NCBI GenBank assembly: GCA_037379345.1
Contig: CM074511.1
Span: 8,680,001-8,744,000 of the forward strand
Length of the DNA stretch: 64,000 nt
Direction of reading: 5' to 3'
Origin: Perna viridis
Taxonomy: Eukaryota
Shown here: one piece after another, positions 1 to 64,000 of the stretch
Layout of the letters: each line of letters begins with the position of its first letter
Numbering within the stretch: the first letter of the stretch is position 1
Translations under genes and position numbers: made by a program
Notes under the pieces: generated by a model
Seen by the model: only the letters and a program-made list of their open reading frames with translations
What the model was told of the DNA's origin: nothing
Databases searched by the model: none

Positions 1-2080
1 CGAGGGACATTGACTTGAAAGAGAGATTCCAATTACCTCAAATTAACTTAGTGCTGAAAAAATCAAAGAACATGCAATTGTAAAGGTTCATGTCCTCAGA
101 TTTGTAGCTAACAAAATCTATTGCTATTGTCCATCAGTAGGCTTAAAATCTTCTGTAACAAAATTATTCTGTCATCAAATTTTATGCCAAGTAAACTGAT
201 TCCTCTTTTTATAATTACTTCTAATAACAACCTACAACTTATTACGACAAAGTTTCACATTAAATCATTTTGCTTGATAGAAGCTGAGAAAATTGTGACA
301 AAAAATTCTTGACAAAGGATGGCATAAGTCGTCAAGGGAATGAAGGAAGACCAAAACAAACAATACTTATAACTTAATAATAAATGATGCTTACAATAAT
401 CAAAGAGGAGGTCAACAAAATAAAACCAAAAAAAATGGACTTTTGAGTACTGTGTAGTAATTACTATTGTAATGCCCACACATTTTAAGGCAGAGCTTGG
501 TTTTCAGGCTTGAACAAACAAGAGTTAAGGCAAGGTCAGTCAAGGTTAGGGTCTGGTCAACTCAAACTTGAGACCAGACCAACACAGGCAAGGGAAAACT
601 TCTGTGCAAACCAAGAAAATAGGTGTAATCCAGGCAAAGTTTGGTTTTAAATATTTAAACATTATAATAAGAACAAGATATCAAAAATCCAAACAGACTG
701 ATAGTAGTTATTTATGGACTACCAACATTTAATAAAGGAAAAACAACATTGTTATTTATTTGTCAACAACTATCAGACTTTCCTTTACTTGTACTAATTA
801 AGCATGTAAATTATCCACATATTTTAACCCTGATATAGTTTACCATGGATATAGCAGAATGAAACTTCAGACAACCTTTAATTTTAATAGAGGTTCTTTT
901 CCCCTGTAAATTCAATAAACAAGTCTAAAAGGTTGTCTAATGGCATCATAGCCACTTTACTTCATCTTTACTATAGGTTAAATAGTTTCTACAGTCTATA
1001 GACAAATTAAAAGTCAAGTCAATTTTACATGAGATACTGTATCAGTCTCATTACAACATATGTACAATACATGACATCATATTCAAAGACATAATCATCG
1101 AAGACAGTCCATTAGGACATGATAGACAACACAGCTAACAACCTTAACTGATGGATTACAGCGCATACAATGATGATGTTCATTTGATAATGAGGTGTTA
1201 AATAACAACATAAATGGTCAGCTCATGGTAAAACAAGGACAAAATGGAGTTTCTGTAATTTATTTTGATTCTAATAGGACTAATTTCTTCATAATTTTAA
1301 ACAGACACAGCTCTTGTGTTGCATGAAATGTTGGTCATGTGTTTATCACCCTCTTACCATGGCTGTTGTCTAAAGAGCTTTGTCAAATTAGAATGCAATC
1401 TTTATCATTGATGGGATGGTTTGTACAGGAGTCAAGTACGGATAGTTTGTACAGGAGTCACAAAGGAATGTTTTGTACAGGAGTCAAGAAGTAATCCAAT
1501 CTTCACTTCATCATCTAACTGTACTTTAGGGAGTAATTGTCCTACACAACCCTTGATCTTAGGAATTCTTCATACATCTTGCTTCCTCCTCAGTCCTAAT
1601 CCAATTAATATCAATTGACAATACAACCTTAGGCTTTTGTCATTTCCTTGGTAAATCTATTCTTGATGCAGATTATTGTTCCTGAAGATTTTCTACTACT
1701 GTTAGGCAAAAATGAACTAGAAAGACATTCAGAGAAAACAGATAGAATCAAATCAATTTAACAGCATCAGTCGAACACAATATATGAAGAAAAATAGAGG
1801 AAAATATCCTCTAGGTTCTACTTGAGATTATATAACATCCAGTAATTGTTTGGATCCCACCTGACTTATTACAGCTTTCCTAAGGAAATGTAGCTCAGAT
1901 AATCATCTTTAAAGCTAATCATTTCAACACAAACAATGGTTTCAACTGGTGCATAGCTTAGTTACAGTACATAACACAGTCAAATGGGTAAAACATACCA
2001 TCAATATATTGACCTCATTATGAATGTCAGAATTCAGTACTCATCCTTCACAGTATCATGCAAGCTATTGTACCATAACA

Positions 2081-2520
2081 AAAACTAGTAAAACTGTGAG
2101 CAAAGCTCACTAAATTGATGCACCTTGCTCTCTCTTTGATGTTTTGCTATATGAAACCTCCATTTCAAAATCTAAAGTAAAAGGTATATAATTCTGTTTA
2201 AGATTCCGTGAAAGTTACAATAAATTCAGTGATGTAGAAGAAGTTGTGGATAAAAGATGGGTGCCCTGCATTCATAAAAGCCATGTTTTTCTTTGGAAAA
2301 GCTCCAAAACACATTCAGATCAAATTTGGAATAGAGGGTGCACATCTTCAATATTCAATAAATATTTTGAGAAAGTTTATTCTACTTGTATTCAATTCAG
2401 TGGCATGGGTGGAGTATTGGGTGAGAAATGGTTTCCTCTCTACGTCACAGAAATACAGAGGGAAGTATGGACACTCCTATTACTGTTTCACCCCTAACTT
2501 TGCAAGCCAAAAAATTAATA
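2081..2520 (-). mobile_element. Degenerate Helentron-associated non-autonomous element (HINE/DINE-like)
   Basis: Terminal hairpin GTGAGC-AAA-GCTCAC next to ACTAG at ~2084-2110. A decayed GACA/GGAC-like tract and an A-run lie at the other end. Architecture mirrors the + strand element at 26551-27132. Confidence 0.5.
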
Positions 2521-2867
2521 CATTTGATTTGATGGTATACATGTATATGGAAAGTCGGAAGAGCTGAAAAGAATCAAGTTTTCATTATTTTAAAGTACAA
2601 GTAGAGGCCACAGTAAAACCTTAAACACAGATTTGAGCTCATTAAGCAATGCACTTTCATTTGCCCCCATTAAAATTAGAAGACAAACTACCAACAATTT
2701 CACACTTGATAACAAAAATTAGCAAAAGGTGTATAATTAGCATAAAAAGTTCCAGTTTTCATTCATGAGTATCGTTTAAATCACTCGATGAGGTATTATG
2801 GATTGATTTGTTTTTTATATAAAAGTAAAGAAGGGTAAATCAACATACTAAAAAAGAAAGGTTATAA

Positions 2868-3032
2868 AAAAGAACACAATCCTGGGATACCAACAAGACA
2901 AGGAAAAAAGACACACACAGCAAAGACCAACCAAAACAACACATCCATAAAAACAAAAATAAATGAGCAACTTGGACCATGTGCACTGGTAGGGTAAGCA
3001 TGCTCTGCTTTTCTAGAAACACCTGCTGAGTG
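2868..3032 (-). mobile_element. Solo 3' tail fragment of the Penelope-like family
   Basis: Its reverse complement matches 25430-25620. For example TTGGACCATGTGCACTGGTAGGGTAAGCATGCTCTGCTTTTCTAG corresponds to CTAGAAAAGCTGAGGATGCTTACCCAACCAGTGCACTTGGTCCA. Confidence 0.7.
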
Positions 3033-4927
3033 AAAAAAAGGTGCAATCTTACATACTCTGCAGGGCTTTTAAAATACTAATACCTAACAACAGATTGACT
3101 TGTTAGAAGTTAAGATTAGAGCAGTGACCTAATTCAAAGTCATTTCAAATCTAGTTCACATAGGGAAAATCTATTTCTGGAGTTATGAACACAACTTTGT
3201 GTTGAAGAACAAATTCTTTCTTGCCACATGCAACATCAAGAAGTTAAATTTTTTCAATGCTTCAGTGAAAGAGCTTAATTGACAGCAATAATGGAACAAA
3301 GAATAAACAGTGATATTTCCCAGCTGAGACATATCCTTCAAAAGAATGCAGACCTATTTTTGATATTTTGCATTTTATTGTCAAACTGCTGTCATGCACT
3401 GCAACATTCATAATTAAAATCATGTTTAATTTGGTTGCAACAATTCAGCCATCTTTTCATATTAATTATGTGATAATTATAATTATGACAACTGATCAGG
3501 AGGAAACTTCACATAAAAATCAGAATTTGACAGCATTTATATATTTTATTGGCTATAAAGAAGATAAGTGACACAAGTTACCACATAGTGAGACATACAT
3601 GAATTTATAATATGGACCTCACTGTAAGATCAAAGCAGTATTGTACAAAATTAAATAGAAAAATAGCTTATACACAGATTTACATATATCATCATTAGGA
3701 TAAAGAGAACCATAATATCGTGATTAAATTAAGTCAAAATCACAATGATAGACATTTTGTAAAAAGATATTTATAGATAGTAAAAAAAAACCTTATCATA
3801 CTTCAATAGATCTGTACAACTCTGAATAAGTTCATGATAGGGAATCACACAGTATTTGAATTTGGTTTCATGCTGACCGTTCAATTATTTCTACTGTATG
3901 TGAAACCTATTGACACACCCTGTATGTGTTGTTATGAAAACATGAGAGAAATAAAGTTCCATTCCAATAAACAGTTGCAATAAATATGGGACCTATTTCC
4001 AGTTAACCTAGGCCAATGTTATTTCATTTTTTTTTCAATTAATGCATGAGGTTACTATCTGTTGTCAAGTCATCTACTGTAATGTAAATATAACTAAGTG
4101 TCTAAAATGACCTTGACATTGGCTTTTATACTTGTAGACTGATGATATATACACATAAAAAATGAGAAGGACTGTATTATATTCTATGTCTATAATTAAA
4201 ATCTTAACCTATTTACTCTGCCCCAATGTAATTAGTCTAATTTTCAAAGGCAAACATTTTTACCTTCTCATAAGTGGAAGCCCAAAATATTTTTGTATAT
4301 TTTTTTTTACACTTTTGGATCAGGTCTACATATGTATTTCAGTTTCATAAAAACAATATTTGAAAAATCTGCCAGCATGGCTTAGAATTTAATGGTCACC
4401 CCAACCCCTTCATGAAAAATTATAAAAGAAGAAACAGCTGTTCATTATACATATGTGGAGCCAAAAGTCAAGTATAACATAACAATTACATTGAATCTCA
4501 CAAAATTACACTGATCAATTGCACAGAATATCATCTGAAAAGATCTTTGTTCAATATTCATAGCGTAACTAGAAAAAATCCCCTGAACTCACTTACATAA
4601 TGTTGCCCTATAAATATACCTCTAAATGAGTATTTTATGATAATAGCTCATCAGTAAACAAACACATTATCTCTAAATTGTGAATCATGGCCCAGAAAAT
4701 TCATCAATCATATTTTTTCTTCATCATATCTTTTTGATGTGTGAGATTTTTACAGCTTCAGCAGCTAAATTATTATATAACATAAGCAATAGATCAGTGA
4801 GAAGATTTCCAAGTCCTACACATCACAGTCATGATGACTTATATTGTATACAAAACCTTGGAAAAATACGAAGTTTTAATAACAAAGTTATTAGGCACAG
4901 TGATTTACAATGACTTAAGCCAGAGAA

Positions 4928-4957
4928 ATTATTATTATTATTATTATTATTATTATT
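4928..4957. repeat. (ATT)n microsatellite
   Basis: About 10 perfect ATT units. Confidence 0.9.
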
Positions 4958-5440
4958 TAGTCTATACATTCACATCTTGTAGTATTTTAAATAGAATTTT
5001 ATAATGTGTTGGTGTTTTTTATCAGATCTAAAAATATATACATACTGGAATGCACTTTAATTCAAAAGTCTGTTTTGTGTATGGCAGTAACCAATTGATT
5101 TCTAGGGTGAAAGATTATTTAACTAAGTAAGTCATATTTTTGCTGAAATTTTCCACGCAAGTTTTAATTTTCCACATTAAGCTAATTATAAATTTGTTTA
5201 TTCGTCATTTCCCAACAAAAAATTCTTGTTCAAATTTCATATTACAAATATGATCCTAGCCCAGATTGAAAAAAAAAAAAAAATCCTTCAGTATAACTGG
5301 TGTATTGTAACAATGCTTGTGCTTTAAGAAATTTTTCTCAACAACAAAAAAAAAAAAAAAAGAAACCAATAAAAATAATAGAAAATCAAATATGGGATAT
5401 TTTGGTAACCAGAGTAACCAGACAGTAAGTTAAAACTTAC

Positions 5441-5519
5441 CCATGCTACACCAACCTTACATGATCCATTCTTCAATATTTAGTGTGTAATCTTATTTAT
5501 GCTACCAGTCTGTGACCAA
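5441..5519 (-). other. Candidate 79-nt exon of a minus-strand host gene (5'UTR-type, ending ATG-G, phase 1)
   Basis: Strong acceptor TTTTCCTCTTTTTTTACAG| at 5520 and consensus donor TGG|GTAAGTTT at 5440. All three frames from the acceptor contain stops, but the exon ends GCATGG|gt. An alternative donor ATG GAT CAT|GTAAGG lies 20 nt upstream. Confidence 0.5.
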
Positions 5520-6240
5520 CTGTAAAAAAAGAGGAAAATCAATTATCTTTTAGCAGAAAAAATATTAAAATAGAATGTCATGAAAGTTGTGCTGTTTTCC
5601 AATCATGAATACATGCATTACAGACACGTTTGACATTTAACTCTTTAAACAAGTAAAAAATTGGGTGTTAGATTTCAATAATAATTCAACCAAATCTAAG
5701 TTACTTTCCCTTTCCTTTAATTTTTGGTTTTACCATCATTATCTGGAGTTATCATTATAATGCTGTTTTTCCATCATTTTATTCAGTCACTTCTCTCAAG
5801 AGGTCAACCATAAGTTTAGTATTCAAAGAAATTGAAGAATATAAGGAACCTTAATAACTTTGATAAATGAAAAGAATGCACACCACATTTGACCTGTCTC
5901 ACAAATAATTTCAAAGGAGACTGATTATGGACAGAAGCTCAGAAGGACAAAATTCGACAAGTGAAAAGTCTGATTTAGTCCATACTAGCAATCACCATAC
6001 TATTTAACTCAATAAGTGAATGGTCACAAACAAAGCAATTTAATACAAGTTTTCATATAATTTGGATCAGTAAAAGAACTCCACAAACAAAATCTATTGT
6101 AAATTTAAAAAAAAACAAGGAACTGCTAAAAATAGGGGTAAAGAAGCTGTTGACAAGTTCATCTCAATGATGAAAGTCAAATTAAAAGTTTCAATACTTG
6201 AAAATGATACTAATTCAATGCATATAAATATAGCATTCAA

Positions 6241-6715
6241 AATGGTTGATAACAATGCAGATAAATATACCCCTGCAAAATGGCTGATAATCATGACAGG
6301 TCAATGTACCCCTGCAGAATGGTTGATAATCAATACGGGTCAATATACCCCTGCAGAATGGTTGATAACCAATACAGGTCAATATATACCCCTGCAGAAT
6401 GTTTGATAATCAATACATGTCAATATACCCTGCAGAATGGTTGATAACCAAGACAGGTCAATATACCCCTTCAGAATGGTTGATAAACACAATACAGGTC
6501 AATATACCCCTACAGAATGGTTGAAAAACAATGCAACGCAATATACCCCTTCAGAATAATTGATAAACAATACATGTCAATATACCCCTGTAGAATGGTT
6601 GATAAATAATACAGGTTAATATACCCCTGTGGAATGGTTGATAATCAATGCAGGTCAATATACCCCTTCAGCATTGTTGATAAAGGTCAATATACCCCTG
6701 TAGAATGGTTGATTA
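6241..6715. repeat. 39-bp minisatellite, ~12 copies
   Basis: Unit AATGGTTGATAATCAATACAGGTCAATATACCCCTGCAG, starting at 6241, 6279, 6318, 6357 and onward. Confidence 0.95.
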
Positions 6716-9471
6716 GAACCTTTATGGTTTACAACCAGTAGAGGTAAATATATGTGATCAAAAAAATGCTCACAAACCCTCCACTAGTTGTAATGTTTTA
6801 TTTAATTTTTACAAATTTTCTTTTCATCGTTGTTTACAAGTCATAAACATAACAATGTACAGATTTCAGAAACTCATGAAAGAGTTCACAGATAGAACTA
6901 ACAAATGAGTACCTACTGAACACTTGTTATCACCTTATGTTTTTATTCAGCCTTTTATTTTTATTATCTATTATAGGTTATTTTAGTTTATATTTCTTGT
7001 TACATAAAGAATAAATGTAACTTATTGACATCATGCTGTTTTATTGGTAACTAATGGAAATATGATGTTAAGCACCAGAAAAACTTGAAAGTGTAAAGAA
7101 GTTAACCTCAAGCTGTGATCCAAATCAATCTGTCATAGATAAAAACTATGATCAAAGTGACCTGAGGCTTATTGAGACATTTTCATCTAAGAAAGACAGC
7201 TTAAATGGTCCACAAATTGGAAAATATTTACAACCACCTTCCCAGAGTCATGCTCTTAAATAAGAGGCTCCAAAATAGATTAAATTGTAATTAAAGTTCT
7301 CCTTGAGAGGAAAATGAAGAGGTAGATCCAGGATTTGGGATCAGAGATAATGTTAGAAATAAAACTGCCAAGTGCTGTAAGGCAAGAAATGTTTTGGTTC
7401 ATACTTTACAAAAATCAACATTTCATTTTATTTTTGAGGGGGTACAACAGGTCTCCACTTGAATTAATGCCAGGAAAGGTAAGAAAATCACATATAAATG
7501 AAATGATTGCAGTTGTAATCTTCAATATGTCAAAAACTTTTGAACTCCTTACAGAATATATGATGTTGCTGGATTAATCTATGTTGCTAGTATAATGCTT
7601 CATTGGTCCCAGAAGGCCAAGCCAATCAAATACAGAACTAACATTGTCCACTCAAGCAAGGAGATTAGCAGTGAAAAGGTCAGAGACAGTGAGCAACAAT
7701 AGATTTAGATTGACAGCTGCTGACAGGCTATGTAACTTATACCAGTCAATATACTGGATACACCACAAAGTTAATTAGGATAGAATCAACACTATATACA
7801 GCAGACAAATTAACACATGTAGTGCAACTACTTACATAGTCAAATCAGCACTATATTCAATTGAATACTAGTACATTATGATAAAAAAACCAACACTATA
7901 ATATTTTAACAGTGGGGACTCATATTTCCATTGCACAAAAACTACCACAGATTTGCCAAAATAATTTGTTTAGTCATTGATAGTAACAGATTATTCTAGC
8001 TAAGGAGTCAGTTGAAAACCACCAGCTGAAAGAGTGCTCCACATGAAAATCTATCTAGTATTTCCAATAATTATATATTTTTTTTTGAAACACAAGATTT
8101 TAGTGTTTCCTGTAAAGAGACAAGCCTGGGAGCCTCCAAGATGCACAAGGAGTTATAATAAGTATGATAAAACTTCTTATTAGTACAGACACAATGCTGG
8201 ACTTTCCTCAAATATTACAACTTAATCTTGTTATAGTAATATTTAAAAAATGAAATTCAAAGTGGGTAAAACTAAAACAAATTTCTTGGTTATAGATCAA
8301 AAGAAAGAATTACAAACTTCCTTTGTTTCCTAAATTAAACTCACACTAAAAACAATTCCAAAGACAAACACATACCGGTAACTAAAACTTCCATATCTAA
8401 GATGGCTGATGAAACATATATCTTAACGGTCTCCTGTTAAACTCAGCAGACAAATATGCAATAAGGAAATAAATGATGGTCATGCAGTATCATTAGTGAC
8501 TTGGAAAAAAAACATTAACAAAATTTAACATTTAGTCAACCAAAAGCAATTTTGTAACATAAAATATAAAATGCAAATAGGAAAGACTTGGTTTAAATCT
8601 GATAAAACCAGTAATCTGTATATCCATGGAGAGGATGTATACATTGAACTGTTCTGAAAGCTCAGTAAAACTAATGGATTCATCATAGCTGTTCAATTGC
8701 ACCTAAAAAACTTGAATGCACTTACTATTAAAAGTTCTCAACCAGAATATTACACAAAATAAAAGAACCTTTATCCAATTATATTCCTATAAATACATAG
8801 AAATTAACAGTTTTTGATGTTTGTAACCAATGTATTTTATCTTTTTGAAGTTTAGCTGTTAATAGTTGTAAAAGGAGAATAATTTATCAAAATGTTCAAT
8901 TTTTTTCACTAAAAATAAATTCCCACCTAAGAAGAAACCAGAGCTGTAATATTCCTACTAAAGATCTAATTAAGATTAATAAACATATAACTAGACATTA
9001 TATATTCATAATTCTTACAGTATAGCTGTAAAATTATCAAAGTAAAGAAAAGATGAACTTGCAAATGATTTCTTTATAATTTTTTTTCTGCTTAATGACA
9101 AAATAGTTCTATCTTAACTTCTTTAATCTGATTTAGTCACCTAAATGTACTTATTATGGTCTAATCAATCAATTATAAATCCTACAGTAAATAAATCCTA
9201 CTTACTAATGAGGTATGCTGGTACATAAAGAATGAGTTCAACCTAGATAGACCAATAAAATAGATTTCTGGTTCAAAATAAAGAATTATCATTTTCTCCT
9301 TTTTAAAAGGTACAAAATTACATGGGAAATAAATCACACTGCTGGCAATTTTGAAAATCTTCATAACTTAGTGAAAAAGAAAACCAATACTCCTAAACAA
9401 TTTACAGTATACCAGTGAAACTTGATGAACTTTATAATGCACTGCTCAGACTAGATACAAGTAAGACTAAT

Positions 9472-9604
9472 AAAGGGAACCAAGATTCTAGCGGAAATCA
9501 AAAAGAAAGTAATCCAGGGACTAAGACCAGAAATGGAAAACAGATATACACAACAAAGAACATTAAGTAACTAAAATAATACACACAAAGTGACAAAAGT
9601 AAGT
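9472..9604 (-). mobile_element. Solo 3' tail fragment of the Penelope-like family
   Basis: Its reverse complement closely matches 25520-25650. For example AAGGGAACCAAGATTCTAGCGGAAATCAAAAAGAAAGTAATCCAGGGAC corresponds to GTCCCTGGATTACATTCTTTTGATTTCCTCTAGAATTTTAGTTCCCTT. Confidence 0.8.
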
Positions 9605-11221
9605 CCTCCAGTAGTGATAATATTAGTCTAAAAATCTTAAAAGTATGTGCACCTTATATTGCATCTCCTCTTACATATATTTCAAATAAAATGATTGATA
9701 TGTTTCATACCCACAGTCAATAAAATATGCAAAAGTGACTCCTATCTTCAAAGCTGGTGAAAGGACATCAGCTAATACTTACAGGCCAATTTCAGTCTTG
9801 CCTACTCTAGAAAGGCATGTATCTGACCACATGAATAAGTTTTTTATCTAAACTGTTGCATCCTTCACAATCAGGGTTCACACCAAACCATTCCTGTCAA
9901 ACAGCACTCATAAATATTACTGATCAATAGTTACAAGAGATGCGAAATGGTAATATTACCATAGCTGTACTTGCAGATTTTTAAAAGGCCTTTAATGTAG
10001 TGGATCATGATATTCGATGTAGAAAACTGAAAATGTATCAATTTTGTGACAAGTCTGTAAATTTCCTAAAATCTTATTTAAGTGGAAAAGAACACAACAA
10101 GTAAACATTCACATGGTGTTCCTCAAGGTTCAATTCTTGAGCCTCTGCTATTTGTATTATTCATCAATGACATATCCCTATGTGGTAACAGCTGTAAAAC
10201 TGACTTACATGCAGATGATACTACTTTGCATATATCAGGGAGAAATATCAATGACTTGCTGGCAGAAATGCAAAATGAGTTATTTAATATAGAAAAGTGG
10301 TGTAAGAATAATATCATGTACATTAATATAAACAAAACTAAACTTATCTTAATTGGGACTGGACAAAGATTGTTATCACAAACTTGTCAACCAGAAGTGA
10401 AAATTCTATTAGATATTATAAAAAAGTCATCATGCGAAACACTACTTGGTGTAAAAATTGACAATTGTCTGACATGGAGAGAACATATAGACACAATTTG
10501 TAAAAAATTGTCTTCTAGAATTTATTTGTTGTAAAAAATTAAGTACTTTCTTAGTATTAAAGTGAGGACAACTTTCTATATAGAGTGGATGTAGTAATGT
10601 GAATTTGAATAGAACATTAAAATTACAGAAGAGAGCAGCTAGATGAAACTAGATGCTGACCATACGTCACCCTCTGCCCCATTATTCAGACAACTTGGTA
10701 TTATGAATGTTGACCAAAGGATTAAATATCATAAATATTTGCTTATGCATAAAATGGTTAAAGGTCTAGCGCCAAAATATCTTATAGATAAGTTCTACAA
10801 ATCAGACTTACTTAATGAGAAGTAAAAAAAGACAGGAAGTTTGTAGTCCCAAAACCCCTAATTGAACTTTACAGAAAATCTTTTGAATATTCTGGTTTAA
10901 TTACCCAATACATTATGTAATATTTCAAAGACAAATTGCTTTAAACATAAAGTCAAGCAGTATTTGAGTGACAAGTGATTTGTATATAAACCAATACAGC
11001 TATGTCTATGTATTTTATAACAATAATACATATTTGTATTAGTTACTTTTGTTTTGTTTTGTTTGTTTGTTTTTTTTTTTCCTTGTACTATTTTGTCATG
11101 TTTGTAACTTATGTGGACATAATTTCTGACTCCATATGTGTTGCATGAGGGCCTCAGGGAAGATTAGTTCTTGTAAACTAACTGTATTACCCTCTCAAAA
11201 TGAAGTATATTATTATTATTA
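9605..11221 (+). mobile_element. 5'-truncated, decayed L2/CR1-group non-LTR retrotransposon (RT pseudogene, 3'UTR, (ATT)n tail)
   Basis: Across frameshifts and stops it reads KVCAPYIASPLT, AKVTPIFKAG..YRPISVLP, QSGF..HSCQTAL, DF*KAFNVVDH, GVPQGSILEPLLFVLFIND, LHADDTT, LLGVKIDNCLTWREHID, LQKRAAR and SAPLFRQLG. The 3' end GAGGGCCTCAGGGAAGATTAG...CCCTC is followed by ATT repeats. Confidence 0.93.
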
Positions 11222-11964
11222 CATTAGCCAGGCACAGATTGAAGGAATGGTGCACTATGCATAGCCACCACACCCTAAAATTCAGAAAAATAATATTTTG
11301 ATTTTTCAAAAGTTTTCTTATAAATAAAAAGTTTTTGCCTCACTTCGGTCAGTCAATAATATTCTATTTACACAACCCTCACCTAAATTTCCGGATCCAC
11401 CCCCGATGGTTAACCATATCAACAATGAAAAAATGGATTTTTACATAAAACTGGACAGAAGTATTAACACAAAGAAATATGTATGTTCAGTGACAACCAT
11501 CAATGTCCTCTGCATAAGTAGCACCATGCTTGCTGGTCAAGCACAGGTCATCATGTTCCCTTAAAGTAACAGCAGCACATTAAATTATTTCAGGTAGCAA
11601 AGTGATGACTTTTCCTAAAAATTCAATGGCAATGACAAATCATAGTGATTTTTTCCCTATGAAATGCTTAACATCCTTATTCATTCAAGGTTGCATAACT
11701 ATTGATCACAATAAACCATTTATACCCTGGTATGAAAATCCTGACCATAGAATAATTGAAACTCAAAAGAGATACTAGCAATAATAGATAAAAGATTGAT
11801 CTACCAAGTGATGAAAATTACATTTATAGTAAATGATATGAATCCTATTCTAATATGCCGAGAGCTGACAGAAAAATGAGAAATAAACATTGATTTAATT
11901 AATGGCAGCTCCACACAGTTAATTTCATAAATAAGTATTGACTGGAAACAATGACCTCATAAAA

Positions 11965-14448
11965 ACCATAGGATACCAGTAGACTTCACTATATACTACC
12001 CTAGACACAGGCTGGCAGTACTTCAACTGAAATCAGTAGACTCCACTATATTTTAACCAAAGGATACCATTAGACTCTACTACATACTATCTAAATACAA
12101 GCTGGCAGTACTTCAACTGATATAAACCATAGGATACCAACAGATTCCACTATATACTACCTAAATACAAGCTGGCACTACTTCAACTGATAATAACCAT
12201 AGGATACCAGTTGACTCCACTATATATTACATAGATACTGGCTGGCAGTACTTCAACTGATATAAACCACTGGATACCACTAGACTGTAAATTATCTTCA
12301 TTAGTATCCGTAGATATGGAGATTTCAAATCCCTGAAGTATGTTAGTACATCCTGAGGCGAAGCCAATGGGGTACGGCAGTACTGAAGGGTTTAAAATCT
12401 CCATATCTATGGACACAAATGTAGATGACAATTTTATCCCCAGTTTCAAGCTTAAACTGTCATTTTTTTTTTAGGGATTTTGAACACAACATGTCACGCA
12501 AATGTAACGTTTTTGCAAGTATTTTTGAAAAATATAGTGAAATACTCAAATTTTGAGTGTTTTTATTGGATGTAGGGTACTACCTTTGGTAGAACCCTAC
12601 AGGTGCCCAAATATAAGGCGTTTTTATTGAAATAACAATGGAAATCGACAATGTTGTTTTTGCCAGTCAAAGTCTTGAACGCTATGTCACAGACGTCAAA
12701 AATTCAATGGGTCAGAGATGTGAACTTGACACTAAACTAGGTCAGGAATTTCATTGACGATGATGATAATGAAGCAACGTCATGAGCGTAAAAAATCTGA
12801 AAAATAGGACAAATTAATGGTATCAAAGGATTAATTTGTTTAAAAGGTACAACACTTTATTACTAGGGATATATGGAGTGTACAGAATTCACCATTCATT
12901 GAGGAATTTCAAGTAATTCTACAAAAAACTTTAAAATTCAATCACTGAAATTTTGTGCTAAAATCAGAGTTCATTTTTCATTTGTTTTGGTAAATGTGGA
13001 TGCTGATAGATCCAATGTAACATCCATGAAATACCGGGATTTATGGAACAGAATCAAAGTTGCTGAGCAAGTCATTTAAGTTAACACCGGACAGTTGATT
13101 TCTGAATTCAGTCATTTGTGTGTTCATTGAGGACGGAAATACTGTCTGCAGTGTGCGTGACATTCCCCGGGGAAATGTCTAATAACCCCCTAGGGATATG
13201 GCTTAACAAAGTCCAGGGATATGGAATTCTGAGCGACATGTAGCTAACCAATCAAATTTCAGTATTGATACCCTGCCAGGGATAATCTACCATATACTAC
13301 ATAGATACAGGCTGGCAGTACTTCAACTGTTATAAACCTCAGGATACCACTGGATTTTACTACAAACTACCCAGATACAGGCTGGCAGTACTTCAACTGA
13401 TATAAACCTTAGGATACCAGTGGATTCTACTACAAACTACCCAGATACAGGCTGGCAGTACTTCAACTGATATAAACCTTAGGATACCAGTAGATTTTAC
13501 TACAAACTACCTTGGTACAGGCTGGCAGTACTTCAACTGATATAAACCTTAGGATACCAGTGGATTCTACTACAAACTACCCAGATATAGGCTGGCAGTA
13601 CTTCAACTGATATAAACCTTAGGATACCAGTAGATTTTACTACAAACCACCTTGGTACAGGCTGGCAGTACTTCAACTGATATAAACCTTAGGATACCAG
13701 TGGATTCTACTACAAACTACCCCGATTCAGGCTGGCAGTACTTCAACTGATATAAACCTTAGGATACCAGTAGATTTTACTACAAACTACCTTGGTACAG
13801 GGTGGCAGTACTTCAACTGATATAAACCTTAGGATACCAGTGGATTCTACTACAAACTACCTAGATACAGGCTGGCAGTTCTTCAACTGATATAAACCTT
13901 AGGATACCAGTATATTCTACTACAAAACTACCCAGATACAGTCTGGCAGTTCTTCAACTGATATAAACCTTAGGAAACGAGTGGATTCTACTACAAACTA
14001 CCTAGATACAGGCTGGCAGTACTTCAACTGATATAAACCTTAGGATGCCAGTGGATTCTACTACAAACTACCTAGATACAGGCTGGCAGCACTTCAACTG
14101 ATATAAACTGTAGGATACCAGCAGACTCTACTATATACAACCTATATACAGGCTGGTAGCACTTCAACTGATATAAACTGTAGGATACCAGCAGACTCTA
14201 CTATATACAACCTATATACAGGCTGGTAGCACTTCAACTGATATAAACTGTAGGATACCTGCAGACTCTACTATATACAACCTATATACAGGCTGGTAGC
14301 ACTTCAACTGATATAAACCATAGGATGCCAGTAGATTCTACTATATACAACCTATATACAGGCTGGTAGTACTTAAACAGATTAAACCTTAGGATACCAG
14401 AAGACTCTACTACATACTACATAGGTACAGGCTGGTAGTACTTCAATT
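11965..14448. repeat. 70-bp minisatellite (~21 copies) interrupted by a ~1-kb insertion
   Basis: Unit GCTGGCAGTACTTCAACTGATATAAACCTTAGGATACCAGTGGATTCTACTACAAACTACCCAGATACAG, with starts at 13381, 13451, 13521 and onward. About 4-5 older copies at 11965-12290 and ~16 copies at 13287-14448. Confidence 0.95.
12291..13286 (+). mobile_element. Non-autonomous hairpin-headed element, Crypton-like (putatively tyrosine-recombinase mobilised)
   Basis: It splits one 70-bp repeat unit, which defines its ends. The ends ATTATC...GATAAT form a 6-bp inverted pair with no clear TSD. An imperfect hairpin with ~60-bp arms at 12295-12425 has a GGC-GAA-GCC apex, and AACCAATCAAATTTCAGTATT lies near the far end. 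No ORF. Confidence 0.7.
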
Positions 14449-15444
14449 AGCTTACTTTCAAGACTTAATTTGGGAAGTTAAAACTTGTCAGTGCTGTAAA
14501 CTTAAAAAAAGTTAACCTGACCATAAGGGGAAAAAGCTCCAACAGAAAAAAGTCAAAATATACACTATTTTGCAACAACTAAGGCTGGGACTAAAATTTT
14601 AAAAAAAATGCATGAAGTAGAGTAGATTATAGAAACCATGTAAAAAAACAATTTTGATTATGTAATTTATGCTTTTCCCAATGTGTTTCAATAATTATTG
14701 TGTAATAAATTCATAAATTCAATACTCAAATACAACTAAAAATGTTTTTTTATTACCTTTAAGAAATTACTCTAATGCCCTGCTTGGCTTTATAAATCAA
14801 GCCTTTAAAAATTTGGTAAAATTGTTAGTTTAAAATCTAAAGCTATGAAAAAGGTTTATGTTCAGACAGACAGACAGACAGACAGACACAAAGATAAAAT
14901 CTAAATGCCTTTAACTCAGTTGGCTTGGCTTTAAACCCTAAATCAAACAGTTTTGTTCAAAACTAAGTCCATCAAAACTAGGAATTTGATATCACATTGA
15001 GACATTTTATAGCATTAGTTTTCGATTATTTGGACAGAGAAAATAACCACATAATAAGACATTTAGAAAGAATAAGATATTCTGAACTTCTTTACAGCTG
15101 TACCTCAGTATAACATTATCCAACAATTCTATGACGTACTTCAGACTAAGATTTAATCATGTCCACCAATACAACGATGGTTTTATGTTCTAGTAAGGCT
15201 AAAACCAATTAGATTACAGACCCTATAAAGGTATTATAAGACCTCTCAAGATGGCTTGAACAGTATGATTTAACAATAACAGGTATTAAGTAATGTGGTA
15301 CAATTATCGCAAGAGATTTCCATAATGTACTGTAAGCAATTTTCCTTCAACTCATGCTGACTATTTTGCAACCAGTACTTTCAATATGATACTTGGTCAA
15401 ACTACCTTTTCTAGAACACCTTAGTAATGATGATTTTGAAATCA

Positions 15445-15890
15445 AGTTATGTTACATGCAATGCTGCACTTTGTACTGTAGCCAATTTTACATATAATAA
15501 GCAATTGGTACCATATAATATTTTAAATGTAATAAGGCAGTCAGTACTACAAGAAAATACCATATGTAATACAGTACTTTGTACTATAGCAAATTTCACA
15601 TATAAGCAATTAGTACCATAGACAATTTTACATGTAATAAGGCAGTCAGTACTGCAAGAAAATGCTACATGTAATAGGACAGTTGGTACCATGCTACATG
15701 TAATACTGCAGTTCTTACTATAGCCAATTTTACTTGTAATTAGAAATTGGTATCATAGACAATTTTACATGTATTAAGACATTTTGTTCCATAGACAATT
15801 TTACATTAATAAGGCAGTTGTTACCACAGACAATTTTACATGTAATAAGGCAGTTTGTACCAATGCAGTTGCATTTAATAAGGCAGTCTC
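15445..15890. repeat. Degenerate compound tandem repeat
   Basis: Recurrent CCATAGACAATTTTACATGTAATAAGGCAG motif, plus a longer duplicated block (~15470-15580 versus ~15580-15690). Confidence 0.75.
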
Positions 15891-16651
15891 TGCCTTAGTG
15901 AAAGTCTTACACAAAGTGTAAATAAGGCAAGATCTTTTTACATTTCTTCCTATTCTGCATATATTTGTTTTCCTTTTTTTAAAAGAAAATTGAAATTATA
16001 TTTTCAGTATAGATATGCAATGGTTAACAATGAAAAATAAAAATCAAAACAGCAAATTAGAGCATTAGCTTCAAGTTGATATTTTCAACAGGCTGCTTCC
16101 TACATCTGCAAGTTGAAGAATGCCCAGGGTTTTTATTTGTCAAATTGAGACAAATCTTAGAGTAAATTATCACCAGTCTATCAGAATTGTTAAGATATTT
16201 TGGAGTTTACATACTGTTTTTGCCTTAATAAATAAGAGTAATGTTTTATGTCAGATCCTAAATTAGTCAAGAAACATTAGGGCACACCTATCAACACATG
16301 GACCAAAATTCTTTTTACTTTGCATGGCAATAAGTATAACAGAATATATCTAAACTTCAAAGTATTGGCTGCTGTAATAGCCTTTGGGTTTAGTTACAAT
16401 TTTGTTTGCCTTCTGAGAGATTTATTCTGCTTCAAATTAATCAACAAAATGGGAAAAACTGCTCTTGAGAGAATTATTTTAACAGATTTTTACTTGAATT
16501 AATGAGCATTTCTAGAAATCGTCAGCTGGTAATGATGGGAGTACCTGGTAATTTACTGTATTTCCTATGTCTATAAAGTGAAAAATTTAAAACAAGTGAA
16601 AGAACGAAAGAAACAAAAACAAAATAACAAATTACAAAAAACCTTGTTGTT

Positions 16652-16700
16652 GTTCTGGTTACACATGTGCTGGTTACACATGTTCTGGTTACACATGTCG
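16652..16700. repeat. 15-bp tandem repeat x3
   Basis: GTTCTGGTTACACAT repeated three times. Confidence 0.85.
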
Positions 16701-17064
16701 CCTAGTTACCAATAACAACTACAGTAATTGTATGTACATACATGTACTAACAGGTTATCATAAGTGTCAACCTTTGGAAACTTAAAACAGGGAGATAACT
16801 GAAGAGGGAGATTTAACATAGCATCATTTTCATGATATGCTTTAGCTGTCAACTATTTTTGTATTTAAACTATACTTGAGTTTGTGAAAGTTTATTTTTA
16901 TACATTACAACAATAAATTGGAATTTAAAAAAAAATATTTTGTTGAACATTGAAATAAGTCGCTTCTGAGCTTCATTAATTTCCCCTTGCCTCCTCTTCA
17001 TTGTGACTGATGAAATACCAAAATACCAAATATTTTGAGAGTGGGAGTTTCTAAGCACCATCCA

Positions 17065-17385
17065 GGACAGATACATGTACTGACAGGTTAGTCAGTAGAC
17101 AGATACATGTACTGACAGGTAAGTCAGTAGATAGATACATGTATTGACAGGTCAGTCTGTAGACAAGATATCTGTACTGACATGTGTCTGTACAGAGAAA
17201 CATATACTGCCAGACAAGTCTGTTCATAGATATATGTACTAACAGGTCAGTTTGTACAGTCTGTTGCCTGGTAAGTGTACTGGCAGGTACATTAACTGAC
17301 AAGAGAGTCTGTAGATAGATATCTGTACTGACAAAGTCGATAGAAAGATAATTTACTGACATATAAGTCCACCGACAGATGCATA
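17065..17385. repeat. Degenerate ~32-bp minisatellite
   Basis: About 9-10 diverged units resembling GACAGATACATGTACTGACAGGTAAGTCAGTA. Confidence 0.8.
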
Positions 17386-20300
17386 TAATGGAAGAAAAGC
17401 TCATTGAATTTTCTTACTCAATGACAAACTGGAAAGGTTTGAAAGATAAGCTATTTAGACCTGTTTTCATTACGTTTAATTTAAGTAGGTTTTTAGTGTA
17501 AGAAAAGTTAGCTTTTTTATCTGTCCACACATTAAGTGCTACAAGAGATATTTGTACTGACATGCATGTGACACAAAAAGCATCATGACTCAGCAAGAAT
17601 TTTCATTATTTTATCATTTGTTGTATTCAGTTGAGAAGACCAGGGGAAGAAAAGTTCAAATTGTTTGTCTTCACTAGACATGATGTCCAAAGAGAAGTTT
17701 ATTGTTCCTCTTAACCATTCAAATGAAAAGTAACTCACCCTTGCCAGTTGTTCATAATGAAAATATGTAAGTGTATGAGGATTAAAAACCCTGTTTTTAT
17801 GGAAGAAATGGATAATTAGCTTGTTAAAGTATCAAGAATTGAACAAATCTTCAACTCATCAAAGATTTCCCTGTTTTAAAAAAATGTTAAACTTGTGTGA
17901 TGAATTCCCTTTTTCAGGTCATTGTTATAACCCAGAAAGAACTGAACTACATGTAGCTTTAATAACTTAGATGTAATATTGTTTGAAGTTACAAGTAATT
18001 GCCAAACACATTGTATTAATTCTTATTAAGCTGTGAGGTCTAACAAAGTTCAACCTTCTCATTGACCAGTCCTGACCAGTACCAAGATATTAAAAAAATA
18101 AATCAATGGAAAAATATTCTTCTGAAAACAATTAAGATACAGAGTTAAAGTAAACATGCTACAACACAAACACAGAGCATAAATGGTTAAAAGTCCAAAA
18201 AAAAAAGTCAAAGTTCAGAAACAAAGCAACAGACAAATTTCTGTTTGTTTTTAAAATGTAAGTATTTGTGTAAAGAAATTTCACTAGCACTTTGGAGCAG
18301 TTCAAGTTTAAATAGATTTCACAACATTATATGGTGCAAATCATGTTCACATGGGGCAATAACTATTGTGTTCATATTACTTCAGCTTGACTGTCTTTAA
18401 TATTATTCCAGTCTAAAAAAATATTTTCTTCAATTAGGACGTCATAAAATCTTGTTAGTACAGGGATATGTCAATGCCTTATCGCTGTCGGGATCTGTAA
18501 TTATGAATATATAAGTAACTCATAAAATCTATCAATCAATGATTTAAATGATAACATTTTCAAAAAGTACAAAAATAAAATGACATCAAAATCTTGGATT
18601 CATTTTAAAATCATTACCATATCATAATGATTAAACAAGTAATTATTTCTAATGAAAGGTCAACACAAAATAAATTTACCTGTCAAAAAAAGTTGAATTG
18701 TCACAATCCCTGTCAAAATACTGCACTAGAGCTACCAGAAATTCAGTTCGTAATGATTATTTCTCCTGTAGATGGGCTGAGTTGATGATTGACAAGACAA
18801 ACCAATATATGACTCCAGTTGGCGGTGTCTTGGGGTTTTAAAAGCTAAAAAGATGCAATATGTCTGATGCATGTTTTCTTCCTTGTTTAAATCCTCTTAA
18901 AAGTTACATCTAACAAATTAAATTTAAAGAAATATGAGACCCTTACTGACAATTTTACCTTATCCATGCTGTTTTTGTGTTGTAAATAAAATATTTCCAT
19001 TTTTTTAAGGTGTTATTAGCATTTAAATTAAATATGAAGACACTGTCAATAACCTTGACTATTGAAAAACTTAATTGAAAATTAAACCATTTACATGCTA
19101 TAAAACTAATGGTGCTACAAATTATTTTTAAATAGTAATAAGACATGCTCAATAAATGCTATTCTTCTTTCTAATCAAGATTTTATGTATGTTTTTAGAA
19201 TTATATTTCTCCAAACCTTTCAATACATGTCCATGACCCAACAATGCCCTCTTACACAAACAATTGAAACAATTATTTGGGAAACCATCTTCTGGTCAAA
19301 TGATTCTGCATAAAATTAAATTATTCCACTAGTTGTAAAAAAAAATACTAGTTATAGTTGGAAAGAATAGGTTCATTGAATTAAATTTAGGGACAGAGCT
19401 AATCTCTGCAATGATCAAGTTCATGCTTATCAATAATCAAAGTAAACAGATATTATACTATCTACTTGACAGCTGACTAATCAGTAAAGTAAATAATCAT
19501 TCTTAGAGTACCCTTCCTGACATGTATTTATTTTTTACTTCTTTTTGAATAAAAAATAACTGCTTAAAAAAAGTTGAAATAAACAAACAAGAGGCAAATT
19601 AACAGATGGATAAACAGATAAAAATACTGATTCTACTTTTCCAGTATGAAGATTAGACAGTGTCATAAATGGGTGGCAACAAAAAGTTCACATAAGTTTA
19701 TCCTTTACTACTAGTGTTATTTAAGAACCTTAATTTTGCCCTGTTAGAGTAATATGTCTTTTCCATGCAATCAAAAAATAAAGTATATATTTAGAGCAAT
19801 TCATCAAGTATTTAAAGACTATAATTAACACTAGGCTGTCGATGAAAGTTAAACCTTTTAGGATACACAAATGGAAAGACAAATAAGTACAAATTACAGC
19901 CATGATAAAGCTATGACTTGTTTTGTAATTAATCTATAATTTATTGACTGGATATTTAATTAAAGAAAAATCTGTTCTTAACTTTGGCTTAGGTATATGA
20001 TATTGAAAAGGAAGTGAATCTTGAAGTCAGAACAATCAACATTACACTGGTCAAGATGATTGCAAAATAGTGACCTTGAATTTTAAACCTTCTTTTATCA
20101 TTCCATAAATAAACCTTATTCATGGTGTGGAAACTTTGTAGGTTTCCAGTTTTATATGACTATTTTACATGGTTCATCCATTTTCTCCCCTTCAAAAGTA
20201 AGGTATTCTAATTTTTTTCAGGTAAACAAACCATCATAGTCAGAGGAATCAAATTAAATTTCAAAGGCTTGTTATGAAAGCACAAAACCATAAAACACAC

Positions 20301-20396
20301 CTTACAAGTAACTATTTAATGCAACACATTAGGTAGACTCATGTGTAAAAGTTTCATTTCATTCCATTCAGCATCTTCAAGGGTGTAGCAATTGCA

Positions 20397-20695
20397 AACA
20401 AGTACTATCTTTAAAAAAAAGATAGCCAACACAGTAAAAATGTGTTCCTTTCTACCTCTAAGTTTCTATATTTTCTTTCAATTTCAAATTGTTTCTATAT
20501 TTTGACACAATTTCAAATTCTCGATACTGTTTTTTCTAACACAATTTTCAATACAATTTTTTCCAACGCCACTAAGTTATCAGTATTTGGCAAATCGGGG
20601 AACAGAATTGCGGTCAAGTGACTTGTGTTTCCATAGAAGAGCGTCCTTAAGGTCAAAGGGGGAAAAGTGAAACTATACTGACTGCGTTGGAAAAA
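20397..20695 (-). mobile_element. Small Helentron-type element with subterminal inverted repeats, nested in an older HINE
   Basis: Hairpin CTATCTTT...AAAGATAG is followed by CCAACACAGT, and the other end is ACTGCGTTGG-AAAAA (inverted). An internally deleted copy sits at 32659-32766. The flank continues with GACAGACAGA and a CTACTTTT/AAGTGG hairpin to ~20765. Confidence 0.6.
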
Positions 20696-22560
20696 TGGGG
20701 ACAGACAGATTGACCAATGGCATTTTCAAAATATATCATCTACTTTTGGAAGTGGGGAAGAAAATAACTTTATTTTTTTTAATGGACCAGTTATGATTAA
20801 TTGCAAGAAACAACGAAGTACCATAAACAACCTTAGATTTATACGGTACCGGGGGGTATCTGGGAAATGGGTCATTGCTCATGCTATACACTGCTAGGAC
20901 TAAGATTCAATATATTCAAGTGAAATATTAGCACAAACTCTGAATTTCTTAGATGTAAAATGTGATGGTTCAATTATTAGAATCTCACTTAAAAACAGGA
21001 AACCTGAAGAATACAAATGAAAAAGAAAACTGCATGAAAATAAGTTTTGGATCTTCCAAAAGGTCTTGGTAAAAGTGCAAAATATAATTTATGACCTAAT
21101 AAACCCAATACAACATGGTAAAATAAACATCTAAGAGACAAACTGACTGGGTCACTGTTTAATAAACAAATATGGATCAGCCCCTAGAGTAATATACTGA
21201 ACACCTCAGTACCTAAACAATCTAACCATAGATTACACATACCTAACACAAACAGAGGCTAATTATATATTTGGTTAATACCTATTATTACAATCAGCAG
21301 GTATCTGTTATTTTATAATAAAGATGTTGTGGTATGAAAAACTATCTACATATCAAACATCCCCAACAATTGTCCCTTTATTACTGGTAAACTGATGCTG
21401 TAATCTTATCTCTACATTATAACATCTAATCGTCCAATTAAAAAGCAGGAAAATTATCACCAAATAGATGTATTCAAATATAATACACAGCTCAAATGTC
21501 TTATCTGCAGTTTCATTTCTGAACTGTTACCAGTTCTTAATACATTTTCTACAAAGGAAGTAGAAGAAATGTGTTCATCATGGACATGGGTGCTTTAAGT
21601 AACAGTGTTGTCTTGTTACTATACTGCTTATTTTTCCCTTTCATCTGCATTACTGACTTCAGATAGCTATCACTTAGTTTCTGCCTTTTTTTTTTAATTT
21701 TTGGTATGTGGCTGTATACTATGATGGAGAAATGTAATATGAGTTTTGAACCCAAGCCTTGCCTTCTGAAATAATCACAATTGTGTCAAAATAAGAATTC
21801 GCACCAATATATTTTTGATGGGCAGTTACTCTAGAACAAATATTGGATCCCTTGTAGACAAGACTTTGGATTCACAACTGTGAAGTATTTATTTATGAAA
21901 GAAAAACTATGATGGAAACAAGTCACTAGTTCCTCCTTCAAAAAGTCTAACAAATTGTTATGAACAAATAACATAAAATAATATGATAGAAATTTGTCAT
22001 ACTTCACAATATCATTGGAAGCACCAGCAATTACAGAATTCTGAAAAACAAATCCTCTACATTAGACAATAAAGTAGAAAAAGTGCTTGGATAATTGGGG
22101 AGTAGCTGTTATTACAGAAAATTTAAAGACATAATGATCAGGCAGGGTATTTCCTGTAAGTGTCTTCCGTTGGCTATTTACTGAAGACATTATCCGATAT
22201 AAGAGGTACGGAATTACGACGTAAAGACTTGAATCTACAGACATTATTTTGTACATTAGGAATGGAATGACAGATCTAGATTAATCATAAAACAGGCTAG
22301 AAAAACAGGTAAACAAGGGACATATGAAGACAGCAATGTTGTAGATCTAATCAAATGATGTTTATAAAAATCAATATGATAATTCACAAAGGTTATCGCA
22401 GGTTGTTGTCTTCAAAGTTAATGACCAAAAAAAAATAATAAAAAAAAATGGAGTTATTTGTCTGGGGCCTAGAAATTTTTCAAGAAGACAAAAAAGACGG
22501 CAATTTCTGATATGTCACATCAAAGAGAGTGAATCTGCCAGTGGTAATATTTCTTTTTAA

Positions 22561-23378
22561 AACAAGGTATTGTTTGAATTTGGAATTATTTTGGAATTAA
22601 GAAAATGACCAGTAATAAATTTATAAAACTAATCCTTACTAAGGGGGTTAGTCATGCTGGCATGTCTAAGGGGTAAGGTTAGTTGGATAACAAATAGCAG
22701 GGAAAAGTTTATAACCCCCCTAGTCATAACGGCATGACTAACCCCCCCCTTAGTCATGACGACACGACTAACCCCCCCCCCCCTTAGTCATGACGACACG
22801 ACTAACCCCCCCTTAGTCATGACGACACGACTAACTCCCCTTAGTCGTGACGACACGACTAACCCCCCTTAGTCATGACGGCACGACTAACCCCCCCTTA
22901 GTCATGACGGCACGACTAACCCCCCCTTAGTCATGACGACACGACTAACCCCCCCCCCCTTAGTCATGACGACATGACTACCCCCCCCCCCCCCTTAGTC
23001 ATGACGGCACGACTAACCCCCCCTTAGTCATGACGGCATGACTAACCCCCCTTAGTCATGACGACATGACTAACCCCCCCCCCCTTAGTCATGACAACAT
23101 GACTACCCCCTCCTTAGTCATGACGGCACGACTAACCCCCCCTTAGTCATGACGGCATGACTAACCCCCCTTAGTCATGACGGCATGACTAACCCCCCTT
23201 AGTCATGACGGCATGACTAACCCCCCCTTAGTCATGACGACATGACTACCCCCCCCCCCCCCCCCCCCTTAGTCATGACGGCATGACTAACCCCCTAAGT
23301 AGGAGTAAGTATTGTAAAAATTGCTTTCACTTATTTTCTTAAATCCAAAATAATTCCAACTTCAAATAATACCTTGTC
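22561..23378. mobile_element. TTAA-flanked foldback/MITE (Kolobok-like) with an internal hairpin-poly(C) tandem array
   Basis: TTAA at 22557-22560 and 23379-23382. TIRs are near-perfect over ~50 bp and imperfect further in: AACAAGGTATTGTTTGAATTTGGAATTATTTTGGAATTAAGAAAAT / ATTTTCTTAAATCCAAAATAATTCCAACTTCAAATAATACCTTGTC. Termini are RR...YY. Confidence 0.85.
22713..23295. repeat. 19 units of TTAGTCATG-ACGG-CATGACTAA separated by C-runs of variable length
   Basis: Counted directly. Each 22-bp core is a 9-bp-stem hairpin, and the C-tracts range from ~5 to ~20 nt. Confidence 0.95.
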
Positions 23379-24577
23379 TTAATAAAATTATCAAGTATGA
23401 GCTTGAACAAGTTAAGCAGCAAGTAGTCAACATTTTCCTAGCTGAGAAAACATGAAGGAAATGTGAGCAAAAAATGTAATCAACATCAGATATGAAAATA
23501 ATCATACTGGCTTTATACAAGCTTAAGCAACTAAAACAGCTCCTTTAAAAATCATATTTTGTAATTTGAGTTAGGCTTATCATCCCCGTCTTATTAACCA
23601 GCAGAACATTGTAACCTCCAAAATATTAAAAATATCAACTTCTCTAAACATTACCCCTGCTCAATAAGAGTTGTTTTGACAAATCCAGCTACAATAACCT
23701 AGCATGCGTCCAAAATATACAGATTTACATTCCACTTCTCCTAACATAATACAGCTAGCACAGAAATAGAAATAAAAAATAAACAAGAAATGGTAAAAAC
23801 AATATAACTACCAACAGCAACAACAGACATGCTTAGGATGTACATATCATATTAGTTTCATTTTCACTAATCCTTGTACTTCCACCAAGCTTACTTGTAA
23901 GCTCAACCATAAAGTCATATTAGGTGGGAGTATGGATAAACTAAATATGGTTTAATTAATAAATCTCTTTCATCTATCAAACATTCAATATATAGTCTTG
24001 GTTTTGTAAGCTATTTCTTTGAAATAATTCACTAAATTGAGCTACAAAATCCCCATAATCAATCCCAGCTTCCCAATGTCCCCGTGGTGGTATTGCACCT
24101 TGTAATACAATTTCAAAAAGATCCATCCACTAATAGTAAAATTTTTTCTGGACATAGGAAAATGCCTGTTTCTGGCCCCTAATTTTTAAAACATTCAAGT
24201 CCTAAACCCCAAAACCAATCTGACCATTATGGTATTCAATATTGTTGAACAATATCAAAACCATTACAATACTTTTACTGGATTTATAAAGTTAAATTAC
24301 ATGAAATGCTTCTTTTTGGCCCCTTTGGGGTTGTAATTCTAAAGCAGTTGGGGCAATAACCCTCAAAATCAATATATACCTTCATTTTGTGGTTTGAAAC
24401 CTTGCTAAAATTTTTTATAAAGACCAACCTACTAATACTCTAGTTATGGCACAAAAACCAAGTATCTATGGACAACTACAACACTGAGGACTGCAACATA
24501 CCATTACACGACAGCAAATGTAAAAACTGCAAAAAAAAAAAAATCATTTTTCACAATTCAAGGGCAATACCTCTATT

Positions 24578-24860
24578 TAAGAATTGGCAATAATAAAAAT
24601 TTTGTCTATTGAAAAATAACATAAATTTTCCATATGCATATTGTTTATTTTGCAAAGTGCAATAAACAAAATATGCACATGGATTTATGTTATTTTTCAA
24701 TAGAAATTTTTTTTTATCATAGCCAATTCTTATAAATTAATTTTAAAACATATTTTATCTTTAAACATGAGAAAAGTAGCTCTGAATTTAACTGAATAGG
24801 GCATTGAAATTATTTAACCAATCAGATTACAGTATTTATCTCAAATTAATTTATATAATA
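24578..24860 (+). mobile_element. Short Crypton-like hairpin element
   Basis: ~155-bp imperfect palindrome at 24578-24732 (TAAGAATTGGC...GCCAATTCTTA; TATTGAAAAATAACATAAA/TTTATGTTATTTTTCAATA). It is followed by AACCAATCAGATTACAGTATT at 24816-24836, which resembles the end motif of 12291-13286. Confidence 0.55.
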
Positions 24861-24865
24861 ATAAA

Positions 24866-25660
24866 TACAAATAATTCCAAATCATCTTCCAAATATACAG
24901 ATAAAGATTTTTTTCAAAATGCTGAAATTTTTTATCAACAACATATTTGTCCAGTGTGGTGGACGCATTTTTCAACAAACGGTCAGCATTCCAATGGGAA
25001 TAAATTGTGCTCCTCTACTTGCTGACCTATTCCATCACTCTTATGAGGCTGACTTTGTAGCTGATCTGATTCGACAGAAAGAACATTACAGCTAGATCCT
25101 TTAATTTCATTTCCCGCTAAATAGATGACGTATTATCGTGGCTACATCTCAGCACCTGCATATGGAGTTTTCATATCAAAACTCATTTGTTATGTCAGAG
25201 CTTGCTGTAACTATGCAGTCAGACTTTAGACTTCTTACAATAAGGCTTCTGGAACAGGGTTATGTTGCTACAAGATTGAAGTCATCACTACAAAATTTAA
25301 TGGTCGTTATCATGAACTCGTGGATCATTACAGTGTATCCACCTGCACCATGAAAACTGATTTGTTCAATGTGTCATACTTTTCCTTTCCTCTTTCGTCG
25401 ACCCCTGACTTGACTTTTTATGAGAAACTTGGCGATTGTTCCTAGAAAAGCTGAGGATGCTTACCCAACCAGTGCACTTGGTCCATGCTCCCAGTTTTTA
25501 GTGGAGTCCAAGTTTCTCATTTACTTTTGTTAATTTGTATGTATTATTTTAGTTACTTTATGTTCTTTGTTGTGTTTTCTGTTTACCATGTCTGGTCTTT
25601 GTCCCTGGATTACATTCTTTTGATTTCCTCTAGAATTTTAGTTCCCTTGATCACTCTCTA
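24866..25660 (+). mobile_element. Decayed Penelope-like retroelement fragment (partial RT and 3' tail)
   Basis: Reads MLKFFINNIFVQCGGRIFQQTVSIPMGINCAPLLADLFHHSYEADF, then R*IDDVLS, then APAYGVFISKLICYVRAC and LLEQGYVATRLKSSLQ. The PMG..APLLADLF and YIDD-like motifs are typical of Penelope-like RTs. There are frameshifts, stops and an internal deletion. Confidence 0.85.
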
Positions 25661-25900
25661 ACAAAGTGTCCCTAAACTTCAGTTAAATTGATACTTTTGT
25701 AGGCCTTATCCTAAAGATAATTATCAATGAAAGTTTTTCTTTCTATCTAATACAATTTTCAAGAAATTGGCTAAAAGCTGTAAAAAATGTCCTTTTTGCC
25801 TTTCAATGCTTTTTAAGATATTGGCTAAAAACAAAACAAAAAAATGTCCTTTTCCATCTTTCAAGTACGATTGCTCTAACAAGGAGTTGCAAACTCTCGA
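25660..25900. mobile_element. Internal repeat fragment of the HINE family found at 27733 and 39545
   Basis: Shares TTTGTAGGCCTTATC, TTTTCAAGATATTGGCTAAAA and TTTTGCCTTTCAA motifs with those elements. Confidence 0.55.
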
Positions 25901-26550
25901 TCACTATGGGTGTCTTGGGTTGTTACAGCTTGAGATATGTAAATACCCATTTATAACATCATCTAAATCAGTTACAAAGCCTGAAAATTCCTATATCACA
26001 CAATTTCATAAGTTAGGCAACACATAGCACAGATTAAAAGAGCATGAGACATTTTCCAGTAACTGGAACAAACATCTGAAACAACCCTCTGAGACTGTAA
26101 GTGGCCTTGTCAAACCATCATCATATCACAGACACCAAGGTCAATGGTCTACAACAGATGGCTCATTCTTAGATTCGTTTATTTACAGCTGTCTTATTCA
26201 CATCAAGTTCTATCAATAGGCAGAAAATAAGTGTTTTAAGAACAGAAATACTATTAAGCAGGTTAAAGAACTTTAAATTTGAATTTTTTTTCTCTATGAG
26301 ACTTTATATAATATTTTGAATAAACACTTAAGACATTGCAACAACAAGGCCATCTGTCCAAAAATAGGATTGCTACTTTCTGCTTTGTCTTTTCTGATGA
26401 TTTTTAGTTTATTTCATCCATTGATCACACAAACAAATTCATTTTACTTAGTTTAGTAGTCAGTTCTGTGTATTCCTAATTAGTTTTTTAAGTTATTCTT
26501 TTGTTTGTTTTCACTTTAAGGCTCTGTTTCCAAAGAACAACTGTATACCT

Positions 26551-27132
26551 ATTATTACACCCCCGCAAATAAAGTGGAATCATCCTGTCTGCCTATCTGT
26601 CTGTTCTTCTGCCCACATTCCTAGTAAGTGCAACTACTCCTAAATTGCTGACTAGTTTTTAATAAAATTTCACAGAAGGGTTGGGTATGATATTAAGATG
26701 TGCATGAAAGAATATAATTAGTCAGAGGAGTTCAAAGGGAGACAATCGAAATTAAAGGTTTTACATGTTAAAACCTAAAAAGTGCAACTCCTCCCTCAAG
26801 GGATTTTGATGAAACTTTATGGGAAGGTTGGATGTCTTATGTAGATGTACAAGAAGGAATATAATTACTGTCAGAGTAGTACAAAGGCAGATAATCCAAA
26901 TTAAGGATTTTAGATGTTCAAACCTTGTAAGCACAACTTTTCCTTAACTACTCAAGGGATTTTGATGTTATTTTATAGGAAGGTTGGGCATCATGATGTT
27001 AATAAGCATGAAGAAACATAGTTACTGTCAGATGAATCCAAAGGGAGATAATCCAAATGAAAGTTTTACATTTAAGCCCATTTGAATGAGGAGGTATCCT
27101 CTGTGTGAGTGTTCTCACAGACTTTCAAGTAT
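26551..27132 (+). mobile_element. Helentron-associated non-autonomous element with internal ~155-bp tandem repeats
   Basis: Starts TTATTACACCCCCGC, followed by a CTGT/CTGC microsatellite-like tract. Three related units (AAGTGCAACT..CCT...GGAAGGTTGG...AAAGGGAGATAATCCAAAT) follow. It ends GAGGAGGTATCC with the hairpin TGTGAG..CTCACA. Confidence 0.7.
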
Positions 27133-27732
27133 TTGGGATTGTTTTCAATGTATTTTTGCAGATTCTGTCATATGGCCTATCATTATGACAAATTTATCTC
27201 CAGGATATCCTTCTCCCATCTGTCCCTAGTAACTAATCACTCAAATCACTTAAAACATTAAAATGGAAACAAATACTGACATTTTTATCAACCATTCCTT
27301 CCCACAAATACAGTAGACTTCATCAGCAATAGGCAAATACTCCCTAACTATGCAAACTTTATCAATAATTCAGTAAATATTCTGTAGAACAGACAAATAT
27401 TTATAACCCAAGAGGTCCAAAACAGTGTTCCGAGGTCTCTAGAGACTTCACTCAACATGCAATATGAACATTTACAAGACAGAAAACATCACAATTGTGA
27501 TCAGAAAGAAACATCATAAAGTAACATAATATATTAGAAATAAACCTGACATTGCTGTGTTTTTTGGGGAGTTATAGATGTAATAGTAACCATAAGATCT
27601 TTGAGTCACATATCTATTGAACTAAACAATATAAAATGAAGAAAAAAAAACAAACTCAGTCAACTGTCTAAAATTAGCATTGAAAAAAATCAATAAATAA
27701 ATACTTAAAAACCCTCTAAATTATGTATCTTA

Positions 27733-28355
27733 ACTAGACACTCTCATGAGCCAGAATTTCTCACCTGGTTCAATTTTTGCCATAAAAGCAATAACTTTCA
27801 CAAGGACTTAACAAATTGGACCAAATGAAGAATTTTGAAGGCCTTCACATAAGAATCATTCATTAATTGAATGTTTTTCTTATCAATTATAGTTTTCAAG
27901 ATATTGGCTAAAAACTGCAAAAAATCACTTTTTGCCCTCCAAAGGCAATATCTCAAAAAGGAGTTGTCCAACAACTTTGACCTATAAATGAAGACCTTTG
28001 TAGGCCATTTCATCAACTGAAAGTTTTTTTTCCTATCTATAATAGTTTTCAAAAGACTTCAGTAGAGTTCTATAAGTTGAAGAAAGATGATCACATTTAT
28101 TTCCCAACATCTCTTTTAGTTTTTGAGAAATATGTAGAAATTGGTGACTTGACCTTTGTGGTCTAAAAATAGCAACAGCAGACATGTTTTATTCTTGATC
28201 TATATAATGGACAAGATTTTTAAAGTAAATATCCTAGAGATATTGGTGACCAATTAGATAATATTCCACTGAGTGGTTTCAGAGGAAAAGATTTTTAAAG
28301 AAAAGTTAATGATGATTGCAATAGCTCACAAGCCTAAGGCTGGATGAGATAAAAA
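27733..28355 (-). mobile_element. HINE/Helitron-N-like element, degenerate copy of 39545-40604
   Basis: TCTCACCTGG..AATTTTTGCC lies at the left and AGCTCACAAGCCTAAGGCTGGATGAGATAAAAA at the right. Internal motifs are shared with the 39545 copy. Confidence 0.7.
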
Positions 28356-28754
28356 GTATGTAGATCAAGCAAATGGGGGAATAACTTTTAGTGTTCATAT
28401 TGCTATTTTAGAGTAAAGCTATTGAAAAACATAACTGTTTTGTTTTTGAACAGAAAAAATAGGATGTCCATGTTAATATCTATTCATGCTAAGAAAGAAG
28501 TCTTACCTGAGAATTCAGTGGAGACAAAATAATTGTGCACAAGGAACTGAAAATTGACTTACTAGTCAGGTTATATATACATGTTATACATACTGTAAAG
28601 TTTATCTGTCCCAAAACATATCCTTGATGATGAACCATATGTACCATGACAGATAAAAAAGTTCACTAAGTCATGAATATGTGAACTGCTGGATCCCTAC
28701 AGTTATCTTAGGTATATAAACAATAAATGATATGATAAAACATGCACTGGTAAA

Positions 28755-29436
28755 AGTAATTACATAAGGTTGAGGCTACCTCAGTACACTGGTGACCAGT
28801 AAATTAGGGCAAGGCTACTTCAGTTCACTGGTGACCAGTAAATCAGGGTGAGGCTACCTCAGTACACTAGACACCAGTAAATTAGGGCGAGGCTACTTCA
28901 GTTCACAGGTGACCAGTAAATCAGGGTGAGGCTACCTCAGTACACTAGTGACCAGTAAATTAGGGCGAGTCTACTTCAGTTCACTGGTGACCACTAAATT
29001 AGGATGAGGCTACCTCAGTACACTGGTGACCAGTAAATCAGGGTGAGGGTGCCTTACTACACAGGTGACCAGTAAATCAGGGTGAGGCTACCTCAGTACA
29101 TTAGTGACCAGTATATCAGGATGAGGGAAAAGGAATCTCAATTCACTGATTACCAATTTATCAGGTTGAGAGTACCCTAATTAACTACTGACCAATATAT
29201 CAGTTTAGGGGACCCTTAAAACTCTGTTTTATCAGGTAAAAGGTAAAGGTATCTCAATTAGCAGATGACCAGTATATCAAAGTGAGGGTACCTCAATTCA
29301 CTACTGACCAGTATATCAAGGTAAAGGTACCTCAATTCACTATTGACCAGTATATCAAGGTGAGGGTACCTCAATTCACTATTGACCAGTATATCAAAGT
29401 GAGGGTACCTTAATATTCTGATAACCAGTATATCAG
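28755..29436. repeat. 39-bp minisatellite grading into a ~38-bp variant
   Basis: GTGACCAGTAAATCAGGGTGAGGCTACCTCAGTACACTG x~9, then TGACCAGTATATCAAGGTGAGGGTACCTCAATTCACTAT-type units. Confidence 0.92.
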
Positions 29437-29442
29437 ATAGTT

Positions 29443-29700
29443 ATTGATTGATTGATTGAGGTTAGATGTCTTTGTTTGATATTCATGCATTTAATTCCTA
29501 GCTTTGTACTTGTCTGACATTCTGAGCAGAATCTTTATTGTGCTAGTTCACAGAAGAAAACAGCCTGCAGGTATGCATGTCAATCAACTCAGACACATTA
29601 TTCTGACTGCTTGATTGGTGGAGATGCAGTGACTTAACAATTTCAGTCCTTGGTGGGACTCAGTACCTCCAGCACATGCTACCCTGAGACCTCTGAGGCA
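29443..29700 (-). mobile_element. Degenerate SINE (V-domain-like) with a (CAAT)n tail
   Basis: (GATT)n on the + strand is followed by TTTATTGTGCTAG..CAGCCTGCAGGTATGCATGTC..ACTCAGACACATTATTCTGA. This resembles the V-domain SINE body recalled from bivalves. The tRNA head is eroded. Confidence 0.5.
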
Positions 29701-30059
29701 TTTGAAATCCCAGACAAGAAGGATTGTTACAACACACTAGAATTTTATTACTGCTTAAACATTAATAAGATGAATCCTGCCAAAGACTTAATCAACATTC
29801 ATATAGCTGCATTGACTTGACTAAGAAATACAAAGACAGATTCCATTATACTGCAGCAAATAATCTACAGAGAAATATGTAGCAGAGGCAGAGTTATTAT
29901 GTCAATTGTTTGTTCAACAACTGAAAGGTCTTTCCCTTGAAAACTATTTCTTTGAAATATTCAAGTAAAGACATTTGGATTGATAAATAACATGCTATCT
30001 TCTACAAAAGTTTGTTGTTTTTTGCAGTTGGTAACCTAGTCAAATACAACTGTTGATGT

Positions 30060-31690
30060 TTGTAACATTATTTTTGTAATGTAAACTTGACGACCTTTCA
30101 TTAGACATACAAGAACCCTACTTCCATTGATCTTTAGAATTTTGGACTTATTAACTCCAACTGGGTTCTTTTTCTGTATAAAAATATTGATATTTGAGAT
30201 GTACACGTCATGACCTTTAATTTGATATGCGACAACCTAACTATGTAAAATACTTTAGTTTTGCACTCATTGACCTTATCCGACTCATTTTTCCAGGACA
30301 AACCATTGATATTTCGGATGTACGCTTTAAGACCTTTCATTTGATATGCAACAATATTACCTTCTTAGAACTTTAACCTTTTGCATGTAATGATCCTACT
30401 CTTCAAACATGAATTACTTATCGAGGTTGGAACTCTAATTTTTGAAATGTACTCATATAGACCTTCAAAATGATATATCACATGACCCCCTTCGACAAAG
30501 TTGAAAAAATGATGCAATATCAAATCCATAAATATTGATGAAATATATAAAACCATTGAAAAATATGAAAATTTTAAGTTGTTGCAGTATCGTTGGTTTT
30601 TTGTATTGGTCCTTGGTATTGTGTCAAACAGTTATACTCTAGCAGATCTTTCATTCTGAGTACTGATCATTTGTGTGCCTAATGTGGATTTTAAAATATA
30701 TACCCTCGCTTTGAAAAACTAAAATTTCAATAGATCCAAAATGGGACAAGATATCTCAAATCTGAAAACTGTATGATAATCTACAGAACATATGCAACAA
30801 AATTACAACACAATTTGGGCAATTGCAGAGCTCATTTTGAGCACACTAATTATTTAAATATGATGCAATAACAAACACCAGAACCGGAAGTCGTAGAGAC
30901 ATGGAACTATCACCATACATCTTAGGATAATCTTACCTTGATAAAACTAGCAAGGTCAAGGTCACAAACCAAATTCTGCAAAACATTTAAATTCTCATAA
31001 CTCTTGAACAGACAGTCTGACAGTTGTAAATTTTGTCTCAAAATGTAGGGCTAATCTGGAGGGTCATTTCATATGCTGCATGTATGCACATATCTCTCAT
31101 CATTTTCTTAATATCAAGGCCTGTAGTTTGCAGTGAGAAGGCTTTTTAGCACACTATGACCTTTGACCTTGGATGCAAATGAACAGTCACACGGACCAAA
31201 GATCATTGATGAAGGTCCCATGTTTCTACAACTTCCGGTTCTCAAAATATAAATTTTAAAAACTTAAGTATGATATTTCAAGGGATATAACTCCCATATG
31301 GTCTGATAAGAAAATACATGTTTATTTTTATTTATTAGTTCTTCTTCTTGTGTACATGAAACCGTTTTTAGATTGATTCTATCTCTTATGGTCTTCAAGA
31401 TATGAGCAATTAAAAGAAATTGAGTTAAGGGGACATAACTTTTAAAGATAACAATGAAATCCTCGGCAAGGTCATTTTCCAATAGAACATGATGACATCT
31501 ACATGTTCACCAAGTAGGATAATGATAACCTTAAAAATGAGTTCAGAGGACCATGTTGATAAGCGGGAGATAACTTATACAATGGATACTGAAATTCTTC
31601 ATGTGGTTATCCTGTAAAAGTCTGAAATGAGATCTATTGAAGGTCCAAATTTGGTGGGTCATGTCAAAGTAAATGTAGAAAGAGAATCAA
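30060..31690 (-). mobile_element. Fragment of a long non-autonomous Helentron-like repeat (copy 1)
   Basis: 31150-31690 aligns by eye with 33820-34380. Recurrent GACCTTTCAT/TGACCTT motifs extend to the left. The left boundary is uncertain. Confidence 0.6.
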
Positions 31691-32658
31691 AGTACTGAAG
31701 TACTGAGTCAATGAAGCCTTCATACTTTGCTCTGTTTCTTACCGCACAATCACATTTCTAATCATAAAAAAGGATTGTAATATTTTAAACTAGGGAAAGT
31801 AATATTTTTACCATTCTTTCTTTTTTTTCAAAGACCATTTATTAGCTGAGCAGCCATGCCTTCTAGAGTTGACAAGACAAATGGGGAAAAATGACTCGCA
31901 ACCTTTTTTTACTTTTCACACACACAAATTTTATAATTCACATTTAAAAATATACATGTTAATTCACTCTTCCATATTTTTTTTGCTTTTTTATATCACT
32001 TCACTACATAGCTTTTGCTTTTACTTATCACAGAATTGAAGCAAATATTTATACAGCTCAAAGTTCTCCCTTAGTCATACATGGACAACGACTCTTTAGT
32101 TAAACCACTGCTGAATACTGTGTTCCTGTGTAAAGCATGTAAATTTGCCATTATCTAATTAATTTTCAAAATGAATTATGACCATACAATCAGACCAAAG
32201 CATCAACATAGTAGTTCACCCAAAACCAAGGTTCTTTCACATCTACTACATAGAGTTACTAACAGAGTCATAAAATGGAGCAGTCCAAACAGATGCAAAA
32301 ATGGCATTCAAGACTTTGATAGAAACAATCTGTATTTTCATATCATTCAAACAACTTGTATCTTTCAATACTAATGGACCCCATATATTTGTTTAACAGC
32401 TAAATCAGATAACTAGCAAGTCCCATCCCTATTAAATACAATGCTGTCAAAATATTCTAAACAAACAGAAACTGAAAACTTTTGGTACATAACATTTTTA
32501 CTATCTATTCTAAACTTAGACAAAAAACAAGTATGTTACAGTTTTTCAACATGTGTTGTTAATTGTAAATATGTGTATATGTATTAAGATGACGAACAAT
32601 GATATGAATACATAAATTGAAATTAGGTTTTTGGATTGTTTACAAGTAACACATTGTA

Positions 32659-32766
32659 AACAAGTCTTATCTTTCAAAAGAAAAAAAGATAGCCAACGCA
32701 GTAAAATTTGTTCTTTTTACTTATAATTTTCTACATTTCATTCTGGAGATAACTGCGTTGGAAAAA
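32659..32766 (-). mobile_element. Internally deleted mini-copy of the 20397-20695 element
   Basis: AACAAGT..TATCTTT..AAAGATAG CCAACGCAGT ... ACTGCGTTGG AAAAA, with a perfect 10-bp inverted pair. Confidence 0.7.
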
Positions 32767-33819
32767 GAATACATGTTACAAGTATTTGTTGGTACACACA
32801 ATGTATGTATAGCATGCAATTCTTATACTTTAGCTGTTGTTGCATAATTTTATAAACAGATTCAAAAAGTTCAAACTTTCTTAAGTTGAATCATTATCAT
32901 ACATTATGCAGCAAAAATGGGTAAATTATCAGGACTATGAGCTCATGATAGATTCATACCTATTTATCATAAACTATTAGAGAAGAAAGAACATTTTACA
33001 AATATTGTACATCAATGATATATAAAAAAATTAAACAGGATTAATACAGAAAATTTGACATGATGTTCGTCTGTTGAGATGCATGCGGGGTGACGCGAAA
33101 GTACTGCACTAAAAGGTTGACTGGCAGAAAAAAAGGATTAATTTTTCCTTCAATATTAAAACTTTGTCTCTCAAATACTATTTTCAGCTATTTTAAGTCC
33201 ACATCTAAAAATTTTCAGGCAAATTAAAGAATATATTCAGATTTGTCATGATGCTCAACTGGAGAAATCCACGAAGGCAAGATGATGCGAGGGTACTAGC
33301 AGGGGCTACAGATACAGAAAAATATACTCATTCTTTCCCTCAAGATAATCAAAACTTGTTCGCAAAAAGCATCTGTGATGGAAGAGTTGTGTCTACATTA
33401 GGGAGTGCTTTTGTGCAGTAACCCACCTTATTCAATCGAACTATTTCCTGTTTGGCGTCCCCTTCAGCTTCAGAAACTTTTCTTCTAAGGTCACGTGAGA
33501 TATTCATATGCATGAGATGGCCGCTGACTGTAACAATTTTTTATCCCGTGATCAACAGTCCAAAGAAACAAGTGCGTAAATATTACACGGATTCCTAAAT
33601 AAAATGGAAGATGTGAAATTTCCCTTGCATGCTGTTTGATAAACTATCAATTTCATGGTTATTTTTACTCCTTTCCATTTCACGTTTCAGTCTTTTCCAT
33701 TCACAATTGTATTGATCATGGATGCATGTGAGTGCTACCGCAAATTATGATATTTTTCATGTGATGCCTATGTCAATTTCAGCCACTGTCGTTGCTTCAT
33801 TGACAAAAAACTAGCACCA

Positions 33820-34472
33820 TGTGACCTATGACCTTGGATGTAAATGAAAGGTCACATGGACCAAAGATCATTGATGAAGGTCTTATGTCCCATGTCCCTC
33901 TTGCGGTTCTTGAAATATAAATTTTTAAAACTTATGTATGATATTTCAAGGGATATAACTCCCATATGATTTGATAACAAAATACAAATTCATGTTCACT
34001 AACTTGGTCGTCTGCTTATGTACATGAAACCGTTCCCAGATTTATTCTATCTATTATGATTTTCAAGATATAAGGGATTGAAAGAAATTGTTTTGAAGGG
34101 ACATAACTCTTAGAGATGGTAATGAAATCCTTAGCAGGGTCATTTCCTAATAGAACCTGATGACATCTACATGTTCACCAAATATGGTCATGATATCCTG
34201 AAAAATGAGTTCGGGGGACCATGTTGAAAAAAAAAAACACCAATAAAAGGGTGATAACTTCTACAATGGTTAATGGAATTCTTCACAGGGTCATCTTATA
34301 AAAGTCCTCAATGAGTTCTATCGATAGTTCAAATTTGGTAATGATATCTTGAAAGATGAATAGGGGAGAGCATGTCAAAGAAAATTTTGAAAATGACGAA
34401 AGAATAAAAAAAATAAATAAATAAACATTAGAAAAACAATAAGGTCTTTCCCATGTAGGGAAAGCCCTTAAA
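33820..34472 (-). mobile_element. Fragment of a long non-autonomous Helentron-like repeat (copy 2, with terminal hairpin)
   Basis: Highly similar to 31150-31690 (e.g. GGACCAAAGATCATTGATGAAGGTC and GATATTTCAAGGGATATAACTCCCATATG). It ends in the hairpin TAAGGTCTTTCCC-ATGT-AGGGAAAGCCCTTA. Confidence 0.7.
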
Positions 34473-35127
34473 TATAACAGATAGTGTTAGAAAGACTACT
34501 TCATTGTGATATTCTAGTCTTGATGTAAGAAAAATCTATTACAATACACTGGTTAGAAATAATTGGACTAAGTAATGTTCTATAGCTTAGATAATAGATC
34601 GGTATTATAGAATAAATCCTATCCTTTTTATGGAAGATAATATAGTTATAGGTTTAGAATGTTGATCTCTGATTTCCCAAAATTTTCCACAGTAATAGTA
34701 TGTTAGGTGGTCATGTATAGGAGATAGTAAGAACAAAATAATAGTGATTCCTTAGTACTTGACATAGCATTCTGAAGTCAAATATGGTCAGTTACTCAGT
34801 TTCACCATTTAAAAAAAAAATTGCTGTGAGTTGACCATGATTTTTTCAGCCAACCTGTAGCTACGGTTTCATTTCAGACATTCAATTGAGGCATCCAGAT
34901 TTTTTATAAAGACTGGTACTTATTTGTTCATAACAGGACTTGCACACCTTCAATACCTTTAAAACTGTGCAATGTGTTTTTTTTTTTTTTTTATTATATT
35001 AGCTAAATACTCTTGAATTACAATCAACACAAAGTAGATAATGTAAAAAAATCACTTTCAATGAAAAAGAAAGAAAGAGAAAAAAAGGAAGTAAAACAAA
35101 TCCTTATCATAGATATAAATGATTTAC

Positions 35128-35200
35128 CTGAACGTAACATCCTATTATACACACAACTTTTGTGATGTACTGGACTGTCTGACAGCATTAAACATTTCAT
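35128..35200 (-). CDS. Candidate alternative first coding exon (MKCLMLSDSPVHHKSCVYNRMLRS + G, phase 1)
   Basis: ATG at 35200 opens 24 codons plus 1 nt to CAG|GTAAAT, followed by a pyrimidine-rich tract on the - strand. Its phase matches the other candidate exons. No recognisable homology. Confidence 0.3.
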
Positions 35201-35372
35201 GTACCAGAACTTATAACACCAGGAAGTATAACTTACTTCAAAAGGTTAAAATTGACAACACTCTTCTTTTGAAATGTCAAGTGTTTTCATTTAACTCACA
35301 ATATTCTGAAAGAATAAGGACTTTTATAATTGAGAAATTTATGCAAATAAATAAGAATAAAAACTATCCCTT

Positions 35373-35595
35373 TTCCAATAAACATCATTTGACCTGTTAA
35401 GTATGAATTCATACATTTCCAATAAACATTATTTGACCTGTTAAGTATGAATTCATACATTTCCAATAAACATTATTTGACCTGTTAAGTATGAATTCAT
35501 ACATTTCCAATAAACATCATTTGACCTGTTAAGTATGAATTCATACATTTCCAATACACATTATTTGACCTGTTAAGTATGAATTCATACATTTC
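35373..35595. repeat. 44-bp minisatellite x5 containing a perfect 14-bp palindrome
   Basis: TTCCAATAAACATTATTTGACCTGTTAAGTATGAATTCATACAT at 35373, 35417, 35461, 35505 and 35549. Confidence 0.95.
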
Positions 35596-37426
35596 TTTTG
35601 GAATAACTACAGACCTAATCAAAATTTTATCAAATCTGAAAAGCTCCCATCAATTAATTACATAACCCAAACTGTTCATCAATGCCATTTATAAAGGCCA
35701 CTATTGCTTGTCAGTAAACCTATTCCTTCTCAGGTTTATCAGAATTTAACAGACTACAGCAGATGAGACAAGTTCACCTCTTTTTAGATATAAAATATGC
35801 TTTACATGTAAAGAAATAGTCGGAGACAATTGAAGACTCTGACTATAGCTATATATATATAATATATATTCATGAATACAGAAAAATAAATTAACCTAAC
35901 TTCGGTTTCTTATTTTTGTGGTAACTATTACAGTAGTTTGCTGGAATTCTTTAAGAATATACTACTGCCAGATTTTGATGAGGGATCATTTAGGCTGTTA
36001 ACCTCCCTTGCCAGAATCAAAAACAGACTAAAAACATCGGCAAGATACAAACTAAAAGATGTACTACTTACTTCTGGTTGTTTAGAAATAACAGGATGTG
36101 ATACGAAAATATGACAACACAAAAACAAAGAAGCCTTTAGTACATCAGTACCCAGTGAGGACATTGATTAGGGAGATCTAATGACAATATTCTCATGTTA
36201 ATTCCAGGGACATTTTGCTGTTTATTACAGCATAGGATGACTTCCATCAGATAAATGGAAGCATGTTAGATTAATTTTATGAACATATTGTGGGTGAAAA
36301 GTCTTCCTATTATTGATCAAATGAATCTCATTGGAGGTTTAACAACATTGTATAAAATACCTAAATAAGCATTATCATGAAGGCTGGGCTTGCTCAATAT
36401 AATGTACAAAGATAAAATTAAGCTCATAGACCCATCAATTCATACAGTACAAGGCCATCATAATCTAAATCTAAGCTTAACGAATATCTATCCTTAATTA
36501 AAGCCCATTCAAAACATTTCAAAGGCTCAAGATGCCCAACTTCCTATGAGATGCAACAGAAGCTATTCAGGTTCACTTGACAAGAGGGCATATCAAAAAA
36601 TATATCAATCATTTCCAAATATTTACAAATCATTTCCCAATCTAATTTGTTTATCAATGATAAATTGTTATCTTCTTGTCACGAGATAAACTGTCCATAT
36701 TCAGAGCTTTCCATAGAAGTTTGTGCAAGTCAAGGACTGAACTATAAGTGAACTATAGGCCACCTATTATCATATTATCTTAATTGATGAAATTGACGAG
36801 CAGATCAAGAGGGTAGATGCCCATTTCAGATTCAATTTAGGCAACTATTCAATTAAGCATCTACTTTGGGCCATGTTTAACTGTCATTTATCATGCAGAT
36901 ACACAGGAAGAATCTAACAATAAAGTGTGGCAATCTTTATTACTTCCTTAAGTATAGAATGTAGTAAAAATATAACAAACAGTCATATTTGGGAGTTCTT
37001 CTAATTCAATCAAAGCAAATTATGAAAAAAAAAAAATATAAAGAGCTACATAAAAATAGGTCACGACCCTGAGTGGTTGTGACAAGTACAGACATTACAT
37101 AAAAGCTTGATACAGTTTTAAATTTGGAATGTAATTAAAATTAGACAAAGCATGGTTTCCGAAACAGAATGTATAGGTCATGTGGACTTTTAACCCTTTA
37201 TGGTCCAACATCCAAAATATCTAAATACATTTAGATTAAGTATATCAAAGAACCTAAAGAGTTTGAGTCCTGAAAAAAACCAACAAAGCCTAATTTTGGA
37301 CTATTTGGACCTCAATGTGGACTAATTGAAAGAGAATTCAAAATGCACGGTTCAATTCAGCACAGCAAGAAACCTTAACATTATTTTTTGTAGAAATCAA
37401 AGGAAGTTAAATTAACACTTGGTCTT

Positions 37427-37492
37427 AATCATAGTTAAACTTCATCATAGTTAAACTTCATCATAGTTAAACTTAATCATAGTTAAACTTAA
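37427..37492. repeat. 16-bp tandem repeat x4
   Basis: ATCATAGTTAAACTT(C/A) repeated four times. Confidence 0.85.
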
Positions 37493-39544
37493 ACATATAA
37501 AGAACCTTATTACAAAACTTCAAATAGAACCCCATTGAGATGGCAATTTATAGGAATTATCACATGTTTTGTTTTTGCTCCTACTTACTAACGAATAAAG
37601 AGCCACAACTCCTCCCCCCCCCCATCCCGAAAAAAAATCAATGCCAGCTTTTTTATAGTGGAATGGAACCTTGTAGTACAATATCATGGAGATCCATTTT
37701 CTTATAGGGTTGTATAAAATCATTCTTGAGAACTTGCTTGAATATTGATATTTGGTACCTCCATATAAGATATATCAAATATAAATTAATGGCAGATTTG
37801 AAGTCATTCATCGATACTGAAACAAGCTTGAAAAGAAACACTTTTCAGAATCTGAAAAGACAAGACACATGATTATAATCCTGTCTGTAAAAACCTTCAA
37901 ATCTTGACAATATTCTATTTAGGGACTAAGGCAAAATCAGTTTAGTGTTATTGTGTTATTGGCAATCACTGATATCTTAGAATGAAGACTGGGTCTCAAG
38001 AACTTGCAGTTATTAAAAAGATGCATTGATGCCGCATGATAAACCATCACCATAAGTTTGGTATTCAAGCTTAGGAACTCAAAAAATTAAAAAGAAGTAA
38101 AGAAGGCTAGGGCCTTTCCATCAAGATAATTAATCATTACATCTGATTTATCAATGGATGAAATGACAACAGTATACCCTTATTTAATATGTCCATCAAA
38201 TGATGAATTGTAAAAATGTTTGACTTCTTTGGCATTATGATCTACTCTTTATTACAAAGCAATCATGGTTTAAGTCTGTTTCAGTTATCATAAAGGTCAA
38301 AGTCCTGCTGAAGGTCATTCAATCAGCATCAGACGATGACCATCTTTTAATCAAATTTGTTGGTCAATGTTTAATCCAACCAACACATTGGACAGATATT
38401 GCTGTGATAAATGACAAATTATAAATCAATGCTATCATCAAAATAAAATGGTTAATTGCTCCCTAGGATATTATTTCTGAGTTTTATTGGAAAAGACAGT
38501 TGCAGACCTTTGCCTAGATCTCTAAGTCTAAAATATAGAAAGTCCACAAAAACAAGATGACAACAATTTTGGGCCTGCTTAACTGTAATACATATGTCAT
38601 ACATATGTCAGCACATATGTCATACATAAATATCTTCAACATATGCATAAACAATAAGCAAATAAAAAAAAATTTAGTATGGTTTACAAATTACCTAAAG
38701 TATGTACTAATGACAACATATTCTGACGAAATGAGACTAAAATCAGCAGGTAAGAACTATATTAAATATTTGTCAAATATGTCAACCAATGGTGATGTGT
38801 TTAGTTTAAACCTATTTTATTTGCATTTTAATGCAAACGGGATTAGATACAAGTTGGACAAACTTATGAAGTCTTCTCTGGTGATGTGTATATACATATA
38901 ATCACTAGGCATAGTTTAAACAATTCTTGAGTCACAGATTACACAAAAAAGGTAACATTCAAAACATAAAATAGGAAAACATGGTGAAATTCAACAAGCT
39001 AAATATGTGAAAAGAAGGATGAGGGTCAATAAGGCCTTTATTTAGGCTAATTGATTCATTGAAAATGTAAAATGAAAACTAAAGGCTATATCATTGCTGA
39101 AGCTATCCCAAAATGAAAAGTTCAAATCATTTCGAAAGAAAAAAAGGAAATATGCACATAATGCGGGTCTACACTGCCATGATCTAGATGGCAGATAGTC
39201 TAGATAAGATAAGATAATCCAAAATTTCTACATGTTGTTCAAAGGAGGCCACTTCAATTTTATACAAACGAGTCAAATTTTATCTCACTTATTTTCAGTA
39301 AAATTACTCGTATCAAGGTGTAACAAACAAAATATGAAAAGATATTTTGACACAATATGATGACAAAATTGAAACAACATAATTTTTTACTCCGAAACAT
39401 TCTATGAATTTTAGGCCATCTTAGAGGCACTTATTCTTTGTCAAATTACTCCACAACATGAGAAGCACATCCTACAAATGTATATAAACCCAGCAAAGTG
39501 TTTGACTAATAATGGTTTTATACTTTATGAGTTAAAAATTGCAA

Positions 39545-40604
39545 AAAGAGGCTCCCGGGAGCCTGAATTGCTCACCTGGCTTAAATTTTGCCTTTCAAGG
39601 ACATAACTCAAACAAGGAGTTGTCTGACAAATTTGACACAAAGAAAATTAGATAGGACTTATCATAAGGATCATATCATTTATTGAAAGTTTCTTTCCAT
39701 CTATTATAGTTTTCAAGATATTGGCTGAAAACAGCTAAAAACATCATTTTTCGCCTTTCAAGGGCAATTGCACTAACAAGAAGTTGTCTGACAACATAGA
39801 TCTCCACACACTTTTGTAGGCCTTATCATTTCAGCAATTGAAAGCTTCTTTCTATCATAGTTTTGAAGATAAAAAAAAACACAACAAATTTCAACTTTTA
39901 AAGGCAATATCTCTATAATGGAGCCATCCGACAACTTTGACCCAATGCAGACTTTTGTAAGCCTTATAATGATGATCACTTCTGCAATTAACACAATTTG
40001 GTTAAACCTAATGGTTTTGGAGATACATGCGAAAAAACTTCTGTCTGACCCTATGTTCTATTTTAGGAATGGCAGCCATGTATTTTTGACAGATCAAAAA
40101 TCCCCACATTAGTTTCATGCAGAATACACTAAGGAACATTCATAAGTAATTTGGTTCAGATTGGTCAAGTAGTGTCAGAGAAGACGATTTTTTGAAGAAA
40201 TAACATTAAAAATAGTAAAAAAAAACATTGAAAAAGGGCAATAACTCCAACATGGCTAAACAGATTAAAATGAAAATTTGACCAGAGATAGATCTCATCA
40301 TGCTGAAAACTTTTGTCCTGTTTGGAATTTGGCTTTACCTAGTGGTTATGGAGATATATCCAAAAAACAGCTGTTTGATCCCTAAGTTTTATTTTTAGTT
40401 ATGGTGGCCATGTTTTTTTGATGGATCAAAAATCTTCACACCAGTTCTATGCAGGATACCCTAAAAAACTTTCATACCAAGTTTGGTTCTTATTGGTCAA
40501 GTAGTTTCAGAGAAGAAGAGTTTTGTAAAATTATTAACGACAATGATGACTGATGCCAATTGATGGCATTAGCTCACCTGGCCTTTGATCAGGTGAGATA
40601 AAAA
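39545..40604 (-). mobile_element. Full-length Helentron-associated non-autonomous element (HINE / Helitron-N2-like)
   Basis: On the - strand it starts TTTTTATCTCACCTG-ATCAAAGGC-CAGGTGAGCT (5' IR). It ends CAGGTGAGCA plus the hairpin AGGCTCC-CG-GGAGCCT-CTTTT (subterminal IR and 3' stem-loop). It has internal diverged tandem repeats and sits in T-runs with no TSD. Confidence 0.85.
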
Positions 40605-41149
40605 GGAGGAACTCACTAAAGGTGATGGACAGATAGACAGACAGAAGTTGAGTGGATACTAGAACTGCTATCAACTTAGTGAAACAAGTAAAACAACTTC
40701 TCCTTGTCTCTAAAGGATCAAACTTGAAATACAACAAAAAAGGCAACATATTTCAAAGAACAGTGAATAAAAACTAGGATGAGATATTCTGAAACATTTA
40801 ATTTGAAATACTGCAACATTCATGTCAAGCCGCATGACTTGAAATCATCAAATAAAAGATAGATTTAGCCAATTTTTTTCTGGAAAAGTAGACACCATAA
40901 CTGCATTTGTGACATTTCTCCTTTAATCATGGAACTTTCTAATTGGTTTATACTACATGGAATCTAATCATTTGTTAACTAATGGCCTCCTTAATACCAG
41001 CAAATATGATTTATCATTATTCATTACATACCATAATGTCCGAAATGCCAAAGGAGTATCAATGAACTGAATAGAGACAGTTAATTTTTTTGTTGGTGAC
41101 ATATTTACATTATCATTAAGGACTACCAAAGATGAAAAAATCTTAATGA

Positions 41150-41385
41150 TTCCTGCAGTATCGTGCACTCAGACTCACCAAATGATGACTGCTGAAGTAC
41201 TGTGAGCTCAAAGTAACCTTGTGATGACTCCTGAAGAACAGGAGTCCACAAAGTCACCAAGTGATCACTCCTGCAGTACTGGTGAACTCAATTGTCACCA
41301 TATGATCATTTCTGCAGTACTGGTGAGCTCCACTATCACCAGATGGTCATTCCCGCAGTACTTCAGAGCTCAATAGTCACCTTAA
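41150..41385. repeat. Degenerate ~39-40-bp minisatellite x~6
   Basis: Units of the form CTGCAGTACTGGTGAGCTCAA..GTCACCA..TGATCA. Confidence 0.75.
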
Positions 41386-42856
41386 ACATTCTATCAATGT
41401 CCATTAAGAACAGCACAACATTTAACATATGTATGACAAGTTTTCCTACCTTCCCTAATTTCTCTTGCTGTCCCAAGCCTTTATTTACCCTGAACAGGGG
41501 AGGGGAAACAATGAAATAAAGTTGTTTTGTTCCAGTATCTGGTCACTAGTATTTAACCTTGAAGTTCCATTTATGTGTAACTATGTACCTGAATCTTACA
41601 CTCCATCACATCCAAGCATTAGGGAAAACTAACAGTATTCAATATTAAGACAAAAGAAATTAAAAAGCGTAAAATATTCTTTTGTCATCTTTTTCCTGTT
41701 TTTTCCATACATGTCAAGGTAATCCGATAACATTGTTATGTTAAATACTTCAAGAAGAATTTAATAAGGCAGAAAATAGATTTCAGTTTTTCATACCATA
41801 GTATTTTTATCAATTATGACAGAGTGCCGAATGTCAGGACAGGAAAGGGTTTGATTTCCTCATCGGTGACATCCAATAAAAGTCAATCGAAGATTTTACT
41901 GACATAAGATGTCAAAAATTGTCAATCTACCATAAAGTAATTAAGAAGACTTAAAAGCTTCTTAGATCTTGAGTTACTTTATATCATGTATCATCTCTAA
42001 ATAAAACTTTTGAACTTGAACTGAAACATAAACTTAATAAGTATATATGTCACTTTGCATGCTATTTTTATCCTTAAAAGGGGGCATACCTCTTAAGTTT
42101 TTTTTTGTTTTTTTGGAGGGGTGGGGGGGGGTTATTATTCCTACTCATTGCCATATACAGTCAGGACAGAATTAATAGTCTACAGATCTATCTGTCTGTA
42201 TGCAGAGCCATACACTGATTATTGACTGGCTGATACAAAGTACCAGGTGCTTGTTACTTACTTAATTAAAAGATTTACTACTAACCAAAACAAGCAGTGT
42301 GTCTAATGAAATGATCAATGCTTAGACAGTATATTGATTGATAACATTCAGTTATAAACCAAAACATCATTAGAAAAATAAATTACAATTGGTAAATCTG
42401 TCAATAATATCAACAAGTATTTATAACTAGAGACTATTGCCTTCAAAACAAACTGAACCCATTAACAGTTTATTCATAAAACACCTTTCCAAATCCTTAT
42501 AAAAAAAGAAATAAGTCCCATTAAAAAATGTCTTCAAGTTAAAAGTTACTAATTGATTAAGCAATCATGTTTCATTAAAAACCTAGTAATGACAAAGATC
42601 ACACATCTATTCCATAAAGGTTCTTCTAGTTATGCCTCAACTTTCAACTTTATTGACTCACTTATAGCAGGGATCTACAACAATGTCTGAATAAGCACAA
42701 CACTGTAATGTTACTCTTTAACTTTGAAGTCAAGATATGCTACAGGCAGAATTACACAGACATATTTTTACCAATAAGTTCTGTTCAAATTAGTATTGAG
42801 ATGGTAAGAGAAAAAATATTAATCTGATATTGGTAATATTAAAAATATGTTTAGCA

Positions 42857-42948
42857 AATCCTTAACAGTATATAATGTGTGGTGCAGGCCTCAATTTCAC
42901 GTAAATCCTTAACAGTATATAATGTGTGGTGCAGGCCTCGATATCACA
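42857..42948. repeat. ~47-bp tandem duplication
   Basis: AAATCCTTAACAGTATATAATGTGTGGTGCAGGCCTC present twice. Confidence 0.9.
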
Positions 42949-43054
42949 TTAAACTGTAAGAGCAAAGGTAATCACAACTTATAGATAATAGCATTGTGAT
43001 TTCTTTTGTGTAAAATCAACACAAGGCTCCAATACTTGATTTCCAAATAAATTA

Positions 43055-44125
43055 GTCAGGCTTACTACCAAGAAAAACAACCAGCAAGGCTTATTACCAA
43101 TTAGAACAACAAGTAAAGCTTACTACAGAGTAGAACAACCAGTACAACTAAATACCAAGTAGAACAATCAGTAAGACTCAATACCAACTAGAACAATCAG
43201 TAAGACTTACTACCAAGTAGGACAATCAGTAAGACTTACTACCAAGTAGAACAATCAGTAAGACTTACTACCAAGTAGGACAATCAGTAAGGCTTACTAC
43301 CAAGTAGAACAATCAATAAGACTTACTACAGAGTAGGACAACCAGTAAGGCTTACTACCAACTAGAACAAACAGTAAGGCTTACTACCAAGTAGAACAAT
43401 CAGTAAGACTTACTACCAAGTAGAACAATCAATAGGACTTATTACCGAGTAGGACAACCAGTAAGGCTTATTACCGAGTAGGACAACCAGTAAGGCTTAC
43501 TACCAACTAGAACAAACAGTAAGGCTTACTACCAAGTAGAACAATCAATAGGACTTATTACCGAGTAGGACAACCAGTAAGGCTTACTACCAACTAGAAC
43601 AATCAGTAAGGCTTACTACCAAGTAGGACAATCAGTAAGGCTTACTACCAAGTAGAACGATCAGTAAGGCTTACTACCAACCAGAACAATCAGTAAGGCT
43701 TACTACCAAGTAGGACGATCAGTAAGGCGTACTACCAACTAGAACAATCAGTAAGGCTAACTACCAGGTGGAACAATCAATAAGACTAACTACCACGTGG
43801 AAAAATCAGTAAGACTTACTACCAAGTGGAACAATCAATTAAGACTTCCTAACAAGTAGTACAACAAGTAAGAATTACTACCAAGTATGACAACCAGAAA
43901 GACTAACAACCAGAACAATCAGTAAGGCTTGCTACCAAGTAGCACAATCAGTAAAGCTTAATACCAAGTAGAACAATCAGTAAGTCCAACTGACAAGTAG
44001 AACAACCAGTAAGGCTTACTACTAACTAGAACAATCAGCTAGGCCTACTTTCAAGTAAAAAATCACTTCGACTTACTTCCAAGACAAAGTTGAACAACCG
44101 GGTAGCCTTATTTCCAAGTCAAACA
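43055..44125. repeat. 29-bp minisatellite, ~36 copies
   Basis: Unit AAGGCTTACTACCAAGTAGAACAATCAGT; homogeneous centre and diverged edges. Confidence 0.95.
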
Positions 44126-44930
44126 ATATAAGACACCAATATTATTTACACTCACTTATAACAGCTGGTAAACAGTTACTCTAGAAATTCTATCCTAATA
44201 TTTATCATCTTTGATGGCCTTGTAAAACATCAGATTGATCAAACCGAGTTGGTTTTATTTCATAATTTTCTCAAGAAAATACCAGCATTACATTACAGGC
44301 GATTCTTCTTTGTCATAATTTCCAGGGAAAATCTGAATACTCTATGAAGAAGTAATGAAGTAGTTTGTTATCAACACATCTAATATAGCGTAAAATCATC
44401 ATCAGAACAAAATAATAATCAAGTTGTCTACATCTGATAAAATAATATTTGCCTTTATAAAGAAAATGTTTTAGTTGAGAGGGTAAATGAGGCAAAAAAA
44501 GCTATCCGAACATTGATTGGATTGGCAATAAATATTCCTGTATTTACTAGGAGTAAGGATATATAGCCATTATACTCTATTCTTTAGATGGTATACTGAC
44601 TATTGTTACTTATTTACTGACAGTGTTAACTCCCCTGATTATGCATATTTACTAACAGCCTTATATTTTCTCACCAAAGGCATTTAACATTACCATAAAT
44701 AGAAGCAAATGAAGACAGCTTCACACTTCAAAATTCAAGATCGACTGAATGTAATATATATGCTGCTTGTATATTGGACCGAAGAAAAATAAAAAAAAAT
44801 AAAACAACAGTAAAAAGTGTCAAATCAACTTGATTTTCAGTCTTGACCTCCCACGTTTTATTGATAAACCTAACCATGTAGATTATTTACCTTATCTTTA
44901 GTTTTTATATGTAATTGAAGTTAGTCTGCG

Positions 44931-45451
44931 CCCTGTGCAGGTCCGGGTGTCAAAAGAATAGGCCTGCAGCAGCACTAAGCTTCTCGTAAAAGGCGATTAA
45001 ACAGTGCTCAGAAACCTAGCTGGGGGCTAGGCACTCTACCCAAAGAGCAACTGGGATGTGTGCCCAGGTGGTGGAATGGGGTACCCCTGGCATGTTACAT
45101 GCTGGGGTTGTCTGGCTATAATACGGAAAACCTGACTGCAAACCATAATGGTGCACCGTGTTGGGAAAGATGTCACGTTCCTCGCATGTTAAAGACCCCT
45201 GCTGTGGTATTCGAAAGGAGTAGGAACCTTTGCGCTCCGCCAAAGGAGACTAAATTACCCAACCTTATCCATCCCTCCCTTTTTCTAGTGGCAATCAAAG
45301 TTTATCGACCCTATTATCCTTGTATCCCATCCCTTTTTTTCATTTCATCATCATTTCATGTTCATTTTATCAACCATTTCATGTTCATCATCTGAATATA
45401 GCTGAAATATGGCTGCTCGGACGTTAAACCCCAACAATCAATCAATCAATC
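44931..45451 (+). mobile_element. SINE-like non-autonomous retroposon: structured RTE-type 5' head, Meta/MESC-like body, (CAAT)n tail
   Basis: A GC-rich island. The head is CCCTGTG...AGAATAGG...GCTTCTCGTAAAAGGCGATTAA, the body includes GCATGTTAAAGACCC...TCGAAAGGAGTAGG, and the tail is GACGTTAAACCCCAA(CAAT)4C. It has many hairpins and no + strand Pol III A/B boxes at the head. Confidence 0.75.
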
Positions 45452-45601
45452 TGTTGTGTAGATCGTGGCCAATTTCTTGGATTTTCTCTGTATTATCCTA
45501 TTTTGGTGCTTTGGTATTTTAGGCTGATATTTTCATATCTATAACTGACTTGTTTAGAAAGGTTGATATCTCAGAATAAGGGTTCCGGTACAATTTGATA
45601 A

Positions 45602-45752
45602 CTGTAAAGTATTTTCATTCGTTTGTTGATTTGACACCTCCATCATACAAATAAGTGGGTAATTTCCTTTTCGTTGGGAACCAATTTCTAAGTGTACCGA
45701 ATAAAGAAAACCACAAAAATTGGTACTCCATGAACCATGATACTTCACCATA
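45602..45752. mobile_element. Degenerate relative of the TA-flanked MITE at 61961-62169
   Basis: Shares TTCGT..G.ACCAATTT and AAAACCACAAAAATTGGTAC.C motifs and has eroded CTGT...CAC ends. Confidence 0.4.
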
Positions 45753-46571
45753 CTTTCTAATGGTTTGTAACTCAGGGCAAGTCTATTGAGGTTAGATGTC
45801 TTTTCTAGATCTTTTTTTAGTCAAGATAATCTGATTTAATTCACTGGGTCTCATATCCCCTTATCTCTTTATTTTGGTATCAAAATAAAAGTGCAAGTCT
45901 GAGATTCCTGTTAATTGTATATCAATTGAATAACACATGAACAAAATTATGACTTGATACATCTTTCTATTTGTGTGTGATTGCTTTTCAAAATAGTTTT
46001 ATCTCAAACCACCCTAGTAATACCAGTGTAGACAGCTAGTTACTCTTTACCTGACATTTATAATTAATTTCTTAATGTTTAAAAGTTTTGCAACTAATTT
46101 TTGATGTCATAATATCTAAAAACCATCATAAATTGATGAAAAAAATTGATAATTTAAAACCTAGGTAATTGAAACTGCACAATAAATACAATGTGTTCTT
46201 AAATTGCTATGGGAGGAGTCTTGTGTGAGATAAAGTTGAAAACTTCAGCACCAACATGTTATAAATACAAAATAAGACCTGGCATGCATGTAGACAGCTA
46301 ATCATTCTCATTTAAAATTTTGCAAAAAATTATCAAGATGTCTATAGGGTAAAAAAATGCTTAAAAAATGAACACTCAAAACAAAAATCTGTAAAGTGCT
46401 AAGGAACTGATCTATTACACAGCAAAGCTATAAAACACACCACAAAACAAACAATCAGTGACAATCATCTATAAGGAAAATAGTAAACCATAAAGAATCA
46501 CCGATTAACCTTACATGACACAAATATATCTGCAATAATCTTATACTGAAGAAAATTGGAAGATCCAAAAG

Positions 46572-48850
46572 TAATAACAACAAAAGTCACATCAATGACA
46601 CTGCATTGGGGTAACAACAAAAAAGTCACATCAATGACACTGCATAGGGATAACAACAAAAATCACATCAATGACACTGCATAGGGGTAACAACAAAAGT
46701 CACATCAATGACACTACATACGGGTAACAACAAAAGTCACATCAATGACACTGCATAGGGGTAACAACAACAAAAAAAGTCACATCAATGACACTGCATA
46801 GGGGTAACAACAACAAAGTCACATCAATGACACTGCATAGGGGTAACAACAACAAAAAAAGTCACATCAATGACACTGCATAGGGGTAACAACAACAAAG
46901 TCACATCAATGACACTGCATAGGGGTAACAACAACAAAAAAAGTCACATCAATGACACTGCATAGGGGTAACAACAACAAAGTCACATCAATGACACTGC
47001 ATAGGGGTAACAACAAAAATCACATCAATGACACTGCATAGGGGTAACAACAACAAAAAAAGTCACATCAATGACACTGCATAGGGGTAACAACAAAAAT
47101 CACATCAATGACACTGCATAGGGGTAACAACAACAAAAAAAATCACATCAATGACACTGCATAGGGGTAACAACAACAAAGTCACATCAATGACACTGCA
47201 TAGGGGTAACAACAAAAATCACATCAATGACACTGCATAGGGGTAACAACAAAAATCACATCAATGACACTGCATAGGGGTAACAACAAAAGTCACATCA
47301 ATGACACTACATACGGGTAACAACAAAAGTCACATCAATGACACTGCATAGGGGTAACAACAACAAAAAAAGTCACATCAATGACACTGCATAGGGGTAA
47401 CAACAACAAAGTCACATCAATGACACTGCATAGGGGTAACAACAAAAATCACATCAATGACACTGCATGGGGTAACAACAACAAAAAAAAATCACATCAA
47501 TGACACTGCATAGGGGTAACAACAACAAAGTCACATCAATGACACTGCATAGGGGTAACAACAAAAATCACATCAATGACACTGCATAGGGGTAACAACA
47601 AAAGTCACATCAATGACACTACATAGGGGTAACAACAAAAGTCACATCAATGACACTGCATAGGGGTAACAACAACAAAAAAAGTCACATCAATGACACT
47701 GCATAGGGGTAGCAACAACAAAGTCACATCAATGACACTGCATAGGGGTAACAACAAAAATCACATCAATGACACTGCATAGGGGTAACAACAACAAAAA
47801 AAATCACATCAATGACACTGCATAGGGGTAACAACAACAAAGTCACATCAATGACACTGCATAGGGGTAACAACAAATAAAGTCACATCAATGACACTGC
47901 ATAGGGGTAACAAAAAAACATCACATCAATGACAATGCATAGACTAACAACAAAAAAATCACATCAATGACACTGCATAGGGGTAACAACAAAAGAAAGT
48001 CACATCAATGACAATGCATAGACTAACAACAAAAAAATCACATCAATGACACTGCATAGGGGTAACAACAAAAAAAGTCACATCAATGACACTGCATAGG
48101 GGTAACAACAAAAAAAATCATATCAATGACACTGCATAGGGGTAACAAAAGAAAAGTCACAACAATGACACTGCATAGGGGTTACCAAAAATAAGTCATG
48201 TCAATGACACTGCATAGGGGTAACAACAACAAAAATCACATCAATTACACTGCATAGGGGTAACAACAAAAAAAAGTCACATCAAAGACACTGCATAGGG
48301 GTAACAACAAATATTAAGTCACAACAATCATACTGCATAGGGGTAACCACAAAAAAAGTCACATCAATCATACTGCATATTGGTAACTACATGGTTATAT
48401 CAATGACGCTGCATACTGGTAACAACAAAATAATGTCTCATCAATCACTCTGCATACCGGTAGGAAGAAAATTAAGGAGGTAGACCTAGGGTAAGGGACA
48501 AAACTCATGAAATCATTGATATGTTTGTATCATATTCAATTTCACCAAATGCTATCAAGCTTTTGTTTGAAGCAGAATAAAATGAATCCAAGTTAATTAG
48601 ATGCTTAAATAAGATTGATGTAAAATGCGGAATACAAACGTTCCAACGAATTTTTAGAGTTGTGTCCCTTACTCTAGTCTACCTCTTTAAGTCACATAAA
48701 TGACACTGCATACTGGTAACAATTTGATGTCACATCAATGACCCTGCATACTGACTACAACAAAACAATGTCACATCAATGACCTTACATAGTGGTAACA
48801 GGTTCTAGTATATTTCAAGCAGATCAACAGCTCTGCATACTGGTGACAAG
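46572..48850. repeat. ~37-43-bp minisatellite (~50 copies) interrupted near its right end by a MITE
   Basis: Core TCACATCAATGACACTGCATAGGGGTAAC plus a variable (AAC)n/poly-A linker. Diverged units continue at 48691-48850. Confidence 0.97.
48476..48686. mobile_element. 211-bp TTAA-flanked MITE (Kolobok-like)
   Basis: TTAA at 48472-48475 and 48687-48690. TIRs GGAGGTAGACCTAGGGTAAGGGACAAAACTC / GAGTTGTGTCCCTTACTCTAGTCTACCTCT. A second copy starts at 63807. Confidence 0.9.
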
Positions 48851-51800
48851 TTAATGCAGATGTTCTAATAAATCCACCACATAAAAAGCAATTATACACT
48901 AGCCAAGTAGATTCTTTCATTATTAGAACTAACAGCAAACTGACTCAGAATTGTCCTGGAATATAGCCTAAGATCACAAATCAGTAAACCTTTATACAGA
49001 CTTGTAAATGCTACTTTCAGACCAACTGTACTTTAAGTTGTAAATTATGAAGACAATTCATAAAATCTTGAACTTTGTTTTATTTTAACATGGGTATTAT
49101 GGAGAGATTCAGAATCTGTAGTATGTAATTTGCAGTAAAATTTCAAAGAAACTATGGTAAAATTCTAATGGTAAACATCTCTGCTCATGTCCTAGATTAG
49201 TGGAAATTAAGGAAAAAATTATTTACAAATAAAAAAGAATGTTTGAATTTATTGTGGTGATAATATCTAGCATTATCTACCATCCCTATTATGAAGGATG
49301 TCAAAATTTATTGTGTTGTGTGTGTATGACATTCAAAGTTTAAAAATTGTTGTAGGTGCTAATGTGTTAAAGCCATAAAAAATACAAAAAAACAAAAAAA
49401 AAGAAATGACTGTAGAGAGACAATTCACTTCTATCCATATAATAAAGGTGACCACCCACTCATCTAGTAAAATGTCATCCTGTTACTAAGTCATATGGTT
49501 AGGCTTAGCTTAGTTACACAATAATTCACCATTGACATGGTAAGTTAGTAGGAAGAGAGCATTCTGACAAGAGAAGTGAATGCTTGATAATCCCCTTCCT
49601 GCCAAGTTCACACAGGATATGTGCATATTTGTGCTAAGAATAAAAGTTAATCCCCATCTGTAGTGAAAATCCTCATTGAATTCATAATGGAATCATTTAG
49701 AATTTGTAATGGGGATCAATATTTTGATCAGAAGTTTTAATGAGACTTTTGGCTGCTAGTAAACTCTATAAATAAGGTATTTATATGACATACCAGTAAC
49801 CAACCTAAGTATAAATCAGTTATTTCTGTTTGTAAATGCACAAATGTTACATTTCAAATCACAATATAACCTTCATTTGCATATCAAGATGTTAATATTA
49901 CTACCAAAAGTAATAAATTTTACATTGGATTAAGCAACAGCTAGAAACAGTGCCTTAAATAGACATAATAAAGTGTCACTGTAAACAAAAATGTCAATTG
50001 TCTCAAGGTTAGCAATGGTCAAATAAATTTCCCTCCACAAGTGTTAATGAACTAGATGTACTTTGATGTGACACAAGTTTCCTTCTACATAAATAATGAA
50101 TCAGTATATTAACTACATGTATTACATGTATTGAGACTTTTAGTAGTAAGTGAAGGGTTATAACAAATCTAGACAATAGTCAAAGAAATAGTCTCAAAAG
50201 TAAAGTCTGTATAATATCAAACCATTAAAACCATCATAATGGTCCTGACTTGGTTCAGGCATTTCAAAATGAAAATGGGTTAAAGCAGGTTTTTAAAGTG
50301 TGCTTAACCTCCCACTTCCAGACGTCAAAACAGAAGTAAAAATAAAAGGAACTAAATACAATCAACATAATGTTAATCCAAAGCTCACTAAATCTATACC
50401 CCCAAACTATATACACAGAAATCATAATTGTAGGCTAGGTACAGAAACAAAGAAAAAAAAAAAGATTTTCGGAGATTACCCTAGTTGAGTAATTGTCTCT
50501 TCAACATATTATCAAATCCATTTGTGTTATATTCAAAAGTGTTATGTACATGTAACTTTTGAACTGATTAAGGTTGAGTCAATGTCCTTAGTGGCTTCAA
50601 GGTTTCTTTCTAATAACAGAAATTTAAAATAAATTAAATAATATGATATAAAGTTGTAATCTGTATATAGAAATATCTTAAAGCTCATCTAATCACTATA
50701 TTACCAATCATCTAATCATTCCTTCTAATGGAGGCTGAAAAATATGTGACGAAAAATTTCCCAATGCCTTGCATGTAAAAATTCAAAGTTGCTCAGAAAA
50801 CAGGAAGTAGATTACCAAGAAAGCTGGAAAGGAGAGACATGGAACAAGTCATCATGCAAAAGCCATATACCATATATCTAATCATTCCCAGTAGATTCCA
50901 AGAAATCTGCGATGGAAACATTTGTTATGTTTGACAGAATGACGAACGTACACCTCCATTACTATATATTCCCCATCCACTTTTCAAGCCGAGAGTTTAA
51001 AAAGAGACAGCGAGTCAAAAAGGTATAGCATGGTACATATATTCCCTTTCTTTTTTTAAAAATACTGACTATATGACCATGCCCTTTGACCTTTAACCTT
51101 GAAAACCAATAAGGTTCTAGATTGCCATATAAACTAATTTTGGAAAAAATGCATTGATTTAGTCTTCACTAAAATTGTACTGACTGATGGATGGAAGGAG
51201 GGATGGTAGCATTACTTTATCCCTTCACAACTTTAGCTGGTTATTGGCAATAAGCAAGACTAAGATGAGCGAGACCTTAACAAAGCAACCATTAGACATC
51301 ACAGATATATTTGAGCATTATGGACTAAATTCCCCTGTACTGTAATAGTACAACTAAAGGGTCAATGTACCATAACTATGATGAACAAAGGGTATAAATC
51401 CATAAAAAATTGGAGGTCTACACAGGGCAAGGCATTGTACCTTTTGATGGTGATGCTATTTTTGACATCATTACCATTTTAAATGAATATATCATATTCT
51501 TGAAGAATGGCCATTTGATATGTTCATACATAAGGTTAAATGATGCATCCATTAATTTCTGCATTCCCATAATAGGGTGTTATATAACTGTATGACCAAA
51601 TCTCTTACTGTATTTAAATTGTTTCTCACTTCTTTGAATGTCTTAGTGGGTGTTCACAAAATCAATCACTATTAACTGTGAAACATCAAGATGGTTATAT
51701 AATAAATATATATGTTGAGATGATGACAACCACAGACTTCCTATCACTATAAAACAGATCCTTATCTAAAAGATTTCAGTCATGGGAGAAAAGCTGTACT

Positions 51801-52576
51801 GTTTCATGAGTTACCTCTCTTTTATAGTGCATATCTGTATAATTTAATATCCCATGACATCTGGTACAGGTATAACTACTTATGAATGACTATGCACCCT
51901 TAGTTAAACATTTATCTCTTTATTCTCATTCATGATTTATCTTTGAATTAACATGGCAAGACAAAATAAAAAAAAGGAAAGAAAAAAAAAAAATATCAAT
52001 ACCCCTCTCTGTTCTTTATCTTAATCACTATGTCATTTTGTTTCATCATGAAAAATTCATTATTCAAATTAATTAGAACCAAGTTCACCCTGTAAAAAGA
52101 TGGATTTCAAGACACTTTTTGGTTAATGAATTAAAAAAACCTCATCAATGTTTTATAACTCTGGATATATACAGTATATTTCATCTAATTACTGTCTACT
52201 CATAAAAGAATGAAGGGCACCTTAAAAGATATGAAATTGCTTTGTTTGTATTGGATAAATCTATATTTGTGTGGAAATTAAATGTAAAAGGAAAATGATA
52301 CAAAAACAGAAACATCTAAGCACTAATACAAAGTAACTCTGGTAGAAATGTCAGTCAGTGTCTTTATTTTTTTTAGTTCTGAAGTCATCAAGACCAAATG
52401 ATAATACGTACATGCTAAATTGAATTTAGATATACTCTGTAAATTATATTAGAAAACAGACTAACGGACATGCCCTTTCTTTAACATGTAATAATCAAAC
52501 AAGGGCATAGTTTGTGATGAAAAAGCAACAATAAATCTTATAATGAATTTTCTGAAATACACTGTAACTAAGAATC

Positions 52577-52714
52577 TTACTCTTTCAATAAAAATTACCC
52601 CTCCCTCCCATGCTACCTTGTTTACTCTTTCAATAACAATTACCCCTCCCTCCCATGCTACCTTGTTTACTCTTTCAATAACAATTACCCCTCCCTCCCT
52701 CCCATGCTACCTTG
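52577..52714. repeat. 45-bp tandem repeat x3
   Basis: Unit TTTACTCTTTCAATAACAATTACCCCTCCCTCCCATGCTACCTTG. Confidence 0.9.
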
Positions 52715-55399
52715 TTGCTCAATATAACCAATTACAGCACTTCATTCTAACAAGAAAAACGAAAAAAGAGTAGATGTGACAAAACAATATTACGAATACT
52801 TTATATTAACTAATTTGTGGGTATCAAACATTAGCATTCAAACTCATGAACCTTTTCTGGAGTTGTGAATCCATGGGTGTAGATGGACTTTTTAAATTGA
52901 CAATCTTAACACTGTTTGATGATTTCATTTGATACTTTCTCTCGCTAAGTAGGAGAAACCATGAATATTAATAAGAATGATAATTACTTACAAAGTATTC
53001 ATAACGGTTTAATTTCACCATCATACCTAACCTTGGCATTCAGGTGTCAATAGTACCATTTGTTCTTTTAACAAAGTTCATAAATTAAAATTTTTACTTT
53101 GATGATTTCCTGAAGCAGTACACAAAATACCAATATAATACTGCAATTCTTTACACAAAGATTTGTTTAGATCTTACAAAAACATAATTTGACTTCATAA
53201 TAATATTAACACAGAATTTATTCAATAATATAAACAGTTCACACCTATCAGGACTAAATTGCAATTGAGGGGGTATTTTAATCGGCTTGAAAGTAAATCT
53301 GTTTACGATTTTAAGCCTGAGAATCCATTCAAAATCTTCTTATCTAACCTAAAAACTACGTAAGTGAACTACTCCAGAAAACATTCACCCAATTCTTCTG
53401 AGGTAATCTCTACCTCTCTTTTTTATTGTATTAAATTGAATAATTAGTTTGTGGAGAAATACATGGTAAGAAAAGTACATGTATATATATGTGATTATGT
53501 AGCTAAAACATGTAATTAAAGATCATTAAAAGGATTTTGGACTCATGATTTAAGTTAAGGTTTATGGGTATTTACCTTCAATATTCATTTTACTAAGAAA
53601 CTGTACCTACAAAATAATTTCCTTCCATGCTGAGAGTGTATACGAACAAAATCAAGAATAAATTACAAGGTACCCTTTCCTTATGTCTGATGCATAACTT
53701 TGTTGAGTTAAATGTATTATCAAGAGTCTAATTAAAATATATATCCGGTATAAATAAGTTGTTGACACAATTTTTTTTATCAAACAGATATCATATGCAA
53801 GAAACTGGAGATGTCATTTAAAAACTTTTCAAGCCTGGTTTATAAGAAATTTGTAAATATTAAATAAAAATAACATTTCATGTTCATGCATAAGTTTTTA
53901 AAATTGAGTTTCCATTTAAAAATGTACCTCTCAGAATTTTGCTTGTGATGACTGCACTTTATAAGGTAATCACAGTTTGGATTGCTTTACCTAAACTACA
54001 ATTTTATAATATCATTAAATAAACTGGTAGTATTGCCACAGATAATCTCTGTTAAAGCAAGCTCTTCGAATTATTCTGGTACATGTACACATGTAAACAA
54101 AATATTCTAGTGCATTATGTTACAAGATCCTGCCATTCTATTCCCAATAGTAACCAGTGATGCACAAATTTAGTCCCTAACTTGAACATAAATTCTAATC
54201 TCATTACAACAGCAGGAGTCTACACAACAGTGTTTAATATAAGGAAAAACTACATTTTCAATAAATCGGTCGGTTATGGACCCCAAGGTAACAAAAAATA
54301 GAAAGACAAATGTGTATTTGATTCAGTATGGAAAATCCTTTTCTTCTGAATATAGTCGAAACAGCTGGAGTCTGCAGGTAGCTTACATTTTTATTCAATA
54401 TTTAGTTATATATAGTATAATAACATCTTTCTTCATGGTGATTGCAATTCTAACATCATATCAACTTATTTATTATAGATCAACTGAGGCTTAATCCCAA
54501 TTTAGACGTGTTAAAAGGGAGATAACTCTATCTGACCATATAAACCAAGTACTTTCAGAACAGCTTTTTTGAGTATCCATTTGCAAAGACATTTTAATTT
54601 CATAAACATTTGAAATACAAAAAAAAGATATTTATTAAAACTTGTTCAAGAAATTTGGCAACAAGTATTTTTAATCAAAAAAAAGTTTTTTTGTTTTCTC
54701 ACAAGAAGTGGACCAGAAGTTTGACATTACGATGTCAGAAACAATACAACTTGTTATTTGTTGCTTTTGTTCACAATTAGGAGAGATTAACACTAATAAT
54801 TTTTTTTTCATATGTTGTTTAAAATGTTCGCTTTATGCCCAACATAATGTTCAAGTCCATGGTTCTTTCATGCCAATTGCTGAATTGGTCATATTCTGAA
54901 TTTTTATTGACTGATGTGTTCAGTAAATATGTAGAAATTTGACACAATCTGAATCAGGATGAACCTTCAGATCAACATTTATTTCCTGTAAACATGGACT
55001 TTTGTACAAGGAAAGATTGAATCTTCCATTCATATGTGCTAACATGTGTTAGTCATTTTTGTCTTCCTTACATAACCAATCTATTTCCCAAATACTTGTC
55101 ATCAATCCTTTCCATTTATATTTGCTACAAGACCCTCTTAGGAAGAAATGAAAACAGTTTATTGAGTACATGTATTGCTCTGATAGAAGATCTTCTGGCA
55201 ATATAAGAGAGGTAAATTACACAATCTTGCAATTAAACCTAAAGTTTCACACCAAAAATGATGTTGGAGCTCGTAAGTATCATTTGTTTATACAAACATA
55301 GATTTTCTGTGTCAAATATATAATAAAAACTTCACTTTATGTTCTAAAATCCTCATTCTCACATGAGGTTAGAGTATATTTAATAATGAATTTACTTAC

Positions 55400-55438
55400 G
55401 TTTTGTAAATTCTACTGAATTACTATCAGCATGGATTT
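55400..55438 (-). CDS. Candidate 39-nt symmetric (phase 1-1) microexon encoding xIHADSNSVEFTKx
   Basis: Acceptor TTGTTTGTTTATTTTGTTACAG| and consensus donor AAC|GTAAGTAA. Length is a multiple of 3 and only the phase-1 frame is stop-free. Confidence 0.55.
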
Positions 55439-57215
55439 CTGTAACAAAATAAACAAACAATCAACCTAAAAATGATATTAAATCAAATAGTAAAAACAAA
55501 GACAAAAAAATTCACACAAAAAATCATTATAATTTTCGAAAAAAACTCCATTTGCATAGTAAAAAAAATAGTTTAGTACTGCAATGTAGCTGGTCATGAT
55601 TTAATCTATACATAACTCCTTTCAAAACTTTCCAAATAGTTTGCAATACTAATGTTGGTGATTTTCTTTTGGATCTCATACCATGAAAAGATATAGTGAC
55701 CATTCAAACATTGTTGTAGTTTTGATCATAATTATATTTGTTTGTACTTTGGTAAATAAACAGATTTGAGGCAGCCTAGAAATTAATACAATATTACATT
55801 TGTATATCTGGACAAATTTCCTAGTAATTTATATAAAAGGAAAATTAATACAAAATGTGTTGAAGTCCTACTAAAAGTATAAATCTGTTTTTTTTTAAAA
55901 GGTTGCCTAGGGCCAATTGTCAATATTTCAAATAGTTGTTTCTTTAAAATATTCTCGACTTCCCATTAACAATTCATTCAAATGAAGCTGCAAACAAAAT
56001 TTCAAATCAATCATATCAAAAAAAGCCAATACTTCTGTACCAGAAATTTCACTTTTACAGCTGGAAGAGAGGAAAATATCACAAAGCATCCAAAATCTCC
56101 TAAAAATATGAAGCTACATATCAAATTTGGAATCTATTCAAAACGTAGTAAACAAAATTGAGATAGCCAGAATATCAGGTGATTCCAAATAGTCAGGGTA
56201 TAATATTACAGTGTTTGATTGAAATCCTAACCATCACAGTAAAGTGTATGAAGATGTATGCCTTCCTTTATAAAATACCACTTGATGAATAAGTAAGATT
56301 TCTTTTATTACTCACACCATATCCATAGAAAAAACCAAGATTTGCTTCTGTCAATCTTTAATGATGAGTACCTCATTTTTTTTTATACGACTGAGTACTA
56401 TTACATGTAGTACCAAGGGAAATAACTCAATATAATGACAGATTAGATTACACAGTTATAAATGGAAATATTAAATGAACAATTCAAACAAATAAAAAGA
56501 ATATATTTCTTCATGGAAATAAAAAAATATAATGAGATTCTTTTTTCAATAGTATTGACTCACTAGAAGCAGTATTAGGTTAAACTTTGGTTTGCATGAT
56601 GATAAATCAATCAGTAATGGTTTCCGTGCTGCCATGTAACTATCTATACGTAAGATAGACAATGGTCTTAAAGAGAAGACCAAGGCTATTCTAAACAATA
56701 TTTGTCGACTGAAATACTCCAATTAAATCAATAGTTACTAAGTCATTGACCAAGATGCATAGGGATGTAAGATTTTTCTTCCAAGCTAGAATAACCAAGA
56801 CTGGCACACACTGAATTAAAACACAAATGTCTATAAGGAAAAATTGAGAAAAAAATCTTAATAGAAACAAACCGTCTGGATCACAGCTGACAGATACAAG
56901 GTAAGGAAAGTGCCAGGTTGGGTAAGATAATAGGACAGAATATCATAACAACCTCCAGGGGTTGACAAAGGAAGGAAAAACTGTATTATTTATCACTGAT
57001 CAGTGTCTAGAGGCAGGTCTTAACCACACATCTGTATAGAACAGATAAATGTCAATTTTCATCTTTTCAGTTTTTTTAACGCAGATGTTTTTTGTAGTAT
57101 TATTCCTAGAATTACACTTAATTCTTTGAAAGAACGTTTTAGTCACATTCCCGTACACAAGTAAGTGGTTAAAGTTTAGTTCATAATGTACCAGTAAAAT
57201 GGCTTAGCAGAAGTT

Positions 57216-57752
57216 GACACCTCATAGTACTTTATTCTCTAGGATGGCATTAAAATAAAAACGGGCGTAGACACCTCATAGTACTTTATTCTCTAGGATG
57301 GCATTAAAATAAAAAACGGGAGTAAACACCTCATAGTACTTTATTCTCTAGGATGGCATTAAAATAAAAACGGGCGTAGACACCTCATAGTACTTTATTC
57401 TCTAGGATGGCATTAAAATAAAAACGGCGTAGACACCTCATAGTACTTTATTCTCTATGATGGCATTAAAATAAAAAACGGGAGTAAACACCTCATAGTA
57501 CTTTATTCTCTAGGATGGCATTAAAATAAAAACAGGCTTAGACACCTCATAGTACTTTATTCTCTAGGATGGCATTAAAATAAAAAAACGGGAGTAAACA
57601 CCTCATAGTACTTTATTCTCTAGGATGGCATTAAAATAAAAATGGGCGTAGACACCTCACAGTACTTTATTCTCTAGGATGGCATTAAAATAAAAAACGG
57701 GAGTAGACACTTCATAGTACTTCATTTTCCAAGATGGCATTAAAGTAAAAAA
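57216..57752. repeat. 53-56-bp minisatellite x10
   Basis: Unit ACACCTCATAGTACTTTATTCTCTAGGATGGCATTAAAATAAAAACGGG(C/A)GTA(G/A). Confidence 0.96.
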
Positions 57753-59223
57753 CATATTGCTTCACAGCTTTTTAGTGCAGACCATCAATGAATATAGTAA
57801 GACTTGAGAGTTTGTTATAAAACTTAACTCCAACAAATAATGTAATTGTTTCACCAATACAAACATATTATATCCATGACAAAAGGAGACAGACAAAAAA
57901 TTGTCAGGGTATTCTTACATAAAACCTTTCCAGTTCTTTCGAATATTTGATTACAAATCAATAGGTTTCTGCACTGTAAGCAAACAATATCTCCTGTCCG
58001 AATTAACAGCTACTTTTCCTGGTTATGTCAACCTACTTTCATGGTGATGCAATAAAAGGGAAAGAAGAATAATGGCTATTTCATTAAAGTCAATTACATG
58101 GTACCAAATATGGAGTTACAATTTACTTAAAATCCATCAAAATTTATTCCACAATGCAAGAAACATCAGCTATGAGCACAGAACTCCATTATACAAATTA
58201 GTGCCTTCAGAGAAAACATCTTAGCCTATAAGACAATTCTATGTAAATTTAATGACAAATATTTATACAGTTATCTGTGGACAATTTATACTTAACAGTA
58301 TGAATCTAACTAACTATAAAACGTAAGCGCTGTGGAGATTTTTTACTAATGGAACTCTGCACAATTCAATTTCCTAACTTCAGTGTTCGGATAATGGACA
58401 TATCCATTGCCTTATCCGGTCTTTTTGTCTTTCTACGGAAACAGCATAATGATGTTACTTTATAAAACAAATTCCCCATCACCCAACAAAAGAAACAGTT
58501 ATCGAGTATGTAATAGGTCTATACAGTCAGGACATTTCTCAGCTTATCATTAATATATAATTAGAACTGATCAGAATATAAAATATCAGATAAAAAAACC
58601 TGATTACCATAGACAAATAAGGAATTGGAAAATGATTTTTCAGTCTATATCTCATAACACAAGATTTTCTTGAACATCTGATACTTTGGGTACTTACAAT
58701 TATATTAAGAAAATTTCTCAAGAAACAAGGATTTTCTTCCATATATTCTCTGTTGTATATATAGAGATCTTTATTTCATGAAAAGAAATAAAATATTTTC
58801 CAATAACAATGTCTCTGAGAAATAGGAAAAAAAGCCATCTATATTTAATTTCAATGGATTTGTGACATCTTTGTTTTTTTCTACTGTTTATGAAGTATAT
58901 TAGCATGACAATTGTTGGATAAGATGTGTCAGTCAATAACTTCTATATTAGATTGAATCAGAGGTCTATCTATATAATGTATTTCAATGATGAATGTGAA
59001 CTGCAATACTGTGAACCAGATAGATATTATGAAATACAATGAAGTAGTTCAGTAACAGGGGCAATATGTAAAATAGCATGAAATACTCAGTACAAATAGT
59101 TTAATATAATATTTGTATATACAAAATGTATTACCTTTATCAAAAACTGATTTAGACATCATAGGAAAGAAAGAAGTTAATGATTTGATTTTATATTGGT
59201 TAATCATGATACACAAAATTGGC

Positions 59224-59281
59224 TTACTGCAATAGAGGTCACAAAGAAGGAATTTACTGCAATAGAGGTCACAAAGAAGGA
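59224..59281. repeat. 30-bp tandem duplication
   Basis: TTACTGCAATAGAGGTCACAAAGAAGGA present twice. Confidence 0.9.
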
Positions 59282-61960
59282 TATAATATTTCATATGACA
59301 ACATGACACATAGAAAATAGACAATATGTTTTTATTCCAATTCCAAGGAAGGCTAACTTATATGTCAAGTTAATCACTGCCAATATCAAATGAGTTGATT
59401 AACTTTGTATTACAGCTCTGACTATATAAACCATAACTAGGTTAATATATTATCAAATAGGACAAAAGTAGCATTGTTTTTCATGACATCAAAATATTTG
59501 TTTTGATTTTTGTTAGGAATATGAGTACCCATAACTAGTAGAAACAAAGCACAGAAATTAGAGGTAACAGTTCAAAGGTTGCCAATATTTTGACTAATTT
59601 ACCAATCAATTCCTCTTCAAATAGGTAAATTGGTTATTAAAATGCTTTGCAGGTTGCAGCTTCAAATGACAAACCATGAACAGCTGGGACAAGTATTGAC
59701 AGAACATACAACTCTGAAATAAGATAATGATGTTTGACACAGTATAAGCTTCTGACAGGAATGACTTTCAAATTTGCAATAATCAAATTAAATAATAAAT
59801 TCATACAAAGTTGAAGAAAATGTTTATTCATCAAAACCTTCCTTTTGCATTATGAAGTCTTGAAATAAGATTTTATAGAAATCAAAACACTTTTACTAAA
59901 GTTTTGTACCAAAGCCAAATTTATTTTGTTTTTGACCCTTATTCTCCCTATATTCTCAAAGTAGTTCAAGCAACAAACCCCAAAACCAATCAAAACCTTC
60001 CATTTAAAGTGTAGTGATTTGAAATTCTATTTCAAAAGAAGATCCCTACACTTTCACTTCCTTCTTTTTAAGGAATATTACCTTTGTGTACAATATCATT
60101 GCAATCCATACACTTAAAGTTATTGTCTAGAAACCAAATTCTCTACGAATGACAAGGACTCCACTGTATTCGAATAAATTGCCCACCAAGAAATGATTCT
60201 ACCTCAAACTGAGGAGAAAAAAACTCACAAACATAGACAAAACCAAAAATTTTGCCCCCATAGAGACCATGTTGATTAAAATAGAAGTGTATTTATCATG
60301 GTTTAATGGTCAGATCTAATTGGAGTCCAACAGATGGACATTCAAGCTGAAACATCTAGACGATCTAAACAGATAGCATCAGGAAAATTATATAATACCA
60401 TGAATGATTGAAGAGACCTAGTCCTCAAAATACTGGCAGATTAAATGTCTACTATAGATACAGATAACACTGAGTTTAGATTTAATGAAAACTAGTATTA
60501 AGTAGTGGTAAAAAAAAAATAATAATAAAACGATGAGCAATAAAATGTTCTGCTAGGTGCAGCTTGATGAGACAGCAATAATCAAAGGCAAATGAGAAAG
60601 TTTCTTTGATAGAATTTCCTTATGATTTCAAAATGGTACGATAATTGTAAGAGAATTGTGTAACGGGGTTTGTAATGAAATTCACTAATCGCTTCTTCAG
60701 CGCATATCTTAAGATAGACAATAACAGTAAACTGATTTTCCCTAACTGGTGTAAGGATGAGGTTTAGAACCATAGTATAATATGAGACTTTACCAAGCAA
60801 TTTCACCAATTTAAGCTGAATCCATATACTAAAATTTTAATCAAGGCAAATGTGATGTGTTTTTATACTGCAATATGCCAGAAAAACAACAATTTTGATA
60901 CAAAGCCAGTGACATCTTGTAGCTCTATAACTATTGTTATTTTTTCTTTTTTTTTGTATCATCACAACAAAAAGTTTTTAGTCGTTGATAGTACATCACT
61001 TGAAAATATATGATCAATTTAATCAAGTGCTCAAGTAAAATGGTTGCAGAATCAAGAAGACTTCTCATTTTATGACAAATGAATAATTTTAAATTACATG
61101 TAACAACAAAGCACCCCACAAATTTTGACACATCATTATTTAATTCCGACAGAAGAAATGGTGCCATAAATCAAGTACAGACAATAAGAATTTCCACTGC
61201 TTAATCACAAAATAAAACGACATTAAATAAACATGTAAACCTATAAAGTACTGACTATCAATGGCAGCTAAGGATTGTTTCAGTCCACTATACAAACATT
61301 ATATTGGTTAATGGGCAACCAAAGCAGAAATAACTAGATTAATTAATTACAGCAAGGAAAAACTGTAAATCTAACAAAATTACTATTCTAACATGCAGAA
61401 ATCACTCAAGTAATGATCTTCATGTTTAATTAAAAGTACACATGATTATATAGAAGATAGATCTATGCATTATATTGCCACTAAATTAGGCAATAAGTCT
61501 GGTATAGATCAGGCATATCTAAATATTTAGAGAATCAAATCTTGTAGAATGGATATCATGACACAGATTAGCGTAGGTTTAATGGCTTTTAAGGTCAGCA
61601 TGGTCTGGTAAACAATGATTTGTAATTAAAACAAATAGCCCTTAGATTCTACATAATGGGCCACATATAGTTCAGAAACCTTGGAAGTACCTCTTTAACC
61701 TACATTGAATTTTAGAGTTCCCCAGACCTAAATGTAGAAAACATACATACAAAGTAATCAATCAATGAACTAAACAGTCAACTTCAGCACATAAATTGGG
61801 CAAAAGGAATAATGGTACCCCTTTAGTTTAAATTTGGCACAGTGACCTTGACTTTAGATCTGCAACCTTTAAAATAAATAGGCCTAGGGTCACAAGTATG
61901 GATGTTGAATCAATGACATTAATTAATTTAAGTCCATATATGATCTTGACATTAAGACTA

Positions 61961-62169
61961 CTGTGATAGTACTATTATTATTCGTGTGGTACCAATTTTC
62001 GTGGATTTAGTGGGTAGACCAAACCACGAAATTTGGTTTCCAATGAAAAGGAGATTCCCTTTGATGTGTTTACAGAAAACCACAAAACCACTAATTCAAG
62101 AATCCATGAATTTGTGTTTCTTCCCTAATCCATGAAAATTGGTACCCGCAAATATAAGTATTTTCACAG
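61961..62169. mobile_element. 209-bp MITE with TA target-site duplication (Tc1/mariner-type ends)
   Basis: TA|CTGTGA...TCACAG|TA. Imperfect ~48-bp TIRs include GGTACCAATTTTCGTGGATT / AATCCATGAAAATTGGTACC. Confidence 0.85.
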
Positions 62170-62482
62170 TATTACCTTGAAAATCAATAGAATTTAAACT
62201 GCTATAAGGACAAATCAAGGACATGAACTCAGTGACTAAAATACACAAAACGTTCATACGGGTCCTATAGATAGACAATAAGATCATTTGGAAGCTTTAC
62301 TACATATCTTCCCCACAAACTGTAAGGTGATACATACAACATTATTTGGTATGTATACAGCTTTCACCTTTTGATTGCGGTATAATTTCAAGAGAAGAAC
62401 TATTCATTTTTATTTACAATTTCCAAAAACCAATGGACACCTGATTTAACAGAATATGAAGCATTATAATCTGTGTAAATGA

Positions 62483-62625
62483 GACACTAGCCTACACCTT
62501 ACAAAATACCCAACACTGACTGCAGTGTAAACAGATACTAGCCTACACCTAACAAACTACCCATCACTGACTGCAGTATAAACAAGACACTAGCCTACAC
62601 CTAACAAAATACCCAACACTGACTG
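62483..62625. repeat. ~52-bp tandem repeat x3
   Basis: Unit GACACTAGCCTACACCTAACAAAATACCCAACACTGACTGCAGT... Confidence 0.9.
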
Positions 62626-63457
62626 TACCTACAGATAATACAGACAGAATCTTAATTTTTTTCCATTCCTAATCTTTCCCACTGAGTTTTGTTTATCAGT
62701 CAAAATCAGCTGTCAGTGCTGTAGCTATTTCACTATCATTGTTGCACTATAACAATAAATCCAATAAAAAAAACAGTAACACTAGCAGACTTATTAAGGG
62801 TAAAGTGTACTCTATCACAATCATATAAGAACATTGTTTGTCTTATTACAGCATATACAATAATGAAATTCAGGGAACATTGTTATCTTTTCCTGATTAA
62901 ATGACAATCGGGATATTTACCGCTTGATGTAGATTTTAAGTGGGAAAATTTTCTCTTTGTAATCACTCTCCAGCCCACACCTGACTGGCCAACATTCAAG
63001 TTTCAGTAAAAATGTAGTAGATTTATTTTTGTCTTTGCTTAAATTTTATTATTATGATTATTTTATGCTTTCCAAAATTCTAAACCTATACTTCGTCCAG
63101 GTATAACTCTTGATACGGTCTTTTGCATTGCGTATGGACACAGGTTTCCACAGAACTTTCCTACATACATAGTTGCACCACCTAGAAGTTGGGTTTTGTG
63201 GTTTATCCTGGCAGACGAAGCCGTCAATGATAGAGAATGTTTCACTACACATTATTTGTATTTTGAAATACAACATATGACCATATATATGTTATTTATA
63301 TACTTTAGTACACACTGTTGTTATATTTATCCTGTTGCGTTATTATACATGCATTATGCCTTATGATAATAAAACTCCCATGTCCACTGATTAGTTGCAC
63401 TGGGTCATTTGCAATTTATAGAATTGTTTATTTATATAAGCCTATATAGTTAAATGT

Positions 63458-63673
63458 CAGTCTTTCCATAGATTCAGTTTTTTTATCAGGACATTCAGTC
63501 CTGTGATGACATACTATTTTCAGGACCGAACCAAGTTTTACCACCCATTTTGACCTGAATCAAGAATGACTAATATCAGAAATTTTCTGGACTTCTGTTC
63601 TGGATGTTTTTACCGGTCCTGCCACATTTTTACTGGTGATATCTGACGGTCTGACGAACCTTTGGAAAGACTG
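63458..63673. mobile_element. 216-bp MITE with 11-bp TIRs and a 6-bp TSD
   Basis: AAATGT|CAGTCTTTCCA ... TGGAAAGACTG|AAATGT. Confidence 0.8.
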
Positions 63674-63806
63674 AAATGTATAGAGTATACAGAGATTTAA
63701 TCCTTCTATCATTTTACAGTACTAAAATCTTTGCCCAGTTATTCATCTGGTGATTGTGGTTTAATCAAGGGAAGACCAACTCTATTCCCTGAACATTATC
63801 ATTTAA

Positions 63807-64000
63807 GGTAGTAGACTTAGGGTAAGGGACATAACTCTTGAAATTAGTGATATGTGTGTATCATAATCAATTTCATCAAAGCATATCAAGTTTTTGTTTG
63901 AAACAGAATGAAACAGTCAAAGTTACTTTGATGTTTACATGAGATTGATTTAAAATGCTAAATACAAACGTTCTTATTATTTGTAAAAATGTCTCTTACT
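63807..64000. mobile_element. Second copy of the TTAA MITE (runs off the window end)
   Basis: TTAA|GGTAGTAGACTTAGGGTAAGGGACATAACTC..., colinear with 48476-48686. Confidence 0.85.

Follow-up and report, generated by a model that had tools for sequence, protein, structure and literature searches.

A decayed LP-type SINE of Perna viridis with a predicted pseudoknotted RNA head that recurs in LINEs and virus-type contigs and may stall exoribonucleases

The window, by which we mean the whole 64,000-nucleotide stretch of DNA analysed here, contains a single copy of a non-autonomous retroposon of the LP-SINE type. The features recognized in it, each with the basis of its placement, are as follows.

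44930..45451, + strand: non-autonomous retroposon, LP-SINE type, 522 bp (full-length copies, TSDs, count of the core 24-mer)
44930..45008, + strand: LP head, a conserved structured RNA module (alignment with a LINE 5' end, scallop words, model R1)
44932..44947, + strand: predicted pseudoknot stem S1, 44932-44935 with 44944-44947 (pairing across representatives)
44936..44967, + strand: a single U, then predicted pseudoknot stem S2, 44937-44943 with 44961-44967 (covariation)
44971..45008, + strand: 3' module, made up of an outer helix (44971-44977/45002-45008), a conserved GC (44979-44980) and a core (44982-45000) (conservation)
45015..45140, + strand: family-specific hairpins (predicted folds)
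45184..45205, + strand: 3'-end motif of the Deu/Nin SINE domain (matched by eye)
45390..45429, + strand: LINE-derived 3' stem-loop, then UUAAAC (LINE 3'-end alignment)
45435..45451, + strand: (CAAT)n terminal repeat (sequence; the repeat also ends the L409/L410 LINE family)

When the genome was searched with this element, 8,365 first-look candidates were found; the 40 copies scored among them were near full length and, the self-match excepted, showed 91–93% identity. In the genome there are 6,911 exact matches to a 24-mer from the head core (control, 0), which is a lower bound, the window copy itself lacking the exact 24-mer. The 5' edge is sharply defined in the 30 copies aligned: 25 of them have a G at position 1, and 25 possess TSDs of 10–18 bp that mostly end directly before this G. 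The unit of about 520 bp described in an earlier note on this DNA thus stands, but its first base is G44930, not 44931. The 3' ends of family copies consist of (CAAT)n or (CAAA)n, the former being the tail that had been noted and is present here. Tail-only copies also exist, several of them with TSDs. No open frame over the element reaches 150 aa, and in the window copy we could not find a clear TSD.

The window copy is about 7% diverged from the young copies, and five of its head positions deviate from the family majority. The changes at 44934 and 44974 keep pairing (C44934T gives a U-G wobble in S1); G44983C and C44997T fall within the invariant core and T45002C disrupts a pair, 28–29 of the 30 copies having the other letter at these sites. 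The window copy is an ordinary damaged insertion and, with such core lesions, is likely to be inactive. This condition bears on the stems that the earlier note had named. The pairs TGCAGGTC (44936-44943)/GGCCTGCA (44961-44968) and AGCACT/AGTGCT (within 44971-45008) are present, as are the quoted internal loops AAGCTTC and TTAAAC, but these loops hold the copy's own mutations (44983, 44997, 45002), and the pseudoknot 44932-44935/44944-44947, in the loop of the first stem, had been missed. The description as GC-rich is correct for the 5' half only (53%, against 40% in the 3' half and 32% in the window). That half had been depicted as an almost continuous run of stems; in the window copy it folds no better than dinucleotide shuffles (z of +0.35 and +0.31), whereas the near-consensus copy L004 reaches z = -3.07. 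The run of stems is a property of the family that has decayed in the window copy.

A tRNA-derived head is absent, as had been claimed. There are no A or B boxes on the + strand other than loose A-box-like words, which occur only from element position 140, and no B box was found on either strand; ARAGORN finds no tRNA in the window, and none of 110 motif-selected copies with 70–80 upstream bases is a longer form with an upstream tRNA head. The proposal of a chimeric non-autonomous retroposon with a head that does not derive from tRNA holds, the head being a conserved RNA fold that stems from the 5' end of a LINE.

Several further observations concern the surroundings and arrangement of the copies. 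Two unrelated A-rich tandem arrays flank the element at 43050-44083 and 46571-48456 of the window (a 29-bp unit in 36 copies, and a 37-bp unit with higher-order periods in 47 copies). The only frame as long as 150 aa in the window, at 10082-10531 (+), resembles a reverse transcriptase fragment. Elsewhere in the genome the SINE clusters densely at G000:C1:3.33-3.71 Mb and C1:9.8-9.95 Mb (L045, L049, L051), with several copies per 3 kb adjoining LINE insertions of the L410 family, which suggests insertion hot spots in common. In some copies (L501, L514, L076, L083 and L131) the 5' part is inverted, so that the head is opposed head-to-head to the remainder in a twin-priming-like arrangement.

Elements of this kind are already known. 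The LP-SINEs of snails, oysters and scallops are reported to carry a head of about 70 nt that matches the 5' ends of Nimb-17_LMi, I-3_DR and RTE-9_CPB (Matetovici 2016, PMC4758252). By eye, the window head has the same words, in the same order, as the scallop 'Nimb-17 homology' block (PMC4758252, Suppl. Fig. S2); by its listed TSDs, the first base of that block is likewise a purine, placed 3 nt ahead of the stem core, and the scallop element is likewise about 520 bp long. TSDs, a terminal tandem repeat, a mollusc-type tail and a partial Nin/Deu body as in Sgl_LP are further points of likeness, whereas the window element has another body and is without an internal tRNA segment. Judged from these sequence comparisons, it belongs to the published LP-SINE kind, its tail being of the Nimb/I type and its body motif Deu/Nin-like. 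The accessible text of PMC4758252 presumes the LP head to be a promoter, calls for experiments and mentions a parallel with the promoter/ribozyme of L1Tc; neither a fold nor a viral occurrence is given in it.

In the body, the Meta/MESC-like middle proposed earlier is recognized by eye as a weak echo of the 66–95 bp Meta/MESC core in two short stretches within 45086-45123 (against Lsa_1 and scallop MESC lines), but the clearer match is the Deu/Nin 3' motif. The words at 45184-45205 occur also in the BivaMD-SINE1, Tgr_1 and Nin-SINE consensus lines, and the likeness to Deu/Nin is confined to this 3' motif. BivaMD-SINE1, MetaSINE and Nin-DC SINEs, as far as they are described in the available parts of PMC4824008 and PMC11481361, have this motif and the tail in common with the window element, but carry tRNA heads with A and B boxes, which the window element does not. 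The tail shared by bivalves and gastropods is that of PMC4824008, and the available part of PMC11481361 links it to Nimb LINEs; taken by themselves, these modules suggest a mollusc host. Its stem-loop at 45390-45429 is a likely recognition site for an I/Nimb-type reverse transcriptase, on the strength of sequence resemblance.

The LP head itself is, according to the aligned sequences, a covarying RNA fold consisting of a 5' pseudoknot and an invariant hairpin module. Covariation is absent among copies of the young window family, but it is strong across families. In 15 representatives (nine from retroposons and six from viruses), the three core pairs of S1 are formed in all 45 cells, the 5' strand being constrained by an anchor; the changes there comprise one double change (L152) and one wobble (L154). 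The S2 stem of 7 bp, in a fixed register set by two anchors, is paired in 89 of 105 cells, against a permutation mean of 60, and none of 20,000 permutations reached 89. Its loop has a conserved AGAAUA (44955-44960) at its end and measures 12–13 nt in viruses and 15–28 nt in retroposons. In the viral representatives, 41 of 42 S2 cells are paired despite differing stem sequences, and in the retroposon-only alignment A1 five of the seven S2 pairs have both sides changed. Pairing is poor in three of the nine retroposon representatives, and when five representatives were added, seven of the 20 pair just 5–7 of 10 in the fixed register; some of these are single decayed copies and some are apparently one base out of register.

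The invariant core of the 3' module reads UGUCG-UAARAGG-CGAC-UAA (44982-45000). Because this core belonged to the search patterns, it cannot show covariation; a pattern loosened at five core positions returned the same seven viral contigs. Outside the searched pattern, the UG before the core is kept in 20/20 representatives and the GC, 0–5 nt before UG, in 19/20. Support for the outer helix is weaker than for S1 and S2, since shuffle counts vary from 1 to 251 in 500 (8 of 15 representatives). The 5' boundary is precise in four SINE families, where a purine stands exactly 3 nt ahead of the CCG core of S1 and nothing is conserved at -4. The copies usable for this numbered 64 of 110 in G000, 26 of 45 in M1, 8 of 17 in M2 and 11 of 22 in M3, and the metagenome families M1–M3 may be interrelated. 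With model R1 the window head scores 74.8 bits, a value to be read with the window copy having been included in model building.

No Rfam family matched the window region, and in the 12 head-bearing loci and the L410 5' end there was likewise no match to the head, at E up to 10 or 5. The earlier failure to fit HDV, hammerhead, twister or pistol was thereby borne out, all Rfam ribozyme families being without a match. Hammerhead or twister core words occur on neither strand (pistol and hatchet were looked for via Rfam), and permutations of twister were rejected, because cleavage within the core would cost the element its head.

The head is not confined to animal retroposons. A pattern scan of IMG/VR gave nine contigs, seven of which, six of them distinct, contain the whole head, and with R1, which is built from retroposons only, seven viral loci scored 34–60 bits while the others among the 100 searched remained at or below 22. 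In five distinct RNA-virus-type contigs the head lies on the coding strand 6, 10, 23, 74 and 100 nt past the last stop, and 89–184 nt from the contig end (L151, L152 with its near-identical L157, L154, L156 and L158). The ORFs of these contigs include a tetra-like capsid, a toti-like RdRP, a noda-like capsid and a tombus-like RdRP; the ORF of L151 showed no Pfam or PDB match. L151 also has a second, truncated head copy in tandem. The remaining case, L153, is a 212-kb DNA virus contig in which the head is intergenic (1456-1530); there, the start codon of an ORF of 449 aa or more follows the head at a distance of about 215 nt, and the surrounding DNA is very AT-rich. A looser viral pattern gave no convincing new case among the matches listed (at least 120 loci): of the 132 listed, 113 fail the pseudoknot descriptor, 18 are known contigs and one (L282) was judged a chance match. 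L155/L159, L451, L453 and L457 were dropped as chance, having the core only, with at most 22 bits or without the knot.

In the JGI metagenomes, a pattern scan found at least 122 head stretches in 21 clusters; the matches listed are mostly SINE-like copies, and an autonomous LINE behind the head was found in none of them. In two cluster groups the 5' strands are missing although AGAAUA and the 3' module are retained. At L291, L317, L320, L324 and similar metagenome loci, other sequence replaces the 5' pseudoknot strands, and in one such group an apparently inverted retroposon tail takes their place. One metagenome contig has a long perfect hairpin (L304:1714-1872) with sub-threshold Rfam microRNA matches. 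In 596 Gb of prokaryotic genomes (GTDB) only five contigs matched, all in retroposon- or microsatellite-like DNA, and these look like animal retroposon contamination, leaving the head with a range of the eukaryotic type. L460-L463 are likewise animal-like DNA inside metagenome-assembled genomes.

The compensatory base changes argue for a function at the RNA level and against a pure DNA promoter, and so does the presence of the head in 3' UTRs of RNA-virus-type contigs, as these pass through no DNA stage. Such a function is well supported, and taken over the readings that include it we consider it highly probable. As to what it is, we favour a model in which the head stalls 5'-to-3' exoribonucleases and so trims unit-length RNA from read-through transcripts, the window copy being a decayed LP-type SINE; to this reading as a whole we assign a probability of roughly 0.4. 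Host transcripts would run through embedded SINE copies, decay of the Xrn1/Xrn2 type would halt at the pseudoknot with about 3 nt left, and an I/Nimb-type reverse transcriptase would bind the 3' stem-loop and insert the RNA by target-primed reverse transcription, while in viruses the fold would yield stable 3' subgenomic RNAs. Xrn1 has a 3-nt pocket. The roadblock is favoured on account of the placement in viral 3' UTRs, the tandem copy, a knot that would grip the 5' strand and the 3-nt overhang.

Exoribonuclease-resistant RNAs (xrRNAs) are described as lying at the start of 3' UTRs, as occurring in tandem copies and as forming a pseudoknot ring (PMC11702639, PMC8374639, in the parts available); the cases given there are all viral. 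The LP head resembles them in its position at the start of the 3' UTR in 5/5 distinct RNA-virus-type contigs, in the tandem of L151, in being scattered over unrelated RNA viruses and in a pseudoknot that engages the 5' strand. However, xrRNAs of classes 1 and 2 are three-way junctions and in class 3 the loop pairs with the 3' end, whereas the LP loop pairs with the 5' end; the LP head also has a separate 3' module and is found in retroposons and a DNA virus, and its resistance is putative here. Several observations weigh against the roadblock. The fold is unlike both the flaviviral three-way junction and the class 3 loop-to-3'-end pseudoknot, and its loops of 12–13 nt in viruses and 15–28 nt in retroposons stand against 15–16 nt in known rings. 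The most invariant part is the downstream module and not the knot, and this, like the purine at +1, is left unexplained. Seven of 20 representatives are weakly paired, and the two metagenome groups are without 5' strands; one viral case (L153) is intergenic in a DNA virus, and no LINE with an LP head was found in G000.

The transcripts give no support for trimming or for cutting at G1. In the 19% read of one RNA run, 7,365 family reads were found on both strands, and 242 reads with loose ends enter from unlike upstream flanks. The SINE family is therefore transcribed by read-through. No start pile-up was seen among the 7,365 reads, which come from a fragmented library of unknown strandedness. 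The first bases are covered to about 72% (first mate -) and about 75% (first mate +) of the depth of the next bin, and since these values are similar there is no strand-specific step at the 5' end. Most copies are decayed, and the library is poorly suited to 5'-end trimming or cutting.

The main rival, self-cleavage, arises from the LINEs that carry the head or its substitute. L464/L466 (G001:C4:518500-525200) is a 6.1-kb LINE with two ORFs, containing an endonuclease, RT and RNase H, and it starts with the LP head. Both of its ends match the SINE: the 5' end scores 55 (maximum 26 in 500 shuffles), and the 3' end (L465) scores 36 (0 of 2000 shuffles), whereas the tail of the L410 family gives no significance (214 of 2000). 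This full animal-type LINE sits inside a bacterial symbiont assembly. We take its two-ORF architecture with RNase H not to be that of an RTE, and no RTE with an LP head was found among the RT regions examined. The RTE-type head proposed in the earlier note is right insofar as the LP head has been published at the 5' ends of both Nimb and RTE LINEs (PMC4758252), but the carrier identified in the present analysis is a LINE of the I/Nimb type that has RNase H.

The dominant I/Nimb-type LINE of G000 (L409/L410) is related to this carrier: its ORF2 is 52% identical to that of L466, and the 5' UTRs are homologous (score 97, against a maximum of 50 in 500 shuffles). Its 5' end, however, fits the HDV order P1-P2-P3-L3-P1'-P4-J4/2-P2' (double pseudoknot as defined in the available part of PMC4908430), and 10/10 full-length copies begin at the C-run of P1. 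Based on the homologous 5' UTRs and related ORF2, the two heads fill one slot, and the LP head, as these alignments indicate, is exchanged for an HDV-like fold at the same place in a related LINE. The HDV-like fold is located at L409:1943-2089 and L410:1852-1999, and also in L519-L526; the family is young and undetected by Rfam, and I/Nimb does not appear among the six LINE clades listed with 5' ribozymes in the accessible part of PMC5786205. Since Rfam also misses the L410 fold, its silence on the LP head is uninformative as to HDV-likeness.

The L409/L410 family ends in (CAAT)n with a similar stem-loop, SINE copies adjoin several of its insertions, and it is the best candidate for the partner of the SINE. 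In G000, neither another family nor a LINE with the LP head was found: searches with three core patterns yielded 124, 63 and 50 matches, and the 110 examined among them (30, 30 and 50, respectively) all proved to be this SINE. In 28 RT loci and 20 RT regions of ten kb, model R1 returned SINE copies only. Among the best 150 of 858 candidates (30 tails and eight further regions inspected), the dominant I/Nimb-type family has the HDV-like fold instead of the LP head. A tail pattern minus the SINE body gave 22 loci, which look like truncated or rearranged SINEs, and in none of them does a LINE ORF run into the tail.

According to the ribozyme reading, the head is a rewired relative of HDV-like ribozymes that would cut just before nucleotide 1. 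S1 would correspond to P1, the outer helix of the 3' module to P2 and GCY/GGC to P3; UGUCGU would be L3 and GACUAA would be J4/2 with the catalytic C, P4 would be gone and the second P1 strand would have moved into the 5' pseudoknot. In the window copy the putative catalytic C is a T (44997). Like the HDV-like ribozymes of R2, L1Tc/NARTc Pr77 and RTE, the head is a short module at the extreme 5' end that is also found in non-autonomous partners, with a C-rich first strand, L3- and J4/2-like words and the same genomic position; the L3 word and the GACUAA junction before the closing helix are in common with the L409/L410 fold, whose 10 full-length copies start at P1. The head swap and these shared core words make the ribozyme the main rival, and the invariant core, the GC in 19/20 representatives and the precise 5' ends with a purine at +1 also speak for it. 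So do literature reports, in the parts available, that R2, L1Tc and RTE owe their 5' ends to HDV-like ribozymes (PMC5786205, PMC3383444; 5' ribozymes of retrotransposons also in PMC6765202), and that known ribozymes occur in the UTRs of linear toti- and tombus-like viruses (PMC13725137).

However, the LP head is without the nested double pseudoknot P1-P2-P3-P1'-P1.1-P4-J4/2-P2' of PMC4908430, without P4 and without a visible P1.1, and has an extra H-type pseudoknot with AGAAUA. A descriptor of the nested HDV order gave 0 matches in 10 head-bearing stretches, its positive control not being independent because the L410 fold served as a guide in writing the descriptor, and no conserved P1.1 partner was found. 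Between the L3 and J4/2 words a 4-bp hairpin can form instead, and ViennaRNA rates it above the HDV-like pairing (-11.4 and -5.6 kcal/mol, respectively). A purine at -3 is present in only two of six viral copies, efficient cutting would cost a viral genome its 3' end, and the RNA-seq shows no strand-specific step. We regard cleavage by the head as doubtful. Still more doubtful is the wider proposal that it represents a new self-cleaving architecture, derived from a rewired HDV fold, which would be swapped at LINE 5' ends, drive SINEs without a Pol III head and have spread to RNA-virus 3' UTRs and a large DNA virus.

It is improbable, to a greater degree, that the fold serves mainly to bind the ribosome or a protein and to aid translation of uncapped LINE or viral RNA, the SINEs keeping it to reach nascent reverse transcriptase or for stability. 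The invariance of loop and junction bases fits such binding, as do its positions 5' of ORFs in L464 and L153 and beside stop codons in viruses, and translational roles have been reported for HDV-like and hammerhead motifs (PMC13725137, PMC6765202, in the parts available); the fixed 5' boundary is not explained by binding alone, however, and the SINE encodes nothing. Least probable of all is an internal Pol II promoter acting at the DNA level only, with folding incidental, which was proposed in PMC4758252 and agrees with the +1 purine in four families, with the L153 head lying intergenic and upstream of an ORF and with an AATATA hexamer at 45395-45400 like a variant in the available part of that paper, but runs against the compensatory changes and the 3' UTRs of RNA-virus-type contigs. 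A dual role as promoter and RNA, by analogy with Pr77 of L1Tc, is possible.

The kind of element to which the window copy belongs is already published; what appears to be new here is the RNA fold of its head, the sharing with viruses and the exchange with an HDV-like fold. A description of the LP head as a covarying fold common to viruses and exchangeable with an HDV-like one was not found in the literature searched, outside which lay most subscription papers, Repbase and Dfam. Kojima 2018 (PMC5786205), which treats RTE-derived parts of SINEs and 5' ribozymes in six LINE clades, does not include the LP fold in its accessible text.

How SINEs without a Pol III head obtain unit-length RNA is an open question, and the LP head had been named a promoter without a test; the comparison made here turns it into a defined 80-nt RNA with a predicted fold. 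If the favoured exonuclease block is true, xrRNAs would exist in cellular genomes, in which a review, as far as available, lists them as not found; if the head cleaves, it would represent a ribozyme of new architecture. In both cases, a single module occurs in animal retroposons as well as in several unrelated virus groups and can be exchanged for HDV-like folds; its copies within host transcripts, which number in the thousands, could shape RNA ends.
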